60,432 nucleotides of DNA from Minisyncoccota bacterium (GTDB lineage Bacteria > Patescibacteriota > Minisyncoccia > UBA6257 > UBA9933). The DNA is taken from contig JBAZLC010000004.1 in the NCBI GenBank assembly GCA_041650415.1, forward strand, positions 1 to 60,432, in the 5' to 3' direction. Positions within the stretch are counted from its first letter, which is position 1, and the number at the start of each line of letters is the position of its first letter. The notes below the pieces were generated by a model. The model had not been told where the DNA came from, did not search any database, and was given only the letters and a program-made list of their open reading frames with translations. The position numbers and the translations under genes were made by a program. Positions 1 to 60,432 of the stretch are shown one piece after another.

Positions 1-1
1 T

Positions 2-661
2 GAAGCAAGCGGAACTCTTTATGACTCAAGCGGTAAGGGAAACAACGGAACTCAATCTGGTGGCGTTACATATGGAGCGACAGGTAAAGTTGGCAATGCG
101 TTAAGCTTTGATGGAGTTGATGATTATATAAATTGCGGAAATAATTCTTTTTATAATTTCGGAACCGGCGGATTTACTGTTGGTGGCTGGGCCTATGTAA
201 AAGGAGAGCCAAGTAATTATGGGGCGGCCCTGATAGATAAAGGCACAGGAGATTTTACAGATGCATCATCGAATCAAAAAGGATTTTGGTTGTCTATTGC
301 AAGAAATTCTAATCCTGTCAGGGATATGAATTGGGCTGTGGGTAATGGCTCGGGTTATAATGCCAAAAGTTATAGTATTAGCAATTTGAATTTACAAAAT
401 ATTTGGCATTATATTGTTGGCGTAGCAGATAATCAATCTGTAAGCGGTCCAAAGTTAAAAATTTATGTCGATGGAGTATTAGTGGGAACAGTAGATAGAA
501 CTTATACGGGGTCCATAGACGCGACTAGTTCTAATTTGTGTATCGGGAAAAGCTGCGCACTTAATAGATTTTTAAATGCAATTATAGATGATATTCGCAT
601 TTATAACCGCGCCCTTTCCGCCGCCGAAGTTCAAGCGCTTTACGCCGCGACAAATAAATAA
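2..661 (+). CDS. LamG / laminin-G_3 (concanavalin A-like lectin) domain protein, C-terminal part; the 5' end lies outside the window
   Basis: Frame 2 is open from base 2 to the TAA at 659-661. The translation GNALSFDGVDDYINCGNN...GGFTVGGWAY...LKIYVDGVLVG...IDDIRIYNRALSAAEVQALY is a typical LamG_3 signature. Confidence 0.8.
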   Translation, partial: EASGTLYDSSGKGNNGTQSGGVTYGATGKVGNALSFDGVDDYINCGNNSFYNFGTGGFTVGGWAYVKGEPSNYGAALIDKGTGDFTDASSNQKGFWLSIARNSNPVRDMNWAVGNGSGYNAKSYSISNLNLQNIWHYIVGVADNQSVSGPKLKIYVDGVLVGTVDRTYTGSIDATSSNLCIGKSCALNRFLNAIIDDIRIYNRALSAAEVQALYAATNK

Positions 662-736
662 TTATTTATAGAGATTATTGATGCTATAAACCTTCATGGC
701 GTGCTATATCATGGCATAGTAAATAATTATTTTTCT

Positions 737-764
737 CAGGCACTATGATTAATCATAGTGCCTG
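737..764. terminator. Perfect 28-bp palindrome downstream of the LamG gene; possible terminator hairpin, but no clear T-tract
   Basis: The sequence caggcactatgattaatcatagtgcctg is self-complementary. Confidence 0.4.
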
Positions 765-822
765 TTATGTGGCCGCATAATAGGTGCTTGTTTTGGCGCG
801 GGCGAACCATTATAATTTTTTA

Positions 823-1305
823 ATGAAATTTAAGACAACTTCTTCAGCACAAACAAAAAAAATCGCCGGGCTTTTGGTGAAAGAGATTTTGGCGTCCCCT
901 CTTTCCACTCGCAATGCTTTAGTTGTGGCTCTTTCCGGAGATTTAGGCAGCGGCAAAACAACTTTTACTCAGGGGTTTTTACGCGGGCTGGGAATAAAAA
1001 ATAAAATTACCAGTCCGACATTTGTGATTGCGAAGAACTACAAACTTCCCTCCTTCGCTAAAGCTACGGCGGGCAAGAAAACACTAAACTACAAACACGC
1101 TTGGCACTTTGATTGTTATAGGATAAAAAAATCCACAGAACTTTCTATTTTGGGCTTTAAAGAAATTTTATCCGACCCCCAGAATATCATTTTAATAGAG
1201 TGGCCCGAAGTTATAAAAAAAGTTTTGCCGAAAAATGCGGTTTGGATAAAATTTGAGCATGGAGAAAAAGAAAACAAAAGAATTATAAATTTTCGTAATG
1301 GGTAA
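823..1305 (+). CDS. tsaE: tRNA t6A37 biosynthesis ATPase TsaE (YjeE)
   Basis: Has the P-loop GDLGSGKTTF plus SPTF and HFDCYR motifs. TATAAT at 811-816 lies 6 nt before the ATG at 823, with no SD, so I prefer 823 over the GTG at 784. Confidence 0.85.
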   Translation: MKFKTTSSAQTKKIAGLLVKEILASPLSTRNALVVALSGDLGSGKTTFTQGFLRGLGIKNKITSPTFVIAKNYKLPSFAKATAGKKTLNYKHAWHFDCYRIKKSTELSILGFKEILSDPQNIILIEWPEVIKKVLPKNAVWIKFEHGEKENKRIINFRNG

Positions 1306-1660
1306 TTACGCAATTTTTAGACGAATTTGTCAAGGGATTAAGAGTGATAGCAATTAAGTCAATTCTCCATCCCCTCTTGTCGTCAACTAAGTTTTGGTAA
1401 TGGCCGGCATATAAGCTGGCCGTTCTTTTTAGTTTTTCAAGTTTAGTTTTTGTCAGGTTATCTTCGGGTTTGATGTTGGGATTTTGCGACAAGGTTTTTA
1501 CCTCCACAAAGACTATGGTTTTGTCTGGCGCTTTAGCGATAATATCCAACTCGCCCCATTTTTGGCGGTAGTTTCGCTCGATTATCTTATATTTCTTATC
1601 AACAAGATATTCGCAGGCGATGTCTTCACCGAGTCGGCCGGTTTGAGATTTTTGGTTCAT
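1283..1660 (-). CDS. yraN: YraN-family (UPF0102) endonuclease-like protein
   Basis: GRLGEDIACEYL...YRQKWGELDIIAK...VFVEVKT matches the YraN pattern. Confidence 0.8.
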   Translation of the reverse strand: MNQKSQTGRLGEDIACEYLVDKKYKIIERNYRQKWGELDIIAKAPDKTIVFVEVKTLSQNPNIKPEDNLTKTKLEKLKRTASLYAGHYQNLVDDKRGWRIDLIAITLNPLTNSSKNCVITHYENL

Positions 1661-1679
1661 GTTGATATAATTTTAATAT

Positions 1680-2198
1680 ATGTATGACGGAGACACAACG
1701 CCTGGAGAGTTGGGAGCGTTGGTTGACAAACACTCTGTGCCAAAAAATGGGTTGAGCTACGAATATATTCGTGGTTTGGTTGACGGCGAAGGCTGTTTTA
1801 CTTTTTATCCGGGTTATAAAAACAAAAGTGGCAGAAAGTCTAAATTGCCAGCTTTTGTTTTGGCCATGAATGAGCGAGATAAAAAGTTAATAGAACTGGT
1901 TAGGGACGCGCTTGGTCTTAGAAACAAAATTTATATTAGAAATTCTTCGGATAAAGATGGCCATAAAAGGAGCGACGTCGCTGTTCTTGTAGTTAGGGAA
2001 TTCGACCAGTTAAAAGATATAATTATCCCCTTTTTCTACGGAAAACTTAGGGGTTATAAGGGCGAGCAATTTATTGCTTGGTTAGAGAAAATTGGCAGCG
2101 ACCCTGATGTCTCTGATAGATATAAATCTTTATATCGTCTTTATAAGTGGGGGATATTTGGGAAACTCTCCAAATTTACAGAAAAATTTAAAGACTAA
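1680..2198 (+). CDS. Free-standing single-motif LAGLIDADG homing-endonuclease-like protein
   Basis: Contains the motif YIRGLVDGEGCFTF followed by LPAFVLAMNERDKKLIELVRDALG. TATAAT lies just upstream of the ATG. Confidence 0.75.
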   Translation: MYDGDTTPGELGALVDKHSVPKNGLSYEYIRGLVDGEGCFTFYPGYKNKSGRKSKLPAFVLAMNERDKKLIELVRDALGLRNKIYIRNSSDKDGHKRSDVAVLVVREFDQLKDIIIPFFYGKLRGYKGEQFIAWLEKIGSDPDVSDRYKSLYRLYKWGIFGKLSKFTEKFKD

Positions 2199-2307
2199 CC
2201 CTAAAATTTGTTTCAAAGTGTTGGTCAACCAACATTCTTAATGATTTTTTCCCTGGAATTTCTAAAAAACGTAGTATTCATGCGATTACTCAGTAATGCG
2301 ATAAAAC

Positions 2308-2328
2308 CTACACTTTTAAAAAGTGTAG
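2308..2328. repeat. Palindrome with 10-bp arms, in a repeat-rich spacer that also carries the direct repeat GTAGTATTCAT at 2271-2281 and 2325-2335
   Basis: ctacactttt-a-aaaagtgtag; the 11-mer direct repeat was read directly from the sequence. Confidence 0.6.
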
Positions 2329-2395
2329 TATTCATCTGCTTACCGGGTTTTTCGGGTTTTCCTGATTTATGAGGTTTTGCAGAAAAAGTTGGAAA

Positions 2396-2443
2396 ATAAA
2401 AAAAACCACCCAAGTCGTCGATTGACGATGATGTCTTGGGTGG
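2396..2443 (-). terminator. Rho-independent terminator of the 2470-2850 gene
   Basis: Stem ccacccaag (2406-2414) pairs with cttgggtgg (2435-2443). The A-run at 2396-2405 gives a T-tract on the minus strand. Confidence 0.75.
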
Positions 2444-2469
2444 GGTCTATCTGTGCTACTTGGAGATTC

Positions 2470-2850
2470 TTATGCGTGGGTATCGATCTTGGTGCCTTTG
2501 GTACCAAGATCCGGGCCGATGTCGATGATGGGATTGTCCTTGTTGGTGGTGGCCGAAGGCACGATGTCCGGTGCCAGAAGTATGGCACTCAGGAACATTT
2601 GCCTGGTAACCTCGGGCGAACAGGCCGCGTGGATTTCCCGGAGTTTTTTCATGACTCCGTCAGCCTCCTTTTCAGGAATAACCATCTCTTTCAGAATCTG
2701 AGTCCCGAAGAGAAGGGCGCCAATCAATATGGCGCCTTGGATATTGTCCGGGTGTTCATTCTTGAAAAGCTCGGTCGCTTTTTCAACGACCTGACCGATT
2801 TTCTTGGGGATGACCACATGGGCTGGTCCCCGTTCGACCGTTCCATTCAT
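2470..2850 (-). CDS. Hypothetical 126-aa protein in GC-rich island A
   Basis: AAGGAGG sits 5 nt upstream of the ATG (plus-strand 2856-2862). Upstream promoter TTGATT-17-TATAAT, downstream terminator. I counted 35/60 G+C by hand in 2521-2580. No family recognised. Confidence 0.65.
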   Translation of the reverse strand: MNGTVERGPAHVVIPKKIGQVVEKATELFKNEHPDNIQGAILIGALLFGTQILKEMVIPEKEADGVMKKLREIHAACSPEVTRQMFLSAILLAPDIVPSATTNKDNPIIDIGPDLGTKGTKIDTHA

Positions 2851-3022
2851 ATAAACCTCCTTAAAAGTTCAATTTCGTCTGAAATTAGACGATAATTTAT
2901 TATAACACAAATACAATAAAAAATCAAGGGTTTGTTATTTTGTTTTAAATTTGATACTTTGAAATTAGAAAGTAAATAAAAATCGAAACTTGAAAACAAA
3001 ATATATGAAAGGAGGGTGAGTC

Positions 3023-3823
3023 ATGAAAAGAATTTTGGGGTTTGTCGCCTTTATTCTTGTTTTCGTGTTTTTTCTGGTGTTTAGCGTCGCGACATCTCAC
3101 GGAAGCGTAAATAACCAGTTTAATAGAATAGAAGACAGGTTGGCGAAAAAACTTGCGGGTGAAGTTGGAAAATCGGAAATCGAAAATATTTTTTCCGACC
3201 CGCGCGTTTGCTTGCAGCCGGAACTTCTGAAAAAACTGGACGCGAAAGGGAAAGGGTTAAGCTATTTCAGTTCCGAGTTCGGACTGCTTAATTTTCTGTC
3301 GTTGTGGCGGGGGAGAAGTGTCTTGAAAAACAATAGCGATGTTTTCTCCGGGATTGAGAAGCGATATGAGGTTGAGAAAGAAGCGCTGGCGGCGATTTTC
3401 CGGATAGAAACAAATTTCGGCGAAAACACCGGCAAATACCGCACATTCAACGCCTTGCTGACATTTTCGGTTCTGAAAAATCGCAGGTCGGAATGGGCGG
3501 AAAAAGAGCTGGCGAATTTGCTTTTACTCAGCTTTCGGAACCAATTGGATGTTTTGGGCATCCATGGTTCATGGGCTGGCGCTTTTGGTTTGTGCCAGTT
3601 TGTGCCGACATCATTTTTGGCTTATGCCGTTGACGGCAATGGCGACGGGAGAGCGGATCTGTTTGTTTTTGAAGACGCCATGGCATCAGCGGCGAATTAC
3701 CTCAGGCGTCACGGCTGGAAAAACGGCGACGTCGAGAAAAAGAAAAAGGCAATCTTCGCTTATAATCGCAGCGAGGAATACGTGAAAGCCGTTTTGGCGT
3801 ATGCCGAGGCGGTAAAGAAATGA
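3023..3823 (+). CDS. Lytic murein transglycosylase (MltB / SLT_2-like) with N-terminal signal or anchor
   Basis: Motifs AIFRIETNFGENTG and GAFGLCQFVPTSFLAYAVDGNGDGRADL. SD AAGGAGGG at 3009-3016. Confidence 0.8.
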   Translation: MKRILGFVAFILVFVFFLVFSVATSHGSVNNQFNRIEDRLAKKLAGEVGKSEIENIFSDPRVCLQPELLKKLDAKGKGLSYFSSEFGLLNFLSLWRGRSVLKNNSDVFSGIEKRYEVEKEALAAIFRIETNFGENTGKYRTFNALLTFSVLKNRRSEWAEKELANLLLLSFRNQLDVLGIHGSWAGAFGLCQFVPTSFLAYAVDGNGDGRADLFVFEDAMASAANYLRRHGWKNGDVEKKKKAIFAYNRSEEYVKAVLAYAEAVKK

Positions 3824-3852
3824 CAACTATAACTTGTAGCTTGCGACACAGA

Positions 3853-3887
3853 CGGCCCGTTTCAGAGATGAGCGGGCCGGTTTTTTA
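3853..3887 (+). terminator. Rho-independent terminator of the transglycosylase gene
   Basis: cggcccg (3853-3859) pairs with cgggccg (3873-3879), followed by TTTTTT. Confidence 0.75.
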
Positions 3888-3893
3888 TTTTCT

Positions 3894-3922
3894 TTGACTT
3901 AAAGAATTTTATGGTTTATAAT
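3894..3922 (+). promoter_or_regulatory. Sigma70-like promoter for the small zinc-ribbon ORF
   Basis: TTGACT (3894-3899), 17-nt spacer, TATAAT (3917-3922). Confidence 0.55.
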
Positions 3923-3978
3923 AAAATTAGATCGGTGATAGTCGTAGCCGCAGAATAATTAATTTAAAAATTAAAGAT

Positions 3979-4137
3979 ATGGAATGTAAATGCCCGAAAT
4001 GCGGTTATACCGCCGAGCAGGAAGGAGACACCTGCGTGTGCCCGACTTGCGGTGTTCCAGCCACTGAAGAAAAAGAAGAGGCTGCTTCTACAGAAGCTGC
4101 TCCTTCCGAATCTCAGGAGCCGGAAGCTACGGTTTAA
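3979..4137 (+). CDS. 52-aa zinc-ribbon protein with an acidic tail; below the size cut-off of the supplied ORF track
   Basis: Hand translation: MECKCPKCGYTAEQEGDTCVCPTCGVPATEEKEEAASTEAAPSESQEPEATV. It has two CxxC pairs, its own promoter upstream and a terminator directly downstream. Confidence 0.6.
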   Translation: MECKCPKCGYTAEQEGDTCVCPTCGVPATEEKEEAASTEAAPSESQEPEATV

Positions 4138-4145
4138 AAATTAAA

Positions 4146-4171
4146 ATCCGCCCGAAATGGGCGGATTTTTT
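4146..4171 (+). terminator. Rho-independent terminator
   Basis: atccgccc pairs with gggcggat, followed by TTTTTT. Confidence 0.75.
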
Positions 4172-4172
4172 G

Positions 4173-4244
4173 TGGGCATGGAGGGATTCGAACCCCCGGC
4201 CAATCGTGTATAAGACGACCGCTCTACCACTGAGCTACATGCCC
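4173..4244 (-). tRNA. tRNA-Ile, anticodon UAU; CCA not encoded
   Basis: Hand-folded cloverleaf: GGGCATG TA GCTC AGTGGTA GAGC G GTCGT CTTATAC ACGAT TGGCC GGGGG TTCGAAT CCCTC CATGCCC A. Confidence 0.85.
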
Positions 4245-4249
4245 TTAAT

Positions 4250-4303
4250 GAACTACAAACTACGAACCACAAACACTTAAACACTAAAACACCACTGAAA
4301 CAT
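4250..4303. repeat. Heptanucleotide satellite, RAACYAC-type units
   Basis: gaactac aaactac gaaccac aaacact taaacac taaaaca. Confidence 0.7.
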
Positions 4304-4316
4304 CATTAAAACGCGC

Positions 4317-6152
4317 TTAAATACTTACTTGTTTTAATTTAAAGCTTTTTATAAGGTTGTCAAATTCTTCACGTTCAAGCGTTTCTTTTTCCATAAGTTT
4401 CACGGCAATGGCCTTAAGGACGTTCTTTCTTGAAGAAATTATTTTTTGCGCCGAGATAAGCGCTTTATTCATAAAATTTTTTACTTCGCCGTCAATTTCA
4501 GCGGCGATTTTTTCGGAATAATTTTTCTCAGTGGCGATTTCGCGTCCTAGGAAAACCATTTCTTCGCTTTTGCCGTAAGTAATCGGCCCGAGTTTCTCGG
4601 ACATGCCGAATTTTGTAATAAGTTTTCTGGCGATTTCCGAAGCACTTTGCAGGTCGCTTGATGCTCCGGTTGAAATATCGCCGAATGTCGCTTTCTCAGA
4701 AACATAACCACCCAAGAGAATTGCCAAGTCGGTCATAAATTGATTCTTGGTTCGCAGGCTTTCGTCTTCAATAGGCATTTTTAACGTGTAGCCTCCGGCT
4801 CGGCCGCGGCTGATGATGGAAATTTTATGAACCGGGTCGGCATTTTTCAAGCTTGTGGCGATAAGCGCGTGGCCGGCTTCGTGGTACGCGGTAATTTCTT
4901 TTTCTTTGTTTGAAATAACCCGGCTGCGGCGTTCCGGTCCGAGTAAAACTTTTTCAATGGAGTTAAGAATATCTAATTGATTTATTTCTTTTTGATTTTT
5001 TCGCGCCGCTAAAATCGCCGCCTCATTCATAAGATTGGCAAGCTCGGCGCCGGAGAACCCCGGAGTTCTTTCGGCTACCCGGCGCAGATTAACGTCTTTT
5101 GCCAGCATTTTTCCTCTGCTGTGAATTTTCAAAATTTCTTCGCGGTCATTGATGCCCGGCATGTCTAAAATAATCCGGCGGTCGAATCTTCCGGGACGCA
5201 GAAGCGCGGGGTCCAAAATATCCGGCCGATTGGTCGCCGCGATAACAATGACTTGTGTTTCTCTATCAAAGCCGTCCATTTCAACTAAGATTTGGTTCAA
5301 TGTTTGTTCTCGTTCGTCATGGCCTCCACCGACTCCGGCGCCTCTTTCTCTGCCAATAGCATCTATTTCATCGATAAAAAGTATGCTGGGGGCGGCTTTT
5401 TTGGCCGTGTCAAAGGCGTCGCGGGTTCTTGCCGCGCCGACGCCGACAAACATTTCAACGAATTCCGAAGCGGAAATATGAAAAAATGGCACTTGGGCTT
5501 CGCCGGCAACCGCTTGCGCTAATAAAGTTTTTCCCGTTCCCGGGCTGCCTAAAAGCAAAACTCCGCGGGGGATCCTGGCGCCGATTTCAAGATATTTTTT
5601 CGGGTTTTTCAAAAAATCGACAACTTCAAGAAGCTCTTCTTTCGCTTCTTTGAGTCCCGCGACATTATTGAAGGTTATTCTGTCTTTAAAGTGGGCGAAG
5701 AGTTTTATATTGGCTTTGCCGAATGTAAACGCCTGGCTCATGCCGGTTTTTGCCTGGCGAAAAGTGAACCAAAAGAAAGCTCCAATTATCAAAAGCGTGA
5801 TAAGCGGAGTGATTAAAACGCCAAGCCAAAATTTCCAACCCGATTCATCCTGAATTTCAAAACCTACTTTTTGAAGGGCTGCCGGGTCAACACCGTAATT
5901 TTTCAGAGTCTCAACAAGTCCGGCCTCAGTTTCTTTTTTTGAAGTCGCCGTGGAATTATCTTTTAAGGTAATCGCTATGTCATTTCCATTAACGGTAATT
6001 TTAGAAACTTCTCCTGAATCTATTTTGGAAACCAATTGGTCGATGCTCAAAACGACCGGCGTTGTTTGCTCGGTATAAAAAAGCGAAAAAAGAAATGAAA
6101 TTACCAAGAGAGTGGTAATCGCCCAAAAGATATTTTTTGATAAAGATTTCAT
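4317..6152 (-). CDS. ftsH: ATP-dependent zinc metalloprotease FtsH
   Basis: Walker [12 protein letters not shown] second region of homology, zinc site HEAGHA, and two N-terminal TM segments. TATAAT lies 6 nt before the ATG. Confidence 0.95.
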
Positions 6153-6204
6153 ATATTTATTATACTCGTTTTTTAGAAATTTTATAACAGTGTTAAAGAG
6201 TTTA

Positions 6205-6563
6205 TTATTTCCTCTTCACCGCGCTCCAGCGTAAGTGAGTTCAGAAAATTTTATTTTCCCTCAACCCGCTTCGCTCGCCCAGCGTGCTCGCTCGCTTGTT
6301 CCTCGGCTCGCTCGTCCCGCTTCGCGGGACACCATGCCCGCTCGCCTGCGCAGGTTTCGGCTAAAACAAAATTTTCTTCTCAAATATAAGACAGAGAAAT
6401 CTCTCCGTAGTGAATGTCGCGGAAAGCGTCTTAAATTAAACGAGCGAGTAGCCGATTTGAGGGGTACCCCGAGCGAAGGCGAACAGGGTCGCAAATCGGC
6501 GTATATGAGCGAGTTATTAATTTGACGCTTGGAGCGTATGAGCGAGGAGAGATTTCTATGTCT
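6205..6563. repeat. GC-rich composite palindromic repeat. Core element 6389-6563 has 18-bp terminal inverted repeats; 6205-6388 looks like a degenerate inverted copy.
   Basis: agacagagaaatctctcc (6389-6406) versus ggagagatttctatgtct (6546-6563). Positions 6457-6557 are the reverse complement of 60332-60432 with one mismatch. CGCTCG motifs fill the left half and GAGCGAG the right half. Confidence 0.8.
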
Positions 6564-6565
6564 TC

Positions 6566-7657
6566 CTAAGCCATCTTCAACGAGATGCGTCTTTCCTCGG
6601 TTTTTACGGAGTCAACGAGGAATTTATATTTTTTGCCAAGTTCCAAAGCCTTCTTCATTTCTTCGGCTCCGCCGAAGTTGGTGACGTGAATCATTCCTTG
6701 GAGATTATTTTCAAGGTTTATATACGCGCCGAACGGGTTGAATTTATAAACAATACCTTCAATTTTTTCGCCTTCTTTTATTTTATCGCCGACATTTTCC
6801 CATGGGTCAGCTTTGAGGGCTTTAATGGAAAGGAACACTCTGCCGTCTTTTATTTCGGTGATTTTAGCCTTTATTTGCTCGTCAATTTTGACTATTTCTT
6901 TCGGGTTGTCTATTACTCTGTATTCAATTTCGGCAATATGAACCAATCCTTCAATTGCCGGATTGTCTATGAATTTCACAAAAACTCCGAAATCGGCGAT
7001 TCCCGAAACAATGCAGTCGACAACGTCGCCGACATTGTATTTGGCAAGCAGTTCTTTGAGGTCGTTTTCAAAAGCGCCTTTCTCGGAAATTATTAATTTT
7101 TCATTTCTCGGATTAATATCCAAAATTCTGACTTTTATTTCTTCGCCGACGAGCTTTCTAAGCTCCGCGAGAATTTTTGATTTATCCGCGTCATCGACTC
7201 TCGGGTAATGTTCTCCGGCGAGTTGAGAAACCGGAAGAAAAGCTTTGACTTCATTTACGTTCGCGACCAAGCCGCCGCTGTTGGCGCCGATGATTTTTAC
7301 CGTAATCGGTTCATTACTGTCTTTTATCTCTTTAAGTTTTTGCCAATTCTTCTGGTGATGGGCGCTGGCAAGCGAAAGTTCCACATGTCCGTCTTCATCT
7401 TCGGCGTTTAAAACTTTCGCCGAAATTACTTCGCCGATTTTAAGTTCTTTTAAAATTGATTTGGCGTTTGAAAATTCTACGCCATAAACCGCGCCGGTTC
7501 CGAATTTGCCCAAATCAAAATAGGCCGAGCGGGGATTTTTTTGCATAAGCTTGGCGTCTATAACTTCTCCGTCCCTTAAAAAAGGAATGGAATCCGGGTC
7601 GTTTTTCAAGGCGTGAGCCACGTAAGAATTATTCTTTTTTGTCGCGTTCAATATCAT
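6566..7657 (-). CDS. rpsA: 30S ribosomal protein S1, short form with four S1 domains
   Basis: Repeated S1 OB-fold motifs such as GEVISAKV, GDVVDCIVSGIADFGVFVKF and GEKIEGIVYKFNPFGAYINL. Confidence 0.85.
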   Translation of the reverse strand: MILNATKKNNSYVAHALKNDPDSIPFLRDGEVIDAKLMQKNPRSAYFDLGKFGTGAVYGVEFSNAKSILKELKIGEVISAKVLNAEDEDGHVELSLASAHHQKNWQKLKEIKDSNEPITVKIIGANSGGLVANVNEVKAFLPVSQLAGEHYPRVDDADKSKILAELRKLVGEEIKVRILDINPRNEKLIISEKGAFENDLKELLAKYNVGDVVDCIVSGIADFGVFVKFIDNPAIEGLVHIAEIEYRVIDNPKEIVKIDEQIKAKITEIKDGRVFLSIKALKADPWENVGDKIKEGEKIEGIVYKFNPFGAYINLENNLQGMIHVTNFGGAEEMKKALELGKKYKFLVDSVKTEERRISLKMA

Positions 7658-7750
7658 AATAGATAGAATAGTAATCAGGAATTACTTAATAGTCAAGTGA
7701 TTTGGCGGATAATCTTGACTTATAAATAAAAATAAATTATTCTTGGAAAT

Positions 7751-8017
7751 ATGTTAACTACCCGCAAAAAGCAAAATTTAATAAAAGATTTTCGCAAACA
7801 CGAAAAAGATACCGGCTCGAACGAAGTCCAGGCGGCTCTTTTGAACAAGCAAATTTTGGAGCTTGTAGACCATCTGAAGAAACATCCGAAAGACAATCAC
7901 TCGAGAAGGGGACTTTTGAAAATGGTTTCAAAAAGGAAGAAACTTTTGGATTATTTGTCTAAAACAGACCCCAAGAGCCACGCCTCGATGATAAAGAGCC
8001 TTGGTTTGAAAAAATAA
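7751..8017 (+). CDS. rpsO: 30S ribosomal protein S15
   Basis: GSNEVQAALLNKQILELVDHLKKHPKDNHSRRGLLKMVSKRKKLLDYL. Confidence 0.95.
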   Translation: MLTTRKKQNLIKDFRKHEKDTGSNEVQAALLNKQILELVDHLKKHPKDNHSRRGLLKMVSKRKKLLDYLSKTDPKSHASMIKSLGLKK

Positions 8018-8019
8018 AA

Positions 8020-8520
8020 ATGATTCATAAATCTCAAAGGGTTGGAATTTTTATAGACATTCAAAACCTGTATCATTCCGCGAAAAACCTTTATTCCGCG
8101 CGGGTTAATTACCGCGAGCTTCTTAAAGAGCTTCTTGCCGGCCGCGACCTTATTCGTTCAATGGGTTATGTGGTTAAAAGTGAAACGGCTTTGGGCGAGG
8201 CGTCTTTTTTTGAAGCGCTTGAGAAAAACGGAATCGAACTCCGCGTAAAAGATTTGCAAATCTTTCACGGAGGAATGAAAAAAGCGGATTGGGACGTTGG
8301 AATGGCGGTCGACGCCATAAGAATGGCGGGTTCCATAGACGTCGTGATCCTGGTTACCGGAGACGGAGACTTTATTCCTTTGGTCGAGTACCTTAAATGG
8401 GGCTTGGGTAAAGAGGTTGAAGTCGCGGCTTTCGGCAGAAGCGCTTCCGCGAAGCTGAAGGAAGTGGCGGATTCGTTTATCGATATAGAAAAGAAACCAA
8501 GAATTATTTTAAAGAAATAA
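8020..8520 (+). CDS. NYN-domain (LabA/DUF88-like) protein
   Basis: RVGIFIDIQNLYHSAK...VILVTGDGDFIPLVEYLK. Confidence 0.8.
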   Translation: MIHKSQRVGIFIDIQNLYHSAKNLYSARVNYRELLKELLAGRDLIRSMGYVVKSETALGEASFFEALEKNGIELRVKDLQIFHGGMKKADWDVGMAVDAIRMAGSIDVVILVTGDGDFIPLVEYLKWGLGKEVEVAAFGRSASAKLKEVADSFIDIEKKPRIILKK

Positions 8521-8559
8521 GACATAAGAAGTAAGAAATAAAATTAAATTAATAAGGCG

Positions 8560-8650
8560 TGGCGTTGGCGTACTAATTCATACTAATGATACCGATTCGT
8601 AAAATTCGTATCATTCGCATGCATTCGTATGTTGGCATCGCGCTAATAAT
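8560..8650. repeat. Short-period repeats in the pnp upstream spacer: ATTCG(T/C)A four times at 9-10 nt spacing, and TACTAAT twice
   Basis: attcgtaaaattcgtatcattcgcatgcattcgtatg, and gtactaattcatactaatg. Confidence 0.6.
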
Positions 8651-8656
8651 ACGAAA

Positions 8657-10756
8657 ATGAGCTTAAACAGAAAACAATTTACTACGGAAATAGCGGGCAG
8701 AACTTTGACTCTTGAAACTTCGGATTTGGCCGGACAAGCCAATGCCGCGGTTTTGGGAACTTACGGCGACACTTCGGTTTTAGTCGCCGTTACCATGGGA
8801 AAAGAAGACAGAAACACGGATTATTTTCCTTTGACGGTTGATTTCGAGAAGAAATTTTATTCCGCCGGAAAAATTCTTGGCGGCAAATTTTTCAAAAGAG
8901 AAAGCAAACCTTCGGAAGACGCGATTTTGTCGGGCAGATTAATAGACAGGACATTGCGTCCGCTTTTCGACCATCGCCTTCGCAGAGACGTTCAGGTTGT
9001 CATCACGATTTTGTCTTACGACGGAGAAAACAGCGCCGAGTTTGTCGGTTTAATAACGGCTTCGGTCGCTTTGGCGATTTCTGATGTTCCGTGGAACGGA
9101 CCGGTAGCGGGAGTTCAGCTTGCGCGCTTAAAAAACGGAAAGACGGAAATCAATCCGGTAAATTCCAGTCTTGCGGAAAAAGAAAATATTTTGCTTGAAG
9201 CTTTTGTCTCGGGAGCGCAGGATAAAATAAACATGCTCGAGCTCGCCGGTAACGAAGCGCAAGAAAAGGACGTTGTTGATTCTTTTAAAATCGCCCATGA
9301 AGAAATTAAAAAACTTATCACTTTCCAAAAAGATGTAATCGTAAAAGTCGGCAAACCGAAAGCCGAGATTGAATTCGCCGACATTTCGGAATTAAAAACC
9401 AAAATACAGGAATTTTTGAAAGGCAAACTTGAAGAAGCGGTTTATGTTCCGGCAAAAACCGAAATGCATAGTAATTTAGACTCTCTTAAAAAGGATTTGA
9501 AAGCCAATTTAACCGAGAGTGGAGTAGAAGAATCTTTACTTGGTAAAGTAGACGCAATATTTGAAGAAGAAATCGACGCGCTTGTGCACGCCAAACTTCT
9601 TAATGAAGGTAAAAGGCCCGATGGCAGAAAAAACGACGAGCTTCGTCCGCTTTACGGCGAAGTCGGCGTATTTAAGCGCCTTCATGGCTCGGCTATTTTC
9701 CAACGCGGCAATACCCAATCTTTGGCGGTTGTTACTTTAGCCGCTCCGGGTTCGGAACAAATGGTTGAAACAATAGAATCCACGTATAAAAAGAGGTTTA
9801 TGCTCCATTATAACTTCCCGCCGTTTTCAACTGGCGAAGTTGGCAGATTGGGCGGTCCGGGCCGCAGAGAAATAGGACATGGCGCTTTGGCTGAAAAAGC
9901 ACTCCGCCCGATGATTCCTTCGCAGGATGAATTTCCTTACGTTATTCGTGTAGTCTCGGAAATTCTTTCTTCAAACGGTTCGTCTTCGATGGCTTCTACT
10001 TGCGCCGGCTCTTTGGCTTTGATGGATGCGGGTGTGCCGATTAAAAAACCGGTTGCCGGAATCGCCATGGGGCTTATGAGCGACAAAGATAAATATAAAA
10101 TTCTTACCGACATTCAGGGACCGGAAGACCATTACGGCGATATGGATTGCAAAGTTGCCGGAACAGCGGACGGCATAACCGCCATTCAGATGGATGTTAA
10201 AATCGAGGGCGTTACCGCGGATGTTTTGGGGGAAGTTTTCGAACAATCCAAAAAAGCGCGGCTTGAAATCTTAAGCGTCATAAAATCGGTGATCGATAAG
10301 CCGCGAGCCGAGACTTCGGCTTACGCGCCGAGTATCGTTTCGATGCAAATTGACCCAGAGCAAATCGGCGAAGTAATCGGCCCGGGAGGAAAAACCATAA
10401 ATGGAATAATTGCTTCGACTGGTGCATTGAGTATCGATGTCGAGCAAACCGGAAAAGTTTACGTTGCCGGCGCGACAAAGGAAAGTGCTGCCGCCGCGGC
10501 AAAACAAATTGAAAGCATCACGCATCAATTTGCGCCCGGAGAAATAGTTGAGGGCCCCGTTATAAAAATCTTAGACTTCGGCGCGATCGTGGATTTGGGC
10601 GGAGGACGTGACGGGATGATTCACGTGTCCGAACTTAAAAATGGGTTCGTCGAAAAAGTTGAAGACGTAATTCATATGGGAGATGTCGTTAAAGCGAAAG
10701 TCGTGAAAGTTGAAAACGGAAGAATTGGATTGTCATTGAAAGCAATAGGGAAATAG
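8657..10756 (+). CDS. pnp: Polyribonucleotide nucleotidyltransferase (PNPase)
   Basis: Two RNase PH domains followed by KH (EVIGPGGKTINGI) and S1 (GEIVEGPVIKILDFGAIVDL) domains. Confidence 0.95.
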   Translation: MSLNRKQFTTEIAGRTLTLETSDLAGQANAAVLGTYGDTSVLVAVTMGKEDRNTDYFPLTVDFEKKFYSAGKILGGKFFKRESKPSEDAILSGRLIDRTLRPLFDHRLRRDVQVVITILSYDGENSAEFVGLITASVALAISDVPWNGPVAGVQLARLKNGKTEINPVNSSLAEKENILLEAFVSGAQDKINMLELAGNEAQEKDVVDSFKIAHEEIKKLITFQKDVIVKVGKPKAEIEFADISELKTKIQEFLKGKLEEAVYVPAKTEMHSNLDSLKKDLKANLTESGVEESLLGKVDAIFEEEIDALVHAKLLNEGKRPDGRKNDELRPLYGEVGVFKRLHGSAIFQRGNTQSLAVVTLAAPGSEQMVETIESTYKKRFMLHYNFPPFSTGEVGRLGGPGRREIGHGALAEKALRPMIPSQDEFPYVIRVVSEILSSNGSSSMASTCAGSLALMDAGVPIKKPVAGIAMGLMSDKDKYKILTDIQGPEDHYGDMDCKVAGTADGITAIQMDVKIEGVTADVLGEVFEQSKKARLEILSVIKSVIDKPRAETSAYAPSIVSMQIDPEQIGEVIGPGGKTINGIIASTGALSIDVEQTGKVYVAGATKESAAAAAKQIESITHQFAPGEIVEGPVIKILDFGAIVDLGGGRDGMIHVSELKNGFVEKVEDVIHMGDVVKAKVVKVENGRIGLSLKAIGK

Positions 10757-10775
10757 AGAACAGTAGAACTACAAA

Positions 10776-10805
10776 CAAAAAATCCCCCGTTTGGGGGATT
10801 TTTAT
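10776..10805. terminator. Bidirectional terminator between pnp and rpsT
   Basis: aaaaaatcccccgtttgggggattttta. Confidence 0.8.
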
Positions 10806-11059
10806 TACTTAAGCATTTTAGAAAGTCTGGACTTCATTCTGGAGGCTTTATTTTTCTTTATTAATTTGCTTTTTGCGGTCTTGTCGAACTTCTTGTAAAT
10901 AACTGAAAGATACTCTTTGGCTTTGTCTTTTTCGCCGGAAGTTATCATCTTTTTGTATTGTTTAACAACAGTTCTTAAATCGGTTTTTCTTTTGACGTTT
11001 GCTTTGCGCCGGCGAACATTTTGCCGCAAGGCTTTTTTAGCTGATTTAATTATTGGCAT
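10805..11059 (-). CDS. rpsT: 30S ribosomal protein S20
   Basis: MPIIKSAKKALRQNVRRRKAN... Confidence 0.9.
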   Translation of the reverse strand: MPIIKSAKKALRQNVRRRKANVKRKTDLRTVVKQYKKMITSGEKDKAKEYLSVIYKKFDKTAKSKLIKKNKASRMKSRLSKMLK

Positions 11060-11151
11060 GTGGATATAATATATTTTCTCATTTGCTCTGTCAACCGCAA
11101 TCGTCTAAAATACTAATTATCCAATTAACCAATTATCTAATTCACTAAAAC

Positions 11152-11730
11152 ATGATTTATTCAATTTCGGGGAAACTAATTGCCAAAACCCGCCAATTCG
11201 CGGCAGTGGACGTTATGGGTTTGGGCATTAAAGTTTCAATAACTCAGAAAACTTTTCAAAAACTTCCTAAAATCGGCGAAAAAGTAAATTTGCTTTGTTA
11301 TTTTTACAGCTCGCAAAACGGTTTTGAGCTTTATGGATTTTTCGACCAGCAAGAACGCGATGTTTTCGAAATGCTTAATTCCATAAACGGCATTGGGCCG
11401 AAAGCGGCTTTAAAAATTTTGTCCGAGATGAAAGCGGAAAGTCTTTTGAGTGCCATCAGTAAAGGGAAGAATGAAATTTTGACGAAAATGGCCGGGATTG
11501 GCGCCAAAAAAGCCAGTAGAATAATTTTGGAGCTTAGCGATAAGATAAAAAACCAGAAACTTTCGGAAACGGACGATAATTTTGAAGTTGATTCGGAGCT
11601 TGAAGAAGTTTTGAAGACTTTGGGCTACAAGCAGAAACAAATTCGCGAGGCGTCGGAAAAAATTTCCCCGAAAATAAAAACTTTACAGGAAAGATTGAAG
11701 GCCGCGCTCAAAATATTAAGCGGAAGATAA
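11152..11730 (+). CDS. ruvA: Holliday junction branch-migration protein RuvA
   Basis: HhH motifs INGIGPKAALKIL and MAGIGAKKASRIILEL. Confidence 0.9.
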   Translation: MIYSISGKLIAKTRQFAAVDVMGLGIKVSITQKTFQKLPKIGEKVNLLCYFYSSQNGFELYGFFDQQERDVFEMLNSINGIGPKAALKILSEMKAESLLSAISKGKNEILTKMAGIGAKKASRIILELSDKIKNQKLSETDDNFEVDSELEEVLKTLGYKQKQIREASEKISPKIKTLQERLKAALKILSGR

Positions 11731-13047
11731 ATGGATCAAATTTTACGCGCAATAAAAAAAATAATTCCGGTTAAACTTTTCCGGCTCGCGCAGCCGGCGT
11801 ATCATTTTTGCCTGGCGTATTTGGGCGCGTTGGTTTACGGGTTTCCTTCCCGAAAAATGTTTGTCGTCGGCGTTACGGGCACTAAAGGCAAAAGCACGAC
11901 TTCTTATTTAATCGCCCAACTTTTGAATTCCGCCGGGCTAAAAACCGGCATGGCGACGACGGTTCTTTTTAAAATCGGCGAGAAGGAATGGCTTAATTCT
12001 TCAAAACAGACAATGCTGGGCAGATTTCAGCTTCAGCAACTGTTGGCAAAAATGGCGAAAGAAGGCTGTGAATATGCGGTGGTTGAAACGTCTTCGGAAG
12101 GCATTTTACAGTACCGCCACACTTTTATAGATTATGACGCGGCGGTTTTTACCAATTTGTCACCCGAGCACATCGAACGCCATGGCAGTTTTGAAAATTA
12201 TCGGGACGCAAAGGTAAAACTTTTTGAAAAAGTCGCGGAAAAAGAAAATAGCGTGGGTGTTTATAATTTGGACGATGCCAATGTCGGTTATTTTTTGGCG
12301 CCGAAAATTCCAAATCAATACGTTTTCACTTCAAATTTAAAAATGCCCGGCGGCAGCATAGGAAATCTTTATCAAATAACAAAAATAAAATCCGGTTCCA
12401 GCGGAACGAGTTTTTTAATAAATAATGAAGAAATAAAAACGCCGTTGATCGGAAGGTTTAATGTTTATAATGCCGCGGCCGCGATTTGTTTTGTCTTGTC
12501 GCAAGGCGTGGAAATGGCCGAAGTTAAAAAAGCGATGACGGAAATAAAACCGCCACCCGGCAGATTGGAGCTGGTTAAGGCGAACGGTTTTAATGTGGTA
12601 GTTGATTACGCGCATGAGCCGGCGAGTTTGGAGGCTGTTTATAAAGCGGTTATCGAATCAAAAATAAAATCTCCAAAAGGAGAAATGGTTTGTTTGTTTG
12701 GCTCGCAAGGGGGCGGCAGGGATAAATGGAAACGGCAGGCGATGGGTAGAGTTGCGGCGGAATATTGCGATAAAATTATTTTAACAAACGAAGATCCGTA
12801 CGACGAATCACCGATTGAAATAATAAATCAGGTAAGCGAAGGAATAGTTATAGACGGAAAAAACTCCAAAGTAGTATATAAAATTATTGACCGCGAAGAA
12901 GCTATAAAAAAAGCGATTTCTTTGGCCGGAAAAGACGACGCGGTTGTTTTAACGGGCAAAGGCGGAGAAGTTTGGATGTGTGTTGAAAACGGCAAAAAAA
13001 TTCCCTGGGATGAAAGAAAAACAGTTGAAGATTTACTTGGAAATTAA
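11731..13047 (+). CDS. Mur ligase family protein (MurE-like) with a short N-terminus
   Basis: GVTGTKGKSTT P-loop plus middle and C-terminal Mur ligase motifs (DYAHEP, LTNEDP). Substrate cannot be assigned by eye. Confidence 0.75.
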   Translation: MDQILRAIKKIIPVKLFRLAQPAYHFCLAYLGALVYGFPSRKMFVVGVTGTKGKSTTSYLIAQLLNSAGLKTGMATTVLFKIGEKEWLNSSKQTMLGRFQLQQLLAKMAKEGCEYAVVETSSEGILQYRHTFIDYDAAVFTNLSPEHIERHGSFENYRDAKVKLFEKVAEKENSVGVYNLDDANVGYFLAPKIPNQYVFTSNLKMPGGSIGNLYQITKIKSGSSGTSFLINNEEIKTPLIGRFNVYNAAAAICFVLSQGVEMAEVKKAMTEIKPPPGRLELVKANGFNVVVDYAHEPASLEAVYKAVIESKIKSPKGEMVCLFGSQGGGRDKWKRQAMGRVAAEYCDKIILTNEDPYDESPIEIINQVSEGIVIDGKNSKVVYKIIDREEAIKKAISLAGKDDAVVLTGKGGEVWMCVENGKKIPWDERKTVEDLLGN

Positions 13048-13911
13048 CCAAATCGTCAAAGCTGAAGCAATAGACAGTATTATTGGAGGAGTGTTTTTCT
13101 TCAGCCATTTCTTGGATGTGGCTAATTTATTTTTTGGGAATTTTTCTTCAAAAAAATCATTAATAATACTTCTTAATTCTTGAGCATTTTCCAGTGTTTT
13201 AAAAGATTTATCACGACAAAAAGATACTATTCCTTTTTCTTCGGAAACTACGATTATTAATGCGTCAGACACTTCAGATAAGCCGAGAGCCGCTCTGTGC
13301 CGGGTGCCGAAATTTCTTACCGCTCTGACGTTTTCGGCCAGCGGCAAATGAGCTGCAAACTTTTTAATTTTGTCTTCTTCGATGATGACGGCGCCATCAT
13401 GGCCTGGTGAAGACGGATCGAAAATGCTTAATAGTAAGGGTTCGGAAATTCTTCCTCCCAAATAATAACCGCCTTCAAGATGCCGATCGATGCTCTCAAG
13501 ACCCGGGAAAACTATTAAGGCGCCTATTTTTTTCCTGATGAAAATTTCTACGGTGTTGATAATTGTTTTTTCTATGTCTTCGTATAATGGAATCTGTTTG
13601 CGTCTCAATCCCACAATACCGACAATCTCAAAAAATCTCCGCAGTTCTTTTTGGAAAATTATCGCCGTTATTACAAGAAGAAATCCGAAAATTGAATGGA
13701 AAATCTTTTCGGTTAATTTGAGATCAAAGAAAACGCTTAAGCTGTAAATTATAAAAAGGACGATAATACCAGCAATAATTGGCGCAGACTTCGTTTTTTG
13801 GAGAACGATGACAGTCAAATAAACAAGAGCTGAAACAATAATAATATCAAGGGCATCCTTTGCGCCAAAAGAAATATTATTGAATATATTTAAGAATAAA
13901 TTTAAATTCAT
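13033..13911 (-). CDS. cdaA: Membrane-bound diadenylate cyclase (CdaA-type DAC domain)
   Basis: Three N-terminal TM helices, plus GALIV, HDGAVII, GTRHRAALG and VVSEEKG. Confidence 0.9.
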   Translation of the reverse strand: MNLNLFLNIFNNISFGAKDALDIIIVSALVYLTVIVLQKTKSAPIIAGIIVLFIIYSLSVFFDLKLTEKIFHSIFGFLLVITAIIFQKELRRFFEIVGIVGLRRKQIPLYEDIEKTIINTVEIFIRKKIGALIVFPGLESIDRHLEGGYYLGGRISEPLLLSIFDPSSPGHDGAVIIEEDKIKKFAAHLPLAENVRAVRNFGTRHRAALGLSEVSDALIIVVSEEKGIVSFCRDKSFKTLENAQELRSIINDFFEEKFPKNKLATSKKWLKKNTPPIILSIASALTIWLISK

Positions 13912-13946
13912 TGAAAAAATGCCTCTTTATTGTTATTGTATTTCAA

Positions 13947-15110
13947 ATGAGAAAAAATATCTATCTTGATTATGCCGCCGCCACTTATATCGAGCCGGCG
14001 GTGCTCAAAAAAATGCAGCCGTATCTTGGCGATTTTTTTGGCAATGCTTCGTCTTTACACTCGCTGGGCCAAATTTCAAGAACTGCAATTGAGAAATCGA
14101 GGCGGGAAACTGCCGGAATTTTAGGCGTTTTACCCGAAGAAATTATTTTTACCGGTTCAGGCACGGAATCGGCGAATTTGGCAGTTTTCGGAATCGCCCG
14201 GGCTTACAAAAAATCCGGTAATCACATAATAGTTTCAAAAATAGAACATAAGGCGATTTTAGAATCGGCAAAGTCTCTCGAAAAAGAGGGTTTTGACGTG
14301 ATTTATTTGGACGTTGATAAAAACGGGCTGGTTAAATTGGATGAATTAAAAAAGGCTTTAAACAAAAAAACGATTTTAGTTTCAATAATGTATGCGAATA
14401 ATGAAATCGGAACAATCCAACCGATAGCCGAGATTTCCCGGATAATAAAAGAATTTAAAAGTGAGATTGTTTTTCATACGGACGCTTGTCAGATTGCTGG
14501 CGCTTTGCCTTTGGACGTTAAAAAGCTTGGCGTTGACGCGCTTACTTTAAACGGTTCGAAAATTTACGGGCCAAAGGGAATAGGTTGTTTGTATTTGAAT
14601 AAAAATATAAAAATAGAACCGATAACTGTCGGCGGCGGGCAGGAAAATAATTTTAGAGCAGGTACGGAAAATCCGGCCTTGATAGTCGGATTTAGCGAAG
14701 CGTTAAAGCTTGCCGAGAAAATGAGGGTGGAAGAAAGCCGGCGGCTCACAATTTTGCGCGATTATTTAATAAAAAACGTTTTGAAATCCATTAAAGGTTG
14801 CCGGTTAAACGGTGATGCCAAAAAAAGATTGCCTAATAACATCAACTTTTTATTTTTCGGCATTGATGGCGAAGCGTTGGTTTTGCGTTTAGACCTTTAT
14901 GGAATTTACGCGTCAACCGGTTCGGCTTGTACTTCTTTTGATTTCGCGGCTTCGCACGTTCTATCGGCTTTAGGTATAAAAAAAGAGCTGATTCACGGCT
15001 CTTTGCGGTTGACTCTTGGAAGAAAAACGACAAAAAAAGATTTAGATTACGTTTTAAAAATTTTGGTTCGTGAAGTTGGAGACTTAAGGAAAATGTCGGC
15101 GGTGAAATAA
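13947..15110 (+). CDS. Cysteine desulfurase (NifS/IscS class V aminotransferase)
   Basis: IYLDYAAAT, GTESANLA, LNGSKIYGPKGIG, SGSACTS. I prefer the ATG at 13947 to the TTG at 13911. Confidence 0.85.
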   Translation: MRKNIYLDYAAATYIEPAVLKKMQPYLGDFFGNASSLHSLGQISRTAIEKSRRETAGILGVLPEEIIFTGSGTESANLAVFGIARAYKKSGNHIIVSKIEHKAILESAKSLEKEGFDVIYLDVDKNGLVKLDELKKALNKKTILVSIMYANNEIGTIQPIAEISRIIKEFKSEIVFHTDACQIAGALPLDVKKLGVDALTLNGSKIYGPKGIGCLYLNKNIKIEPITVGGGQENNFRAGTENPALIVGFSEALKLAEKMRVEESRRLTILRDYLIKNVLKSIKGCRLNGDAKKRLPNNINFLFFGIDGEALVLRLDLYGIYASTGSACTSFDFAASHVLSALGIKKELIHGSLRLTLGRKTTKKDLDYVLKILVREVGDLRKMSAVK

Positions 15111-15140
15111 ATCTCACACATAACTTGTTGTGCGTGGGAT

Positions 15141-15175
15141 AAAAAATGGGAGGCGTCTTTTCAGAACAGCCTCCC
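15141..15175 (-). terminator. Rho-independent terminator of island B
   Basis: gggaggc (15148-15154) pairs with gcctccc (15169-15175). The A-run at 15141-15146 gives a T-tract on the minus strand. Confidence 0.7.
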
Positions 15176-15191
15176 TATGTGTTGAGCGGAA

Positions 15192-15515
15192 TTACTTCCG
15201 CAGTCTTCTCGGTTTTGGCTTATGAAGCCGCCATCCGAGCATGTACAAACTAGAAAGCGGTGGCGGATCAAAGCAGTTGCCGCATGGAGCATCTTCTCCC
15301 TCGGGAATGGAAGCTCCGCATTCTATGCAGATATCGTTCTCTGGATTGAAAATTAATCTTTGTTGTGGTTCCAATTCGTCCACTTTTTCAACAGTGAATT
15401 GCATTTCTATCTCCGGTGCTTCGTAGCAATTACCGCATGAAGCGCCTCGCTCTGGAATGGCAGCGCCGCACTTTGGGCAACGGTAACCATCTGCAAACTT
15501 TGCTCTGTGTAGCAT
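15192..15515 (-). CDS. Double zinc-ribbon protein, 107 aa, in GC-rich island B
   Basis: CPKCGAAIPERGASCGNC and CIECGASIPEGEDAPCGNC. AAGGAGG lies 9 nt upstream of the ATG. Confidence 0.7.
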   Translation of the reverse strand: MLHRAKFADGYRCPKCGAAIPERGASCGNCYEAPEIEMQFTVEKVDELEPQQRLIFNPENDICIECGASIPEGEDAPCGNCFDPPPLSSLYMLGWRLHKPKPRRLRK

Positions 15516-15708
15516 TGGCGCCTACCTCCTTTTTGTTGATGAGTAGCCCCAGTACAAACAGTGCCAGGCCAGCAAGGCAGTGAAGTTGAATCTGACAGAA
15601 CGGCGTGGTTTCCTCGGCCAAAATCAACGTTTCAAAGTCGCTTTGACCGATAGATCCCAAAACGATCAATACTCCTAAAACCATCGCAATAACTCCAACT
15701 TTTTTCAT
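15430..15708 (-). CDS. Small two-TM membrane protein in island B; its 3' end overlaps the next gene by 86 nt
   Basis: MKKVGVIAMVLGVLIVLGSIG...LHCLAGLALFVLGLLI. AAGGAGG lies 7 nt upstream of the ATG. The Arg-rich tail after LINKKEV may simply be read-through into the next gene's SD/start region. Confidence 0.6.
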   Translation of the reverse strand: MKKVGVIAMVLGVLIVLGSIGQSDFETLILAEETTPFCQIQLHCLAGLALFVLGLLINKKEVGANATQSKVCRWLPLPKVRRCHSRARRFMR

Positions 15709-15773
15709 GGAAATACCTCCTTGAACTAAGATGGGTTTATGATTCCGTATGACATTTCCAACGATCTGTTTAT

Positions 15774-15801
15774 ATTATACACAAAAATGTGATTTTGTCA
15801 A
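15774..15801 (-). promoter_or_regulatory. Near-consensus sigma70 promoter for island B
   Basis: On the minus strand: TTGACA (15801-15796), 16-nt spacer, TATAAT (15779-15774). Confidence 0.6.
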
Positions 15802-15842
15802 GGTTTACAGCCTTTTTTCTTTAAATTTGCTATAATTTTTAC

Positions 15843-17189
15843 ATGAAGCTCAAGTTTTGCGGCGGAGCGAAAAGTGTTACCGGCGCCAACTATTTGATAA
15901 ATGACAGCGTGCTTGTCGATTGCGGACTCAACCAGGGTTCAAACTTTTTGGAAAAAATAAATTTCGAGCCGTTCCCGTATGACGTTAAAAACATCAAAGC
16001 GGTTTTAATAACTCACGCCCACATAGACCATATCGGCCGGTTGCCCCAGCTTTATAAGGCGGGTTTTCGGGGCGATGTTTTTTCGACGCCGCCGACCAAA
16101 GATTTTGCCGAAGAGCTTTTACTTGATTCGGAAAACGTTTTAGGCAAAGAAGCCCGTGATAGAAACAAGGAACCAATCTATGATATTGAAGATATTGCGG
16201 GATTGATGCGTTTATGGAAAACAATTGAGTATCATAAAAATCTTAAGATTGGCGAATTGGATGTTGAATTTTTGAACGCCGGTCACATTCTTGGTTCAAG
16301 CTGCATCTCTGTTTCTTCTGAAGGAAAAAGAATTATTTTTTCCGGCGACTTGGGTAATTCGCCTGCGCCGTTTATCAAAGACGGCGACAAAATAGAAAAC
16401 GCCGATTATGTTTTGATGGAATCCGCCTATGGAGACAGATTGCATGAAAATCTTGAATCCAGAAAGGAATTGCTTGAAGATTTTGTCGAAGAAACGGTTA
16501 AATCGGGCGGAACTTTGATGATTCCGGCTTTTGCCATGGAGCGCACGCAAGAACTTTTATTTGAGTTGAATGAATTGGTTGAAAATGGCCGCGTGCCCAA
16601 AGCGCCGGTTTTTGTCGATAGTCCTTTGGCTATCAAATTAACATCGGTTTATAAAAAATATTCGCAAGACACTAAATATTTCCGAGAAGAAGCGATTGAT
16701 TTGCTAAAGAAAGGCGATGCAATTTTTAACTTTCCCGGTTTAAGGACGACTCTTACAACAGAGGATTCAAAGCAAATAAATAATATTTCTCCTCCGAAAA
16801 TAATTATCGCCGGTTCTGGAATGTCGCAGGGTGGAAGGATCTTGCATCACGAAATGCGTTATTTGCCGGACCCCAAAAGCGCGATTTTGTTTATCGGTTA
16901 TCAGGTTGGCGGTTCTTTAGGAAGGCGGATTTTAGACGGAGAAAAATGGGTTAAAATTTACGGTGAAGAAATTCCGGTAAAATGTAAAATAAGGTCAATT
17001 GCCGGATATTCGGCGCATGCCGACCAACGGCAACTTTTGGATTGGCTCCGGCCCATGCGTCTTAGCGCGAAAAAAGTTTTTATCGTTCAAGGGGAAGAAG
17101 AGGGTATGTTGGTTTTGGCGCAAAAAGTTCGGGACGAATTGGCTCTTGAGGCGGTTATTCCTTCAATTGGAGAAGAATTTATGCTATAA
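15843..17189 (+). CDS. MBL-fold beta-CASP ribonuclease (CPSF / RNase J-like)
   Basis: HAHIDHIGRLP, beta-CASP region, and the C-terminal SAHAD motif (GYSAHADQRQL). TATAAT at 15832-15837 lies 5 nt before the ATG. Confidence 0.85.
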   Translation: MKLKFCGGAKSVTGANYLINDSVLVDCGLNQGSNFLEKINFEPFPYDVKNIKAVLITHAHIDHIGRLPQLYKAGFRGDVFSTPPTKDFAEELLLDSENVLGKEARDRNKEPIYDIEDIAGLMRLWKTIEYHKNLKIGELDVEFLNAGHILGSSCISVSSEGKRIIFSGDLGNSPAPFIKDGDKIENADYVLMESAYGDRLHENLESRKELLEDFVEETVKSGGTLMIPAFAMERTQELLFELNELVENGRVPKAPVFVDSPLAIKLTSVYKKYSQDTKYFREEAIDLLKKGDAIFNFPGLRTTLTTEDSKQINNISPPKIIIAGSGMSQGGRILHHEMRYLPDPKSAILFIGYQVGGSLGRRILDGEKWVKIYGEEIPVKCKIRSIAGYSAHADQRQLLDWLRPMRLSAKKVFIVQGEEEGMLVLAQKVRDELALEAVIPSIGEEFML

Positions 17190-17198
17190 TTTATATCT

Positions 17199-17768
17199 AT
17201 GAATAATAATTATCCTAAATTTAAAATCTGCGTTTCCGGAGCAGCGGAAACTGATATGTGCGGAGATTCGGCTTTCGCCAAAGCGGAAGAATTAGGGAAA
17301 GAAATAATCAAACAAGGTTGCGTTTTGGTTAATGGCGCGACAACGGGTTTTCCGTATTGGGCAGCTAAAGGCGCGAAAGGCGTTGATGGCATAGTTGTCG
17401 GAATTTCTCCGGCCGATTGCGAAAAAGAACATGTTGAATATTATAAATTGCCGCTTGATTATCAAAATTTGATTATCTACACGGGCTTCGGGTATTCGGG
17501 CAGAAACTTGCTTTTGACCCGTTCGGCGGACGCGGTTGTCGTCGGCTGTGGAAGAATGGGAACGATAAACGAATTTACAATAGCTTTTGAAGATAAAAAA
17601 CCGATAGGAATTTTAACCGGCGAGTGGGAAACGGATGAATTAATTAAGGATATAATTGAAAAGTCTCACCGCGCGGAAGAGATGAAAGACAAGATAATTT
17701 TTTCCAGCGACCCGAAAGAATTAATCGCTAAAGTAATAGAGGTCATAAAAAAAGAGAAAGGTCGGTAA
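17199..17768 (+). CDS. LOG / TIGR00725-like Rossmann-fold protein
   Basis: KICVSGAAE...VNGATTGFPYWAAKGA...GCGRMGTINEFTIAF. Confidence 0.6.
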   Translation: MNNNYPKFKICVSGAAETDMCGDSAFAKAEELGKEIIKQGCVLVNGATTGFPYWAAKGAKGVDGIVVGISPADCEKEHVEYYKLPLDYQNLIIYTGFGYSGRNLLLTRSADAVVVGCGRMGTINEFTIAFEDKKPIGILTGEWETDELIKDIIEKSHRAEEMKDKIIFSSDPKELIAKVIEVIKKEKGR

Positions 17769-17781
17769 CAAAAACATCAAT

Positions 17782-18033
17782 ATGGCGGAAAAAAAGCCAA
17801 TCGGCGAAGTCACTCATTATTACGACAAAATCGGCGTAGCGGTCGTAAAATTTTCTAAAGCCGTGAAAGTCGGCGACGAAATTCAATTTAAGGGGAATCA
17901 GACGGATTTCGGGCAAGCAATCAGTTCGATGCAGTTTGACCATAAAAATATCGAGAGCGCGAAAAAAGGCGACGAAGTAGGAATGAAAGTTGACGACCAC
18001 GTTAGGCAAGGCGATAAGGTGTTTGAGGCTTAA
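17782..18033 (+). CDS. Small beta-barrel protein resembling translation-factor domain 2
   Basis: IGEVTHYYDKIGVAVVKFSKAVKVGDEIQFKG...AKKGDEVGMKVDDHVRQGDKV. Confidence 0.55.
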   Translation: MAEKKPIGEVTHYYDKIGVAVVKFSKAVKVGDEIQFKGNQTDFGQAISSMQFDHKNIESAKKGDEVGMKVDDHVRQGDKVFEA

Positions 18034-18128
18034 AAACAGCAAATCATTAGCCGTAAAAAAGCGAAACCAATTCGCGGCTTATAGTTTGTTGTTTTTTTAT
18101 TTGTCTTTAAGTTTGTTATAATAAAACA

Positions 18129-19253
18129 ATGTGTAAAAAACTTTTTACGCCGGCGTGGCTGTTGTCCGGAGCGATTATCGGTGCGGGTATATTTGCTTTG
18201 CCTTTTGTTTTTGAAAAAGCCGGGACATTAACAGGCCTGATTTATTTGGCGGTTTTCGGATTGGTTTTTGTCTTGCTTCATCTTATGTATGCCGATGTGA
18301 TAGCCAAAACCGAGGGAGAGCATCTTTTCCCTGGCTATGCGAAAATTTATTTCGGCAATTTAGGATTTTGGCTCACGATAATTTCCTCTATTTTTGGCTT
18401 GTTTCTTACTTTGGTCGCTTACCTCGCCCTTTCGGCGAGTTTTCTGGAAATTATTTTCCCGAACGCTTTCAATGGTTTTAACATTTTGATTTTTTGGCTT
18501 CTTGGTTCGGCGGCGTTTTTTTTGGAAATCCGCAAAATGTCTTTTTTGGAGCTTTTTATAACCTCGGGCGTAATTTTCATTTCAATTTTGGTTTTTGCCT
18601 TCGGAATTCCGGATTTTGATAAAATAGCTTCAATGCCGGTTTTCGATTTCAAAAATTTATTTATCCCTTATGGAGTGATTTTGTTTTCTTTTAGTGGTAG
18701 AGTGGCGATTCCGGCGGTGATAAATTATTTTCGCAAAACAAATCAATCGGTTGCCTGCGCCAATAAATCTATTGTTTTAGGGACTTTAATTCCGGCAATC
18801 GTTTACGCTTTGTTTGTTTTTGGCATTTTGGGTCTTTCCGGAACCGTTTCAGAAGATGCGGTGTCGGGATTGGTAGGCGTTGTCGGCCAGTTAGTTTTGG
18901 CTCTAGTGGCGGTTTTTGCTTTAGTCTCGCTGTGGGATTCATATGTGATTGTTGGTATGGATGTAAGAAATTCTTTGATGTTTGATTTGAAATTTCCTAA
19001 AATCATAGCTGGCATTATGGTGATTATTTTGCCTATATTGTTTTATTTTTACGGATTACGGGAATTTTTGACTCTTGCGGGCATTATCGGCGGAGTGTTT
19101 ATCGCTTTTGAGGGAATCGTTATTTGTTTGATGTGGCTGAAATCTTTAAAAACAAAAACCGAAAGGGTTTTTCTTAAAAAATTGAGTCCGGTTTTCGCTT
19201 ACGTTTTAGTGCTTGTTTTTATCGGTGGATTGGTTTATGAATTAATGTATTGA
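18129..19253 (+). CDS. Amino-acid permease-like membrane transporter, about 11 TM
   Basis: GAIIGAGIFALPFVFEKAGTLTGLIYL and hydrophobic throughout. Confidence 0.65.
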   Translation: MCKKLFTPAWLLSGAIIGAGIFALPFVFEKAGTLTGLIYLAVFGLVFVLLHLMYADVIAKTEGEHLFPGYAKIYFGNLGFWLTIISSIFGLFLTLVAYLALSASFLEIIFPNAFNGFNILIFWLLGSAAFFLEIRKMSFLELFITSGVIFISILVFAFGIPDFDKIASMPVFDFKNLFIPYGVILFSFSGRVAIPAVINYFRKTNQSVACANKSIVLGTLIPAIVYALFVFGILGLSGTVSEDAVSGLVGVVGQLVLALVAVFALVSLWDSYVIVGMDVRNSLMFDLKFPKIIAGIMVIILPILFYFYGLREFLTLAGIIGGVFIAFEGIVICLMWLKSLKTKTERVFLKKLSPVFAYVLVLVFIGGLVYELMY

Positions 19254-19262
19254 ACCATTGCC

Positions 19263-19334
19263 GCCCTCGTGGTTGAATGGATACAATGCCTCCCTCCGAA
19301 GGAGGCGGTACAGGTTCGATTCCTGTCGAGGGCA
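19263..19334 (+). tRNA. tRNA-Arg, anticodon CCG
   Basis: GCCCTCG TG GTTG AATGGATA CAAT G CCTCC CTCCGAA GGAGG CGGT ACAGG TTCGATT CCTGT CGAGGGC A. Confidence 0.85.
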
Positions 19335-19340
19335 CACAAT

Positions 19341-19412
19341 GGGCGCTTAGTTTAATGGTAAAACGTCTCGTTTACACCGAGAAGACCAGGGGTCCGATTC
19401 CCTTAGCGCCCA
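19341..19412 (+). tRNA. tRNA-Val, anticodon UAC
   Basis: GGGCGCT TA GTTT AATGGTA AAAC G TCTCG TTTACAC CGAGA AGACC AGGGG TCCGATT CCCTT AGCGCCC A. Confidence 0.85.
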
Positions 19413-19420
19413 CTGCAAAA

Positions 19421-20734
19421 ATGAAGTTTATTGCCGACTTACATATTCACTCAAAATATTCCCGCGCCACTTCCAGGGATATGGATTTAGAAGAGCTTGA
19501 CCGCTGGGCGGACGACAAAGGAATTTCGGTAATGGCGACTGGAGATTTTACCCATCCGCAATGGTTCGCCGAACTTAAAGAAAAATTGGAGCCGGCGGAG
19601 CCCGGGCTTTTTAAATTAAAACAGCAATATAAGCGGCAGACCATAAAAGGAACTTTGGCGGAAACGAGATTTATTTTAACAGCCGAAGTTTCAAGTATTT
19701 ATTCCCGCGAATCTCCGTCTAATGGCCAAAAAAGAGTTTATCGGGTTCATAATTTACTTTTTGCGCCAGATTTTGAAACCGTTGAAAAAATAAACGCGCA
19801 GCTTGGCTGGATAGGTAATTTGAAATCAGACGGCCGGCCGATATTGGGACTTGATTGCCGGGAACTGGCGAAAATAGTTTTTGGCGCCAGTCCTTTGGCG
19901 GTAATAATTCCGGCGCACGCCTGGACGCCGTGGTTTTCGATTTTCGGCTCGATGTCGGGGTTTGATTCTATAGAAGAATGTTTCGGTGAATACGCGAAAA
20001 ATATTTTTGCCCTTGAAACCGGGCTTTCAAGCGACCCGGCAATGAATTGGCGGCTTTCAAAATTGGACAATATCGCTTTGATTTCCAATTCCGATTCTCA
20101 TTCCGCTCCAAGAATCGGCAGAGAGGCGAATATTTTTGATACGGAATTATCGTACGTCGGAATTATGGATGCGATAAAATCAGGAGCGTCAAAATTCGTT
20201 GCCACGATTGAATTTTTCCCCGAAGAAGGCAGATACCATTTCGACGGACACAGAATTTGCGGCATCGTTTTTTCTCCCGAAGAAACTAAGAAATATAATG
20301 GAATTTGCCCGAAATGCGGCAAAAAACTGACAATCGGAGTAATGAATCGGATAGACCAGCTAGCGAATAAGCCGGAAATAAAATTAGAAAAAGAAAACTT
20401 TTTAAACGCTTACGACAACAGAGTTCCGTATTATAGCTTGATTCCTCTTGACGAAATTATCGCCGAGGTTTATGGTATGGGGGTTGCGGCGAAGAAAGTT
20501 AAGGAAGAATATATTAAATTAATCAAAGCGTTTGGTTCGGAGCTGAAAATTTTGATTGATTTAAGCGTTGAAGAATTAAGAGCTATTGCCGATGAAAAAG
20601 TCGTGAAAGGAATATCGGCGGTTCGCGCAAAAAAGTTGAAAGTAGAGCCGGGATACGATGGCGAATACGGCAAAATAAAAATTTTCAGCGACCAAGAAAG
20701 AGAAAATTTAGAAGTTCAAAAAAAATTATTTTAA
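19421..20734 (+). CDS. PHP-domain protein resembling endonuclease Q (EndoQ), with a zinc ribbon
   Basis: MKFIADLHIHSKYSRATS..., PAHAWTPWFS, SDSH, CPKCGKKLTIGVMNRI. The start was moved to 19421 because the track ORF start at 19277 runs through two tRNA genes. Confidence 0.7.
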   Translation: MKFIADLHIHSKYSRATSRDMDLEELDRWADDKGISVMATGDFTHPQWFAELKEKLEPAEPGLFKLKQQYKRQTIKGTLAETRFILTAEVSSIYSRESPSNGQKRVYRVHNLLFAPDFETVEKINAQLGWIGNLKSDGRPILGLDCRELAKIVFGASPLAVIIPAHAWTPWFSIFGSMSGFDSIEECFGEYAKNIFALETGLSSDPAMNWRLSKLDNIALISNSDSHSAPRIGREANIFDTELSYVGIMDAIKSGASKFVATIEFFPEEGRYHFDGHRICGIVFSPEETKKYNGICPKCGKKLTIGVMNRIDQLANKPEIKLEKENFLNAYDNRVPYYSLIPLDEIIAEVYGMGVAAKKVKEEYIKLIKAFGSELKILIDLSVEELRAIADEKVVKGISAVRAKKLKVEPGYDGEYGKIKIFSDQERENLEVQKKLF

Positions 20735-20743
20735 TCTAAAATT

Positions 20744-21313
20744 ATGTTTTCATATAACGAATTAAAACCGGGAATGTTTATTGTTTTAAACGGCCAGCCC
20801 TTTGCGGTGCAAGAGTCGGAATTTTTGCGCATGCAGCAAAGAAAGCCGGTCATGAAAACAAAACTGAAAAATCTTATCTCCGGTTCGGTTGTCGAGCGTT
20901 CTTTTCAGCCGAGCGATCAATTGGAAGAAGCGGAAATGGAAAAAGTCCAAGTTAAATTTCTTTACGTCAACCGCGGCGAAGTTTGGTTCTGCGACGCGAA
21001 TAACCCCAAGAACAGATTTCAAATTGGCGCGGATATAATCGCCGGAAAAGAATTGTTTTTGAAACCGAATTCGGAAGTCGCGGCGTTAAAATTCAACGAT
21101 AAAATTCTTAGCATCGAAGTTCCGGTAAAAATGGAATTTAAAGTTGTCGAAGCGCCGCCCGGAATAAAAGGCGACACGGCTCAAGGCGGTTCAAAAGCCG
21201 TTATTATTGAAACGGGCGCCAAAATAAACACTCCTCTTTTTATAAACGAAGGCGATATTATTCGCATAAACACTGAAACCGGCTCTTATGTTGAAAGAGT
21301 TGAAAAAGCTTAA
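20744..21313 (+). CDS. efp: Elongation factor P
   Basis: LKPGMFIVLNGQPFAVQESEF...KPVMKTKLKNL...GDTAQGGSKAVIIETGAKINTPLFI. Confidence 0.95.
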   Translation: MFSYNELKPGMFIVLNGQPFAVQESEFLRMQQRKPVMKTKLKNLISGSVVERSFQPSDQLEEAEMEKVQVKFLYVNRGEVWFCDANNPKNRFQIGADIIAGKELFLKPNSEVAALKFNDKILSIEVPVKMEFKVVEAPPGIKGDTAQGGSKAVIIETGAKINTPLFINEGDIIRINTETGSYVERVEKA

Positions 21314-22349
21314 AAAGAAAAAAGTATTTGTCGGAATGTCGGGCGGCGTGGACTCCAGCGTCGCGGCATTATTACTTAAGAAAAAAGGCTACGACGTAGT
21401 CGGCGTTTTTATGAACTGTTATGAATCAAAAGACGGCTGTTCGAAAAGAGACAGTCGCGATGCCGCTTTGGTCGCTCAAAAACTTAAAATTCCTTTTTAC
21501 GTTTGGGATTTCCGCAAGCAATACGAAAAGAAAGTTATCGAATACATGATAGACGGCTATAAAAAGGGCCTGACTCCGAATCCCGACGTGATGTGCAATA
21601 AAGAAATAAAATTCGGTTTGTTTTTGGAGAAGGCGTTGAAACTAGGCGCCGATTACGTGGCAACCGGCCATTACGTAAAAATAAAAAATGGAAATCTTTT
21701 CATTGCCAAAGACAAAAACAAAGATCAGTCGTATTTCTTGTGGACGCTGACACCGGATCAATTGAAATATTGTTTGTTTCCAATAGGCGATTATATAAAG
21801 CCTCAAGTGCGAAAAATCGCCAAAGCTGCCGGTTTAATAACCGCCGACAAAAAAGATTCACAAGGCGTGTGCTTTTTGGGAAAAATAAAGCTTGAAGATT
21901 TTCTTAAAAAATACATTCCCAAGAAAAAGGGTAAAGTTTTGGATTCAAAGGGAAATATTATCGGCGAACACCGCGGCGTCCAGTTTTATACCATCGGCCA
22001 AAGGCATATAGACGCGAAAATAAATTTTCCAGCCTGCAAAAAAGACAGACAACCGTATTACGTCGCCGAAAAAGACAAAAAAACAAATACGCTTGTTCTT
22101 GCCGAAGGAAGTGAAAACCCGTCGCTTTTCAAAAAAGAAGTTGAACTTGTAAATGTTAATTTTTTTCACAGCGGTTCCGTAATGGCGAGAGTCCGCTACC
22201 GCCAGCCGCTTTTTCTGGCGTCATTAATAATAGATAAATCCTCGGTTAAATTGGTATTCGCTAAGCCCGTTAAATTCGTTGCTCCGGGCCAATCAGCCGT
22301 GTTTTACGACAAAAAAGACCGCCTCCTCGGCGGCGGAGTTATTCTATGA
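21288..22349 (+). CDS. mnmA: tRNA-specific 2-thiouridylase MnmA
   Basis: PP-loop GMSGGVDSS, NPDVMCNKEIKF, KDQSYFL. Confidence 0.9.
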   Translation: MLKELKKLKKKKVFVGMSGGVDSSVAALLLKKKGYDVVGVFMNCYESKDGCSKRDSRDAALVAQKLKIPFYVWDFRKQYEKKVIEYMIDGYKKGLTPNPDVMCNKEIKFGLFLEKALKLGADYVATGHYVKIKNGNLFIAKDKNKDQSYFLWTLTPDQLKYCLFPIGDYIKPQVRKIAKAAGLITADKKDSQGVCFLGKIKLEDFLKKYIPKKKGKVLDSKGNIIGEHRGVQFYTIGQRHIDAKINFPACKKDRQPYYVAEKDKKTNTLVLAEGSENPSLFKKEVELVNVNFFHSGSVMARVRYRQPLFLASLIIDKSSVKLVFAKPVKFVAPGQSAVFYDKKDRLLGGGVIL

Positions 22350-22392
22350 GAAAAATCCTTTTACGGGAGCCGATTTCTCTAATTAGGTGGCT

Positions 22393-22446
22393 GATAATTG
22401 TTTCATAAAGTTTATGCTATAGCATAAACTTTATGAAACAATTATC
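22393..22446. repeat. Perfect 54-bp palindrome between the convergent mnmA and PaaX-like genes
   Basis: gataattgtttcataaagtttatgcta|tagcataaactttatgaaacaattatc. Confidence 0.9.
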
Positions 22447-22461
22447 GGTGAGCGGTGCAGC

Positions 22462-23031
22462 TTATAAATTAAACCATTTTTTAACCTCTTTTTCTTTTGG
22501 TATCTCGATTGCAGTAATTTGATGAATATATTTATTTAAATTAATATCAAAAACAGCGCAGAGAAATTCTATTTCCGGCATGCAGTCGCAGGGCGAAATC
22601 AAAACGCTTTTTTGAAGAGGATAAAGGCCGAGCTGTCTTATTTTGAGACCAAAAGCATTACGCGCCTGTTTATAATTTTCGGGAATATCATAAATAATAA
22701 TCCGCCACTTGCCGTCCCACTTTTTTGTCTTGTCCAGTCTTAGGTCGTCTAGTTTGTATTTCCGCGTAAGCAATTTGCCTTTATTTGTAAGTGTTATTTT
22801 GACTTCGCCGTCACTTAGTTCTTCAAAAGAAATAAGTTTTTTGCTTTCTAATTGTCTTAATTTTCTAGCCCTCGCATATGCCGTCTTTTTATTTTTATCT
22901 TTAAAATAAGAATTTACAATTTGATGCAAAAAATACGGAGAAGTTGCGGCGACTAAGACAAATGCCCCACCAAGCGCTATTTTCAAGACAGTGTCCTTTG
23001 TTAGGTTGTCGACCTTCCAATTTCTTATCAT
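22462..23031 (-). CDS. PaaX-like protein with a Cas2/VapD-type ferredoxin-fold core and one N-terminal hydrophobic segment
   Basis: WDGKWRIIIYDIPENYKQARNAFGLKIRQLGLYPLQKSVLISP, preceded by a winged-helix-like region (RKLRQLESKKLISFEE). Confidence 0.6.
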   Translation of the reverse strand: MIRNWKVDNLTKDTVLKIALGGAFVLVAATSPYFLHQIVNSYFKDKNKKTAYARARKLRQLESKKLISFEELSDGEVKITLTNKGKLLTRKYKLDDLRLDKTKKWDGKWRIIIYDIPENYKQARNAFGLKIRQLGLYPLQKSVLISPCDCMPEIEFLCAVFDINLNKYIHQITAIEIPKEKEVKKWFNL

Positions 23032-23074
23032 ATTTAAGATTTGCTATATTTATATCTACAACTTTGATATAGAC

Positions 23075-23116
23075 TGTTGTATAAATTATATGCTATAGCA
23101 TAGATTTTGTACAACA
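23075..23116. repeat. Degenerate 42-bp copy of the same palindromic element (18 of 21 arm positions pair)
   Basis: tgttgtataaattatatgcta|tagcatagattttgtacaaca. It shares the 14-bp core tatgctatagcata, and 17 of 22 half-site positions, with 22393-22446. Confidence 0.8.
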
Positions 23117-23217
23117 ATTAGTTATCCACCTTTTTTTGGCAAAATCGATTTGTTATAATAATATTAAAGCTAGTGAGGGAGCGGTCCCTCTTTTATTTTT
23201 ATAAAAATTTTAAAACT

Positions 23218-23760
23218 ATGGAAGAACAAAATCTTTTATTGGATTCGCCGAAAAAAAGTAAATATTTGAAATTTGTCGCTGGGTTTTTGGGAATTATAAT
23301 TTTGTTTGCCGGTGGATATTTTATTTGGGATAGATATTTGAGCCCAGAGGCGAGACTGGATAGGGAAAGAGAACAGGGTGTTCAGAAATATCTTGATTTG
23401 GTGAAAAATTACGAAGACGCAATGAAAAACGATACTTATGGCGGAAAAACCCCCGAAGAAACATTAAAAATGTTTATTGATGCTTTAAAAAATGATGATG
23501 TTGAGTTGGCGAGTAAATACTTTGTACTTGACGAGAATGGAAAAGTTAACCCAAAGTGGATAAAGGGATTACAAGATACAAAGGATGCGGGACGGTTTCA
23601 AGGTTTGGCTACTTTGCTCTCTGGGGCAATTGCTGATGAAGATAATTCCACTTCGGCTGAAGATTTTAAGTTTAAAGCATATGAGAATAATGTTTTGAAG
23701 GCATATGTGAATATGCAATTCAATAAATATTCTGGAATATGGAAAATCGAAAGCATGTAA
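23218..23760 (+). CDS. Membrane-anchored hypothetical protein (single N-terminal TM)
   Basis: MEEQNLLLDSPKKSKYLKFVAGFLGIIILFAGGYFIW... It overlaps the next gene by 22 nt. Confidence 0.6.
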   Translation: MEEQNLLLDSPKKSKYLKFVAGFLGIIILFAGGYFIWDRYLSPEARLDREREQGVQKYLDLVKNYEDAMKNDTYGGKTPEETLKMFIDALKNDDVELASKYFVLDENGKVNPKWIKGLQDTKDAGRFQGLATLLSGAIADEDNSTSAEDFKFKAYENNVLKAYVNMQFNKYSGIWKIESM

Positions 23761-26700
23761 AATTTTTAGTCCCAATTTTTATATTGGGACTTTTTATTTT
23801 TCAAAACAACATAGCTTTTGCTTATGATGTTGATACGCACGCCTATCTTACGAGCGAGGTTGTTAAATTTTATAACCAAAACTTCCCAAATAGTAAAATT
23901 TCAAATGAGTTAAATGATTATTTAATAGATGGTTCTCGTAAAGAAGACGATGTGCCGCGTCCAATGAATCATTTCTATGACCCGGTTAATAATCGCGGCC
24001 TGGTCGATTCTACGCTGGGGAGTTGGCAAAAATCAAAAGATTGGTCACAAGACAGCAATAACCAAAATAAGTCGACGTATAAAGTTCCCGCGACAGTGGC
24101 TTCGATTTTGACTGCAATTCAGCAAAGGTCAATAAATTTAATAACAGACGAAACTGATTTTACTTGGCAAAGGGCTATTAAATTTTATGTTGCAGGCGAC
24201 AAAGAAAAAGCAATGTTTATATTGGGGCACATCTTGCATTTAATTGAAGATGCCTCAGTCCCGGAGCATACAAGAAATGACATCCATCTTTTAACTAATC
24301 CCTACGAAAATTATACCGATAAATTTTCAATTTATAGTCCAGATAGCAAATTAACACAAAAATTGGCGAACAAAGGACCTATAAATTTAGATAGCTTGAA
24401 TTCTTATTTTGATAATTTGGCGAATTATTCAAATAACAATTTTTATAGCGTTGGAACTATTGGGGTGCAAAGCGGATATGAAAAACCTGTGCCAGCCGAT
24501 TACGAAAAAATAAATGAACTTTACTATGCTCTAAATAGCGCAAATGATAGTGTTTATAAATTATCGGTCCAACCTACGAGGTCGAGCGTGTTAATGAATA
24601 TTGATGGCATTGTGTCCATAGATGATAGATTAGTTTTAGATAATTATTGGTCGCTTTTATCTGTGAAATCTATTCAATACGGTGCTGGTGTAATAAATTT
24701 GTTTTTTCAGGAGGTTGAAAAAGCGAAAAACGACCCAAATTTTAATACCACAGAAGAAAAGTCATTTATTGGTAAGGCCGTGGAAGCAACCAGTAATTTC
24801 ATAGCGCAAGTTAGTTCAACAGCGAATAATATTGTTTCTTCGGCTGGTAATTTTTTAACTGGAATTTTTAAAACAGGTGATAATTTTCAACAAGTAGGGC
24901 AAATAGATTTAAGCCAAAGCGAGAGTCAAAATCTTGATAAGAATAGCGAGACTCAATCGGTAAATAAAGAATTAACGCCGAAATCGAATGAGCAAATAAA
25001 TCAAACAAAAGACGTCATGGAGTTAGATGAAAACGAAATTGTTTTAGAAAACGGAAATCAAGATGATTTTAAATTAGATAAAAATCTAAAAGATAAGGTT
25101 AAGGTAATACCCGCGACAACGGTAAAACAATGCCCTTTTGATACAATTCAAACTCTTTCGCGCCAAAAAGTTATTATTAATGAGGTCGCTTGGATGGGGA
25201 GTTCAAACAGCGCCAACGATGAGTGGATTGAATTGAAAAATATTTCCGGCGGCGATATTGATATAAGCGGCTGGCAGTTAGTAGATAAAGACGAGCAAAT
25301 TAAAATAAATTTTGCTTCCATTGAGGGAGGCAAAATAGTTGGCCCAAATAGAATACTTTTATTTGAAAGAACTGACGACGATTCGGTTCTGGGTATAAAA
25401 GCCGATTTGATTTATAGCGGAGCGTTATCAAATACAAATGAGGGATTGCGGCTTTTTGATGAACAATGCAATTTAGTCGATGAGATTTCGGCGGACCCCG
25501 ATTGGCCGGCGGGGAATAGCAGTGAAAGAAAAACAACGGAGCGTGATATTGGAGGTTTTAATTGGCATACTTCAAATATCATAAATGGGACGCCAAAAGC
25601 GGAAAATTCAGGAGGATTAATTACGTCGAAGGCGACGCAAGTAACTTATTCAGGTGGAGGCGGAAGCTCAAGTAACCAAAATCAGCAGTTGACTCAGGCA
25701 AAAATTTTAATAAATGAGGTTCAAATTTCTCCGGCTGGAAGCAGATTTATAAAGCTTTACAACCCAAATAATTCCGATGTTAATTTAACAAATTGGTATA
25801 TCCAAAGAAAAACGAAAACTGGAAGCTCTTTTTCTTCTTTAGTTTCAAAAACTTATTTTGAAAATAAAACGATTTCGGCAAAAAATTATTTTTTAATATC
25901 TCGTTCCGCCACTGGCGCTGATGCCGTAGTCGATGATTTAACTTTAACAGAGGCTAACTCCATTCAGATTAAAAATTCCAACGGCGATGTTTCCGATAAG
26001 GTCGGATGGGGGGATGCTATTGATTGCGAAGGCTCATGCGCTTCGGAACCCGCGGAAAACCAAAGCATTAAAAGAAAATCGCAAAACGGCGCATTTGTGG
26101 ACACCGATAATAACGCTAATGATTTTGAGGTTACGAATATTCAAGCAACTCAATCAGACCAGGCGCCAAGCGCCTTTTTTGATTATTCGCCAAAAAGTTT
26201 ACAGGTTGGCCAAACGGTAAATTTTAATGCTTCTTCTTCGACGGACCCTGGAGGTCAAGAAATAGTTTCATATGAATGGAGTTTTGGAGACGGCGGTACG
26301 TTAATTTCCGCAAATCCTACCGCTTCTCATATTTATTCCAGATTCGGAAATTATCAGGCGAGCTTAGTTGTTTTTAACACTAGTGGCGTATCTTCAACTC
26401 CAGCCACGGCAAACATTCCCGTTTCTATATCGGGAGCTGATCATGTCGTAATTTCAGAAATTCTTTTTAAGGCTCAAGGAGATGATGAAGGAAAAGAATT
26501 TATCGAATTATATAATCCGACAAATAGCGACGTAAATCTTTCAGATTATTCTTTGGAAATTTTAACCGGCGACGCTACATCGACAGATTCTTTAGCGAAG
26601 TTCGGTTCTAAGGCTGAAGACGGCATATTAATAAAAAGCAAAAGTTTTTTCTTAATAGGATTTCATAATTACATCGGCAGTATTCCAGCTGATATAACTA

Positions 26701-28604
26701 GGGCTAGTTCATTGCCTAATAGCTCAAGCACAATATATTTATTAAATAGTAATGGCGGGAAAGTGGATTCAGCGTTTTATGATTCAATGGTTAATGACGG
26801 ACAAAGTCTGGAAAGAAAAGCTTGGGTAGACAGCTCTTGCGCTCTTTCACAGGAAAACGGTGAATTCTCCGGCAATGGTTGTGATAGTAATAGTGTTAAT
26901 GATTTTGATATTCGCATGACACCAAATCCGCAAAATTCTTTAAGCTTACCAGAGCCGAGAGTCGCGCCGACAAAGCCGGAAAATTTTAACATTCAATACA
27001 ATCAAAGCGGGATGGAAATGAATTTTCAATGGAACGAAGCGCAAGATTATTTAGGCACTTCATTGAATTTAACTTATAAAATTTTTGACATTAGTAATGC
27101 GAGCGCGACTTTGCCGATGGTCGAGTCGACTTCAACGGCGGCAAAAATTATAATAAATGAAATTGGCCGCGATTACCAAGTTTCAATTAAGGCTTTTGAC
27201 AAAGATGGCTTGGGTTCGGAAGCGGCAACTTCTTCAATAAACATTTCGAGTTTTCTTTCGGGTTTATATTTCTACCAAAATTTTCAAGACGGCGAGGTTT
27301 TAATAGACGCCTATTACGGACAGTATCCATTTGTTCCGGATTTGTTTGGGAAGGGTGATACATGGAAAATAGCGGTTTTTTATCTAAATAGCGATGCGAA
27401 AAATGATTTAAATAATCCTTCTTGGCAGCCAAATGATATAACAGATGTTTTGGGGTTAAAATACAATCAATGCGCTGGTGGAACAGGTGGAAATTCTTTG
27501 ATTTTGCCCGACGTATCGAATAATTGTGGAATGGGCGGTGGCGCGGCAAATGTATCTTTCAGTAATTCTCAATTGGAAGACAAACATTTTATTATAAAAA
27601 CCGCTAAATCAATTGGAGAATTAAATCTTGATGGAAGCGATTTTATAACAACGGTTTTTTATTCTGTCTCGTCTATTTCACCTTCCAATCCATTGAGCCC
27701 AGATTTTCAATTGGTTGCCAAAGATAAAATAAAATATTATTTTGGTGCTGAACCATCAAGACAAAGTCCAGTTTTCAATGGCGAAATAGTTAAAGATTTT
27801 GATAGTGTAAATTCTAAATTAAATCTTTTTTGGCCAAGAGCTACAGATATAGACACGTTGGATAACCTTTTAACTTATGAAATTAAATACAATGACGAAG
27901 ATTGGATTTCTGCGGGCAACGCCACGGGGACTTCAAGATTTGTTTCGCCCGGCGAAAATTTTTCAATAAGCGTTCGGGCTAGGGATGACTCCGCTAATTA
28001 TTCAGTTTCAACACTTTTGGAAAATTGGTCATATCCGCCGATTAATTTCGGTTTAGTTCAAGAAGTTGGTGATAGTTGGAGTGATAATTTTGGACAAATG
28101 AATTGGAATGGCATTAGTGGGGCGAATATCCAGAGTATTTTACCGGCAGGAAATTTGGAATTTAATAAATTTGTTTTAAAAGTAAAACATTCACAAGATA
28201 CCGGAAGCAGTTTTGATTTAAAGCTTTCGGTTTTTGGCAATAAATTTTTCAACGGTCAAAATGTGCCGGATTTCAATAATCTTATTTCGGCTTCAACAAT
28301 TTCGGGTTTGTCTGGCGACCCGCAAAATCGGGATTTGGTTTTTAGTTTTTCGTCGAACATTGTTTTGAGCGCGGGCGTTAGATATTGGTTTGTTTTGGAA
28401 AATTCAAGCTACACATTCCATTCATATAACGATTTAACTTCAAACTCCTGGCAAAACGCAATAAGTGCAGGCGATGTTTATCCTGACGGGGAATCGGGAA
28501 GGGCGTTTATGAGAATTTCTGGAACAAACGGAACTTATATAGATGGTTCGGCGGAGATAAACTCCGCTGTGGATTGGTATATGAAAATTGGTTTAGGGGA
28601 ATAA
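23739..28604 (+). CDS. 1621-aa secreted multidomain surface protein: N-terminal zinc phospholipase C / P1 nuclease-like domain, three lamin-tail (LTD) domains, a PKD domain, and FN3-like and beta-rich C-terminal regions
   Basis: Signal peptide ending IAFA|YDVDTHAYL. Metal-site-like HFYDP and GHILHLIEDASVPEHT. LTD motifs VIINEVAWMGS...EWIELKN, ILINEVQISP...FIKLYNPNNSDVNL and VVISEILFKAQGDDEGKEFIELYNPTNSDVNL. PKD motif YEWSFGDGG. Confidence 0.85.
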   Translation: MENRKHVKFLVPIFILGLFIFQNNIAFAYDVDTHAYLTSEVVKFYNQNFPNSKISNELNDYLIDGSRKEDDVPRPMNHFYDPVNNRGLVDSTLGSWQKSKDWSQDSNNQNKSTYKVPATVASILTAIQQRSINLITDETDFTWQRAIKFYVAGDKEKAMFILGHILHLIEDASVPEHTRNDIHLLTNPYENYTDKFSIYSPDSKLTQKLANKGPINLDSLNSYFDNLANYSNNNFYSVGTIGVQSGYEKPVPADYEKINELYYALNSANDSVYKLSVQPTRSSVLMNIDGIVSIDDRLVLDNYWSLLSVKSIQYGAGVINLFFQEVEKAKNDPNFNTTEEKSFIGKAVEATSNFIAQVSSTANNIVSSAGNFLTGIFKTGDNFQQVGQIDLSQSESQNLDKNSETQSVNKELTPKSNEQINQTKDVMELDENEIVLENGNQDDFKLDKNLKDKVKVIPATTVKQCPFDTIQTLSRQKVIINEVAWMGSSNSANDEWIELKNISGGDIDISGWQLVDKDEQIKINFASIEGGKIVGPNRILLFERTDDDSVLGIKADLIYSGALSNTNEGLRLFDEQCNLVDEISADPDWPAGNSSERKTTERDIGGFNWHTSNIINGTPKAENSGGLITSKATQVTYSGGGGSSSNQNQQLTQAKILINEVQISPAGSRFIKLYNPNNSDVNLTNWYIQRKTKTGSSFSSLVSKTYFENKTISAKNYFLISRSATGADAVVDDLTLTEANSIQIKNSNGDVSDKVGWGDAIDCEGSCASEPAENQSIKRKSQNGAFVDTDNNANDFEVTNIQATQSDQAPSAFFDYSPKSLQVGQTVNFNASSSTDPGGQEIVSYEWSFGDGGTLISANPTASHIYSRFGNYQASLVVFNTSGVSSTPATANIPVSISGADHVVISEILFKAQGDDEGKEFIELYNPTNSDVNLSDYSLEILTGDATSTDSLAKFGSKAEDGILIKSKSFFLIGFHNYIGSIPADITRASSLPNSSSTIYLLNSNGGKVDSAFYDSMVNDGQSLERKAWVDSSCALSQENGEFSGNGCDSNSVNDFDIRMTPNPQNSLSLPEPRVAPTKPENFNIQYNQSGMEMNFQWNEAQDYLGTSLNLTYKIFDISNASATLPMVESTSTAAKIIINEIGRDYQVSIKAFDKDGLGSEAATSSINISSFLSGLYFYQNFQDGEVLIDAYYGQYPFVPDLFGKGDTWKIAVFYLNSDAKNDLNNPSWQPNDITDVLGLKYNQCAGGTGGNSLILPDVSNNCGMGGGAANVSFSNSQLEDKHFIIKTAKSIGELNLDGSDFITTVFYSVSSISPSNPLSPDFQLVAKDKIKYYFGAEPSRQSPVFNGEIVKDFDSVNSKLNLFWPRATDIDTLDNLLTYEIKYNDEDWISAGNATGTSRFVSPGENFSISVRARDDSANYSVSTLLENWSYPPINFGLVQEVGDSWSDNFGQMNWNGISGANIQSILPAGNLEFNKFVLKVKHSQDTGSSFDLKLSVFGNKFFNGQNVPDFNNLISASTISGLSGDPQNRDLVFSFSSNIVLSAGVRYWFVLENSSYTFHSYNDLTSNSWQNAISAGDVYPDGESGRAFMRISGTNGTYIDGSAEINSAVDWYMKIGLGE

Positions 28605-28645
28605 AAAAGGCCACCCGCGTGTTCGTGAGAACGGGTGGCTTTATG
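28603..28645. terminator. Shared (bidirectional) hairpin terminator between the giant gene and island C gene C1
   Basis: gccacccg (28610-28617) pairs with cgggtggc (28632-28639). Inner pairing gttc-gtga-gaac; A-run on the left, T-rich on the right. Confidence 0.7.
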
Positions 28646-28663
28646 GTTTGGTGCCGGCGAGGC

Positions 28664-28846
28664 CTATGATAGTTGGCCACGCATGTCCGCGACAGTTGCT
28701 GCGGTCTGCTTTTCGTGAAATTCCCTTGCGACATCGGTCGGCTTTTTCTCTCCGTCTTCGTCGCCTTTTCCGGTGGGTGGAGACCCCATGCAGGAATACG
28801 GGTGGCGGACACTTACCGTGTTTTCGGTTGTTTTTGTTTCTGTCAT
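28664..28846 (-). CDS. Island C gene C1: 60-aa hypothetical protein
   Basis: AAGGAG lies 6 nt upstream of the ATG. It has its own terminator and an extended -10 type promoter. MTETKTTENT... No family recognised. Confidence 0.55.
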   Translation of the reverse strand: MTETKTTENTVSVRHPYSCMGSPPTGKGDEDGEKKPTDVAREFHEKQTAATVADMRGQLS

Positions 28847-28907
28847 GGCCTTCTCCTTTCGTTACTCTTTTTGTTTAAAATAACACATGTCTTAACGTGC
28901 CTCTATT

Positions 28908-28935
28908 AAAATATCACGTTATTAATTTTTGTCGA
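28908..28935 (-). promoter_or_regulatory. Candidate promoter of C1
   Basis: On the minus strand: TCGACA, 16-nt spacer, TG-a-TATTTT. Confidence 0.35.
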
Positions 28936-28945
28936 GAAAATTTAA

Positions 28946-28985
28946 AAATAAAAAAGCCGCCATATTCGTGAGAATAGAGGGCGGC
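28946..28985 (-). terminator. Rho-independent terminator of C2
   Basis: gccgcc (28956-28961) pairs with ggcggc (28980-28985). Inner pairing tattc-gtga-gaata. The upstream A-run gives a T-tract on the minus strand. Confidence 0.7.
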
Positions 28986-29023
28986 CGGGGAATGCGTGCC
29001 TTTGCGGCGGGATACGAGTCGGA

Positions 29024-29560
29024 TTAGTGGGGCTTTTTGCCGGTGAGGCCTTCGAGGAAGCTTCGGAAGCCGGTCGGGCGGTTTTCGCCTTGGGCCCTGC
29101 TGAAGATTTCCGCGAGCTCAGGGGGCAGGCCGACGCCGACGGAGATGACATCGACACCGATGCCGTTGTCTTCTTCGGCGGAAACCGCGACGATAACGCC
29201 GTCTTTCCTGATGCCGACGCTGGGGTAATCGTAGACGTTCAGCCCCAGCTCTTCGCGGATCGAGAAGAACAAGATGTTCTTCACAATCTCGCTTTCCGCT
29301 TCTGCCATCTCAGTCCGGCGCCGGAACTCCTCGCACTCGCTCGGATCGCAGGTGGCGCATACTTTCGCGTGGTCTTCATAGGCTTCCTTCGCCTTGACCT
29401 TCAGCCAGTGGAGGACCTTGAAGAGGGTTGCCATCTCTTCCGAGAGCTTCCCTTTCTCTTCTTCCTTCGCCTCTTTTTCGGGGAGGTCGGAAAGGCTGAA
29501 TTTGAAGCTTTCGGGGATTTCCTGAACCATCGCCGCGATTTTTCTAAGCCATTTCGTCAT
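29024..29560 (-). CDS. Island C gene C2: 178-aa hypothetical protein with CxxCx4C
   Basis: AAGGAGA lies 7 nt before the ATG at 29560, which I prefer to 29581. Contains KVCATCDPSECEEF. I counted 38/60 G+C by hand in 29101-29160. No family recognised. Confidence 0.6.
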   Translation of the reverse strand: MTKWLRKIAAMVQEIPESFKFSLSDLPEKEAKEEEKGKLSEEMATLFKVLHWLKVKAKEAYEDHAKVCATCDPSECEEFRRRTEMAEAESEIVKNILFFSIREELGLNVYDYPSVGIRKDGVIVAVSAEEDNGIGVDVISVGVGLPPELAEIFSRAQGENRPTGFRSFLEGLTGKKPH

Positions 29561-29726
29561 TGGTGAATCTCCTTTCGTCATTCGTGGTTAGCCGTCCGTG
29601 TTTAAAATTACCGCAAAAACCTTTTTAAGTTATCTCCTTTTTTTGTCTCGTTTGTGAGACATGAATTTTTGTACTGAAATTTATTTACCATATTTTGCTT
29701 TGTTTTGTCAAGAATTAAAAATTCAG

Positions 29727-29762
29727 AAATAAAAAGGCCACCATGTTTACACAGAGGGTGGC
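29727..29762 (-). terminator. Rho-independent terminator of C3
   Basis: gccacc (29737-29742) pairs with ggtggc (29757-29762). The A-run at 29725-29735 gives a T-tract on the minus strand. Confidence 0.6.
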
Positions 29763-29797
29763 TTGTTGAGGTTGCACGTCGCGGAGAGCAACGCAGA

Positions 29798-30031
29798 TTA
29801 GTCGAATACCGATTTGCCGTCGAATGCCGCGAGAATGCCTTCGCATTCGGGAGGCAGGACCGGTTCGGCGGGCGTCGGCTGGCCGCACTGCATGGCGATG
29901 AGTTCGTTCATCGCCGTGGTATCGGTGGCGAAGACTAAAGAGGCTTCACCACTTACCCCCTTCGAACACGGCTTTTCGCAGAGGTTCGATTCTGCTGAAC
30001 CAGATGCGGTCGTCTTGTTGTTCTCTGTCAT
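29798..30031 (-). CDS. Island C gene C3: 77-aa hypothetical protein with four Cys
   Basis: GGAGGAGG lies about 6 nt before the ATG at 30031. MTENNKTTASGSAESNLCEKPCSKG... The N-terminus resembles C1 (MTE-x-K/N-TT). Confidence 0.55.
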   Translation of the reverse strand: MTENNKTTASGSAESNLCEKPCSKGVSGEASLVFATDTTAMNELIAMQCGQPTPAEPVLPPECEGILAAFDGKSVFD

Positions 30032-30084
30032 GTTCTTCCTCCTCCTTTCCGACGATGTCTTTTTCTTCTGAATTTTCACCAACA

Positions 30085-30134
30085 GAAATTTCGAATTGAA
30101 GAGAATTAGGCGTCCCTTTTAAAATCGAAATTTC
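30085..30134 (-). promoter_or_regulatory. Stem-loop in the roughly 160-nt 5' leader of C3
   Basis: gaaatttcga (30085-30094) and tcgaaatttc (30125-30134) are 10-bp inverted repeats separated by 30 nt. Confidence 0.4.
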
Positions 30135-30209
30135 AACAAGAAATTTTTTTGCCATTTTCTCCACGATTCTCCTTTCTGTTTTTTACAATTTCAAATGAAC
30201 TTAAAATAT

Positions 30210-30238
30210 AAACTATCACATTTTTATAATTTTGTCAA
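30210..30238 (-). promoter_or_regulatory. Leftward promoter of the island C divergent control region
   Basis: On the minus strand: TTGACA (30238-30233), 17-nt spacer ending TG-a, then TAGTTT (30215-30210). Confidence 0.5.
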
Positions 30239-30263
30239 TATCTCTTGTTTATTATTTAATAAA

Positions 30264-30292
30264 TTGACAAAAAATTATTTTAAGGTTATTAT
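30264..30292 (+). promoter_or_regulatory. Rightward promoter of the island C divergent control region
   Basis: TTGACA (30264-30269), 17-nt spacer, TATTAT (30287-30292). The two -35 boxes lie inside the 10-bp inverted repeat ttttgtcaat / attgacaaaa. Confidence 0.55.
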
Positions 30293-30371
30293 TTGGTTTA
30301 GCAATTTACCAAGCTTTTTGGTGGAAATATCTTAAATATACAGACATCATCTTTAATAAAAAGGAGGCGAT

Positions 30372-30710
30372 ATGGAAAAAAAGAGAGAAACGCTTTTGTG
30401 CCCGTTTAAGGAGGTGTGCCCGGTATGGAGTTCGGGTTGCACGTCGGATTACGCGACGGCCTCAAACTGCGGGTTCATCGCTGGCGACAAGAAACGCGTC
30501 GAAGAATGGGCCGCAAAAAAGATTCAGGAAGAGAACGGTAAAATCAGTTTCATCTCTCCCGAATTTTTGGTCTTTAAGGACACCGTCAAGTATCTGACCG
30601 ACGCCGAGTTCTATAAGGTTGTTAACGACGCGTACGATGCGTATGTGGCGCCCAAAAAACCAACGGAGCCCTTCAAAAAAAGGGCTGAAAAATCACCGTA
30701 TTTCGCGTAA
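30372..30710 (+). CDS. Island C gene C4: 112-aa hypothetical protein with an N-terminal four-Cys cluster
   Basis: AGGAGG lies 4-5 nt before the ATG. LLCPFKEVCPVWSSGCTSDYATASNCGF. No family recognised. Confidence 0.6.
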   Translation: MEKKRETLLCPFKEVCPVWSSGCTSDYATASNCGFIAGDKKRVEEWAAKKIQEENGKISFISPEFLVFKDTVKYLTDAEFYKVVNDAYDAYVAPKKPTEPFKKRAEKSPYFA

Positions 30711-30721
30711 AGGAGGAGTGC

Positions 30722-31108
30722 ATGGAAAAAGGAAAAGGACAGACTTGCGGAATGGCGTTTTCTTGCGGGTGTCGAATTCCCAACGGCGCGGGCTGCAATT
30801 GCACGGTCTGCGTTCCCCAAAATGGAAACGCGGGGCTTCTGTGCGCTCAATTCAAATGCGCATATGTGGCGAATCAGATCTGTCAGAAAAAGACGATTCT
30901 GGATATTATCTATTACCAGATCGTCAATTCGGGCGGATATTGCGCGGACGGGAACCCGTGGTACGAAGCCCTCAAGGTGGCTGCCGGAAGCGCGGACAAG
31001 CTGAAAGCCATAGAAAAGGTTGCCTGGAGAAAGAAAGCAGCGGGTGCCTTTTCCAGTGCCAGGCGATCGGCCTGTACTTTGCCGTTCGCCCGAGCCGAAC
31101 AACCATGA
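30722..31108 (+). CDS. Island C gene C5: 128-aa cysteine-rich protein (11 Cys)
   Basis: AGGAGG follows directly after the C4 stop. QTCGMAFSCGCRIPNGAGCNCTVCVPQNGNAGLLCAQFKCAYVANQIC. No family recognised. Confidence 0.55.
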   Translation: MEKGKGQTCGMAFSCGCRIPNGAGCNCTVCVPQNGNAGLLCAQFKCAYVANQICQKKTILDIIYYQIVNSGGYCADGNPWYEALKVAAGSADKLKAIEKVAWRKKAAGAFSSARRSACTLPFARAEQP

Positions 31109-31132
31109 TCTGTAGTTTCTCAATCAGAGTGT

Positions 31133-31169
31133 AGCCCGTTTTCTTGGAGGAGATAACGGGCTTTTTTTA
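31133..31169 (+). terminator. Rho-independent terminator of C4-C5
   Basis: agcccgtt pairs with aacgggct, followed by TTTTTTT. Confidence 0.8.
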
Positions 31170-31191
31170 TTGAAAATGCTAAACTTATTTT

Positions 31192-31830
31192 ATGGTTGCC
31201 AAAAAACGAAAATACATAATAGGAATAGATGAGGTTGGAAGAGGACCGTTGGCGGGAGAAGTAACCGTGGCGGCAATTTTACTACAAAAGAATTTTCGAT
31301 TCACAAAACCCAATTTTCAAAAAAAATTAAAACTTCGGGATTCTAAAAAATTATCGCCAAAGCAGCGCGAGATTTGGTTTGAATATATTAAAGAAGAATT
31401 ATGTTTGGGTTATGCGGTAGCAAGCGTTTCACCTAAAAAAATAGATAGAATAAATATTTCCAACGCCGCGAATTTAGCGGCAGTGAAGGCGTTTGAATCT
31501 TTAATAAAAAAAACAAAAATAAAAATTGAAAATTGCGAAGTTTGTTTGGATGGAGGACTTTATTTAAAAACTACAAACAATAAACTGCAAACGGCAAAAT
31601 ATAAACAGCGGACGATTATAAGGGGCGACGAGAAAATTCCGGCGATTTCGTTAGCCTCAATTGTCGCTAAGGTAATCCGGGATAAGAAAATGGAAAAGTC
31701 GCATAAAAAATACCCTCAATACGGATTTAAAAACCATAAAGGCTACGGCACAAAAGAGCATTTTAGGGCGATAAAAAAGCACGGGCCGTCAAAAATACAC
31801 AGATTGACCTTCCTTAAGAAAATGCGTTAA
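31192..31830 (+). CDS. rnhB: Ribonuclease HII
   Basis: IIGIDEVGRGPLAGEV, RDSKKLS, ASIVAKV. Confidence 0.9.
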   Translation: MVAKKRKYIIGIDEVGRGPLAGEVTVAAILLQKNFRFTKPNFQKKLKLRDSKKLSPKQREIWFEYIKEELCLGYAVASVSPKKIDRINISNAANLAAVKAFESLIKKTKIKIENCEVCLDGGLYLKTTNNKLQTAKYKQRTIIRGDEKIPAISLASIVAKVIRDKKMEKSHKKYPQYGFKNHKGYGTKEHFRAIKKHGPSKIHRLTFLKKMR

Positions 31831-31841
31831 TATAAAGAAAT

Positions 31842-32483
31842 ATGAAGCGGTACATCCTTGCGGTTTCTGGAGTAATTTTAATAATAATTATTTTTTTCAC
31901 AGGATTCTTTATTAAAAAAGAACGCTTCTTTGACGAAAATCTTCAACTAAAAAAAGAGAACGAAAACTTAAAAGCGGAAGTTCAAAAGCATCAAGCATTA
32001 AGCATTAAGTATCAGGAACCCATAGACGGTTATTTAACCGTTAAAGTTTTTTCGACCTATCCTTTTAATATTAAAAATCAGATAGCGGTAAATGCCGGCG
32101 AAGCGCAGGGGATAAAAAAATCAATGCCGGCGCTTTTTGGAAAAAACATTTTATTGGGACAAGTGATTGAAGTTTCAAAAAACTCCAGCGTTATTCAGAC
32201 GATATTTGATCCGAACTGGCAATTGCCCGTGAGAATAGGCGAAAAGCAAACAAACGGGCTTTTGCAGGGAGGAAACGAGCCTAAAATAACGTTTATTGAA
32301 AAAGATAAGCCGATAACCGTTGGCGATGCGGTTTATTCCGCCAAACAGGGTTTTCCTTTGGGCCTGAAAGTAGGGGAAATATCCGATATTAAAGAGTCGG
32401 CACCCGGAGTTTTTAAGGAAGCGGTTTTAACTACTCCTTTTAATGTTTCCGATTTAAGGGAGGTGGAGATTTTATTGCAATGA
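31842..32483 (+). CDS. mreC: Rod-shape protein MreC-like
   Basis: N-terminal TM, the coiled coil LQLKKENENLKAEVQK, then a beta-rich domain; an mreD-like gene follows. Confidence 0.6.
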   Translation: MKRYILAVSGVILIIIIFFTGFFIKKERFFDENLQLKKENENLKAEVQKHQALSIKYQEPIDGYLTVKVFSTYPFNIKNQIAVNAGEAQGIKKSMPALFGKNILLGQVIEVSKNSSVIQTIFDPNWQLPVRIGEKQTNGLLQGGNEPKITFIEKDKPITVGDAVYSAKQGFPLGLKVGEISDIKESAPGVFKEAVLTTPFNVSDLREVEILLQ

Positions 32484-32911
32484 AATTCTTTTATCTTGTT
32501 TTGTCGGTTGGGATTTTAAGCATTATTCAGTCTTATGGTTTTTCGGTTTTTGGTATTGTGCCGAATTTAGCGCTGGTCGCGGTTGTCGCGTCCTCTTTTT
32601 TTACCGCTAATTTTATTGAAGGAATTTTTTTGGTTTTACTTTCGACCGCGATATTAAAATTCGGCTCAGGAGTTGATTTAGGAATTTTAACTTTTGCGTT
32701 AATCGGATTGATTGCCGTAATCATCGCAAAATTCATTCCCTGGCGTTATTTTGCCGGTAATTTAATTGCCATTATAATCACCGTTTTAATTTTTTACGCG
32801 TTTTTGAACCCGGGTTTGATTTTATCTCTGGTTTTCATAAAAGAATTATTCTTAAATGTCGTCGTTTCTTCGCTTCTTTTTGCCTTTTTGTCTTTTTTGT
32901 GGCAAGATTAA
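32480..32911 (+). CDS. MreD-like polytopic membrane protein
   Basis: 143 aa and entirely hydrophobic. It overlaps the mreC-like stop by 4 nt. Called on position and topology only. Confidence 0.45.
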   Translation: MKFFYLVLSVGILSIIQSYGFSVFGIVPNLALVAVVASSFFTANFIEGIFLVLLSTAILKFGSGVDLGILTFALIGLIAVIIAKFIPWRYFAGNLIAIIITVLIFYAFLNPGLILSLVFIKELFLNVVVSSLLFAFLSFLWQD

Positions 32912-32915
32912 TGGT

Positions 32916-34907
32916 ATGAAATTTTCTTATACTTTAATTAAAAAACTGGCGCCAGTTGTAAAAAACAAAAAAGATTTAATAGAAAAATTGAATGAATTCG
33001 CCTTTGAGGCGGTTGATTTGGGCGGAAATTCTTTTGAAGTGGCGCTTCCGGCAAACAGATATTCCGATGCGGCTTCGCATATCGGAATTGCCCGCGAGGC
33101 TTCGGCGATTTACGGGAAAAAATTCGATTCGCCGGTTTTTAATCTGAAAAAATCGAAAAATGGCGGTCCGACAAAAGCGAATTTTAAAGTTTCAATAGAA
33201 GACAAGAAATTATGCTCGAGATATATGGGTTGGTATTTTGAGAATGTTAAAATCGGATCTTCTCCGAAATGGATGAAGGATGTTTTGGAAGAGTGCGGCT
33301 TGCGGCCGATAAACGCCGTGGTTGATATTATGAATTACGTCATGCTTGAAACCGGCCAGCCGTTGCATGCTTTTGATTACGACAAAATAGCTCAATCGCA
33401 GATTATCGTCCGTAAGGCGAAAAAAGGCGAAAAAATCGTTTCGTTGGACGATAAAAAATACGACCTTAATGAAAATATTTTGGTAATTGCCGATGCTAAA
33501 AATCCTTTGGCGATCGCCGGAATAAAAGGAGGAAAATTCGCCGAAGTTGTGCCGAGCACCAAACGGATAGTTGTTGAGGCGGCAAATTTTGCCGGCGCCA
33601 ATATCTATAGGGCTTCAAAATCGCTTAAACTTACCACAGACGCTTCCGTGATTTTTTCCCATAATATTTCTCCGGTTTTGGCCGAAATAGGATTAAACAG
33701 GGCGGGGCAGTTGCTTGAAGAAATTACTGGCGCAAAAGCGGGAAAAATTGTCGATGTGAATTATGCGAAACCAGGAAAGAAAATAATAAAATTCGATACC
33801 GAGAAATTCAAAAAATTGATAGGCGTTGATTTAAACGTTAAAATTTGCGGAGATTACCTTAGAAATTTGAGTTTTGGAATTAAGGCTGGTAATAAACAAA
33901 CGTTTTTAGTGGAAGTTCCGGCTTGGCGCAGCGATGTTTCCATTTTTGAAGACTTGGCGGAAGAAATTACCAGACTTTACGGTTTAAATAAATTAAAACC
34001 GCAGCCGCCGAAAATTTACATTCACCCGTCGGGCTTTGAAGACCAGATTGTTTTAAAGGATAAAATAAGAAAAATTTTGACGGGCTTCGGATTTGACGAG
34101 GTCTTGAACTATTCTTTTGTCGGCGATGGCGATTTGGATAAAAATCCCGTCTGGAAAAATAAATTATTGGAACTTGAAAATCCGATTAGCGGCCAAGCGA
34201 AATATATGAGGCCTTCTTTGACGCCGAATCTTATTAAAAATATAGAATCCAATTTCCGGTTTTTCGACGATATTAAAATTTTTGAAATCGGCAAAGTTTT
34301 TTACGGCAACACGCCTGAAAAATTAAATTTGGGAATTTTAATCGCCTCCAAAAAAGATAAACAGGTATTTTTTGAGTTGAAAGGAGCGATCGAAAAAATG
34401 TTTAAGAATATCGGTCTGGTTGATTATATGATGCCCGAACCGGAAAAAGGAGAATGGGTTAATGATTTTACCGGTAACTTGATTTCAAGTGAAATTTTGG
34501 AAATCGAATCCGAAGATAAAGTTATCGGTTATCTTGGCAGAGTTGATTATTCCGGCGCTGAAGCGGTTTTAGCGGAAATAAATTTGGATCTTTTACTTGA
34601 ATTAGTCGAAGAAGAGCATGAATACCGGCCGCTGTCGAAATACCCGTCGATTATGCGCGATGTTTCGGTTTTGGTGAGTCCGGCCGTAAAAGTCGGAGAA
34701 ATAATGAGACTTATTCAAGAATCCGATTTTAAAAACATTGAAGACGTAGACATGATTGATGAATATGAAATGAAAGACAAACGGAGCCTTACATTTAGGA
34801 TAATTTTTCATTCCGAAGAACGTACGCTTAAAGAAGAAGAAGCAAGCGGCGAAATGGAAAAAATAAAAAAACTTCTCAAATCAAAATTCGGAGCGGAGAT
34901 TAGATAA
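32916..34907 (+). CDS. pheT: Phenylalanine--tRNA ligase beta subunit, short form without the N-terminal tRNA-binding OB domain
   Basis: MKFSYTLIKKL start, B3_4 (INAVVDIMNYVMLETGQPLHAFDYDKI), B5 and C-terminal FDX-ACB (SLTFRIIFHSEERTL) regions. Confidence 0.85.
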   Translation: MKFSYTLIKKLAPVVKNKKDLIEKLNEFAFEAVDLGGNSFEVALPANRYSDAASHIGIAREASAIYGKKFDSPVFNLKKSKNGGPTKANFKVSIEDKKLCSRYMGWYFENVKIGSSPKWMKDVLEECGLRPINAVVDIMNYVMLETGQPLHAFDYDKIAQSQIIVRKAKKGEKIVSLDDKKYDLNENILVIADAKNPLAIAGIKGGKFAEVVPSTKRIVVEAANFAGANIYRASKSLKLTTDASVIFSHNISPVLAEIGLNRAGQLLEEITGAKAGKIVDVNYAKPGKKIIKFDTEKFKKLIGVDLNVKICGDYLRNLSFGIKAGNKQTFLVEVPAWRSDVSIFEDLAEEITRLYGLNKLKPQPPKIYIHPSGFEDQIVLKDKIRKILTGFGFDEVLNYSFVGDGDLDKNPVWKNKLLELENPISGQAKYMRPSLTPNLIKNIESNFRFFDDIKIFEIGKVFYGNTPEKLNLGILIASKKDKQVFFELKGAIEKMFKNIGLVDYMMPEPEKGEWVNDFTGNLISSEILEIESEDKVIGYLGRVDYSGAEAVLAEINLDLLLELVEEEHEYRPLSKYPSIMRDVSVLVSPAVKVGEIMRLIQESDFKNIEDVDMIDEYEMKDKRSLTFRIIFHSEERTLKEEEASGEMEKIKKLLKSKFGAEIR

Positions 34908-34917
34908 TATAAAAAAA

Positions 34918-34950
34918 CAGGCTTTCACTTGAGATGAAGCCTGTTTTTTT
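34918..34950 (+). terminator. Rho-independent terminator of pheT
   Basis: caggctt pairs with aagcctg, followed by TTTTTTT. Confidence 0.75.
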
Positions 34951-34963
34951 ATATACTTAAAAA

Positions 34964-37900
34964 ATGTTTAAAAACCTCAAAAATTTCAATCCCGCGGAAA
35001 TCGAGGAAAAAGTGCTTGAATTTTGGCAAATCAATAAAGTTTTCGAAAAATCAATAGAAAAGCCGGCATCGGAAAAGTCTAAGGGCGACTACGTTTTTTT
35101 TGACGGACCTCCTTTTGCCAATGGATTGCCTCATTACGGTCATATTTTGGCTTCAATAATAAAAGACGCGATTCCGAGATATCAAACAATGAAAGGAAAA
35201 AGCGTAAAAAGGCGCTGGGGTTGGGATTGCCACGGCTTGCCGGTTGAGTTTGAAATCGAAAAAGAACTCGGTTTGAAGAGTAAAAAAGACATTATTGAAT
35301 TCGGCGTTGAAAAATTCAACGAGTTTGCCAGAAAAAGCGTTTTAAAATACGAATCGGAGTGGAAAAAAACGATTCCGAGAATCGGCCGCTGGGTCGATAT
35401 GGAAAATCCGTATAAAACAATGGACGTTGAATATATGGAGTCGGTTTTGCACGTTTTCAAAAGTTTATATGATAAAAATTTAATTTACAAAGGCTATAAG
35501 CCGATGCATATTTGTCCGCGGTGCGAAACAACGCTTTCAAATTTCGAGGTCACTCAAAATTATAAAGATATCGAGGATTTCGCAGTCACGTTAAAATTTG
35601 AATTAGTGGATGAACCGAAAACTTTCGCGCTTGCCTGGACGACGACTGCCTGGACTTTGCCGGGAAACGTGGCTTTGGCGGTAAATCCGAAAATTTATTA
35701 CACAAAAATAAAAATCGGCGGCGAAAAATACGTTTTGGCGGAAGAAAGGTTGGGGATTATAAAAGAAAAATACGAAATTGTAGAAAAATTTAAAGGAGAT
35801 AAATTAGTCGGAAAAACCTACAAACCGCTTTTTGATTATTTTAGCCAGGACAAAACTTTAAAAAACCGGGAAAACGGATGGAAAATTTATCCGGCGGATT
35901 TCGTGAGTATTGAAGAAGGAACGGGCATAGTGCATATCGCTCCCGCTTTTGGCGCCGAAGACATGGAATTGGGCAAGGAATTTAATTTACCGTTCGTTCA
36001 ACACGTCGGTATGGATGGAAAAATAAAAAATGAAGCCGAAGACTTCGCCGGCTTAAAGGCAAAACCAAAAGAAAATACCAGAGAAACGGATGAAAAAGTA
36101 ATAAGTTTTCTTTCGGGAGAAAATTCGGTTTACGGACACGAAAAAATGGTCCACTCGTATCCGCATTGCTGGCGCTGTGAAAACCCGCTTTTGAATTATG
36201 CGGCGTCTTCGTGGTTTGTGAAGGTGACCGATATTAAAGACGGTCTTGTTAAAAATAATCAAAAAATAAGCTGGTTGCCGGCTCACATAAAAGACGGCAG
36301 ATTCGGCCAGTGGCTAAAAGACGCGCGGGATTGGGCGATTTCAAGAAGTCGTTTTTGGGGCGCTCCGCTTCCGGTTTGGGAGTGTAAAAATTGCGGAAAG
36401 CTAAAAGTTATAGGTTCAGTGGAAGAATTAAAGAAAAATTCGGAAAGCTCGGGCAATAAATATTTTGTAATGCGGCATGGGCAAGCGGAAAGTAATCTAC
36501 TCGGGGTTACGAGTTCAAATCATAAAAATAATCATCACCTTACCGATAAGGGTAAAAAAGAAGTAGAAGATGCGCTTAAAAAACTGAAAAATATCGATTT
36601 AATTTTTTCTTCCGATTTTGTCCGGACAAAAGAAACGGCGGAGATGACGGCGAAGCATTTGGAAATAAAAAAAGTTATCTACGATGAAAGATTGCGCGAG
36701 GTCAATACGGGAACTTTTGAGGGCAAAGCGGTAAAAGAATATCACGCTTATTTTTCTTCCACTGAAGAGAAGTTTATCAAGCCGACGCCAAAAGGTGAGA
36801 ATTTAACCGATTTAAAAAATCGTATAACAGAATTTATTTATGAAATTGAAAAAAAACATTCAAACAAAAATATTTTAATTATCAGTCATGAGTATCCAAT
36901 TTGGCTTTTGTTTGCCGGAGCTGAAGGAGCGGACGCCAAAAAAGCGATTGCGATGAGGGGCAAGAAAGACGACTTTTTGAAAACCGGAGAAATTAAAAAT
37001 TTAAAATTCGTTCCAATGCCGCATAATAGAAATTACGAGCTTGATTTACACAGGCCGTATATTGATAAAGTTGAACTTAGTTGTGGTTGTGACGGAAAGA
37101 TGAAAAGAATTGAAGACGTTTTCGATTGCTGGTTCGAGTCGGGCTCAATGCCTTACGGTCAATCGCATTACCCCTTCGCCGTAACAAACAATAAACGACA
37201 AATAACAAACAATAATTTACCGGTGCCAGCGGAATTTATTGCCGAGGGAATGGATCAGACACGCGGCTGGTTTTACACACTGCTTATTCTCTCAACAGCT
37301 TTGTTTAATAAACCGGCCTACAAAAATGTTATTGTTAACGGCATAATCTTGGCGGAAAGCGGCCAAAAAATGAGCAAACGCCTTAAAAATTATCCCGACC
37401 CGATGGAACTTGTTTCAAAATACGGCGCGGACAGTTTGCGGTTATATTTGCTTTCTTCGCCGGTGGTGGCGGGCGAGAACTTAAATTTTTCCGAAAAAGG
37501 CGTGGACGAAGTTTACAAAAAAATGATTCTGCGGCTTTGGAATACTTATAAATTTTATGAAATGTATGCGAGCGAACAAACGACAAACGACAAACGACAA
37601 ACGACAAACATTCTGGATGAATGGGTTATTGCCAGATTGGAGCAATTAAAACTGGAAGTTTCTGGCGCACTTGAAAATTACGAACTTGATAAGGCAGTTA
37701 GGCCACTTGGAGGTTTTATCGACGACCTTTCAACTTGGTATATCAGGCGTTCGCGCGAAAGATTTAAATCGGAAGGCAGTGATAAATCCGCCGCGATAGA
37801 AACGACGAAATACATTTTGTCGGAATTTTCAAAAATTCTTGCGCCATTCGCGCCATTTATAGCAGAAGCGGTTTATCAAAGCATAAATAGCAAACAAAAA

Positions 37901-38458
37901 GGAAGCGTGCATTTGGAAAAGTGGCCGGTTTTTGACAAAAAATTGATAGATAAAAATTTATTGGATTCAATGGCGGAAGTCAGAAAAATTGCTTCACTGG
38001 CTTTGGAATTAAGAGGTAAGGAAGGAATTAAAGTAAGACAGCCGTTGTCCTCGTTGAGTATTAAGAACAAAGTATTAAGTATTAAAGACGAAGAGTTATT
38101 AAATATTTTGGCGGACGAAATTAACGTTAAGCAAATTATTTTTAACGGTAAAATAAAAGAAGAAGTTGAATTAGATAAAAATATTACGCCGGAGTTGAAA
38201 GTCGAAGGATTATTAAGGGAAGCGGCGAGGGCGGTTCAGGATTTGAGAAAAGAAGCCGGCCTTTCGCCGAAAGATAAAATCGATTTATGGTTGGAAGTCC
38301 CGGCGGAAATCCGTTCGGCAATAGAGAAAAGCATAAACGAATTCAAAGAAAAAATTTGCGCTAAAAACGTTTATTTCGGCCGGACGGATAAGTTTGACGC
38401 CGAAACCGAAACAAAAATGGACGGTTCGCAAATCTGGGCGGGAGTTAAAAAAGTTTAA
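34964..38458 (+). CDS. ileS: Isoleucine--tRNA ligase (type 2-like) carrying an internal extra domain
   Basis: HIGH region PFANGLPHYGH, the editing domain, KMSKR (QKMSKRLKN) and an anticodon-binding C-terminus. Confidence 0.95.
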   Translation: MFKNLKNFNPAEIEEKVLEFWQINKVFEKSIEKPASEKSKGDYVFFDGPPFANGLPHYGHILASIIKDAIPRYQTMKGKSVKRRWGWDCHGLPVEFEIEKELGLKSKKDIIEFGVEKFNEFARKSVLKYESEWKKTIPRIGRWVDMENPYKTMDVEYMESVLHVFKSLYDKNLIYKGYKPMHICPRCETTLSNFEVTQNYKDIEDFAVTLKFELVDEPKTFALAWTTTAWTLPGNVALAVNPKIYYTKIKIGGEKYVLAEERLGIIKEKYEIVEKFKGDKLVGKTYKPLFDYFSQDKTLKNRENGWKIYPADFVSIEEGTGIVHIAPAFGAEDMELGKEFNLPFVQHVGMDGKIKNEAEDFAGLKAKPKENTRETDEKVISFLSGENSVYGHEKMVHSYPHCWRCENPLLNYAASSWFVKVTDIKDGLVKNNQKISWLPAHIKDGRFGQWLKDARDWAISRSRFWGAPLPVWECKNCGKLKVIGSVEELKKNSESSGNKYFVMRHGQAESNLLGVTSSNHKNNHHLTDKGKKEVEDALKKLKNIDLIFSSDFVRTKETAEMTAKHLEIKKVIYDERLREVNTGTFEGKAVKEYHAYFSSTEEKFIKPTPKGENLTDLKNRITEFIYEIEKKHSNKNILIISHEYPIWLLFAGAEGADAKKAIAMRGKKDDFLKTGEIKNLKFVPMPHNRNYELDLHRPYIDKVELSCGCDGKMKRIEDVFDCWFESGSMPYGQSHYPFAVTNNKRQITNNNLPVPAEFIAEGMDQTRGWFYTLLILSTALFNKPAYKNVIVNGIILAESGQKMSKRLKNYPDPMELVSKYGADSLRLYLLSSPVVAGENLNFSEKGVDEVYKKMILRLWNTYKFYEMYASEQTTNDKRQTTNILDEWVIARLEQLKLEVSGALENYELDKAVRPLGGFIDDLSTWYIRRSRERFKSEGSDKSAAIETTKYILSEFSKILAPFAPFIAEAVYQSINSKQKGSVHLEKWPVFDKKLIDKNLLDSMAEVRKIASLALELRGKEGIKVRQPLSSLSIKNKVLSIKDEELLNILADEINVKQIIFNGKIKEEVELDKNITPELKVEGLLREAARAVQDLRKEAGLSPKDKIDLWLEVPAEIRSAIEKSINEFKEKICAKNVYFGRTDKFDAETETKMDGSQIWAGVKKV
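36458..37030 (+). other. Histidine-phosphatase (PGAM / His_Phos_1-like) domain inserted in-frame in IleRS, about residues 499-689
   Basis: KYFVMRHGQAESN (RHG motif), SSDFVRTKETAE, RLREVNTGTFEGK, ILIISHEYPI. It is flanked by the normally near-contiguous IleRS segments VWECKNCGKLKVIGSVEEL and DLHRPYIDKVELSCGCDGKMKRIEDVFDCWFESGSMPY. Confidence 0.75.
37574..37610. repeat. Tandem heptamer (CAAACGA / ACGACAA) of at least four units inside ileS
   Basis: gaacaaacgacaaacgacaaacgacaaacgacaaaca, translated EQTTNDKRQTTN. Confidence 0.85.
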
Positions 38459-38526
38459 AAAATAAGCGGCTCGGAAGTAATTCTGGGCCGTTTTTTAATT
38501 TCTGCTAAAATGTTATAATTTTATTA

Positions 38527-39825
38527 ATGATAATCACAAATTTTAAAACTTTAATAAAGACTCCACTTCGAAAAAAGGCGCTTCAGATTGTCGAGGCGGG
38601 CTATGAAGCGATAAATATAGAAAAAGCGGTAAAAAATAAAATAAAACTAAGCGGCAATAATCTATCTATTTCTGATGCTATGACGCGTCATAGTATTAAT
38701 TTAAATGACTATAAAAAGATTTTTATTATTGGGATTGGTAAGGGTTCGGCATTGGCAAGCGCGGCGCTGGCAAAAATTCTCGGCAGTAAATTAAGCAAGG
38801 GAATTGTCATTGACATTGAAAAACCAAAATTAGAAATTAAAAATTCAAAATTAGAAATTTTTAAAGGCACTCACCCCATCTCTTCAACGCAAAATATAAA
38901 AGCTACAAAGAAAATAATTGAATTAGCGGAAAATACATGCGAAGACGATTTAATAATTTCTTTTATTTGTGGTGGAGGTTCGGCTTTGCTTTGCGGTTCG
39001 GAAAAAGAAGCAAAAAACTCCAGGGAAATTTTTAAAAAATTAACCGGCGCCGGAGCGAATATTATTGAAATAAATACAATAAGAAAGCATTTATCAGAAG
39101 TAAAAGGCGGAGGTTTGGCAAAAATCGCTTATCCGGCAACCGTGTTTTCTCTTATCGTTTCCGATGTTTTTAAAAACGATTTATCCATGGTGGCTTCAGG
39201 TCCGACCATTTATGATAAAACTGCAAAAAAAGACGCGGAGAAGATATTGGTAAACTACAAACTACGAACTACAAACTATGAACTACTTGAAACACCGAAA
39301 GATAGGAAATATTTTAAAAAAGTTAAAAATATTTTATTCATTTCCAATCATGAGCCGGTTAAGGCAATGATGAAAAAAGCGGAGAAACTGGGTTTTTCGC
39401 CGAAAATTTACTCATATAATTTGAAAGGCGAAGCAAAAAACGTTTTTATTCCACTTACAAAAAAAGTGAAAAATAAAGGTGTGATTATTGCCGGAGGGGA
39501 AACAACTATTGTTTTGGGTAATAATCCGGGCAAGGGAGGAAGAAATATGGAAGCCGTTTTAGGAGCAATAACCAGGTCTCAAAATCCGATTTCCAGCAAT
39601 TTAGTGGTAATTTCTTTTGCCAGTGATGGTAGAGATAACACCGATGCCGCGGGAGCTATTGGCGATATTTTAACCATAAAAAAAGCCAAGAAATTTAAAT
39701 TGGACTTTGAAAAACATCTTAAAAGCCATAGTACTTGGGAATTCTTTAAAAAAACCGATGATTTGATTTTTGCGGAAAAGAAAAATTTTAACGTTTCGGA
39801 CTTGATGTTGGTTATTAAAGAGTAA
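38527..39825 (+). CDS. Glycerate kinase, MOFRL family (DUF4147 + MOFRL)
   Basis: GIGKGSALASAA, CGGGSALL, IRKHLSEVKGGGLA, AGGETTIVL...GKGGRNME, SFASDGRDN. Confidence 0.8.
   Translation: MIITNFKTLIKTPLRKKALQIVEAGYEAINIEKAVKNKIKLSGNNLSISDAMTRHSINLNDYKKIFIIGIGKGSALASAALAKILGSKLSKGIVIDIEKPKLEIKNSKLEIFKGTHPISSTQNIKATKKIIELAENTCEDDLIISFICGGGSALLCGSEKEAKNSREIFKKLTGAGANIIEINTIRKHLSEVKGGGLAKIAYPATVFSLIVSDVFKNDLSMVASGPTIYDKTAKKDAEKILVNYKLRTTNYELLETPKDRKYFKKVKNILFISNHEPVKAMMKKAEKLGFSPKIYSYNLKGEAKNVFIPLTKKVKNKGVIIAGGETTIVLGNNPGKGGRNMEAVLGAITRSQNPISSNLVVISFASDGRDNTDAAGAIGDILTIKKAKKFKLDFEKHLKSHSTWEFFKKTDDLIFAEKKNFNVSDLMLVIKE
38826..38862. repeat. AAATTNN / TTAGAAA heptamer tract inside the glycerate kinase gene
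   Basis: aaaattagaaattaaaaattcaaaattagaaattttt, translated KLEIKNSKLEIF. Confidence 0.7.
39252..39286. repeat. Five tandem RAACTAY heptamers inside the glycerate kinase gene
   Basis: aaactac aaactac gaactac aaactat gaactac, translated NYKLRTTNYELL. Confidence 0.85.
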
Positions 39826-39869
39826 TGGAATTTATAGAGATTTATCAAATTTTATAGTAGAATTAGCTT

Positions 39870-42281
39870 ATGAATAAAAAACAAGATTTTATTAAGCAAT
39901 ATAAAGATGTCGGGATTAAAAATGTCATGGAGGTTGGCGGAAAGAACGGTTCCCTCGGCGAAATGATTAAATATTTGAAACCTAAAGGCGTAAATGTTCC
40001 CGATGGATTCGCGATAACGGCCGCCGCTTACAGATTTTTCCTGGAAAATTCCAAAATAGGCAATAAAGCATTGAAGGTTTTCATAAAAGAAGCATTATCT
40101 GGTTTAAATACTCATAACCTTCCCGATTTGGCGAGGCGCGGGAAATTGGTAAGGGAAACTATAAAAAGCGTTGAAATACCTAAAGAACTTGCGAATGAAA
40201 TAGTTAAAAATTACGAAAAACTTGAAAAAGAATACGGTAAAAATGCGGATGTGGCGGTTCGCACCAGTGGTACAACCGAAGACGCGCCTGACGCTTCGTT
40301 TGCCGGTCAATACGAGACTTTTTTGAATATTCGAGGCGCCGAAGAGGTTTTACAGGCCGTAAAGGAGTCTTTTGCTTCTTTGTTCACCGATAGGGCGATT
40401 TCTTACAGAGCGGATAAAGGCTTTGATTATACAAAAATGGCGCTTTCGGTAGGCGTGCAAAAAATGGTGCGTTCGGACTTGGGATGTTCGGGGATAATAT
40501 TTACTCTTGATACGGAATCGGGTTTTCCCGGGGTTGTTTTAATAAACGGTGCTTGGGGGTTGGGAGAAATGATAGTTCAAGGAGAAGTGACGCCGGACGA
40601 ATTTTTAGTTTTCAAAAAAACAAAAGCAATTATAAATAAAAAGCTTGCGGAGAAAAGCCGGAAAATGATTTATTCGGCCGGCCATGGGATAAAAAAGACT
40701 AAAGTAGTAGACGTGAAAAAAGAAGATAAAGAAAGATTTGTTTTGAATGAAAAGGAAATTTTGAAATTGGCGGAATGGGCGGTAATGATAGAAGATCATT
40801 ATTCTAAAATTCGTAAAAAATGGACGCCAATGGATATGGAGTGGGCGAAAGACGGCAAAACCGGAGAATTATTTATCGTTCAGGCAAGGCCGGAAACGGT
40901 TCATAGTCGCCGCGACTTTTCAAAAATAAAAGAATATGAGCTTCAGGCTTCAGGTTCCAAGTTTAAAGTTATAGTTAAGGGCGCCTCCGTCGGCAATAAA
41001 ATCGCTACGGGTAAAGCGCGGATAATTTTAGACGCTAAACAGATAAATCAATTTAAAGCGGGCGAGGTTTTAATAACCGATATGACGGACCCGGATTGGG
41101 AACCGATTATGAAAATCGCCTCGGCGATTGTAACGGATAAAGGCGGACGTACAAGCCATGCGGCCATAGTTTCCCGGGAATTGGGCATTCCTTGCGTTGT
41201 AGGTTCCGGTAGCGCCACAAAAAAGATAAAAACGGGCCAAACCGTCACCGTAGACACTACTTCCAGTGAGGGCGTGGTTTATGACGGCGCTTTGAAATTT
41301 AAAATAGTGGAAAGCGATGTTAAAAAATTTCCCAAGCCCAAGACTAAAATAATGATGAATATTGCCACTTCGGACACGGCTTTTGAAAAATCGCTTTTGC
41401 CGAATGACGGCGTCGGGCTTGCGAGAGAAGAATTTATTATCGCCAGCGATATCGGAATTCATCCGAATGCGTTGATAAATTACAACAAACTACAAACCAC
41501 AAACAAAAAACTTAAAACCCAAATAGACCAAAAAACGGTGGGGTATAAAGACAAAAAGAAATTTTACGTTGACAAGCTGGCGTATGGAATCGCGAAAATT
41601 GGCGCGGCGTTCTATCCAAAACAGGTAATCGTCCGGTTCTCGGATTTTAAAACGAATGAATATCGAAGCTTAATCGGCGGGGAAATTTACGAACCACAGG
41701 AAGAAAATCCGATGATTGGCTGGCGTGGCGCTTCCCGCTATTATCATCCGAATTTTGTTTCAGCCTTTTTATTGGAGCTTGAAGCGATTAAAAAAGTCCG
41801 CGAGGAAATGAAATTAGACAACGTGGTCGTGATGGTGCCGTTTTGTCGGACAGTGGAAGAAGGGAAGAAAGTGGTTGCGATAATCAGGAAGCATTTAAAA
41901 CCGTTGAAAATTTTCGTAATGTGCGAGATTCCTTCGAATGTTGTTTTAGTGGATGAATTTTTAAATGTATTTGACGGGATGAGCATTGGTTCAAATGATT
42001 TGACGCAATTAACCGTCGGCATAGACCGCGATGCTTCCGAATTGGTCCGCGGCGTGGCAAACGAGAAAGACGAATCGGTCAAAAAGTTGATTTCCGAGGT
42101 AATCAAAAAATGCCTAAAGCGTAAGAAATATATCGGTATTTGTGGCCAGGCACCTTCGGACTATTCGGATTTCGCCGAGTTTTTGGTGGAAGAGGGCATT
42201 GAGAGTATGTCGTTGAACCCGGATACGGTTATAAAAACAACTTTGAAAGTTTACGAGAAAGAAAAAAAGTTAAAGAAATAA
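39870..42281 (+). CDS. ppsA: Phosphoenolpyruvate synthase
   Basis: ATP-grasp N-terminal domain, phosphohistidine motif GGRTSHAAIVSRELGIP, and a C-terminal PEP-utilising TIM barrel. Confidence 0.9.
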   Translation: MNKKQDFIKQYKDVGIKNVMEVGGKNGSLGEMIKYLKPKGVNVPDGFAITAAAYRFFLENSKIGNKALKVFIKEALSGLNTHNLPDLARRGKLVRETIKSVEIPKELANEIVKNYEKLEKEYGKNADVAVRTSGTTEDAPDASFAGQYETFLNIRGAEEVLQAVKESFASLFTDRAISYRADKGFDYTKMALSVGVQKMVRSDLGCSGIIFTLDTESGFPGVVLINGAWGLGEMIVQGEVTPDEFLVFKKTKAIINKKLAEKSRKMIYSAGHGIKKTKVVDVKKEDKERFVLNEKEILKLAEWAVMIEDHYSKIRKKWTPMDMEWAKDGKTGELFIVQARPETVHSRRDFSKIKEYELQASGSKFKVIVKGASVGNKIATGKARIILDAKQINQFKAGEVLITDMTDPDWEPIMKIASAIVTDKGGRTSHAAIVSRELGIPCVVGSGSATKKIKTGQTVTVDTTSSEGVVYDGALKFKIVESDVKKFPKPKTKIMMNIATSDTAFEKSLLPNDGVGLAREEFIIASDIGIHPNALINYNKLQTTNKKLKTQIDQKTVGYKDKKKFYVDKLAYGIAKIGAAFYPKQVIVRFSDFKTNEYRSLIGGEIYEPQEENPMIGWRGASRYYHPNFVSAFLLELEAIKKVREEMKLDNVVVMVPFCRTVEEGKKVVAIIRKHLKPLKIFVMCEIPSNVVLVDEFLNVFDGMSIGSNDLTQLTVGIDRDASELVRGVANEKDESVKKLISEVIKKCLKRKKYIGICGQAPSDYSDFAEFLVEEGIESMSLNPDTVIKTTLKVYEKEKKLKK

Positions 42282-42284
42282 AAC

Positions 42285-42479
42285 ATGATAAATTTAATGC
42301 GCCCAGAATTTTTCGACATTTTTGGCATTTTAACTTTCATGTTTTTAATCTCTGTTTCGTTGTGGCAGCTTAAATTTAAGAAATTGCCGTCGGATTGGAT
42401 TATAATAATAATTTTAATTATCGGCATTTTAGGATTAGTGATTGATACTTTCAACGTTTATAAGGGTTATTTAATGTAA
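42285..42479 (+). CDS. 64-aa two-TM membrane protein
   Basis: FDIFGILTFMFLISVSLW...WIIIIILIIGILGLVI. It is tightly packed between ppsA and eno. Confidence 0.45.
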   Translation: MINLMRPEFFDIFGILTFMFLISVSLWQLKFKKLPSDWIIIIILIIGILGLVIDTFNVYKGYLM

Positions 42480-42482
42480 AAA

Positions 42483-43685
42483 ATGAAAATTTTCGATGCC
42501 AGTATAAAAATAATAAAAGATTCCCGAGGCAAGGACACATTGGAAGCGGAAATGAAAGCCGAAAATTTTTTGGCTTTGGCTTCGGCGCCAAGCGGGAAAA
42601 GCCGGGGAGCGCACGAGGCATTTGTTTTGGAGCCGCAACTTGCCGTTAAAAAATTCAACGAAATAAAACTTGGTATTTTAAACCGGGAATTTAACAGCCA
42701 GCAAGAATTTGATGACTTTTTAAATTATCTTGATGGTTCCGAAAATAAAGGCAATCTTGGCGGAAATTTAACTTTAGTTTTGTCTTTGGCTTTCGCAAGG
42801 TTAAAAGCGAAAACGGAAGGCAAGGAATTATTTAAATATATCGGCGATATTTCCGGCATAAAATATGCAGAATCAAGATTGCCGAGGCCGTTTTTTAACG
42901 TCATAAATGGCGGAGCGCACGCGACGAACCCCAAAAGCAAGCTTGATTTTCAGGAATTTCAAATAATTTCCGAAGCGGAAGATTTCGGGTTGGCGTTGGG
43001 TTTGGGACAGGAATTTTATCAAAAATTAAGAAGTTTTCTTGAGAATAAATTTGGAAAGGAAAACGTTATACTCGGCGACGAGGCGGGATTTTCATGTCCT
43101 TTTGAGAGCAACGAACAAGCGATTGAAATCTTGGCGGATTTGATAGTTAAGAGCAATTATCCTTTAAAAATCGGGTTGGATGTCGCGGCTAGCCAGTTTT
43201 ATAAAGACGGAAAATATTCAGCTGGCGGCAAAGAATATTCTGCGGAAGAACTGAAAGATTTTTACATAAAATTAATTGAAACATACAAAATTTTCTTCAT
43301 AGAGGACCCGTTTTCTGAAGAATCGTTCGACGATTTTACAATATTAAGACAGAACAAGCCTGAGCTTTTGATAATTACCGATGATTTAACAACGACTAAT
43401 TTTGAAAGGCTTAAAAACGCAATCAATAAAAAGTCTGGCAACGCGATTTTGGTAAAGCCGAATCAGATTGGGACTTTAACAGAGACGATAAACGTTATTA
43501 AACTGGCGCATGAAAATAATTGGCAAGAAGTGGTTTCTCATAGAAGTGGAGAAACAATAGACGATTTTATCGCGGATTTGGCGGCCGGAACAGGAGCATA
43601 CGGGATAAAAGCCGGCGCTCCATCGGCGCCGGAAAGAATGGCGAAATATAATAGACTTTTGAGAATTGGCGAATTAGGGAATTAG
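42483..43685 (+). CDS. eno: Enolase, short and divergent
   Basis: SRGKDTLEAEM, SAPSGKSRGAHEA, VSHRSGETIDDFIADLA, KAGAPSAPERMAKYNRLLRI. Confidence 0.85.
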   Translation: MKIFDASIKIIKDSRGKDTLEAEMKAENFLALASAPSGKSRGAHEAFVLEPQLAVKKFNEIKLGILNREFNSQQEFDDFLNYLDGSENKGNLGGNLTLVLSLAFARLKAKTEGKELFKYIGDISGIKYAESRLPRPFFNVINGGAHATNPKSKLDFQEFQIISEAEDFGLALGLGQEFYQKLRSFLENKFGKENVILGDEAGFSCPFESNEQAIEILADLIVKSNYPLKIGLDVAASQFYKDGKYSAGGKEYSAEELKDFYIKLIETYKIFFIEDPFSEESFDDFTILRQNKPELLIITDDLTTTNFERLKNAINKKSGNAILVKPNQIGTLTETINVIKLAHENNWQEVVSHRSGETIDDFIADLAAGTGAYGIKAGAPSAPERMAKYNRLLRIGELGN

Positions 43686-43718
43686 ATAATTAGTTTTTTT
43701 AAAAAATTATTCAATTAT

Positions 43719-45260
43719 CTAATTCACTAAGAATTTAACTAAGCTTTGGCCTGTCATATCCGCGGGTTGGCGAATTTTCATTAATTCTAAAATAGTCGGA
43801 GCAACATCGGCTAAAATGCCGACATTTTCTTTTTTTGACGCACGAATTTCTTCTTCGGTTCTCGCGCGCATGAATTTTTTCGCGACCAAGTAAATCGGCA
43901 CGGGATTAGCGTTGTGTTTTGTTTCGATATTGCCGGTTTTTTCATCAATTACTTTTTCCATATTGCCGTGGTCGGAAGTGATAATCATGATGGCGTCGGT
44001 TTCCAAAACGGTTTTTATAAGCTTGCCGACTTGCTCGTCTACGACTTTAACCGCTTTAATGCAGGCGTCGTAATTGCCGGTGTGGGCGATAATGTCCGAA
44101 TTGGCGAAATTCAAGAGCACAAAATCAAACGCATCTTCCATTATCGATTCGATGGCCCGGCCGGCGATTTCGGACGCCATCATTTCGGGATGTTCGTCTT
44201 GCCTGACTATGGGCCTTGAAGGAATTAACACGCGGTACTCGTTTAAAAACGGCTTTTCTTCGAGTCCGTTAAAAAAATAAGTGATGTGCGGGTATTTTTG
44301 GGTTTCGGTTATTCTGATTTGGTTTTTATTGTTGTCAGCCAGAATTTTTCCGAGACAATTTGTAATCACTTCATTAGGAAAGGCGACTGCCGCGCTTATA
44401 TTTTTGTCGTAAGGCGTCATTGTCGCGACGTATAAATTATTAAGGCTTTTGGTTGGAAATTTTTGGAAATTTCTGTCGGCGAAAACGGATGCCATCTGCC
44501 TGATTCTGTCCTCGCGGAAATTGAAAAATATTACCGCATCGTTATCTTTGATTTCGCAGTCTTCTTTTACGCGTGTTGGCTCGATATATTCATCGGTTTT
44601 TTTATTCGCGTAGGAATTTTTAATATATGTTTCGATATCGGCGTTTATTGGGCCTTCGCCAATCATTACGGAATAAGCTTTTTTTGTGCGGTCCCAGTAG
44701 CCTTCTCTGTCCATACCGTAAAAACGGCCGCTGATACTTGCTAAATTCGCTTCTTTAGGCAAATTAGCCAGCGTATTTATAGATGAAGTCGGCGCGCTAT
44801 CCCGGCCATCGGTAAAAAGATGAAGATTTATTTTAGAAACGCCTTCTTGTATAGCGAACTCAACGAGTTTTTTTATGTGTTCAAAAGAAGAATGGACGTT
44901 TCCGTCGCCCACCAGTCCCACAAGATTAACACTGGAATTATTTTTCCTGGCATGTTCGAAAGCGTTTTTCAGCGCCGGGTTTTTAAAAAAACTTTCATCG
45001 CGGATAGCCAGGTCGATTCGGGGCAAGTATTGATAAATAATTCTCCCGGCACCCAAATTAAGGTGGCCGACTTCGCTGTTGCCTTCTTCTCCCCAGGGCA
45101 GACCGACGCTGACGCCGGATGCCTGAAGCAGACCGCTGGGGAAATTAGCCCTTAAATAATCAAAGTTTTTGAGCTCGGCAACATAAATCGGATTGGTTTC
45201 ATTTTGTTGGCCTTCGCCCCAGCCATCCAATATCGCTAATATAACAGGTTGTTTTGACAT
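43719..45260 (-). CDS. gpmI: 2,3-bisphosphoglycerate-independent phosphoglycerate mutase
   Basis: ILDGWG, NSEVGHLNLGAGR, TDGRDS, TSDHGN. Confidence 0.95.
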   Translation of the reverse strand: MSKQPVILAILDGWGEGQQNETNPIYVAELKNFDYLRANFPSGLLQASGVSVGLPWGEEGNSEVGHLNLGAGRIIYQYLPRIDLAIRDESFFKNPALKNAFEHARKNNSSVNLVGLVGDGNVHSSFEHIKKLVEFAIQEGVSKINLHLFTDGRDSAPTSSINTLANLPKEANLASISGRFYGMDREGYWDRTKKAYSVMIGEGPINADIETYIKNSYANKKTDEYIEPTRVKEDCEIKDNDAVIFFNFREDRIRQMASVFADRNFQKFPTKSLNNLYVATMTPYDKNISAAVAFPNEVITNCLGKILADNNKNQIRITETQKYPHITYFFNGLEEKPFLNEYRVLIPSRPIVRQDEHPEMMASEIAGRAIESIMEDAFDFVLLNFANSDIIAHTGNYDACIKAVKVVDEQVGKLIKTVLETDAIMIITSDHGNMEKVIDEKTGNIETKHNANPVPIYLVAKKFMRARTEEEIRASKKENVGILADVAPTILELMKIRQPADMTGQSLVKFLVN

Positions 45261-45388
45261 AATTTTATTTTAACGTTATAATCGATTTATAGCAAACAAA
45301 AGTTCGCTAATTTAAACGAATATGGCCACGGACTTATTAATTAAAATTTCAAAACGTGTTCAACTTCGTGATTATTCGCGATTAAATT

Positions 45389-46915
45389 ATGATTTATCAA
45401 AATCCGCTTTTTTGGGCCGGACTAATTATTTTAGGGGCAGTTGCCGGCTATTTTATTCGTCAAATAATAGCGTCTAAAAATCTTAATTCCGCCGAGCAAA
45501 TAATAAAACGGCAAATAGAGGAATCCAAGGCGAAAGCCAAAGAAATAATTCTTGAAGCACAAGAAAAGGCCACCGGCGCGCTTGAAGAAGTAAAACAGGC
45601 CGAAAAAGAAGGCAAAATCCAACTAGGTAAACTTGAAGAACGGCTTCTAAAAAAAGAAGAGCATTTGGACGCGCAAACTTCTGAATTAAGGCAGCGAGAA
45701 GAAAAATCTCTTCAGGATATAGAAAAATTAAGAGCCGCTAAGGCGGAAATAGACGAAATTAAACAAAGAGTCATGTCCGAACTTGAAAAAGTTTCCGGAA
45801 TGTCCGCCAGCCAGGCAAAAGAAATTCTTTTAAAAAACGCCCAAGAATTACATCAGGGCGAGCTTGTTTCAACTCTCTCCAAAATGGATAAGGAAAGGCG
45901 CGAAGATATCGAGAAAAAGAGTTTGGATATCATGACGACTGCCATGCAACGCTACGCGCGTTCACACGTGAGCGACGTGACGACCTCAGTTTTCACTCTT
46001 AACGATGAAGACTTGAAAGGCAAAATAATCGGAAGAGAAGGAAGAAATATCCGCGCTTTGGAGCGCGCTACCGGAGTGGAATTCGTGATAGACGAAACTC
46101 CGGAAAGCATCGTGATATCTTCTTTTGATCCAATAAGAAGGGAAATCGCCAGAATGGCTTTGCAAAAACTCGTTAAAGACGGGAGAATTCAGCCGGCGAA
46201 AATCGAAGAAAAAGTCGAAGAAGCCAAACAGGAAATCGGCAAGAAAATAATCGAATTGGGTGAAAGCGCGGCGTATGAAGCCGGAGTTTACGATTTACCC
46301 AGAGAAATAATTCAGCTTTTGGGAAGGCTTCATTTCCGTTTGAGCTACGGCCAAAATGTCTTGACTCACTCGATCGAAACGTCTTATTTGGCGGCGATGA
46401 TAGCGTCGGAGCTCGGCCAAAATGTGGAAGTGGCGAAAAAAGCCGCCCTGCTTCACGATATTGGAAAAGCCATAGACCATGAAGTTCAGGGAAGCCACGT
46501 CGATCTCGGCAGAAAGATTCTTCAGAAATACGGCGTTAGTGAGGAAATAATTAAAGCAATGGAAGCGCATCATGAAGAATATCCTTTTGCCAGCCCCGAG
46601 GCCTACATTATTGCGGCATCGGATGCTCTTTCGGCAAGCAGGCCCGGAGCGCGCCGCGATACCTTGGAAAACTACCTTAAACGTTTGGGCGACCTTGAGA
46701 AAATCGCAACCGGGTTTGAAGGCGTTAAAAATGCTTATGCCATTTCAGCCGGAAGAGAATTGAGAATATTCGTTGTTCCCGAGAAAATAGACGATTTTAA
46801 GGCGCTTCAATTGGCACGGGAAATAGCCAATAAAATAGAGTCCGAGCTGAAATATCCAGGTGAAATCAAGGTAAATGTCATCCGCGAGATGAAAGCCGTT
46901 GAATATGCTAAGTAA
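45389..46915 (+). CDS. rny: Ribonuclease Y
   Basis: N-terminal TM, coiled coil, KH (GREGRNIRALE) and HD (LLHDIGKA) domains. Confidence 0.95.
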   Translation: MIYQNPLFWAGLIILGAVAGYFIRQIIASKNLNSAEQIIKRQIEESKAKAKEIILEAQEKATGALEEVKQAEKEGKIQLGKLEERLLKKEEHLDAQTSELRQREEKSLQDIEKLRAAKAEIDEIKQRVMSELEKVSGMSASQAKEILLKNAQELHQGELVSTLSKMDKERREDIEKKSLDIMTTAMQRYARSHVSDVTTSVFTLNDEDLKGKIIGREGRNIRALERATGVEFVIDETPESIVISSFDPIRREIARMALQKLVKDGRIQPAKIEEKVEEAKQEIGKKIIELGESAAYEAGVYDLPREIIQLLGRLHFRLSYGQNVLTHSIETSYLAAMIASELGQNVEVAKKAALLHDIGKAIDHEVQGSHVDLGRKILQKYGVSEEIIKAMEAHHEEYPFASPEAYIIAASDALSASRPGARRDTLENYLKRLGDLEKIATGFEGVKNAYAISAGRELRIFVVPEKIDDFKALQLAREIANKIESELKYPGEIKVNVIREMKAVEYAK

Positions 46916-47010
46916 AATGCGGGCTATTGACTTTTGCGGCCAGACGAACGAGAATTAATATAGATTTTACAATACTAAAGGTCGAGTTAGCGTAATTTAG
47001 TTTTAAGATT

Positions 47011-47286
47011 ATGAATAAAGTTGGATTAGTAGAAGCGGTGATGAAGGCCGCTGGAATAGAAGTTAAAAAGCAAGGAGCTGCGGTTGTTGAAGCAGTTTTC
47101 GATACCATTACAAAAACATTATCAAAAGGCGAAGAAGTTGCCATAACCGGATTTGGAACATTCAGAGTCGCCAAAAGGGCCGCTCGCATGGGTGTTAATC
47201 CGAAGACCGGAGAAAAGATCCAAATTGCCGCTTCGATAAAGCCGAAATTCAGAGCCGGAAAGGTTTTGAAAGAAGCTGTTAAATAA
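47011..47286 (+). CDS. hup: HU family DNA-binding protein
   Basis: GFGTFRVAKRAARMGVNPKTGEKIQI. Confidence 0.95.
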   Translation: MNKVGLVEAVMKAAGIEVKKQGAAVVEAVFDTITKTLSKGEEVAITGFGTFRVAKRAARMGVNPKTGEKIQIAASIKPKFRAGKVLKEAVK

Positions 47287-47310
47287 AAAAAGACCTACTG
47301 TTATTGGAAA

Positions 47311-47337
47311 AATAATCCCGCATTACGCGGGATTATT
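47311..47337. terminator. Bidirectional hairpin between hup and the convergent gene
   Basis: aataatcccgc-atta-gcgggattatt. Confidence 0.7.
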
Positions 47338-47839
47338 TATTTTGAAGCAGTAAGTCTATTTTATAAAGAGTGTCTTGGGCGGCTTTTATTTTTTCAAGCG
47401 ATTTATCTGTGTCGCTTTCGTCGGATGCCTGTTTTAATTGTTCGTTTGCTTGTATAAGCATCGCTTGGATAGTAACGCCTTTATTATAATCAACCTCTTT
47501 GTTCCCCAAGAGATATTTTATTTCATCAAGTTTAATTTGAATGGATTCATTTACTTCGCCGGCCTTAACCACAAAATCATGTTTATTTATCTGGTCGATT
47601 GTGAAGAGCGCCGAGCCTGAAATTATTAAGAATAAAGCGAAAGCTGTTGCGGCAATGGCATAGATAGGCTTTCGGGAATAAGCGGCAACCAAAACATCCG
47701 CCAAAGAAAACCTTTTCGGAATCATTCTTTTGCCGGAGTTTATCTCGGCTAAAAGCAGATTTCGCGACTTGGCGGAATAATCCGCATCTGGCGCGATGCT
47801 TTTAAGTTCGCTTAAAATTTTGATTAGTTCTTTATCCAT
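47333..47839 (-). CDS. Membrane-anchored protein, putative anti-sigma partner; called on context only
   Basis: It overlaps the sigma-factor gene stop by 8 nt and has a single central TM (PIYAIAATAFALFLIISGSALF). Confidence 0.5.
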   Translation of the reverse strand: MDKELIKILSELKSIAPDADYSAKSRNLLLAEINSGKRMIPKRFSLADVLVAAYSRKPIYAIAATAFALFLIISGSALFTIDQINKHDFVVKAGEVNESIQIKLDEIKYLLGNKEVDYNKGVTIQAMLIQANEQLKQASDESDTDKSLEKIKAAQDTLYKIDLLLQNK

Positions 47840-48362
47840 CGATTATTTTCTTTAAATTTTTGATAGCCCGATATTGAAGAAGCTTTACCGCACTTTCGCT
47901 TTTATCAAGAGCCAGGGCGGTTTCGCTAATTGACATGTCTTCGATAAATCTGAAGATTATTACACTTTGTTGTTCGTCATTGAGCTTAATAATCGCGTTT
48001 TTAACCCTTTCCAGGTCGGTTTTTTTATCAAAAGATATTTGTGAATCGCTTTCGGTTTTTAACTCGGCAATCGACTCCAGTTCGACAACGTCCTTTTTCA
48101 AACGGTAGAAATCTATAACTTGGTTTCTGGCTATTGAATACAGCCAGCTTGAAAAGGGAAATCCTTTAAAGTTGTAGCTGGGCATATTCCGCCAGGATTT
48201 CAGAAATACTTGGTGGGTGAGGTCTTCGGCCTCCTCACGTAGGCCAACTTTAAGATAAATAAATCTGTAAATTCCAGATTGGTACTTATCATAAAGTTGG
48301 CCAAAGGCCTCGGCCTCACCCGCCATGGCGCGTTCTATTAAATTTTTATCGCCATCTGACAT
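47832..48362 (-). CDS. ECF-type sigma-70 family RNA polymerase sigma factor
   Basis: Region 2 (YRFIYLKV...AEDLTHQVFLKSWRN) and region 4 HTH (SISETALALDKSESAVKLLQYRAIKNLKK). Confidence 0.85.
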   Translation of the reverse strand: MSDGDKNLIERAMAGEAEAFGQLYDKYQSGIYRFIYLKVGLREEAEDLTHQVFLKSWRNMPSYNFKGFPFSSWLYSIARNQVIDFYRLKKDVVELESIAELKTESDSQISFDKKTDLERVKNAIIKLNDEQQSVIIFRFIEDMSISETALALDKSESAVKLLQYRAIKNLKKIIDG

Positions 48363-48592
48363 ATATAACGAATCAAAAATTAATTAGTTTCTCTATAAAT
48401 CGATAATTTCACTATTTTATATTAACTGAAATCTTAGTTTTTGGCGAATTGATTTTCGCCAAAAGGTGAAAAAAAACCGCCTACGACGGAATATTTAAAG
48501 AATGATTGCATGTTAAAAAACATTTGGCGTTAAGTCAATCTATTTAATGTTATTAAAAAGCGATTTGCGGTAAATTGTAAGCGTTTTAGACT

Positions 48593-49222
48593 CTATTGTT
48601 TCTGGCTATTAGTATGATTGCCATTCCCATTTTTCCCATTCCCGTTTTTGCCTTTTTTCTCAAAAACCTCGATTTCTTTTTTGAGCTCGGTCATTTTTAT
48701 TTCTCTTCCGACCATAGCCTTGTTTAGCGCTTTAAGTTCTTCTACTTGGTCTGAAAGTTGTTTTGTTCTTTCAGCTACTTTGCATTCAAGCTCTTTTGTG
48801 TAATCAAGCAGATTTTTTTCAAACTGTTTTCTTTTAGTGATATCTTCCAGAGCTAAGATAATTAATTGGACGGCATCTATTTGTCTGGCATTGAGCAATA
48901 TTGTTTTTTCTCCGATTGTTTCAAAAATATGCGTGACCTCGTAATTTTTAACGGTTTTTTTGTCCGGCAAAATTTTTTCCAGCAAATTTTTCAATTCGGG
49001 AATATTCCATTGCCCATTACCCAGTTTATAGACGAATTCATTTTCCGTTTGCTCCGGCGAAACCTGAAATTCTTCATAAAACATTGGATTTGCCGAAATT
49101 ATCCGAAGATTTGGACGTAAAATTAAAATAGGTTCCCGGGCGACATCTGTAAGCGTTTTCATGTAATACAGGGCAAGCTCTTTTGATTGGCTTTCGCTTT
49201 GTTCAACTTCGTTATTTTTCAT
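48593..49222 (-). CDS. PAS-like domain protein with a coiled coil and a GKNGNG-repeat tail
   Basis: EPILILRPNLRIISANPMFYEEF...ILLNARQI...ALEDITKRKQFEKNL. Confidence 0.6.
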   Translation of the reverse strand: MKNNEVEQSESQSKELALYYMKTLTDVAREPILILRPNLRIISANPMFYEEFQVSPEQTENEFVYKLGNGQWNIPELKNLLEKILPDKKTVKNYEVTHIFETIGEKTILLNARQIDAVQLIILALEDITKRKQFEKNLLDYTKELECKVAERTKQLSDQVEELKALNKAMVGREIKMTELKKEIEVFEKKGKNGNGKNGNGNHTNSQKQ

Positions 49223-49368
49223 GATTTTATTGTTAATGAATCATTTCGACCTTTATTTTTTGGGGCGTAATTATTGTAAGAATATATATATTATATATCG
49301 CGCCGCAAATTTTTAAATAGCTGCTTTTTTTGGAGTTTTATGGATTTACAAAAATCTAAAAATTTTTG

Positions 49369-49440
49369 AGCGGGTAAAGGGAATCGAACCCTCGTCTTCT
49401 CCATGGCAAGGAGATATAATAGCCACTATACGATACCCGC
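49369..49440 (-). tRNA. tRNA-Gly, anticodon GCC
   Basis: GCGGGTA ... TCTCC TTGCCAT GGAGA AGAC GAGGG TTCGATT CCCTT TACCCGC T. Confidence 0.85.
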
Positions 49441-49446
49441 TTTTGT

Positions 49447-49644
49447 TTAATTGCCCGGTGGCGGGCCAGTAGGCCCTTTTATTGACGGCGCTCCCGTTGG
49501 GCCGTGAAAATTACTATTTGTAGTCGTGCTTTCCGGGTTTGTTGTTGGTGCATTGGCAATCGGCCTGGTGAAATAATTATATGCAAAAAGCGTCGCTAGT
49601 AAAGCCAAAAATATAATTATTAAAATTAATGTTTTTTTATTCAT
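49447..49644 (-). CDS. 65-aa secreted or anchored Pro/Thr-rich protein
   Basis: MNKKTLILIIIFLALLATLFAYNYF...PTTNPESTTT...GPTGPPPGN. Upstream of this Met the track ORF is tRNA sequence. Confidence 0.45.
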   Translation of the reverse strand: MNKKTLILIIIFLALLATLFAYNYFTRPIANAPTTNPESTTTNSNFHGPTGAPSIKGPTGPPPGN

Positions 49645-49655
49645 TTTTTTGTTTG

Positions 49656-49728
49656 TGCACCCACCAGGGCTCGAACCTGGGACCTTCTCCTTAAGAGGGA
49701 GCCGCTCTACCAACTGAGCTATGGGTGC
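49656..49728 (-). tRNA. tRNA-Lys, anticodon CUU
   Basis: GCACCCA TA GCTC AGTTGGTA GAGC G GCTCC CTCTTAA GGAGA AGGTC CCAGG TTCGAGC CCTGG TGGGTGC A. Confidence 0.85.
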
Positions 49729-49733
49729 ATCTG

Positions 49734-49805
49734 TGCCCTCGGAGGGATTCGAACCCCCAACGACTGCTTCGAAGGCAGTCATGATATCCATTTCAACACA
49801 AGGGC
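49734..49805 (-). tRNA. tRNA-Arg, anticodon UCG
   Basis: GCCCTTG ... ACTGC CTTCGAA GCAGT CGTT GGGGG TTCGAAT CCCTC CGAGGGC A. Confidence 0.85.
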
Positions 49806-49863
49806 GAGTTCGAAATATTCGCGTCCGATTTCTTTATTTTCAAACTACATTGTATAATTAAAA

Positions 49864-51333
49864 ATGATGAAATTCAATATACCTGAAGAAGTTGTTGGTA
49901 TTGCCGAAAAGCTTGAAAAAGCAAAATTTAAGGCATATTTAGTGGGCGGTTGCGTCCGCGATATTTTAATTGGCCGCGAACCAAAAGACTGGGATATTGC
50001 CACAAATGCCAAGCCGGAGGAAACGCAAAAGATTTTTAAAGACAGCGTTTACGAAAATAAATTCGGTACTGTCGGCGTAAAAACTCGTTCCGAGAAAGAA
50101 AATTTAAAAATCGTTGAAATTACCACTTTTCGCTTGGAAAGCGAATATACGGATAAACGCCATCCGGATGGAGTAAAATTCGCTAAAACTATAGAAGAGG
50201 ATTTGAGCAGGCGGGATTTTACAATCAACGCTTTGGCTTTAAATTTAACCAAAGGAGAAGCCGGTGAAATGATAGATCCTCATGGCGGCCGGAAAGATTT
50301 AGAAAATAAAACTATTAAAGCGGTAGGTAATGCCGATGAAAGATTTAATGAAGACGCTTTGCGTCTGATGCGGGCGGTGCGTTTTGCCACGGAATTAAGC
50401 TTTAAAATTGAACAAAAAACTCTTGAGGCCGTTGAAAAACGCGCCGGGCTTTTGGAAGCGATAGCTAAAGAAAGAATTCGCGACGAGTTTGTGAAAATAA
50501 TAATGGCATTGGAAGCCGCCAGAGGGATTTTACTTTTGGAAAAGCTGGGACTTTTGGAATATATTATTCCCGAGCTTCGCGAGGGGATAGGCGTGGCTCA
50601 AAATCTTCATCATATCTATACGGTGTTCGAGCATCACATAAAATCTCTTGATTATGCCGTCAAGCAAAATTATTCTTTGGAAATTAGGCTTACCGCACTT
50701 CTTCATGACTTAGGGAAGCCGAAAACCAAGTACGGCGAAGGATACAATGCTACTTTTCACGGTCATGAAATGGCGAGCGCAAAAATGGCCGCCCGGGCGC
50801 TTGAGAGGCTTAGATTTTCAAAAGACCTAATAGAAAAAGTCGTTCATCTTGTCAGGTATCATATGTTTTACTATAACGTGGGCGAGGTTTCGGAAGCGGG
50901 AGTGCGAAGATTTTTGGCGCGAGTCGGACCGGAAAATATAGATGACCTTTTGAAAATCCGCGAGGCCGATAGAATTGGCTCAGGTACGCCCAAGGCCGTT
51001 CCTTATAAAAACCGGCACTTGCTGTTTATGATTGAAAAAGTTAAGACGGACCCGATTTCTCCGAAAATGCTGAAAGTTGACGGCGGAAGCGTGATGAAAA
51101 TTGCCGGCATTGAGCCGGGGCCGAAAGTCGGACAAATTTTGGCGGTATTGCTCGAAGAAGTGTTGGATGACCCGGCGAAAAACGTAAGAAAAGATTTGGA
51201 ATCAAGAATTAAAGATTTGGCAAAGCTTTCAGAAAAAGAATTGATTGCTTTGGCGAAAAAGGCTAAAGATAAAAAAGAAGAGTTCGAAGTCGGAGCGGAG
51301 GAAGAGATGAAGAAGAAATACTATGTTAAGTAA
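49864..51333 (+). CDS. cca: CCA-adding enzyme (tRNA nucleotidyltransferase with HD domain)
   Basis: GGCVRDILIG, DWDIAT, RRDFTINAL, HD region LLHDLGKP. TATAAT at 49853-49858 lies 5 nt before the ATG. Confidence 0.9.
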   Translation: MMKFNIPEEVVGIAEKLEKAKFKAYLVGGCVRDILIGREPKDWDIATNAKPEETQKIFKDSVYENKFGTVGVKTRSEKENLKIVEITTFRLESEYTDKRHPDGVKFAKTIEEDLSRRDFTINALALNLTKGEAGEMIDPHGGRKDLENKTIKAVGNADERFNEDALRLMRAVRFATELSFKIEQKTLEAVEKRAGLLEAIAKERIRDEFVKIIMALEAARGILLLEKLGLLEYIIPELREGIGVAQNLHHIYTVFEHHIKSLDYAVKQNYSLEIRLTALLHDLGKPKTKYGEGYNATFHGHEMASAKMAARALERLRFSKDLIEKVVHLVRYHMFYYNVGEVSEAGVRRFLARVGPENIDDLLKIREADRIGSGTPKAVPYKNRHLLFMIEKVKTDPISPKMLKVDGGSVMKIAGIEPGPKVGQILAVLLEEVLDDPAKNVRKDLESRIKDLAKLSEKELIALAKKAKDKKEEFEVGAEEEMKKKYYVK

Positions 51334-51410
51334 ATTTCTAATTTCTAAATAAATTCCAATGACCAAAATTCAAAACGTTTAGGATTTAGAAATTAGGATT
51401 TAGAATTTTA
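51333..51410. repeat. Inverted pair of TTAGAAA-type heptamer tracts
   Basis: aatttctaatttctaaat ... atttagaaattaggatttagaatttt. Confidence 0.65.
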
Positions 51411-51416
51411 AGTTTT

Positions 51417-51824
51417 ATGGCTATATTTCAAAACGAAAAAATTTGGCGGATTTTGACCAATATTTGGACGATTGTTTTCATTATCTTTTTGGTTGTCGAC
51501 TTTTTCCAGTTTAATAAATTCGAATATTTGACGGTGCCGTTTAGCTTTATCTATATCGGCGTTTTAAGCCTTTATGTCGGTACAAAGGAGTTTGATAGAT
51601 GGTATCAAATGCATGAAGGCCGGCATCCCGGAGAAATGTTTATAATTCTTTGGACGGTCGTTATTTTTGGCCTTTTGGCATGTTCTTTTTTCTTGGACGG
51701 GAATCATAGAGTTTCTTCGGAAGCTCTCGCCGATTATATCGCGGTGCTTTCGGTTTTCGCTCTGACGCAAAAATCCAAAAGACTTTATGAAAAAAAGAAA
51801 CGGGCAAAGAAAATAAAATGCTAG
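51417..51824 (+). CDS. Four-TM membrane protein, hypothetical
   Basis: Hydrophobic segments throughout, with a basic tail KKKRAKKIKC. Confidence 0.5.
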   Translation: MAIFQNEKIWRILTNIWTIVFIIFLVVDFFQFNKFEYLTVPFSFIYIGVLSLYVGTKEFDRWYQMHEGRHPGEMFIILWTVVIFGLLACSFFLDGNHRVSSEALADYIAVLSVFALTQKSKRLYEKKKRAKKIKC

Positions 51825-52627
51825 GATTTTTCGATTCCGGCCTTGGCGGGCTGACGATTTTAAAGGAGGTTGTTAGACTGATGCCCGATTATTCTTGTGT
51901 TTATCTTGGCGATAACGCCCGGACTCCTTATGGTTCGCATAGCCAGGATGTCATTTATAAATTTACCGCTCAGGGCGTGGAGCGGCTTTTTGAGGAAGAC
52001 GCGGATTTGGTTGTTTTAGCGTGTAATACCTCATCTTCCGGCGCGCTGCGTCGGCTTCAACGGGAATTTTTGCCCGAACATTTCCACGATAAAAAAGTTT
52101 TAGGCATAATTATTCCGACAGCGGAAATAGCCGCTGTAATGACAAAATCCAAAGAAATCGGAATTTTAGCTACGGAAGCGACCGTTGATTCGATTGTTTA
52201 TGAAAAAGAAATAAAAAAATTGGATGCCGGAATAAAAGTTTATCAGCAAGCCTGTCCGCTTTTGGTGCCGATAATAGAAGCTGGTGATTCCGAATGGCGT
52301 GAATTGGATTTAATCGTAGAAAAATACGTTAACCAACTTTTTAAGAAAGGCGAAAATATGGATACTTTGATTCTCGGCTGCACTCATTACGAATTAATAA
52401 GGGATATTATTAAAAAATACGTTCCGGATTCGGTTAATATTTTAAACCAGGGAACGATTGTCGCGAAAAAACTGGAGAATTATTTAGAGCGGCATCCGGA
52501 AATCTCCGGTAGATTGGAAAAAAGCGGCGAAAGAACTTTTTTGAGCACGGAAGATTCTCCGAAAATAAAAAATTTATTCCGTAAATTTTACGGGAAGGAA
52601 ACGAATTTAAGAAAAGTAATTTTATAA
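51818..52627 (+). CDS. murI: Glutamate racemase
   Basis: GFFDSGLGGLT, LACNTSS, LGCTHY. Confidence 0.9.
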   Translation: MLGFFDSGLGGLTILKEVVRLMPDYSCVYLGDNARTPYGSHSQDVIYKFTAQGVERLFEEDADLVVLACNTSSSGALRRLQREFLPEHFHDKKVLGIIIPTAEIAAVMTKSKEIGILATEATVDSIVYEKEIKKLDAGIKVYQQACPLLVPIIEAGDSEWRELDLIVEKYVNQLFKKGENMDTLILGCTHYELIRDIIKKYVPDSVNILNQGTIVAKKLENYLERHPEISGRLEKSGERTFLSTEDSPKIKNLFRKFYGKETNLRKVIL

Positions 52628-52672
52628 ACAAGAGTTGTTTTCTTTTTTCAGATGTATTAAAGTTGAATAAAT

Positions 52673-52746
52673 CGGGGTGTAGTATACCGGCAGTACGTGC
52701 GCTTCGGGTGCGTAAAGACCGGGTTCAATTCCCGGCACCCCGACCA
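52673..52746 (+). tRNA. tRNA-Pro, anticodon CGG; the only tRNA here with an encoded CCA
   Basis: CGGGGTG TA GTAT ACCGGCA GTAC G TGCGC TTCGGGT GCGTA AAGA CCGGG TTCAATT CCCGG CACCCCG A CCA. Confidence 0.85.
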
Positions 52747-52751
52747 AATTA

Positions 52752-52822
52752 GGGCCTATGGTATAGTGGTAGCACGCTACATTCGCATTGTAGAGACGGC
52801 GGTTCGATTCCGCCTAGGTCCA
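52752..52822 (+). tRNA. tRNA-Ala, anticodon CGC
   Basis: GGGCCTA ... CTACA TTCGCAT TGTAG AGAC GGCGG TTCGATT CCGCC TAGGTCC A. The G3:U70 Ala identity pair is present. Confidence 0.85.
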
Positions 52823-52911
52823 CAAAGTTAAATAAATAAAAAGGCCGCTCCTTGCATTTGTGTATGCTTTGTAGGTGGCGGCCAATTTTCTTGTTGATGT
52901 GGTATCAACCA

Positions 52912-53115
52912 TTATACGTCCCATTCCACGGCGTCTCTCGGAATCTCATAGAAAGGGTTTTTTCCCGGCTTGTCGGACACTGCGATCCCGGAACCTATAC
53001 ATCCATAGGTGCAGCCGTTAAACCTGTATACGATTTTCCCCTTTTTCAGATTCGCGCCGAGCCAAGGGCATTCCTGTGTTGTTACTTCTCTGATAAGGCG
53101 TCCTTTCTTGTCCAT
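52912..53115 (-). CDS. Island D gene D1: 67-aa hypothetical protein with three Cys
   Basis: AAGGAGG lies 5 nt before the ATG. MDKKGRLIREVTTQECPWLG...FNGCTYGCIG. An imperfect hairpin (ggccgc / gcggcc, 52843-52883) and an A-run lie downstream on the minus strand. Confidence 0.55.
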   Translation of the reverse strand: MDKKGRLIREVTTQECPWLGANLKKGKIVYRFNGCTYGCIGSGIAVSDKPGKNPFYEIPRDAVEWDV

Positions 53116-53213
53116 ATTGTCCTCCTTCTTTTAGGTAATGTACAAATTTACGCCATAATTAGCGTTAGGAATAATAAAGCACAAAATAAACTTTTAGTCA
53201 ATAAAACATACAA

Positions 53214-53243
53214 ATAAAAAACCCCGCAATTGCGGGGTTTTTG
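53214..53243. terminator. Bidirectional terminator downstream of the RRM gene
   Basis: aaaaaaccccgcaattgcggggttttt. Confidence 0.8.
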
Positions 53244-53252
53244 TTGTATTGC

Positions 53253-53594
53253 TTACCAGCTTCTTTCCCTTCGGCCTCCACCGCCAAAACCTCTGTCGCG
53301 TCCGCCATCACGGCCTCCGCGGTCAAAGCTTCTTGCCGGGCGAGGTTCCATCGGGCGGGCTTCGTTGACTGTAACGGTTCGTCCATCAAGCTCTTTACCA
53401 TTCCACATTTCAATCGCTTTTTGGGCTTCATCATCATTGGCCATTTCCACGAAACCGAATCCTTTGGATCGGCCCGTCATTTTGTCCATGATAATTATCG
53501 CTGAATCAACTGTGCCAGCTTTGCTGAAAGCATCGCGGAGGGAGTCTTCACGTGAATCGAAAGACAAGCCTCCTACAAATAATTTCTTTGCCAT
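53253..53594 (-). CDS. RRM-type RNA-binding protein with an RGG tail
   Basis: RNP2 LFVGGL, RNP1 KGFGFVEM, C-terminal RGGRDGGRDRGFGGGGRR. Confidence 0.9.
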   Translation of the reverse strand: MAKKLFVGGLSFDSREDSLRDAFSKAGTVDSAIIIMDKMTGRSKGFGFVEMANDDEAQKAIEMWNGKELDGRTVTVNEARPMEPRPARSFDRGGRDGGRDRGFGGGGRRERSW

Positions 53595-53755
53595 CTAAGT
53601 TAATTTTTCTATAAACTAATAAATGTAAGACGACCAACTTCTTAATTTCTTCGGCTTGCATTTACAAGTTCACCTAGCGAAATAAGAACACTTACGATAG
53701 CCACCTTAGCACATAGTACTGACATTTGTCAATAGGGCGGGGAACTCTTATAATC

Positions 53756-53784
53756 TTGACAAAACAGGCAAAAATTAGTATACT
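53756..53784 (+). promoter_or_regulatory. Sigma70-like promoter of D3
   Basis: TTGACA (53756-53761), 17-nt spacer, TATACT (53779-53784). Confidence 0.55.
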
Positions 53785-53874
53785 TTAAGTACAAAAATTG
53801 GCACGGTGTCAATTTTGCGCACTTTTATAAAGATTTAAATATAGATTTATAAAAATTAAGATAAGGAGGGTGTG

Positions 53875-54450
53875 ATGAAAGAAGCTCTGTCTGTGTTGGC
53901 GGGTTTGTTATCGATTGTTGCCTTAGTTCCTTATATTCGTGGAATATTGCGGAAGGAAACAAGACCAGCAAAAGCATCGTGGGTCGTATGGGCCATTGTT
54001 GACGTCGTCATTTTGGCGAGTATGTACGCCAAGGGTGTAGTTAACGGCCAAATCATCGGTACGGTCGTCGGTTGTTTAATAGTTACCGTTCTCGCATTGA
54101 AGTATGGGGCGCCAGGCTGGACGAAACTCGACAAATTTTGTCTTATTGGAGCGGTTCTCGGTATTTTTATCTGGCAGATGTCGGGGGAAGCTATCCACGG
54201 CATCGTGATCGCGCTTACGGTTTCAGCTATCGGTTCTGTGCCGACGTTTGTATCTGCATGGGAAGATCACCGCCGCGAAAATAAACCGGCGTGGGCAATG
54301 GTCTGGTTTGGCAGCTTGTGTATGTTTGGGGCAATTCCCGAATGGACATTTGCGTCTGCTGTTCAACCGGTCACGTTCTTCGTACTCCAGTCGGTTTTAA
54401 TCTACATTCTTTTCGTTCGTCCTCGACTCCTTCGTTTGTCGGCTACGTAA
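53875..54450 (+). CDS. Island D gene D3: polytopic membrane protein, about 6 TM, hypothetical
   Basis: AAGGAGG lies 5 nt before the ATG at 53875, and a terminator follows. No family recognised. Confidence 0.6.
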   Translation: MKEALSVLAGLLSIVALVPYIRGILRKETRPAKASWVVWAIVDVVILASMYAKGVVNGQIIGTVVGCLIVTVLALKYGAPGWTKLDKFCLIGAVLGIFIWQMSGEAIHGIVIALTVSAIGSVPTFVSAWEDHRRENKPAWAMVWFGSLCMFGAIPEWTFASAVQPVTFFVLQSVLIYILFVRPRLLRLSAT

Positions 54451-54459
54451 TCCGACGGA

Positions 54460-54503
54460 GACCCCTACGGCGATAGCAGTATCGCCGCGCGGGGTCTTTT
54501 TTT
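54460..54503 (+). terminator. Rho-independent terminator of D3
   Basis: gacccc pairs with ggggtc (inner pairing ggcgata / tatcgcc), followed by TTTTTTT. Confidence 0.75.
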
Positions 54504-54635
54504 ATTAATTCCGTCCGGGCTTGATTATTTAGTCATAAAATGGTATTTGTTTTATTAGTTGTTTTAAAGCTTCAAATAATGGGCTTAAGGTTTTTTACGG
54601 TATACAACCTTGTTTTTTGAAAGGAGGAAGCGGTG

Positions 54636-55070
54636 ATGCATAAATCATTTCACTGGAAGATTGATGGCGCGTGGTGCGGTTTCCTTCATTTTGTCTATAC
54701 CGCATTGGTATGGCTGACTTTCATCTCGGGACGATGCCGGAATTTCTTTCGGTCGGCGTGCATCTATGTGTTCGTTAAAGATGTGTCGCTGTCCGTGGCA
54801 AAGCGGTGGCAGGAATTCAAGGCGGATTTTTCGAAAGGGAATATCTGCAACGGCGACGTTATTGTTGCCATACTCGTCTCGGGTATTTTGCTGCTTGTGG
54901 TAGCATTAGCGGCTGTGGCGTTTGCCATCTACAGGGTGTTAGTCTTTTCTGATTGGTCCATGGCGGTAGCGGTAGCGATTATCGGCCTATGCTATTTTTT
55001 TTGGGACCTACACATTGAACGCCGTGAACGGGCAGAGAAAAGACTTGCGGAAAAACTGGAGATTTCATGA
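54636..55070 (+). CDS. Island D gene D4: membrane protein, hypothetical
   Basis: AGGAGG lies 8 nt before the ATG at 54636. It has TM segments and the basic tail HIERRERAEKRLAEKLE. Confidence 0.55.
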   Translation: MHKSFHWKIDGAWCGFLHFVYTALVWLTFISGRCRNFFRSACIYVFVKDVSLSVAKRWQEFKADFSKGNICNGDVIVAILVSGILLLVVALAAVAFAIYRVLVFSDWSMAVAVAIIGLCYFFWDLHIERRERAEKRLAEKLEIS

Positions 55071-55087
55071 ATTTATTTTCAAACGAA

Positions 55088-55120
55088 AAGCGGACATGCC
55101 GTATAGGTGTCCGCTTTTAA
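55088..55120 (+). terminator. Rho-independent terminator of D4
   Basis: aagcggaca pairs with tgtccgctt, followed by TT. Confidence 0.65.
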
Positions 55121-55157
55121 AATTTACGAATTATTATAAAAATGCTAAAATTTTGTC

Positions 55158-55481
55158 ATGATTACTTACGATGATTTTAAAAAAGTAGAATTAAAAACCG
55201 CTAAAATCGAAAGCGCGGAACGAGTTGAGGGTTCGGATAAATTGATTAAATTGAGCGTTAAATTGGGAGATGAAACGAGACAAATTGTGGCGGGCATAGG
55301 AAAAAAGTACGAGCCGGAAAATTTAATCGGTAAAACAATTATTATTGTCGTCAATTTAGAGCCGCGCACATTGCTTGGTTTGGAAAGTCAGGGAATGCTT
55401 TTAGCGGCATCAAACGAAACCGAAGGGCCGGTTTTATTAACTGTGATGGAGGATATTTCTTCGGGAAGTGAAATTAAATAG
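55158..55481 (+). CDS. Stand-alone tRNA-binding OB-fold protein (CsaA / Trbp111-like)
   Basis: FKKVELKTAKIESAERVEGSDKLIKLSVKLGDETRQIVAGI...IIIVVNLEPRTLLGLESQGMLLAA. Confidence 0.8.
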   Translation: MITYDDFKKVELKTAKIESAERVEGSDKLIKLSVKLGDETRQIVAGIGKKYEPENLIGKTIIIVVNLEPRTLLGLESQGMLLAASNETEGPVLLTVMEDISSGSEIK

Positions 55482-56031
55482 AAATTTGTTCGATTTGCGG
55501 TTCCGCCGGTTTCGGTAGAATTTTTTTAACGATAAACGCGCTTAATAATCCAATTACGGCTCCAGCTAAGACATCGCTTGGCCAGTGAACGCCTACGAAA
55601 ATTCTGGCGATTCCCATAGCTATAATTATTCCTAAAGACCACCAAATAGGCTTCATGCTCCAGTTATTTTGTTTAGTAAAGTAATACAACGCTAAAAACA
55701 GAGAAAAGAATGCCGTAGCGTGACCTGAAGGAAAAGAGCCGCCCGAGTCATGGTTGATTAATGCGTTAATTTGCAGAACTTCAAACGGTCTCGGATTATT
55801 ATAAAAAAATCTTATAGTTTCCGTTATTATTCCTCGCGCTAAAATTACCGAAAGCGAGGCGAAAGAAAAGAAGTAAATCCGTTTTGCGCGGCTTTTTTCT
55901 TTAAGTAAAAAATAAATAGCCAGCAAGACTAGAAAATACGGAGCATAATCGGCGAGAAAAATTCCCAGCCAATCAAGCAGCCACCACTTAGATGCGAAGT
56001 CGTTAATAAATTGAAAAATTAAAGTGTTCAT
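55474..56031 (-). CDS. PAP2-family phosphatase (undecaprenyl-diphosphatase-like)
   Basis: NPRPF, PSGHA, VGVHWPSDV. Confidence 0.8.
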   Translation of the reverse strand: MNTLIFQFINDFASKWWLLDWLGIFLADYAPYFLVLLAIYFLLKEKSRAKRIYFFSFASLSVILARGIITETIRFFYNNPRPFEVLQINALINHDSGGSFPSGHATAFFSLFLALYYFTKQNNWSMKPIWWSLGIIIAMGIARIFVGVHWPSDVLAGAVIGLLSAFIVKKILPKPAEPQIEQISI

Positions 56032-56036
56032 CGAAT

Positions 56037-56708
56037 TTATTCAGTAATCGTTTCCGGCTGGTAAATTATCATTTTTGGAACGGTTATTTCTTTACCTAAA
56101 AATCTTTTTACCGTGAATTTAACTTCATTTGGCCCGGGTTGAAGAGAAAATTCTTTTTCAAATCTGCCGTCGGTTTTCGCCAAGACCTCTTCGCCGTTTA
56201 TAGTTAATTTATCTTGCGGATTTATTATTCCAGTAAGTTTAATTATTGGACTATTGATGACAATACTATCTTCCACGGGATTTATTATTTCTATTTTAGG
56301 ATTGCCTAAAAATCCGCTGAATTGAAAAGCCAAGAATATTAAAATTGCCAAAATTCCGGCAGCCGAAGCTCCGATGATGGTAATCTTTCTTTTGTTTTTT
56401 AAAGCAAAACGGTTCGGTGGAAGCTTGTCTTCAGGACCGGAACTTTTAGCGGGCCAAATAGAGATTTCCTGTTTATATGCTTCCAAAAGAGAATCAACGT
56501 CTATTTTTAAAACATCGGCGATTTTCGCCAAGTAGCCGCGCACATAAGGGCTGGCGGGAAGTTTTTTGGGGTCTCCGGAAGAAAGAGCCGATAAATAATA
56601 GACGGGAATATCGGTCATTTCTGAAAGCTTTTTCACGTCCAAATTGCGGAGCTCCAAGGCTTCGTTAAAAATTTCTCTTAAACTTTTAAATTCATTATTA
56701 ATTGTCAT
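56037..56708 (-). CDS. RodZ-like HTH membrane protein
   Basis: N-terminal HTH (VKKLSEMTDIPVYYLSALSSGD), a central TM, and a C-terminal beta domain. Confidence 0.6.
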   Translation of the reverse strand: MTINNEFKSLREIFNEALELRNLDVKKLSEMTDIPVYYLSALSSGDPKKLPASPYVRGYLAKIADVLKIDVDSLLEAYKQEISIWPAKSSGPEDKLPPNRFALKNKRKITIIGASAAGILAILIFLAFQFSGFLGNPKIEIINPVEDSIVINSPIIKLTGIINPQDKLTINGEEVLAKTDGRFEKEFSLQPGPNEVKFTVKRFLGKEITVPKMIIYQPETITE

Positions 56709-56713
56709 ATTTT

Positions 56714-58846
56714 TTATTGGTCCATGTATACTTCTCTCGGTTTGGCGCCATCTCCCGGGCCAATTATACCTTTTGTTTCCATAATATCAAGAAGTCTTGC
56801 AGCTCGCGCGTAGCCCACTTTCAAACGGCGCTGAAGTAATGATGCGGAAGCTTTTTTTGCCTGCCTAACAGTTTCAACGGCGTCTTCAAATAAATCATCA
56901 TCTTCGTCGTCCGAAGAAAATTTATCAAGCGATTCCATTGAAATTGCGCCAACCGGTTCATCGCCATTTTCTCCGTTTCCCGAAAAAGTCGGTCCGTCTT
57001 CTTTAAACCAAAAGTCTTGGTTATTGTCGCGGATAAATTCGGTAACTTTTTTCACTTCTTCTTCGGAAATATACGCACCCTGAATTCTTCTAGGCTTTGA
57101 TGAATCCGAAGAAATATAAAGCATGTCTCCGCCGCCGAGAAGTTTTTCCGCTCCGGAAGCGTCAAGAATCGTCCGGGAGTCTATTTGGCTTGGTAACTGC
57201 AAAGCGACTCTGGCGCTGATGTTGGCTTTAATGAGGCCGGTGATTACTTCAACGGACGGTCTTTGAGTTGAAAGTACCAAATGAATGCCCGTTGCCCTTG
57301 CCATTTGCGCTAAGCGGACAATAGAGCCTTCAACTTCACGGCCATAAGAGAACATTAAGTCCGCCATTTCATCAACGGCGATTAAAATATATGGCAATTG
57401 TTCTTCGGGCTTTTTCTTGTTATAGCTTTGGATATCGCGCGAGCCGGCTTTAACGAAAATTTCATAACGCCTGTCCATCTCGTTGATTGCCCATTTGAAA
57501 ACACTGAGGGCTTTTTTGGGTTCGGTAATAACCGGCGCCACCAAATGCGGCATTCCTTGGTAAAGTGAAAGTTCAACGCGTTTCGGGTCGATTAAAATCA
57601 ATCTTAAAGTTTCCGGCGAATTTCTATAAAGAAGGGAAATTAAAAGCGAATGAATCATAATCGATTTTCCGCTGCCCGTAGTACCGGCGACTAACAGGTG
57701 GGGAAGTTTTGCGATGTCCGAAAAAATCGGCTCGCCGTTAACGTCTCGGCCCAAGACAAACCCCAATGGTCCGAAACCGGAAAAATCGGGGTAAGACATT
57801 AAATTTCCGAGCCGTACAACGGCGCTGGCTTTGTTTGGTACTTCTATTCCTACAAGTGATTTACCCGGGATTGGCGCTTCTATTCTTATCGGGTGGGCGG
57901 CCAAAGCCATAGATAAATCTTGGTTTAAAGCGCTGATGCGGGAAAGTTTTACTCCCTCAGCGGGCTTTAACGTGTAGCGGGTAATCTTTGGCCCGATGTT
58001 TATTTCTCCCATCTCAACCGGAATACCGAAACTTTCCAAAGTTCTTTTTATAATATTTGCGTTTGCCCGCAGGTCGCCGGAAGTCGGTTTTTCAACGGAG
58101 GATCTTAAAAGGTCTAGCGGAGGAGCGATATAACCTTTTGCTTTCAGTTTCGAGTGTTCGGTTTTAAGATTCGTCGATTTCGAAAATATTTTTTGTTCAA
58201 ATTCTTTTGTTTCAAGATTTTTTATTTCATCCTTCTCTTTTTGTTTTTCAGGTTCGGATTTTTGCTGTTCGCCGGCCAAGGCCACGGCTGCCGAAATTTT
58301 TTCGTCATTTTCTTCGGATTCGTCTTCATCAATCTCTTTTTTTCTAAATAAATCAAGGTTGAGATGGAAATTGAAGGTTCCAAGAAGAGAAATAACAATC
58401 ATTACTGCAACAATTATTATTGAAGCGGCAAATCCAAAAGGGACTTCGATATAACCGACAAGTTTTCCGACAAAGCCGCCGTTTTCGGGCGAGAGCAGGT
58501 CAATTATTCCCAAGCCGGACAAAACAAATACTGCGGCTCCGAAAAAAGTCATTGAATTGATTTTGCGGTCTTTTGAAGCGAAAAAAAATCCGCTAATAAT
58601 GAAAAATATCAAAGGTAAAAGATAATAACCCCAGCCAAAAAGATTTTCAAATATTTTGTATAAAAAATTCCCCAGCGGCCCGGCATTATTAAAACTGGCC
58701 AAAATCATGATAATCGCTACGCCTAAAAAAATAACAGCCAAAATACTTTTTTTAGTTTCGGCATGAAGCCTGGGTTCGTAATTTCTTTCCTCGGACCGGT
58801 TTTTTGAGGAATTTTTAAAATTCTTTTGATTTTTTTTCTTGGACAT
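56714..58846 (-). CDS. ftsK: DNA translocase FtsK/SpoIIIE
   Basis: N-terminal TM helices, Walker A AGTTGSGKS, Walker B ILIAVDE, gamma domain SASLLQRRLKVGYARAARLLDIME. Confidence 0.95.
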   Translation of the reverse strand: MSKKKNQKNFKNSSKNRSEERNYEPRLHAETKKSILAVIFLGVAIIMILASFNNAGPLGNFLYKIFENLFGWGYYLLPLIFFIISGFFFASKDRKINSMTFFGAAVFVLSGLGIIDLLSPENGGFVGKLVGYIEVPFGFAASIIIVAVMIVISLLGTFNFHLNLDLFRKKEIDEDESEENDEKISAAVALAGEQQKSEPEKQKEKDEIKNLETKEFEQKIFSKSTNLKTEHSKLKAKGYIAPPLDLLRSSVEKPTSGDLRANANIIKRTLESFGIPVEMGEINIGPKITRYTLKPAEGVKLSRISALNQDLSMALAAHPIRIEAPIPGKSLVGIEVPNKASAVVRLGNLMSYPDFSGFGPLGFVLGRDVNGEPIFSDIAKLPHLLVAGTTGSGKSIMIHSLLISLLYRNSPETLRLILIDPKRVELSLYQGMPHLVAPVITEPKKALSVFKWAINEMDRRYEIFVKAGSRDIQSYNKKKPEEQLPYILIAVDEMADLMFSYGREVEGSIVRLAQMARATGIHLVLSTQRPSVEVITGLIKANISARVALQLPSQIDSRTILDASGAEKLLGGGDMLYISSDSSKPRRIQGAYISEEEVKKVTEFIRDNNQDFWFKEDGPTFSGNGENGDEPVGAISMESLDKFSSDDEDDDLFEDAVETVRQAKKASASLLQRRLKVGYARAARLLDIMETKGIIGPGDGAKPREVYMDQ

Positions 58847-58878
58847 TACCGTAATCTTACAGCTGTTTTAAAATTTTT

Positions 58879-60300
58879 TCAATCCAAACTTTCAATATTA
58901 ACTCCAAAATTCCAATCGATTTCCGGATAATTATGGAGCAATTTACTGATGTAATTTTTTAAACCATCATATTCTTCTTGTTTTTTCGCTTCGAATTTTA
59001 TCGTTAAATACGGACCATTTTGCGAATAACGTACAACAAGCATCGAGTCCTCCATTTCTGCGCGAATTCCATCATCGGTTATTTCTTTATTTATTATTTT
59101 TGCTTGCGGAAAATCTTGCCGAATTTTTAAACCGATTTTTTCTATTAAACCGACTTTTAAATTATCCGGGCAACCGACTTTTATTTCCGGGCTGGAAATA
59201 TATTGAGGGATTGAAGCGGTTATCTCGGAAAGGGTTTTATTAATTTCCGAGAGATAACTAAGCAAACTCAACATCGAGTAAATTCCGTCGTCATGATTGT
59301 AAAAATCCGCCGAGAAAAAGAAATGTCCGGAAAGCTCACCTATAAAAGCGGCTTTCACTTCTCGATTTTTCGCTTTTAAAACCGAGTGGCCAACCCGCCA
59401 CATAAACGGCTGACCGCCATTTTTTAAAATAGTTTCTTCTACCGCTTTCGAGCAGAGAAAATTATACATAATTGTCTGCCCAGGATGTTTTTTTAGCGCC
59501 GCCATGGCGAAAATCGCGACTAAGATATCATTCCATATTATTCCGCCTTTTTCGTCTACAATTCCAATTCTGTCGCCGTCGGCATCAAACGAGAAGCCGA
59601 TATCGGCTTTTGCTTCTATAACCTCTTCGCTTAAACGTTTGGCGACTTTTGTTTCCGTCGGGTCTATTGTTCCCAGCGGAAAAGACGGGTCAAGTTTGCA
59701 ATTTTTCTCTATAACTTCGCAACCAAACTTTTTAAGCAGCTCGGGCACGATTTCTCCAGCGGTTGAATTTGACGGGTCGACGACAATTTTGAATCTTTTT
59801 TCAAAATTTATTCTTTTTTGCAATTCGGCAAAATAATCTTCGCGGATTTTTCTTTCTTCGTTTTTGCCCGGGATTTCCGCTTTTTCAAAATCATCTTTTT
59901 CCGCCATTTCCCTCAAGAGTTGTATATCTTTTTCAACCATCGTTTCCGAAAACCCGATGGCGAATTTAAAGCCATTGTATTCCGCCGGATTGTGAGAGGC
60001 GGTGATATATACTCCGCCGGGGCAATTTAAAAAATATTGGGACCAATAAAAAGTGCCCACTAATTCCAAGCCGATGTCGGTGGTATTTATTCCGGCGAAA
60101 TTTAAGCCTTTTATCATGGCTTGGCTATAGTCATAGCTTGTGGTTCGAAAATCCCGGCCAATTACGGCTTTGTTGTGCCCACGGCGCTTAAGCAGAGTTC
60201 CGAAAACTTTACCGAGATGCTCGGCTATTTCGGGATTTAAATCTTTGCCGACTTCGCCCCGCAAATCGTAACCGCGGAATATATAAGGATTTATTTTCAT
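58879..60300 (-). CDS. Phosphoglucomutase / phosphomannomutase family protein
   Basis: IFRGYDLRG, active-site loop TASHNPAEYNGFK, Mg site FDADGDR. I prefer the start at 60300 because TATAAT (minus strand, 60313-60308) lies 7 nt upstream; the longer ORF to 60360 runs into the repeat element. Confidence 0.85.
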   Translation of the reverse strand: MKINPYIFRGYDLRGEVGKDLNPEIAEHLGKVFGTLLKRRGHNKAVIGRDFRTTSYDYSQAMIKGLNFAGINTTDIGLELVGTFYWSQYFLNCPGGVYITASHNPAEYNGFKFAIGFSETMVEKDIQLLREMAEKDDFEKAEIPGKNEERKIREDYFAELQKRINFEKRFKIVVDPSNSTAGEIVPELLKKFGCEVIEKNCKLDPSFPLGTIDPTETKVAKRLSEEVIEAKADIGFSFDADGDRIGIVDEKGGIIWNDILVAIFAMAALKKHPGQTIMYNFLCSKAVEETILKNGGQPFMWRVGHSVLKAKNREVKAAFIGELSGHFFFSADFYNHDDGIYSMLSLLSYLSEINKTLSEITASIPQYISSPEIKVGCPDNLKVGLIEKIGLKIRQDFPQAKIINKEITDDGIRAEMEDSMLVVRYSQNGPYLTIKFEAKKQEEYDGLKNYISKLLHNYPEIDWNFGVNIESLD

Positions 60301-60331
60301 TTTTTGTATTATAGCAGAAATTTTAAACCAG

Positions 60332-60432
60332 AGAAATCTCTCCTCGTTCATACGCTCCAAGCGTCAAATTAATAACTCGCTCATATACGCCGATTTGCGA
60401 CCCTGTTCGCCTTCGCTCGGGGTACCCCTCAA
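60332..60432. repeat. Second copy, truncated by the window edge, of the GC-rich palindromic element, inverted relative to 6457-6557
   Basis: Base-by-base comparison gives 100 of 101 matches to the reverse complement of 6457-6557. Confidence 0.85.

Follow-up and report, generated by a model that had tools for sequence, protein, structure and literature searches.

We found that a G+C-rich block at positions 28603-31169 of the window (the whole 60,432-nt stretch of DNA analysed, from a Minisyncoccota bacterium) has homologous counterparts in no fewer than five other related genomes, lying in the same slot between rnhB and the giant gene for an LTD/PKD surface protein. The block, with its five small genes C1 to C5, would be the form taken in this genome by an accessory island that is specific to the lineage and fixed at that position. 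Since longer islands of some relatives run on into genes for a 107-aa protein (X107) and a DnaG-type primase, we read it, with as much belief as doubt, as one end, the control or early one, of a self-replicating, cassette-built element that is integrated here and whose primase has been lost from the window.

The block is the strongest compositional outlier on the contig. In 500-bp windows over 28501-31000 its GC content is 0.47, 0.59, 0.47, 0.36 and 0.50, including the contig maximum (0.586, at 29001-29500), against 0.33-0.40 on both sides. GC3 is 0.54, 0.75, 0.67, 0.62 and 0.58 for C1 to C5, respectively, compared with 0.31-0.39 in the flanks (0.31 for the giant gene, 0.35 for rnhB and 0.38 for mreC), so the GC excess lies at silent sites and amino-acid content is not its cause. 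The initial annotation had described a block of sharply deviating composition, which these values bear out; the contig mean GC3 is 0.42 (s.d. 0.075), and the silent-site composition of the block is foreign-like. GC3 is also raised in the relatives' islands, the window version being the highest of all; one relative, L016, carries a complete set with uniformly high GC.

Given the abrupt change of composition at both edges, the island might be a product of chimeric assembly, or its supposed genes might really be non-coding or structured RNA, but we consider this hardly credible. Three assemblies from different samples agree on both junctions: a 54-kb ENA contig (L001) and an independent 3-kb Logan contig (L002) reproduce them at 99.97% identity, which rules out a chimera as far as assemblies can tell. 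Related genomes carry syntenic islands, and an Rfam search of the island gave no match even at E<=1. The ORFs are conserved at the protein level with dN/dS well below 1 (0.10-0.30 for C1, C2, C4, C5, X107 and the primase), indicating purifying selection. Their proposed status as genes is thus upheld, with homologs under such selection for four of the five.

The layout of the island was as regular as had been proposed. Each gene has its own Shine-Dalgarno site, and a promoter scan found nine promoter-like sites where 2.7 were expected. The best of them, TTGACA-17-TATTAT at 30264-30292(+), has a divergent partner (TTGACA at 30238-30233(-)), confirming the divergent promoter pair ahead of C4-C5; seven other loci share this plus-strand promoter and the nearby palindrome as conserved features. 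The motif TTGACAAAA is enriched in the island, which holds three of its six matches in the 60-kb contig. Four G+C-rich hairpins with U tracts fold with z = -2.0 to -4.4, so that every minus-strand gene does have a hairpin terminator (T1, T2 and T3). T1 immediately follows the stop codon of the giant gene, and T4 forms the right edge of the island, rnhB beginning at 31192.

Table 1. Features of the island, in positions of the window.
Feature	Positions	Strand	Description
T1, intrinsic terminator downstream of C1	28610-28639	-	Hairpin -17.1 kcal/mol, z = -4.4, U tract
C1	28664-28846	-	60 aa, acidic
C1 promoter	28908-28935	-	TCGACA, 16-nt spacer, TG-extended -10 (promoter scan)
T2, intrinsic terminator downstream of C2	28955-28986	-	Hairpin -16.5 kcal/mol, z = -3.5
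C2	29024-29560	-	178 aa (185 aa from upstream ATG), acidic
C2 promoter and leader	29561-29711	-	TTGACAAAA at 29711-29703; conserved leader of ~150 nt
T3, intrinsic terminator downstream of C3	29737-29762	-	Hairpin -12.5 kcal/mol, z = -2.0
C3	29798-30031	-	77 aa, acidic, 4 Cys; strong Shine-Dalgarno site
C3b, alternative ORF	29946-30164	-	72 aa; 86-nt overlap with C3; own Shine-Dalgarno site
AT-rich divergent control region	30165-30371	.	Promoters on both strands, palindrome (promoter scan)
TTGACAAAA promoter in control region	30238-30230	-	Promoter scan
Palindrome ACCAA-N5-TTGGT in control region	30308-30322	.	Conserved
C4	30372-30710	+	112 aa
C5	30722-31108	+	128 aa, basic, 11 Cys
T4, intrinsic terminator of C4-C5 operon	31133-31162	+	Hairpin -18.5 kcal/mol, z = -3.8

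The terminator-promoter junctions inside the island are paralogous to each other: the C1 promoter is related in this way to the C2 promoter block, and the T2 and T3 junctions share a 30-nt stretch that is 83% identical. The C2 promoter and leader, which includes a short hairpin (TGTCTC-N6-GAGACA), align among the window, L003, L008, L011, L016 and L019, whose C2 proteins are only 28-53% identical; covariation was looked for in the leader and none was detected. The arrangement of one promoter, one gene and one terminator, pointed out as unusual in the initial annotation, is a genuine hallmark, and extends through the longer island of L008.

The C1 family has the signature RPYSC(I/M)G.PP ... EKKP ... 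HEK ... VADMRGQL, with homologs at 46-60% identity in L003, L008 and L017 and weaker ones in L016 and L011 (dN/dS against L003, 0.30). The C2 family (dN/dS 0.25) is small and comprises 27 cluster representatives at E<=1e-3 among 1.84 billion, one of them labelled Patescibacteria. An AF2 model of C2 (pLDDT 84, above 90 over residues 1-130) predicts that a long helical hairpin packs on a small beta sheet and that the tail is disordered; neither this fold nor the sequence has a match in PDB, BFVD or Pfam. The cysteines at 68, 71 and 76 make up the CxxCx4C reported for C2 of the window, a motif that is not conserved across the family. Distant C2 relatives are lone chromosomal genes in housekeeping surroundings, between an M50 peptidase gene and rpsL in L021 and between rnhA and the RNase P RNA gene in L018; such single occurrences speak against an integrated element.

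C3 has no homolog in any relative locus examined and is known only from the window's genome. The N-terminus that C1 and C3 were said to share amounts to a 15-nt DNA match only. The GC3 of the C3 frame resembles that of the other island genes, but C3 is uncertain as a gene, because the overlapping C3b also has a Shine-Dalgarno site and was chosen by the gene caller in the L001 assembly. C3b has a GC3 of 0.40 and contains a 19-nt inverted repeat (30085-30134), and it may be the leader of C3 instead of a gene. The island has a single SNP (29955), which alters the amino acid encoded in C3 and is silent in C3b.

C4 has nine known homologs, in which Cys 10, 16, 23 and 33 are invariant (dN/dS 0.18); the motif C-x5-C-x6-C-x9-CGFIA is followed by a helical body and a C-terminal YF(A/V). 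The AF2 model of C4 is poor, with low confidence (pLDDT 64), and no family match was found in Pfam, NCBIfam or PDB. C5 starts 11 nt downstream of C4 with its own Shine-Dalgarno site and has homologs in L003, L008, L009, L010, L017 and L019 (dN/dS 0.13-0.29). Alignment of the C4 and C5 profiles with hhalign (95.6% probability, E = 1.2e-8) identifies the two, at the level of sequence, as paralogs of one new four-cysteine family, with C5 as the diverged member. The cysteine counts given initially were exact (three in C2, four each in C3 and C4, 11 in C5). Of the metal-binding proteins suggested at that time, only C4 and C5 are plausible candidates, on their four invariant cysteines.

Searches agreed with the earlier failure to recognise a family for any of C1-C5: the island proteins of the window matched nothing in Pfam, PHROGs, PADLOC, NCBIfam, PDB or BFVD. 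No relative of C2, C4, C5, X107 or the primase was found in IMG/VR contigs. Plasmid and phage records were searched with the primase only, and gave no match and just one weak DnaG-domain match, respectively. Integrase or transposase matches and flanking direct repeats were looked for in the window and none was found; across the window and relatives there was no integrase, recombinase, att-like direct repeat, capsid or transfer gene, on contigs that end before the far end of the primase-bearing islands.

Among the relatives, which are uncultivated and probably Patescibacteria, island genes lie immediately past the giant-gene stop codon in L003/L004/L006, L008, L011/L012, L017 and L019/L020, and the island stands immediately ahead of rnhB-mreC wherever the contig extends that far. 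The five genes do not stay together: only the window has C3, L011 lacks C5 and L017 lacks C2, the order of C1 and C2 differs among genomes, and lone C2 relatives occur elsewhere. The island genes form a mosaic, and their divergence far outpaces that of the flanks. Between L008 and L009, C4 is 87% identical (dS 0.33) and the adjacent C5 52% (dS 1.4), whereas between L003 and L008 C5 is 68% identical and C4 31%.

In L008, L016 and L017 the C4-C5 side continues rightwards as C4-(C5)-X107-primase, with at least one further gene in the longer islands, and the cassette layout of promoter, gene and terminator carries on through X107, the primase and the following genes. The primase (911-949 aa) matches Zn_ribbon_DnaG (8e-10), Toprim_3 (1e-9), phrog_47 (DNA primase; 2e-13) and Aquifex DnaG 2au3 (1.6e-8). 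The initial statement that the block is not an obvious mobile element holds for the window alone, but the relatives' cassette array includes this primase. The distribution of the primase is patchy: it is present in L017 and absent from L019, the closest host relative of L017 (85% identity in the giant-protein tail). The window has no detectable remnant of X107 or the primase, so their loss is deduced from the phylogenetic pattern only; alternatively, X107-primase may have been gained in three lineages.

The island may instead be a resident, vertically inherited and fast-evolving lineage-specific accessory locus and not a mobile element, its alleles traded by homologous recombination via the conserved flanks and X107 and the primase inserted later in a permissive slot. 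We hold this to be possible though not probable. All loci that reach the flanks are at one site, which goes against an integrated element and fits a resident locus equally; the missing integrase and att repeats, the viral and plasmid collections devoid of relatives but for the weak phage match, the lone C2 genes of more distant genomes and the purifying selection also agree with residence. However, GC3 values up to 0.35 above the flanks would be hard to keep over long vertical residence, X107, the primase and the next cassettes use the promoter and terminator grammar of C1-C5, L016 has the whole set at uniformly high GC, and neighbouring genes differ sharply in divergence.

A defence, counter-defence or toxin-antitoxin conflict module of small, quickly diversifying and strongly expressed proteins, independent of replication and with C4-C5 as a two-gene pair, would account for mosaic, fast divergence, variable content at a fixed hotspot, and small genes with strong promoters, and the relatives' primase matches a PADLOC reverse-transcriptase-associated DnaG-like model (1e-13, in the DnaG domain only). 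We nevertheless find it unlikely: PADLOC gave no match for C1-C5 (E<=1) or for the relatives' small island proteins tested (E<=0.1), no nuclease, NTPase, reverse-transcriptase or toxin fold was recognised in the island proteins, dN/dS of 0.1-0.3 reveals no positive selection at the whole-gene level, and paralogy of C4 and C5 is atypical of a toxin-antitoxin pair. Slightly more unlikely still is the initial proposal that the five genes arrived recently, as one module, by horizontal transfer from a partner or host organism of higher GC. The high GC3 of the window version, C3 being found only there and a C-terminal C2 tail (...G.KPH) common to the window and GC-rich L016 would suit such a gain. 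However, positional homologs of four of the five exist in five other related genomes, where the proteins encoded by the flanks share just 63-88% identity with those of the window, promoter blocks are common to the window and relatives, the genes do not move as a unit, and the C2 tree pairs the window with L003, as does the tree of the giant-protein C terminus, and not with L016. The positional homologs and shared promoter blocks largely rule out gain of the whole module, and the island is probably not a fresh import, because at least five other related genomes have this fast-evolving island at the very position that it occupies in the window.

Read as an integrated element, the island resembles P4-like and PICI-like satellites and elements with Toprim_3/CHC2 zinc-finger primases in its compactness at a fixed chromosomal site, its divergent control region with small putative regulators on either side, the relatives' rightward array reaching a large DnaG-type primase, its mosaic evolution and its atypical composition. 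Unlike them, it has no integrase, att repeats, excisionase/AlpA, helicase domain or packaging-redirection genes, it is nearly without relatives in viral and plasmid collections (one weak phage DnaG-domain match), the relatives' primase domains are C-terminal, behind an uncharacterised region of ~550 aa, and the window copy lacks the primase. C4 and C5 are similar, in kind only, to small zinc-finger transcription factors of mobile elements, such as the Ogr/Delta activators (P2/P4), and to WhiB-like four-Cys Fe-S regulators, with ~110-160 aa and four invariant cysteines near the N-terminus followed by helices, and they open the array that leads to replication genes; but they match nothing in Pfam, NCBIfam or PDB, and the Cys spacing of Ogr/Delta and WhiB differs from C-x5-C-x6-C-x9-C. 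Phage 'morons' and other cassettes transcribed autonomously likewise stand between their own strong promoter and intrinsic terminator, with GC unlike their surroundings, but they are single additions in a phage operon, whereas the entire island is so built, primase included, and has no phage genes. Integron arrays share serial short cassettes, repeated junctions and varying order and content among relatives, but the island has no IntI integrase, its junctions are terminator and promoter units and not attC sites, and its cassettes have their own promoters and face both directions.

The primase in some relatives' islands hints at an integrated genetic element that has decayed or been domesticated, and that would be of plasmid-like or satellite-like type. 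Its short cassettes, each equipped with a TTGACA promoter close to consensus, a strong Shine-Dalgarno site and a terminator to itself, would be grouped about the divergent control region, C2 and C1 being read leftwards and C4 and its paralog C5 rightwards. C4 and C5 may hold a metal through their four invariant cysteines and work at the conserved promoter and palindrome, either as regulators that bind nucleic acid or as accessory factors for replication, with C2 and C1 as possible oppositely transcribed partners for maintenance or regulation. Swapping of cassettes by recombination at the repeated terminator-promoter junctions would explain the mosaicism and the changes of gene order. The window copy would have lost the replication cassettes and retained selected, expressed small genes.

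The compositional break described in the initial annotation, a GC-rich block of five small genes lying between the gene for a giant LTD/PKD surface protein and rnhB, is real by both sliding-window GC and GC3. Starting from 0.36-0.38 in the giant gene, GC climbs to 0.47, 0.59 and 0.47 across window 28501-30000, then drops to 0.36 in a control region rich in A+T; it recovers to 0.50 over C4-C5 and is 0.33-0.40 from rnhB on; the maximum of the whole contig (0.586) falls inside the island. The excess sits at silent sites: GC3 is 0.54, 0.75, 0.67, 0.62 and 0.58 for C1 to C5, respectively, and 0.31-0.39 for the flanking genes (contig mean 0.42, s.d. 0.075). Other genes with moderately raised GC3 (0.50-0.55) were seen at two places on the contig, as far weaker outliers than the island. 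The five open reading frames (C1-C3 on the minus strand, C4 and C5 on the plus strand), their lengths and their cysteine counts were also as described. Within the 2.5-kb island, promoter-like sites are three times as frequent as expected, and it holds three of the six TTGACAAAA words of the 60-kb contig. Four G+C-rich hairpins, each followed by a U tract, fold much more stably than shuffled sequences, and a TTGACA-17-TATTAT promoter precedes C4, with a divergent TTGACA opposite.

We compared assemblies for signs of the chimaera that had been raised as a concern. Both junctions are reproduced in a 54-kb ENA contig (L001) and in a 3-kb Logan contig of independent origin, from a different run (L002), and the only difference over the island among the three assemblies is one SNP; assembly error is thus essentially excluded as an explanation. 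Downstream of mreC, three SNPs exactly 3 nt apart distinguish the window from L001 within a small membrane-protein gene, and could reflect strain variation or micro-conversion at this spot. Elsewhere on the contig, precomputed annotation places a His_Phos_1 (histidine phosphatase) Pfam match inside the synthetase domains of an isoleucyl-tRNA synthetase (1148-1164 aa).

The genes of the island are genuine, with the possible exception of C3. A search of 1.84 billion entries returned 27 cluster representatives for C2 at E≤1e-3; besides the window copy, C4 has eight homologs and C5 six, and C1 has at least three clear ones. Pairwise dN/dS is 0.10-0.30 for C1, C2, C4 and C5. There is good evidence that C1, C2 and C4/C5 are three real protein families without known relatives. 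For C3 no homolog was found anywhere searched, and it is overlapped by a 72-aa frame, C3b, which has its own Shine-Dalgarno site. The GC3 of the C3 frame is island-like, against 0.40 for C3b, and the single SNP is synonymous in C3b and non-synonymous in C3. The AT-rich portion of C3b holds a 19-nt inverted repeat, and C3b may simply be a leader. The two overlap by 86 nt in different frames of the minus strand, each with a Shine-Dalgarno site, and a G5 run lies within the overlap; they may constitute one frameshifted gene of ~125 aa, or a gene with its leader. As a lesson for annotation, the gene caller went wrong here twice: in L001 it picked C3b over C3, and in a related locus, L008, the public call omitted a 164-aa C2 homolog and annotated a 97-aa ORF on the opposite strand. 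The C2 family is therefore under-counted in protein-database searches.

In other genomes, homologous genes fill the same slot, bounded immediately by the stop codon of the gene for a 1,560-1,630-aa LTD/PKD protein on one side and by rnhB-mreC on the other. Host genes are 63-88% identical to those of the window, whereas island proteins are only 28-60% identical, and the island is therefore old at this site and no recent import. Recent horizontal acquisition, which the initial annotation had offered as one of two explanations, does not agree with homologous islands in the same slot of such genomes, and recent transfer of the five-gene block is essentially excluded. The expectation that the five genes would stay together in relatives also failed: order and content differ, and C3 has no homolog. 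Indeed, the C1/C2 order of the window is reversed relative to all other loci, with C3 in the usual place of C1, and the content and order of the island are fluid. JGI metagenomes searched with X107, a 107-aa protein of the rightward array in some relatives, yielded one useful locus (L017), and GTDB genomes searched with C2 returned only one MAG, which was already known. Relatives are labelled 'bacterium' or 'Patescibacteria group bacterium', and a distant C2-family member (P0021/L021) carries the label Patescibacteria. In NCBI the L011 MAG bears the label 'Spirochaetota bacterium', which we consider doubtful. From the giant gene through the island, rnhB and mreC to pheT, the contig of this MAG has the same gene order as the window; it may have been binned wrongly, or the MAG misclassified. 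One end of L016, a JGI contig, consists of Illumina adapter sequence (AGATCGGAAGAGCACACGTCTGAACTCCAGTCAC...) and a poly-A run, and is an assembly artefact, no biological terminus.

Gene content of the slot in the window and related loci, and coordinates of features (window coordinates unless a locus is named; slashes separate the flanks, the leftward genes and the rightward genes)
Locus or feature	Coordinates	Content or description
Window (this contig)		giant / C1, C2, C3 / C4, C5 / rnhB
L003/L004/L006 (MAG WY2.bin132)		giant / C2, C1 / C4, C5, 57 aa, 91 aa, (159 aa) / rnhB
L011/L012 (GCA_043811875.1)		giant / C2, C1 / C4 / rnhB
L019/L020 (GCA_964428615.1)		giant / C2 / C4, C5 / rnhB
L008 (Logan SRR29054603)		giant / C2, C1 / C4, C5, X107, primase, ...
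L017 (JGI Ga0154695)		giant / C1 / C4, C5, X107, primase
L016		C2, C1 / C4, 54 aa, X107, primase; contig without flank
L009, L010		short C4-C5 fragments
Island	28603-31169	GC-rich block
L002 coverage	28360-31356	Logan contig spanning the island
C2 leader	29561-29700	upstream of C2
C3	29798-30031	minus strand
C3b	29946-30164	minus strand
Island SNP	29955	sole difference among window, L001 and L002
Palindrome	30308-30322	downstream of C4 promoter
SNP trio	32632, 32635, 32638	window versus L001
Isoleucyl-tRNA synthetase	34964-38458 (L001 14291-17737)	with His_Phos_1 match
Other raised-GC3 genes	2377-3823; 53872-55070	
C2 homolog in L008	L008:3721-4215	minus strand
ORF annotated instead	L008:3673-3966	strand opposite the C2 homolog
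Region of lone C2 homolog	L018:9478-11015	homolog between rnhA and RNase P RNA gene
Contig end	L016:3330-3435	adapter sequence and poly-A run

The related islands are mosaic. Between L008 and L009, C4 is 87% identical (dS 0.33), the adjacent C5 52% (dS 1.4) and X107 64%; between L003 and L008, C5 is 68% identical and C4 only 31%. The junctions that follow C2 and C3 and those that precede C1 and C2 are paralogous units of terminator plus promoter. Two regulatory blocks, the C2 promoter with its leader and the C4 promoter followed by a palindrome (ACCAA-N5-TTGGT), remain alignable between loci whose proteins have drifted to 30-50% identity. Judged by their sequences, these blocks point to a common regulator, and they would be an obvious substrate for cassette exchange. 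The ~150-nt C2 leader (consensus AAAAAAGGAGATAA.TTAA.AAG.TTTTTGCGG.AATTTTAAACACGGA) is far better conserved in the window, L003, L008 and L016 than the protein it precedes; it shows only a 4-bp consensus hairpin, no covariation and no obvious small ORF. Rfam covariance models did not match 28400-31400 even at E≤1, and no tRNA, Rfam family or tandem feature was seen within the island. The lack of Rfam matches and of covariation in the leader led us to reject a structured RNA as the explanation.

Profile searches bear out the initial view that the five products belong to no recognised family. Pfam, PHROGs, PADLOC and NCBIfam gave nothing meaningful for C1-C5 and C3b, Pfam gave nothing for any member of the C2, C4 and C5 alignments, and PDB sequence profiles gave only coiled-coil noise for C2, C4, C5 and X107. 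By inspection and GRAVY, no signal peptide or hydrophobic segment was found in the island proteins. C2 is predicted (pLDDT 84, >90 for residues 1-130) to form a long helical hairpin against a small beta sheet, for which Foldseek found nothing better than E = 0.04 in PDB and BFVD. The CxxCx4C motif reported for C2 is present in the window protein; the family as a whole does not conserve it. More distant members of the C2 family occur singly, each behind its own TTGACA promoter: one is flanked by an M50 peptidase gene and rpsL, and another, in a more distant genome, by the RNase HI gene (rnhA) and the gene for RNase P RNA (Rfam RF00010, 126 bits). C2 thus does not belong exclusively to the island. 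RNase H neighbours thus recur, RNase HII in the window and RNase HI in the distant genome, which may be coincidence.

C4 combines a helical body with four invariant cysteines (C-x5-C-x6-C-x9-CGFIA) and a C-terminal YF(A/V) that is also conserved; its predicted structure is poor (pLDDT 64) and the fold matches are meaningless. C5 is a paralog of C4 (hhalign probability 95.6%, E = 1.2e-8), and in most C5 proteins a further copy of the Cys motif stands at the N-terminus, an addition absent from the window C5. Membership of C4 and C5 among the Ogr/Delta or WhiB-like zinc-finger or Fe-S regulators, judged by family-specific Cys spacing and profile match, was not supported: none of nine C4 and six C5 homologs gave a Pfam or NCBIfam match.

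A replication module (primase or primase-helicase) is absent from the window and present in L008, L016 and L017. In the primases of L008 (911 aa) and L017 (949 aa), the C-terminal end holds a CHC2 zinc ribbon and a Toprim_3 domain (PF01807, 8.3e-10, and PF13362, 1.4e-9, both above cutoff; Aquifex DnaG, PDB 2au3, 1.6e-8); the proteins also match phage primase PHROGs. The combination of CHC2 zinc ribbon and Toprim catalytic domain makes them DnaG-type. They are, however, not canonical bacterial dnaG products (TIGR01391, 39 bits versus a cutoff of 284), and their N-terminal ~550 residues matched nothing searched. In L008, units of terminator, TTGACA promoter and gene run on through X107, the primase and one further gene, so the layout that had been singled out as unusual extends to the entire array as its construction principle. 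The distribution of the primase is patchy: L017 has it and its nearest host relative, L019 (85% identity over the giant-protein tail), does not, and tblastn found no remnant of X107 or primase in the window.

With high probability, the above results show an accessory island that is real, both conserved and variable, and made of genuine genes. We see an even chance that an integrated element able to replicate itself lies behind it, with the island as its control or early end and with its primase cassettes lost in the window; the primase, the uniform cassette grammar, the raised GC3, the mosaicism and the patchy distribution argue for this. The main rival, which we consider rather unlikely, is a resident hotspot that received primase cassettes by insertion. 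It is favoured by the fixed site and by the chromosomal C2 homologs elsewhere, as well as by the negative outcome of searches for mobile-element hallmarks. Integrase and recombinase families had no match to C1-C5 or to the relatives' tested island proteins, on contigs that stop before the far ends of the long versions. A repeat search of 28400-31400 found no att direct repeats bracketing the island, only a 27-nt, 78% inverted match overlapping the coding flanks. IMG/VR scans with C2, C4, C5, X107, the primase and a C4-motif DNA pattern found no relatives. With the primase as query, plasmid records gave nothing and phage records (tblastn) a single weak DnaG-domain match.

P4- or PICI-like prophages or satellites are unlike the island, which has no integrase, no att repeats, no primase (in the window) and no known viral relatives in the data searched. 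Integron cassette arrays need IntI, attC and promoterless cassettes, whereas the island has no integrase and its junctions are terminator hairpins followed by TTGACA promoters. It is also conceivable that the island is a conflict module (defence, counter-defence or toxin-antitoxin), which is compatible with either an element or a resident hotspot; PADLOC gave no match to C1-C5 and C3b at E≤1, and among island proteins matched only the relatives' primase, to a DnaG-like accessory model.

As a variable genomic island that probably stems from a mobile element, it is of a familiar general kind; for a cassette-built, primase-linked island we found no description or counterpart in the literature and libraries searched. 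To our knowledge, few mobile elements have been described from ultra-small, host-dependent bacteria. We propose, tentatively and as a doubtful case, that the island and its longer relatives might represent a so far undescribed class of integrated replicons of Patescibacteria-like bacteria, composed entirely of monocistronic promoter-gene-terminator cassettes that shuffle via repeated junctions, replicated by an unusual C-terminal DnaG-type primase and controlled by the new four-cysteine paralog pair C4/C5 at the conserved promoter and palindrome; the window would then hold a domesticated, primase-less derivative, whose small proteins serve the host. If an integrated element is the wrong reading, the island is still a clear fast-evolving, silent-site GC-rich hotspot beside a giant surface-protein gene. 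C2 offers a confident predicted structure with no match to a known fold. At least six genomes with a common insertion slot, with and without the primase, provide a comparative series in which such an element and its decay could be defined.

Follow-up and report, generated by a model that had tools for sequence, protein, structure and literature searches.

The window analysed here, a 60,432-nucleotide stretch of a Minisyncoccota bacterium contig (JBAZLC010000004.1), carries on its forward strand the gene for an isoleucyl-tRNA synthetase (IleRS), ileS, inside which lies a histidine-phosphatase domain (Table 1). The gene is one uninterrupted open reading frame of 1164 amino acids, with no stop codon and no frameshift, and its product is the only IleRS of the 605-kb genome, which is 96% complete. 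The ileS profile TIGR00392 matches the protein well above its cutoff (877.8 bits vs 621.4), with one stretch of the match on each side of the insert, while the Pfam match to PF19302 (DUF5915) at residues 1033–1163 corresponds to the type-2 C-terminal region. The predicted structure of the full-length protein is confident (pLDDT 91.2, pTM 0.85), and Foldseek aligns it with the type-2 enzymes 8C8V and 8WND at TM 0.82–0.83. Both phmmer and Foldseek return type-2 IleRS as the best structure matches, whereas type-1 enzymes (8C9E, 1FFY) score far lower. Because it is the sole IleRS in a 96%-complete genome, the protein is predicted to carry out the isoleucine-specific aminoacylation of tRNA-Ile.

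The body that surrounds the insert would be a fully functional type-2 IleRS. Among 102 homologues, residues P56 to H60, which include the HIGH signature, are at least 90% conserved, and in the KMSKR loop K802 and K805 are invariant while M803 and S804 are at least 90% conserved. In the CP1 editing domain, T226, T227, T228, W230 and T231 of the threonine-rich motif and H324 and D333 of the editing pocket are invariant in the same 102 sequences, and therefore the editing function looks intact.

Table 1. Features of the ileS locus, in window coordinates.
Feature	Position	Strand	Basis
ileS, single type-2 isoleucyl-tRNA synthetase with nested phosphatase	34964..38458	+	ORF, TIGR00392, Foldseek
HIGH signature H57-Y-G-H60, aminoacylation site	35132..35143	+	sequence; 102 homologues
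CP1 editing motif, Thr-rich, T226-T227-T228-A-W230-T231	35639..35656	+	invariant in 102 homologues
CP3 zinc knuckle, first half, C474-x-x-C477	36383..36394	+	each Cys in 108/109 homologues
Nested histidine-phosphatase (His_Phos_1) domain, residues 499–689	36458..37030	+	PF00300, PDB matches, model
R504-H505 of RHG (504–506); H505 is the predicted phospho-accepting nucleophile	36473..36478	+	R504 in 108/109, H505 in 109/109 full-length homologues
N511, phosphate-pocket residue	36494..36496	+	109/109 homologues
R554, second phosphate-binding arginine, in SDFVRTKETA	36623..36625	+	109/109 homologues
E579, predicted proton donor, in REVNTG	36698..36700	+	109/109 homologues
H642, second catalytic histidine, in ISHEYP	36887..36889	+	109/109 homologues; invariant across contexts
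CP3 zinc knuckle, second half, C707-G-C709	37082..37090	+	C707 in 107/109, C709 in 93/109 homologues
KMSKR, K802-R806, KMSKS loop of the aminoacylation site	37367..37381	+	sequence; 102 homologues
Variable loop, residues 871–881, just before the anticodon-binding domain ("site 2")	37574..37606	+	

An earlier note, made from the letters of this DNA, had proposed that a complete histidine phosphatase is inserted in frame within the synthetase, and the profile search bears this out. Pfam His_Phos_1 (PF00300) matches residues 501–661 (E = 1.7e-30, 106.5 bits vs a cutoff of 21.7), a match that falls between the two parts into which tRNA-synt_1 is divided, and the insert in isolation scores 111.7 bits against the same cutoff. 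The span that the note gave to the domain holds, although alignment with insert-less IleRS yields a slightly wider complete inserted segment (residues ~494–692, positions 36443–37039); the alignments of human, yeast and Thermus IleRS break off after residue ~493 and continue from ~694. The note is also right that type-2 enzymes normally place no more than a few tens of residues at this point, as the spacing from the ELK helix to HRP is ~20–25 residues in six insert-less relatives. The insertion point is confirmed by alignment to be the CP3 zinc knuckle of type-2 IleRS, the two halves of which are still present on either side of the phosphatase: the C474/C477 pair is also kept in most aligned insert-less relatives, and C707-G-C709 aligns with their CxC or CxxC. 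A four-Cys zinc motif in CP3 has been described for the Thermus thermophilus IleRS (PMC7191050), and the window's enzyme is alike in this respect.

The fold of the insert agrees with its profile match. The insert blocks of the full-length model have pLDDT values of 89–97, and the insert model aligns with the phosphoserine phosphatase structures 4IJ5 and 4IJ6 (TM 0.70, rmsd 2.9 Å) and with 1H2E (TM 0.67) in Foldseek; 4IJ5 and 1H2E are also found by phmmer from the insert sequence. Judged by the model, the nearest structures are small-molecule phosphatases of ~200 residues (PspA, PhoE, TIGAR and CobC). All four motifs on which the earlier proposal was built are present, and the catalytic residues that they contain are conserved at 99–100% among homologous inserts. 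R504-H505 and the other catalytic residues are retained in 55 of 55 locus-derived copies from every context, including both copies of tandem arrays, copies in ValRS hosts and free genes. R554 is invariant in a 62-sequence cross-context alignment, the E579 position is occupied by Glu or Asp in the wider set with one exception, and the N511 position by Asn or Gln nearly throughout, other residues being confined to a few isolated proteins. The insert, with a mean pairwise identity of 56% (59% for CP1, 58% for the anticodon-binding domain and 44% for the C-terminal domain), is constrained as strongly as the CP1 editing domain.

The possibility that this arrangement is an artefact or a selfish element, whether through chimeric assembly, through two genes joined by a frameshift or as an intein removed by splicing, is negligible. 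The one feature that might be read in its favour is a slightly lower GC content of the insert (0.34, compared with 0.41–0.45 in the flanks), and the 3′ part of ileS is equally low. The reading frame is unbroken, and the same architecture is found in more than 100 independent assemblies from different projects, two complete genomes included, and in 80 of 80 GTDB loci; hence continuity is accepted, an assembly or frameshift origin is ruled out, and the fusion, for which the earlier note had suggested such a survey, is shared by related genomes. A Pfam scan of the 1164-residue protein contains no intein, Hint or endonuclease family, as expected from the note's reading that intein hallmarks are missing. 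The phosphatase fold fills the whole insert, from the strand at 499–504 to the strand at 677–680, between junctions that read ...SSGN/KYFV... on the N side and ...PMPHNRNYELDLH..., and an intein is thereby ruled out as well.

The nested domain is the only His_Phos member of the genome. By score its best NCBIfam match is the archaeal model of cofactor-dependent phosphoglycerate mutase (dPGM), NF038349, and glycolytic genes lie nearby, which is what one would expect if the insert were the cell's own dPGM, fused to IleRS by chance. This is very improbable, and the glycolytic mutase was rejected. The match reaches only 84.6 bits against a cutoff of 225, and a second dPGM model, TIGR01258, gives 20 bits against 81.7. 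The motif that follows the catalytic Glu is E-V-N-T-G, whereas dPGMs have E-R-H-Y-G, and true mutases rank below phosphatases in the fold search. In addition, the window encodes a 516-residue protein of the cofactor-independent type (iPGM; 43773–45248, reverse strand), and an iPGM of about that length was found in 20 of 20 sampled relatives too. Other assignments also fall short: the PspA-type phosphoserine phosphatase model NF045917, which represents the nearest solved structure and not an equivalog, scores 71.9 bits against a cutoff of 350, and the CobC alpha-ribazole phosphatase model TIGR03162 scores 76.1 against 162.9. The insert reaches none of the NCBIfam equivalog cutoffs, and thus no substrate can be assigned to it by transfer.

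In a scan of GTDB genomes, with a tight alignment of 12 insert sequences as the query, relatives of the nested domain were found in at least 542 species genomes, and the architecture is already present in public databases under generic names. About 64% of the sampled Patescibacteria are without any closely related domain, so the phosphatase is not a general requirement of IleRS. The domain also exists as a stand-alone phosphatase of ~190 residues, which belongs to a family of 518 members at E ≤ 1e-10. In four of four contexts examined for this family the gene order is argS-phosphatase-ileS, and the phosphatase gene abuts or overlaps the start of an ileS that is itself insert-less. In family f16, which is from the same class as the window, three of three genomes have an insert-less ileS with the phosphatase one or two genes ahead of it; the genes in between have no NCBIfam match and a weak AOX-like match in Pfam. 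The nested loci have a similar neighbourhood, with argS upstream in 37 of the 61 that have enough upstream sequence and directly abutting ileS in 15. Some free-standing relatives are encoded away from any synthetase gene, for example beside rubrerythrin or Maf.

Several further forms of the pairing are known from these genomes. The phosphatase can be nested at a second place in IleRS, site 2, just before the anticodon-binding domain (L045, L051, L157 and P0233), it can occur within a synthetase as two and up to four tandem copies, and it is nested at the equivalent site of ValRS in 11 of 401 sampled genomes; among the long open reading frames that were classified, there is no host type other than IleRS and ValRS. 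The site-2 loop of the window's own enzyme holds no phosphatase but just a peptide whose codons come from a heptanucleotide repeat, (ACAAACG)x4.9 at 37576–37609, and is modelled with a pLDDT of ~62. Such recurrent joining, together with adjacent genes, is a classic signature of functional partnership. The domain tree, in which 47 of 94 inner branches are unsupported, was used for three local groupings only, and because it is poorly resolved the number and direction of transitions from free to nested forms are uncertain.

The two components of the protein each have known counterparts. Compared with IleRS of known structure from type 2, the eukaryote/archaea-like and mupirocin-resistant type (Priestia megaterium IleRS2, 8C8U/8C8V; T. 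thermophilus, 1ILE; yeast and Candida, 8WND, 7D5C and 6LDK), the window's enzyme has the same Rossmann core with HIGH and KMSKR, CP core, CP1 editing domain, CP2, CP3, anticodon-binding domain and DUF5915-type C-terminal domain (target-normalised Foldseek TM 0.82–0.91, phmmer E values of 1e-208 to 1e-226). It differs in that the solved and described enzymes have no domain in CP3, their knuckle halves being ~5–40 residues apart, while in this protein the halves are separated by an unrelated enzyme of ~195 residues. The insert in turn resembles the small branch-1 phosphatases, such as Hydrogenobacter PspA (4IJ5), Geobacillus PhoE/YhfR (1H2E, 1EBB), CobC (6E4B, 6NRU), TIGAR (3DCY), the riboflavin-pathway HFP (9MMH) and Rv2419c (4PZ9), in fold, in size (~190–210 residues) and in the catalytic set R-H-N-R-E-H (TM 0.63–0.70, 20–26% identity, and phmmer E values of 1e-13 to 3e-5 where matched by sequence). 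Those enzymes, unlike the insert, are free-standing or terminally fused (PFKFB, Rv2228c) and have known small-molecule substrates.

The best explanation of these results, with a probability of roughly 0.8, is that the ileS product is a two-enzyme chimera that is kept as one polypeptide and in which the phosphatase is coupled to the charging of isoleucine and valine. A complete PhoE/PspA/CobC-like histidine phosphatase of ~195 residues is spliced into the CP3 zinc-knuckle loop, and by homology to its superfamily it is predicted to hydrolyse phosphomonoesters via a phospho-His505 intermediate, with the phosphate held by R504, N511, R554 and H642 and with E579 as the putative proton donor. The module may descend from, or be exchangeable with, the stand-alone gene of ~190 codons' length that lies between argS and ileS in sister lineages. 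Because phosphatase and synthetase have been joined repeatedly and in several forms (in IleRS at CP3 and at site 2, in ValRS at the corresponding position, and with two to four copies in tandem), the phosphatase is probably a second active site that is kept physically coupled to these synthetases. The architecture, the conservation of the active site, the recurrent pairing and the distinction from the glycolytic mutase are shown, whereas catalysis by the module and a role of that catalysis in aminoacylation are inferred. As its substrate, the likeliest candidate, though less likely than not, is a small monoester of a nucleotide-like or sugar-phosphate kind that is linked to charging, and a phosphoprotein is an improbable one.

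The phosphatase could also be a tethered, PhoE-, PspA- or CobC-like housekeeping enzyme of broad specificity, mechanistically independent of its host, linked to it in these minimal genomes only for the sake of co-expression or stability and acting on a substrate unrelated to charging. This is unlikely; in its favour, the nearest relatives of the domain in sequence and structure are all small-molecule phosphatases, the domain may as the sole His_Phos member of a 605-kb genome have to cover general needs, some of its free-standing relatives are not beside synthetase genes, and CP3 is a permissive surface loop. What adjacency and fusion prove, moreover, is that the two are inherited and expressed together; a shared substrate does not follow. 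The repeated and varied joining, seen at two places in IleRS, in ValRS, in tandem arrays and as an upstream gene that abuts ileS, nevertheless speaks for a closer relationship, as does the finding that no other host type occurs among the classified long open reading frames; a link purely at the level of expression would not predict several independent points of nesting in the catalytic body, or the amplification of copies within a synthetase. In another, quite improbable reading the domain is a metabolite sensor that binds a phospho-metabolite, such as 3-phosphoglycerate or 2,3-bisphosphoglycerate, and tunes IleRS to the energy state via CP3, with catalysis being secondary. The conserved catalytic residues are indeed compatible with ligand binding without turnover, for which the phosphate pocket is equally well suited, and the neighbours in the window are genes of lower glycolysis (glycerate-kinase-like, PEP-synthase-like and iPGM). 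However, a proton-donor Glu or Asp and the nucleophilic His are present in almost every copy, which points to full turnover, a stand-alone version could transmit no conformational signal unless it were bound to IleRS, and the glycolytic neighbourhood is not general, argS being the usual neighbour.

The earlier note had suggested that the domain could link charging to a phospho-metabolite or nucleotide signal, or act on a phosphorylated tRNA or aminoacyl intermediate. The remaining readings place the activity on the charging machinery itself. It is rather unlikely that the class Ia synthetases of many Patescibacteria possess a third active site with a role in translation, at which the nested or operon-encoded phosphatase acts on the charging system; if true, no earlier member of the histidine phosphatase superfamily would be directed at RNA or translation, and aminoacylation would include a built-in step of repair or of defence against toxins. 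An RNA-end phosphatase that removes a phosphate from the 3′ end of tRNA is one such activity, and an unlikely one. It would fit the exclusive association with tRNA-handling class Ia enzymes, and tandem amplification is typical of modules that act on polymers or that need a high local activity. Site 1, the CP3 position, follows the strand that contains the conserved W-x-ISR-x-R-x-WG-x-P-x-P motif of the catalytic core and, by general class I topology, is presumably on the side of the Rossmann sheet that bears the active site. We know of no histidine phosphatase of this branch that acts on RNA ends, however, and the closest structures are those of small-molecule enzymes. CP3 makes no tRNA contact in published descriptions of IleRS, and the published type-2 IleRS-tRNA structures have few contacts to the acceptor stem and none for CP3. 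There is also no reason why the need for such an enzyme should be confined to the tRNAs for isoleucine and valine.

Coupling of a phosphatase to amino acid charging would be of general interest, aminoacyl-tRNA synthetases being some of the most thoroughly studied enzymes. To our knowledge, the second activities that are built into aminoacyl-tRNA synthetases are editing hydrolases, and phosphatase chemistry has no known role in charging and is part of no described charging cycle. The smallest genomes tend to lose dispensable genes, and yet strong selection has maintained a complete phosphatase active site in IleRS and ValRS, or immediately next to them, across hundreds of species whose genomes are some of the smallest known. 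The two enzymes are joined in at least four ways (within the CP3 loop of IleRS, in the loop that precedes its anticodon-binding domain, at the ValRS site and in tandem arrays). Should the substrate prove to be the end of a tRNA, a side product of the charging reaction or a synthetase in modified form, this would be a new step in translation and a new substrate class for the superfamily. If the phosphatase were only a tethered housekeeping enzyme, it would still show cleanly how nature can nest one domain within an essential enzyme, and it would mark a large clade of Patescibacteria. No description of a histidine phosphatase in or beside any synthetase was found in the full-text literature outside subscription journals.

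The closest analogies are with other additions to nucleic-acid enzymes. The CP1 editing domain of IleRS, ValRS and LeuRS, the typical synthetase insert in a 2026 census of domain insertions, is likewise a second hydrolytic site inserted into the Rossmann-fold body, and within the window's family it is conserved to a comparable degree. In contrast to the phosphatase, which is from an unrelated superfamily and is confined to part of the Patescibacteria, CP1 is universal and hydrolyses mischarged aminoacyl esters. In the Rv2228c-type RNase H/CobC-like acid phosphatase (NF005567), a phosphatase of the same branch is fused to a nucleic-acid enzyme, in that case terminally to RNase H and not nested as here; this model ranks third among the NCBIfam matches of the insert alone (74.5 bits vs a cutoff of 326), which is therefore not a member. 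The ileS_w_GNAT family (NF040702) also has an extra catalytic domain on IleRS, but there it is a GNAT domain placed in the region of CP1. With 320.9 bits the IleRS of the window stays far below the cutoff of 1999 for this family, and its Pfam scan contains no GNAT family. One homologue of 1325 residues (P0108) contains both the GNAT and the phosphatase domain.

A Pfam scan of the whole protein encoded by ileS in the window placed, in order, tRNA-synt_1, His_Phos_1, tRNA-synt_1 again, Anticodon_1 and DUF5915, with the His_Phos_1 match (PF00300) at residues 501-661 (E = 1.7e-30, 106.5 bits, cutoff 21.7). An earlier note had proposed that a histidine-phosphatase domain lies in frame within this isoleucyl-tRNA synthetase (IleRS), at 36458-37030 (residues 499-689); these coordinates are correct, the reading frame is continuous, the phosphatase motifs quoted there are all present as given, and alignment with insert-less type-2 enzymes now places the insertion point. 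Human, yeast, Thermus and Priestia IleRS align over residues ~1-493 and then from ~694, with a handful of their own residues between, and in an alignment of the window's protein with six insert-less IleRS of sister lineages the segment from the 'ELK' helix to 'HRP' measures ~20-25 residues in the insert-less enzymes but ~195 in the window's protein (~494-692). The insert is flanked by C474-x-x-C477 and C707-x-C709 (conserved at 99%, 99%, 98% and 85%), residue 492 aligns with residue 498 of Candida IleRS, whose CP3 subdomain spans residues 473-534, and a zinc motif is present in the corresponding subdomain of the T. thermophilus enzyme (PMC7191050). Hence the domain is nested in the zinc knuckle loop of CP3 (site 1).

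The body of the host is a member of the type-2 IleRS by sequence, and its modelled structure resembles enzymes of this type (8C8V, TM 0.82; the yeast IleRS-tRNA complex 8WND, TM 0.83). The whole protein scores as an isoleucine--tRNA ligase (NCBIfam TIGR00392, 877.8 bits, cutoff 621.4), and both the class I signatures (H57-Y-G-H60 and K802-M-S-K-R806) and the CP1 editing residues (T226-T228, W230, T231, H324 and D333) are conserved among 102 homologues. The full-length AlphaFold2 model, based on 102 sequences, has a mean pLDDT of 91.2 and a pTM of 0.85, with the blocks of the insert at 89-97. A search of the source genome (605 kb, 21 contigs, 96% complete) found no second IleRS, so the window's ileS must supply the cell's Ile-tRNA.

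The insert itself is a member of branch 1 of the histidine phosphatases, and both profile and fold searches agree with the fold named in the earlier note. Its catalytic residues are conserved, R504 in 108 of 109 full-length homologues and H505, N511, R554, E579 and H642 in all 109. Among 214 domain copies from all contexts found, R-H-N-R-E-H is read in 162; the remainder are mostly truncated fragments or carry conservative N-to-Q or E-to-D changes, a few isolated proteins have other residues at the N or E position, and copies from genome loci have the complete set in every case (55/55). The insert is about as conserved (mean pairwise identity 56%) as the editing (59%) and anticodon-binding (58%) domains and more so than the C-terminal domain (44%). 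The protein is thus an intact IleRS in whose CP3 a complete and conserved histidine-phosphatase active site is nested. The closest solved proteins by sequence are the Hydrogenobacter phosphoserine phosphatase PspA (4IJ5, E = 1e-13) and Geobacillus PhoE, and the nearest folds are PspA (TM 0.70), TIGAR, PhoE, the riboflavin-pathway phosphatase 9MMH, CobC and Rv2419c, a set of ~200-residue small-molecule phosphatases below which the true mutases rank. The NCBIfam equivalogs all scored below cutoff (dPGM_arch 84.6 against 225, CobC 76.1 against 162.9, PspA 71.9 against 350, pgm_1 20 against 81.7); membership in the dPGM, PspA and CobC equivalogs is therefore rejected, and no substrate can be transferred by homology.

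An assembly chimera is not credible, since the same architecture occurs in hundreds of independent assemblies. A search with the insert and its junctions returned thousands of matches, of which the best 120 (down to 53% identity; NCBI, JGI, ENA and Logan assemblies) all join PF00300 to IleRS domains and are labelled Wolfebacteria, Niyogibacteria, Yonathbacteria, Parcubacteria or Patescibacteria. The fusion recurs in related genomes: when one genome of each GTDB species was scanned, relatives of the insert turned up in at least 542 species, and the domain lies inside ileS in 80 of the 80 GTDB loci kept, among them those of two complete genomes, CP011209 (Wolfebacteria) and CP011215 (Campbellbacteria). 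An intein is likewise rejected, as the earlier note had argued from missing hallmarks: none of the Pfam matches of the window's protein is to an intein, Hint or endonuclease family, and the insert is taken up by the phosphatase fold, which runs from a strand at 499-504 to one at 677-680. Locus L067 (QYPD01000003.1) and many 'uncultured Candidatus Saccharibacteria' TPA records (among loci L065-L144) carry a Paceibacteria-type ileS; the titles of several such records, naming Spirochaetia or Saccharibacteria, are probably binning or labelling errors and not occurrences outside the clade.

The nested catalytic domains known in synthetases are editing domains. For synthetase hosts, a census of domain insertions published in 2026 names editing domains only, AARS Online lists no phosphatase, and in the full-text literature searched, with subscription journals outside its coverage, no paper describes a histidine phosphatase as part of a synthetase or adjacent to one. 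Public records of the sequences, under generic names, go back to about 2015. The nested phosphatase is a real and widespread feature that apparently has not been described before and that lends itself to direct tests.

Across the lineage, this phosphatase family is repeatedly coupled to IleRS and ValRS, either physically or within an operon. The insert query matched at least 146 of 401 genomes of the phylum (E <= 1e-8), and the domain is present in 22 of the 23 genomes sampled from the class to which the window belongs. Host ORFs were typed with profiles built for the survey and NCBIfam; the resulting counts (see the table) are lower bounds, with six long host ORFs left untyped. Besides site 1, the domain occurs at a second position in IleRS (site 2, residues ~865-884 of the window's protein) and in ValRS, where 10 of 11 hosts exceed the NF004349 cutoff of 704 and the eleventh that of TIGR00422. 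One ValRS host has a tandem pair, one metagenomic protein (P0163) with the domain at IleRS site 1 has four consecutive copies, and two genomes (G147 and G314) have the domain in both synthetases. The different sites and hosts cannot stem from a single event; the domain tree is poorly resolved. A stand-alone family (518 proteins at E <= 1e-10; where named, Parcubacteria or Paceibacterota) ends at 'GEhRKL', which corresponds to the final strand of the insert. In 4/4 long contigs its gene is immediately flanked by argS on one side and, on the other, by an insert-less ileS of type 2 (949-966 aa), whose start it abuts, with a 4-bp overlap in one (L062). Among nested loci with at least 3 kb upstream, argS lies upstream on the same strand in 37 of 61 and abuts ileS without an intervening gene in 15 of 61, so the same locus exists split and nested. 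In f16, a family of the window's own class, all three genomes have argS, the phosphatase, one or two unknown genes and an insert-less ileS, and in three further genomes a free copy adjoins an ileS that itself has a nested copy.

JGI labels some stand-alone ~195-aa phosphatases (P0273, P0290, P0302) 'isoleucyl-tRNA synthetase', a name that presumably spread from the nested form. The f16 gene between the free phosphatase and ileS gave a weak alternative oxidase match (PF01786, E ~1e-10 to 1e-11), which is unexpected in fermentative Patescibacteria; neighbouring 427-498-aa ORFs in these loci had no family match.

The mature enzyme would keep the domain and have two independent catalytic centres, with phosphatase catalysis predicted to proceed via a phospho-His505 intermediate, the phosphate held by R504, N511, R554 and H642 and a proton supplied by E579; the activity may serve the charging system. 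Cofactor-dependent mutases typically read E-R-H-Y-G after the catalytic Glu. The insert reads E-V-N-T-G, and this motif, together with the sub-cutoff dPGM_arch and pgm_1 scores and a separate ORF of the cofactor-independent phosphoglycerate mutase (iPGM) type, present also in 20/20 relatives sampled, rules out a glycolytic mutase; the nested domain is the only His_Phos_1 member of the genome.

The closest known enzymes work on small molecules, and for several of them (CobC, 9MMH, RosC) the substrate is a ribose- or ribityl-5'-phosphate. For this reason the first-ranked candidate substrate, with a probability of roughly 35-40%, is a small monoester, nucleotide-like or a sugar phosphate, that is linked to charging. 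Close mechanistic coupling is argued against by CP3, for which no tRNA contact has been described, by free relatives that in some cases do not lie near synthetase genes, and by the lack of the domain in most sampled Patescibacteria. An unrelated housekeeping substrate, with the tether serving co-expression only, comes second and is rather unlikely; a phosphate on the tRNA 3' end is somewhat less likely still, a phosphoprotein is improbable, and a sensor role, placed last, is the least probable of these.

Features of the window and related loci, and contexts of the phosphatase domain (L, loci; G, genomes; P, database proteins)
Feature	Position	Strand	Remarks
Inverted repeat	34907-34954		between pheT stop and ileS start
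ileS ORF	34964-38458	+	single open frame, 1164 codons
Heptanucleotide arrays in ileS	37576-37609, 37184-37210		tandem
Glycerate-kinase-like ORF	38527-39825		named from sequence, not profile search
Heptanucleotide arrays in glycerate-kinase-like ORF	38826-38859, 39252-39286		tandem
PEP-synthase-like ORF	39870-42281		named from sequence, not profile search
Heptanucleotide array in PEP-synthase-like ORF	41482-41523		tandem
Metalloenzyme-family ORF, cofactor-independent PGM type	43773-45248	-	516 aa; within the window
iPGM-type match	G417:C37:3078-4577		4 in-frame TGA
iPGM-type match	G417:C17:3588-5087 (L059)		2 in-frame TGA
IleRS with CP1-region insertion	L054:474-3953	-	G389 ileS, 1160 aa
IleRS with CP1-region insertion	L157:1156-5400	-	G314 ileS, 1415 aa
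Alternative-oxidase-like f16 gene	L053:6430-7278	+	
Alternative-oxidase-like f16 gene	L054:5809-6555	-	
Phosphatase in IleRS, single copy	site 1 (CP3)		at least 32 genomes checked
Phosphatase in IleRS, two tandem copies	site 1		at least 7 genomes; ORFs 1466-1553 aa
Phosphatase in IleRS	site 2, just before anticodon-binding domain		at least 3 genomes (L045, L051, L157) and P0233
Phosphatase in ValRS	profile positions ~415-460		at least 11 genomes; equivalent of CP3
Free-standing phosphatase genes			~190-210 aa

The inverted repeat upstream of ileS has two perfectly matching arms of 18 nt (ATATAAAAAAACAGGCTT / AAGCCTGTTTTTTTATAT) around a 12-nt loop; it looks like an intrinsic terminator, possibly bidirectional, and would imply that ileS has its own promoter here. 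Downstream, the glycerate-kinase-like, PEP-synthase-like and iPGM-type ORFs form a small lower-glycolysis neighbourhood. The in-frame TGA codons in the iPGM-type matches of G417, a relative of the same order, could reflect TGA recoding or pseudogenes.

Some Patescibacteria IleRS have a further insertion of ~150-170 aa in the CP1 region, which shows up as an interrupted match to the N-terminal IleRS profile near position 250-300. NCBIfam recognises an IleRS with a GNAT domain (NF040702), and in the homologue P0108 the extra domain is a GNAT acetyltransferase, with the phosphatase in the same protein; in this phylum, IleRS seems to serve as a scaffold to which accessory enzymes are added. The tandem arrays in ileS and its two downstream neighbours have the units ACAAACG (x4.9, 100% matches), AAAATTA (x4.9) and AAACTAC (x5) and leave the coding frames unbroken; a 7-nt unit is unusual in a coding region, since gain or loss of one or two units alters the reading frame. 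Those in ileS encode low-confidence loop peptides (e.g., QTTNDKRQTTN and TNNKRQITNNN), homologues have other heptamer-like peptides in the same loops (e.g., KIQNTKYKIQN in P0004), and one of these loops is site 2, the position of the phosphatase in other IleRS.
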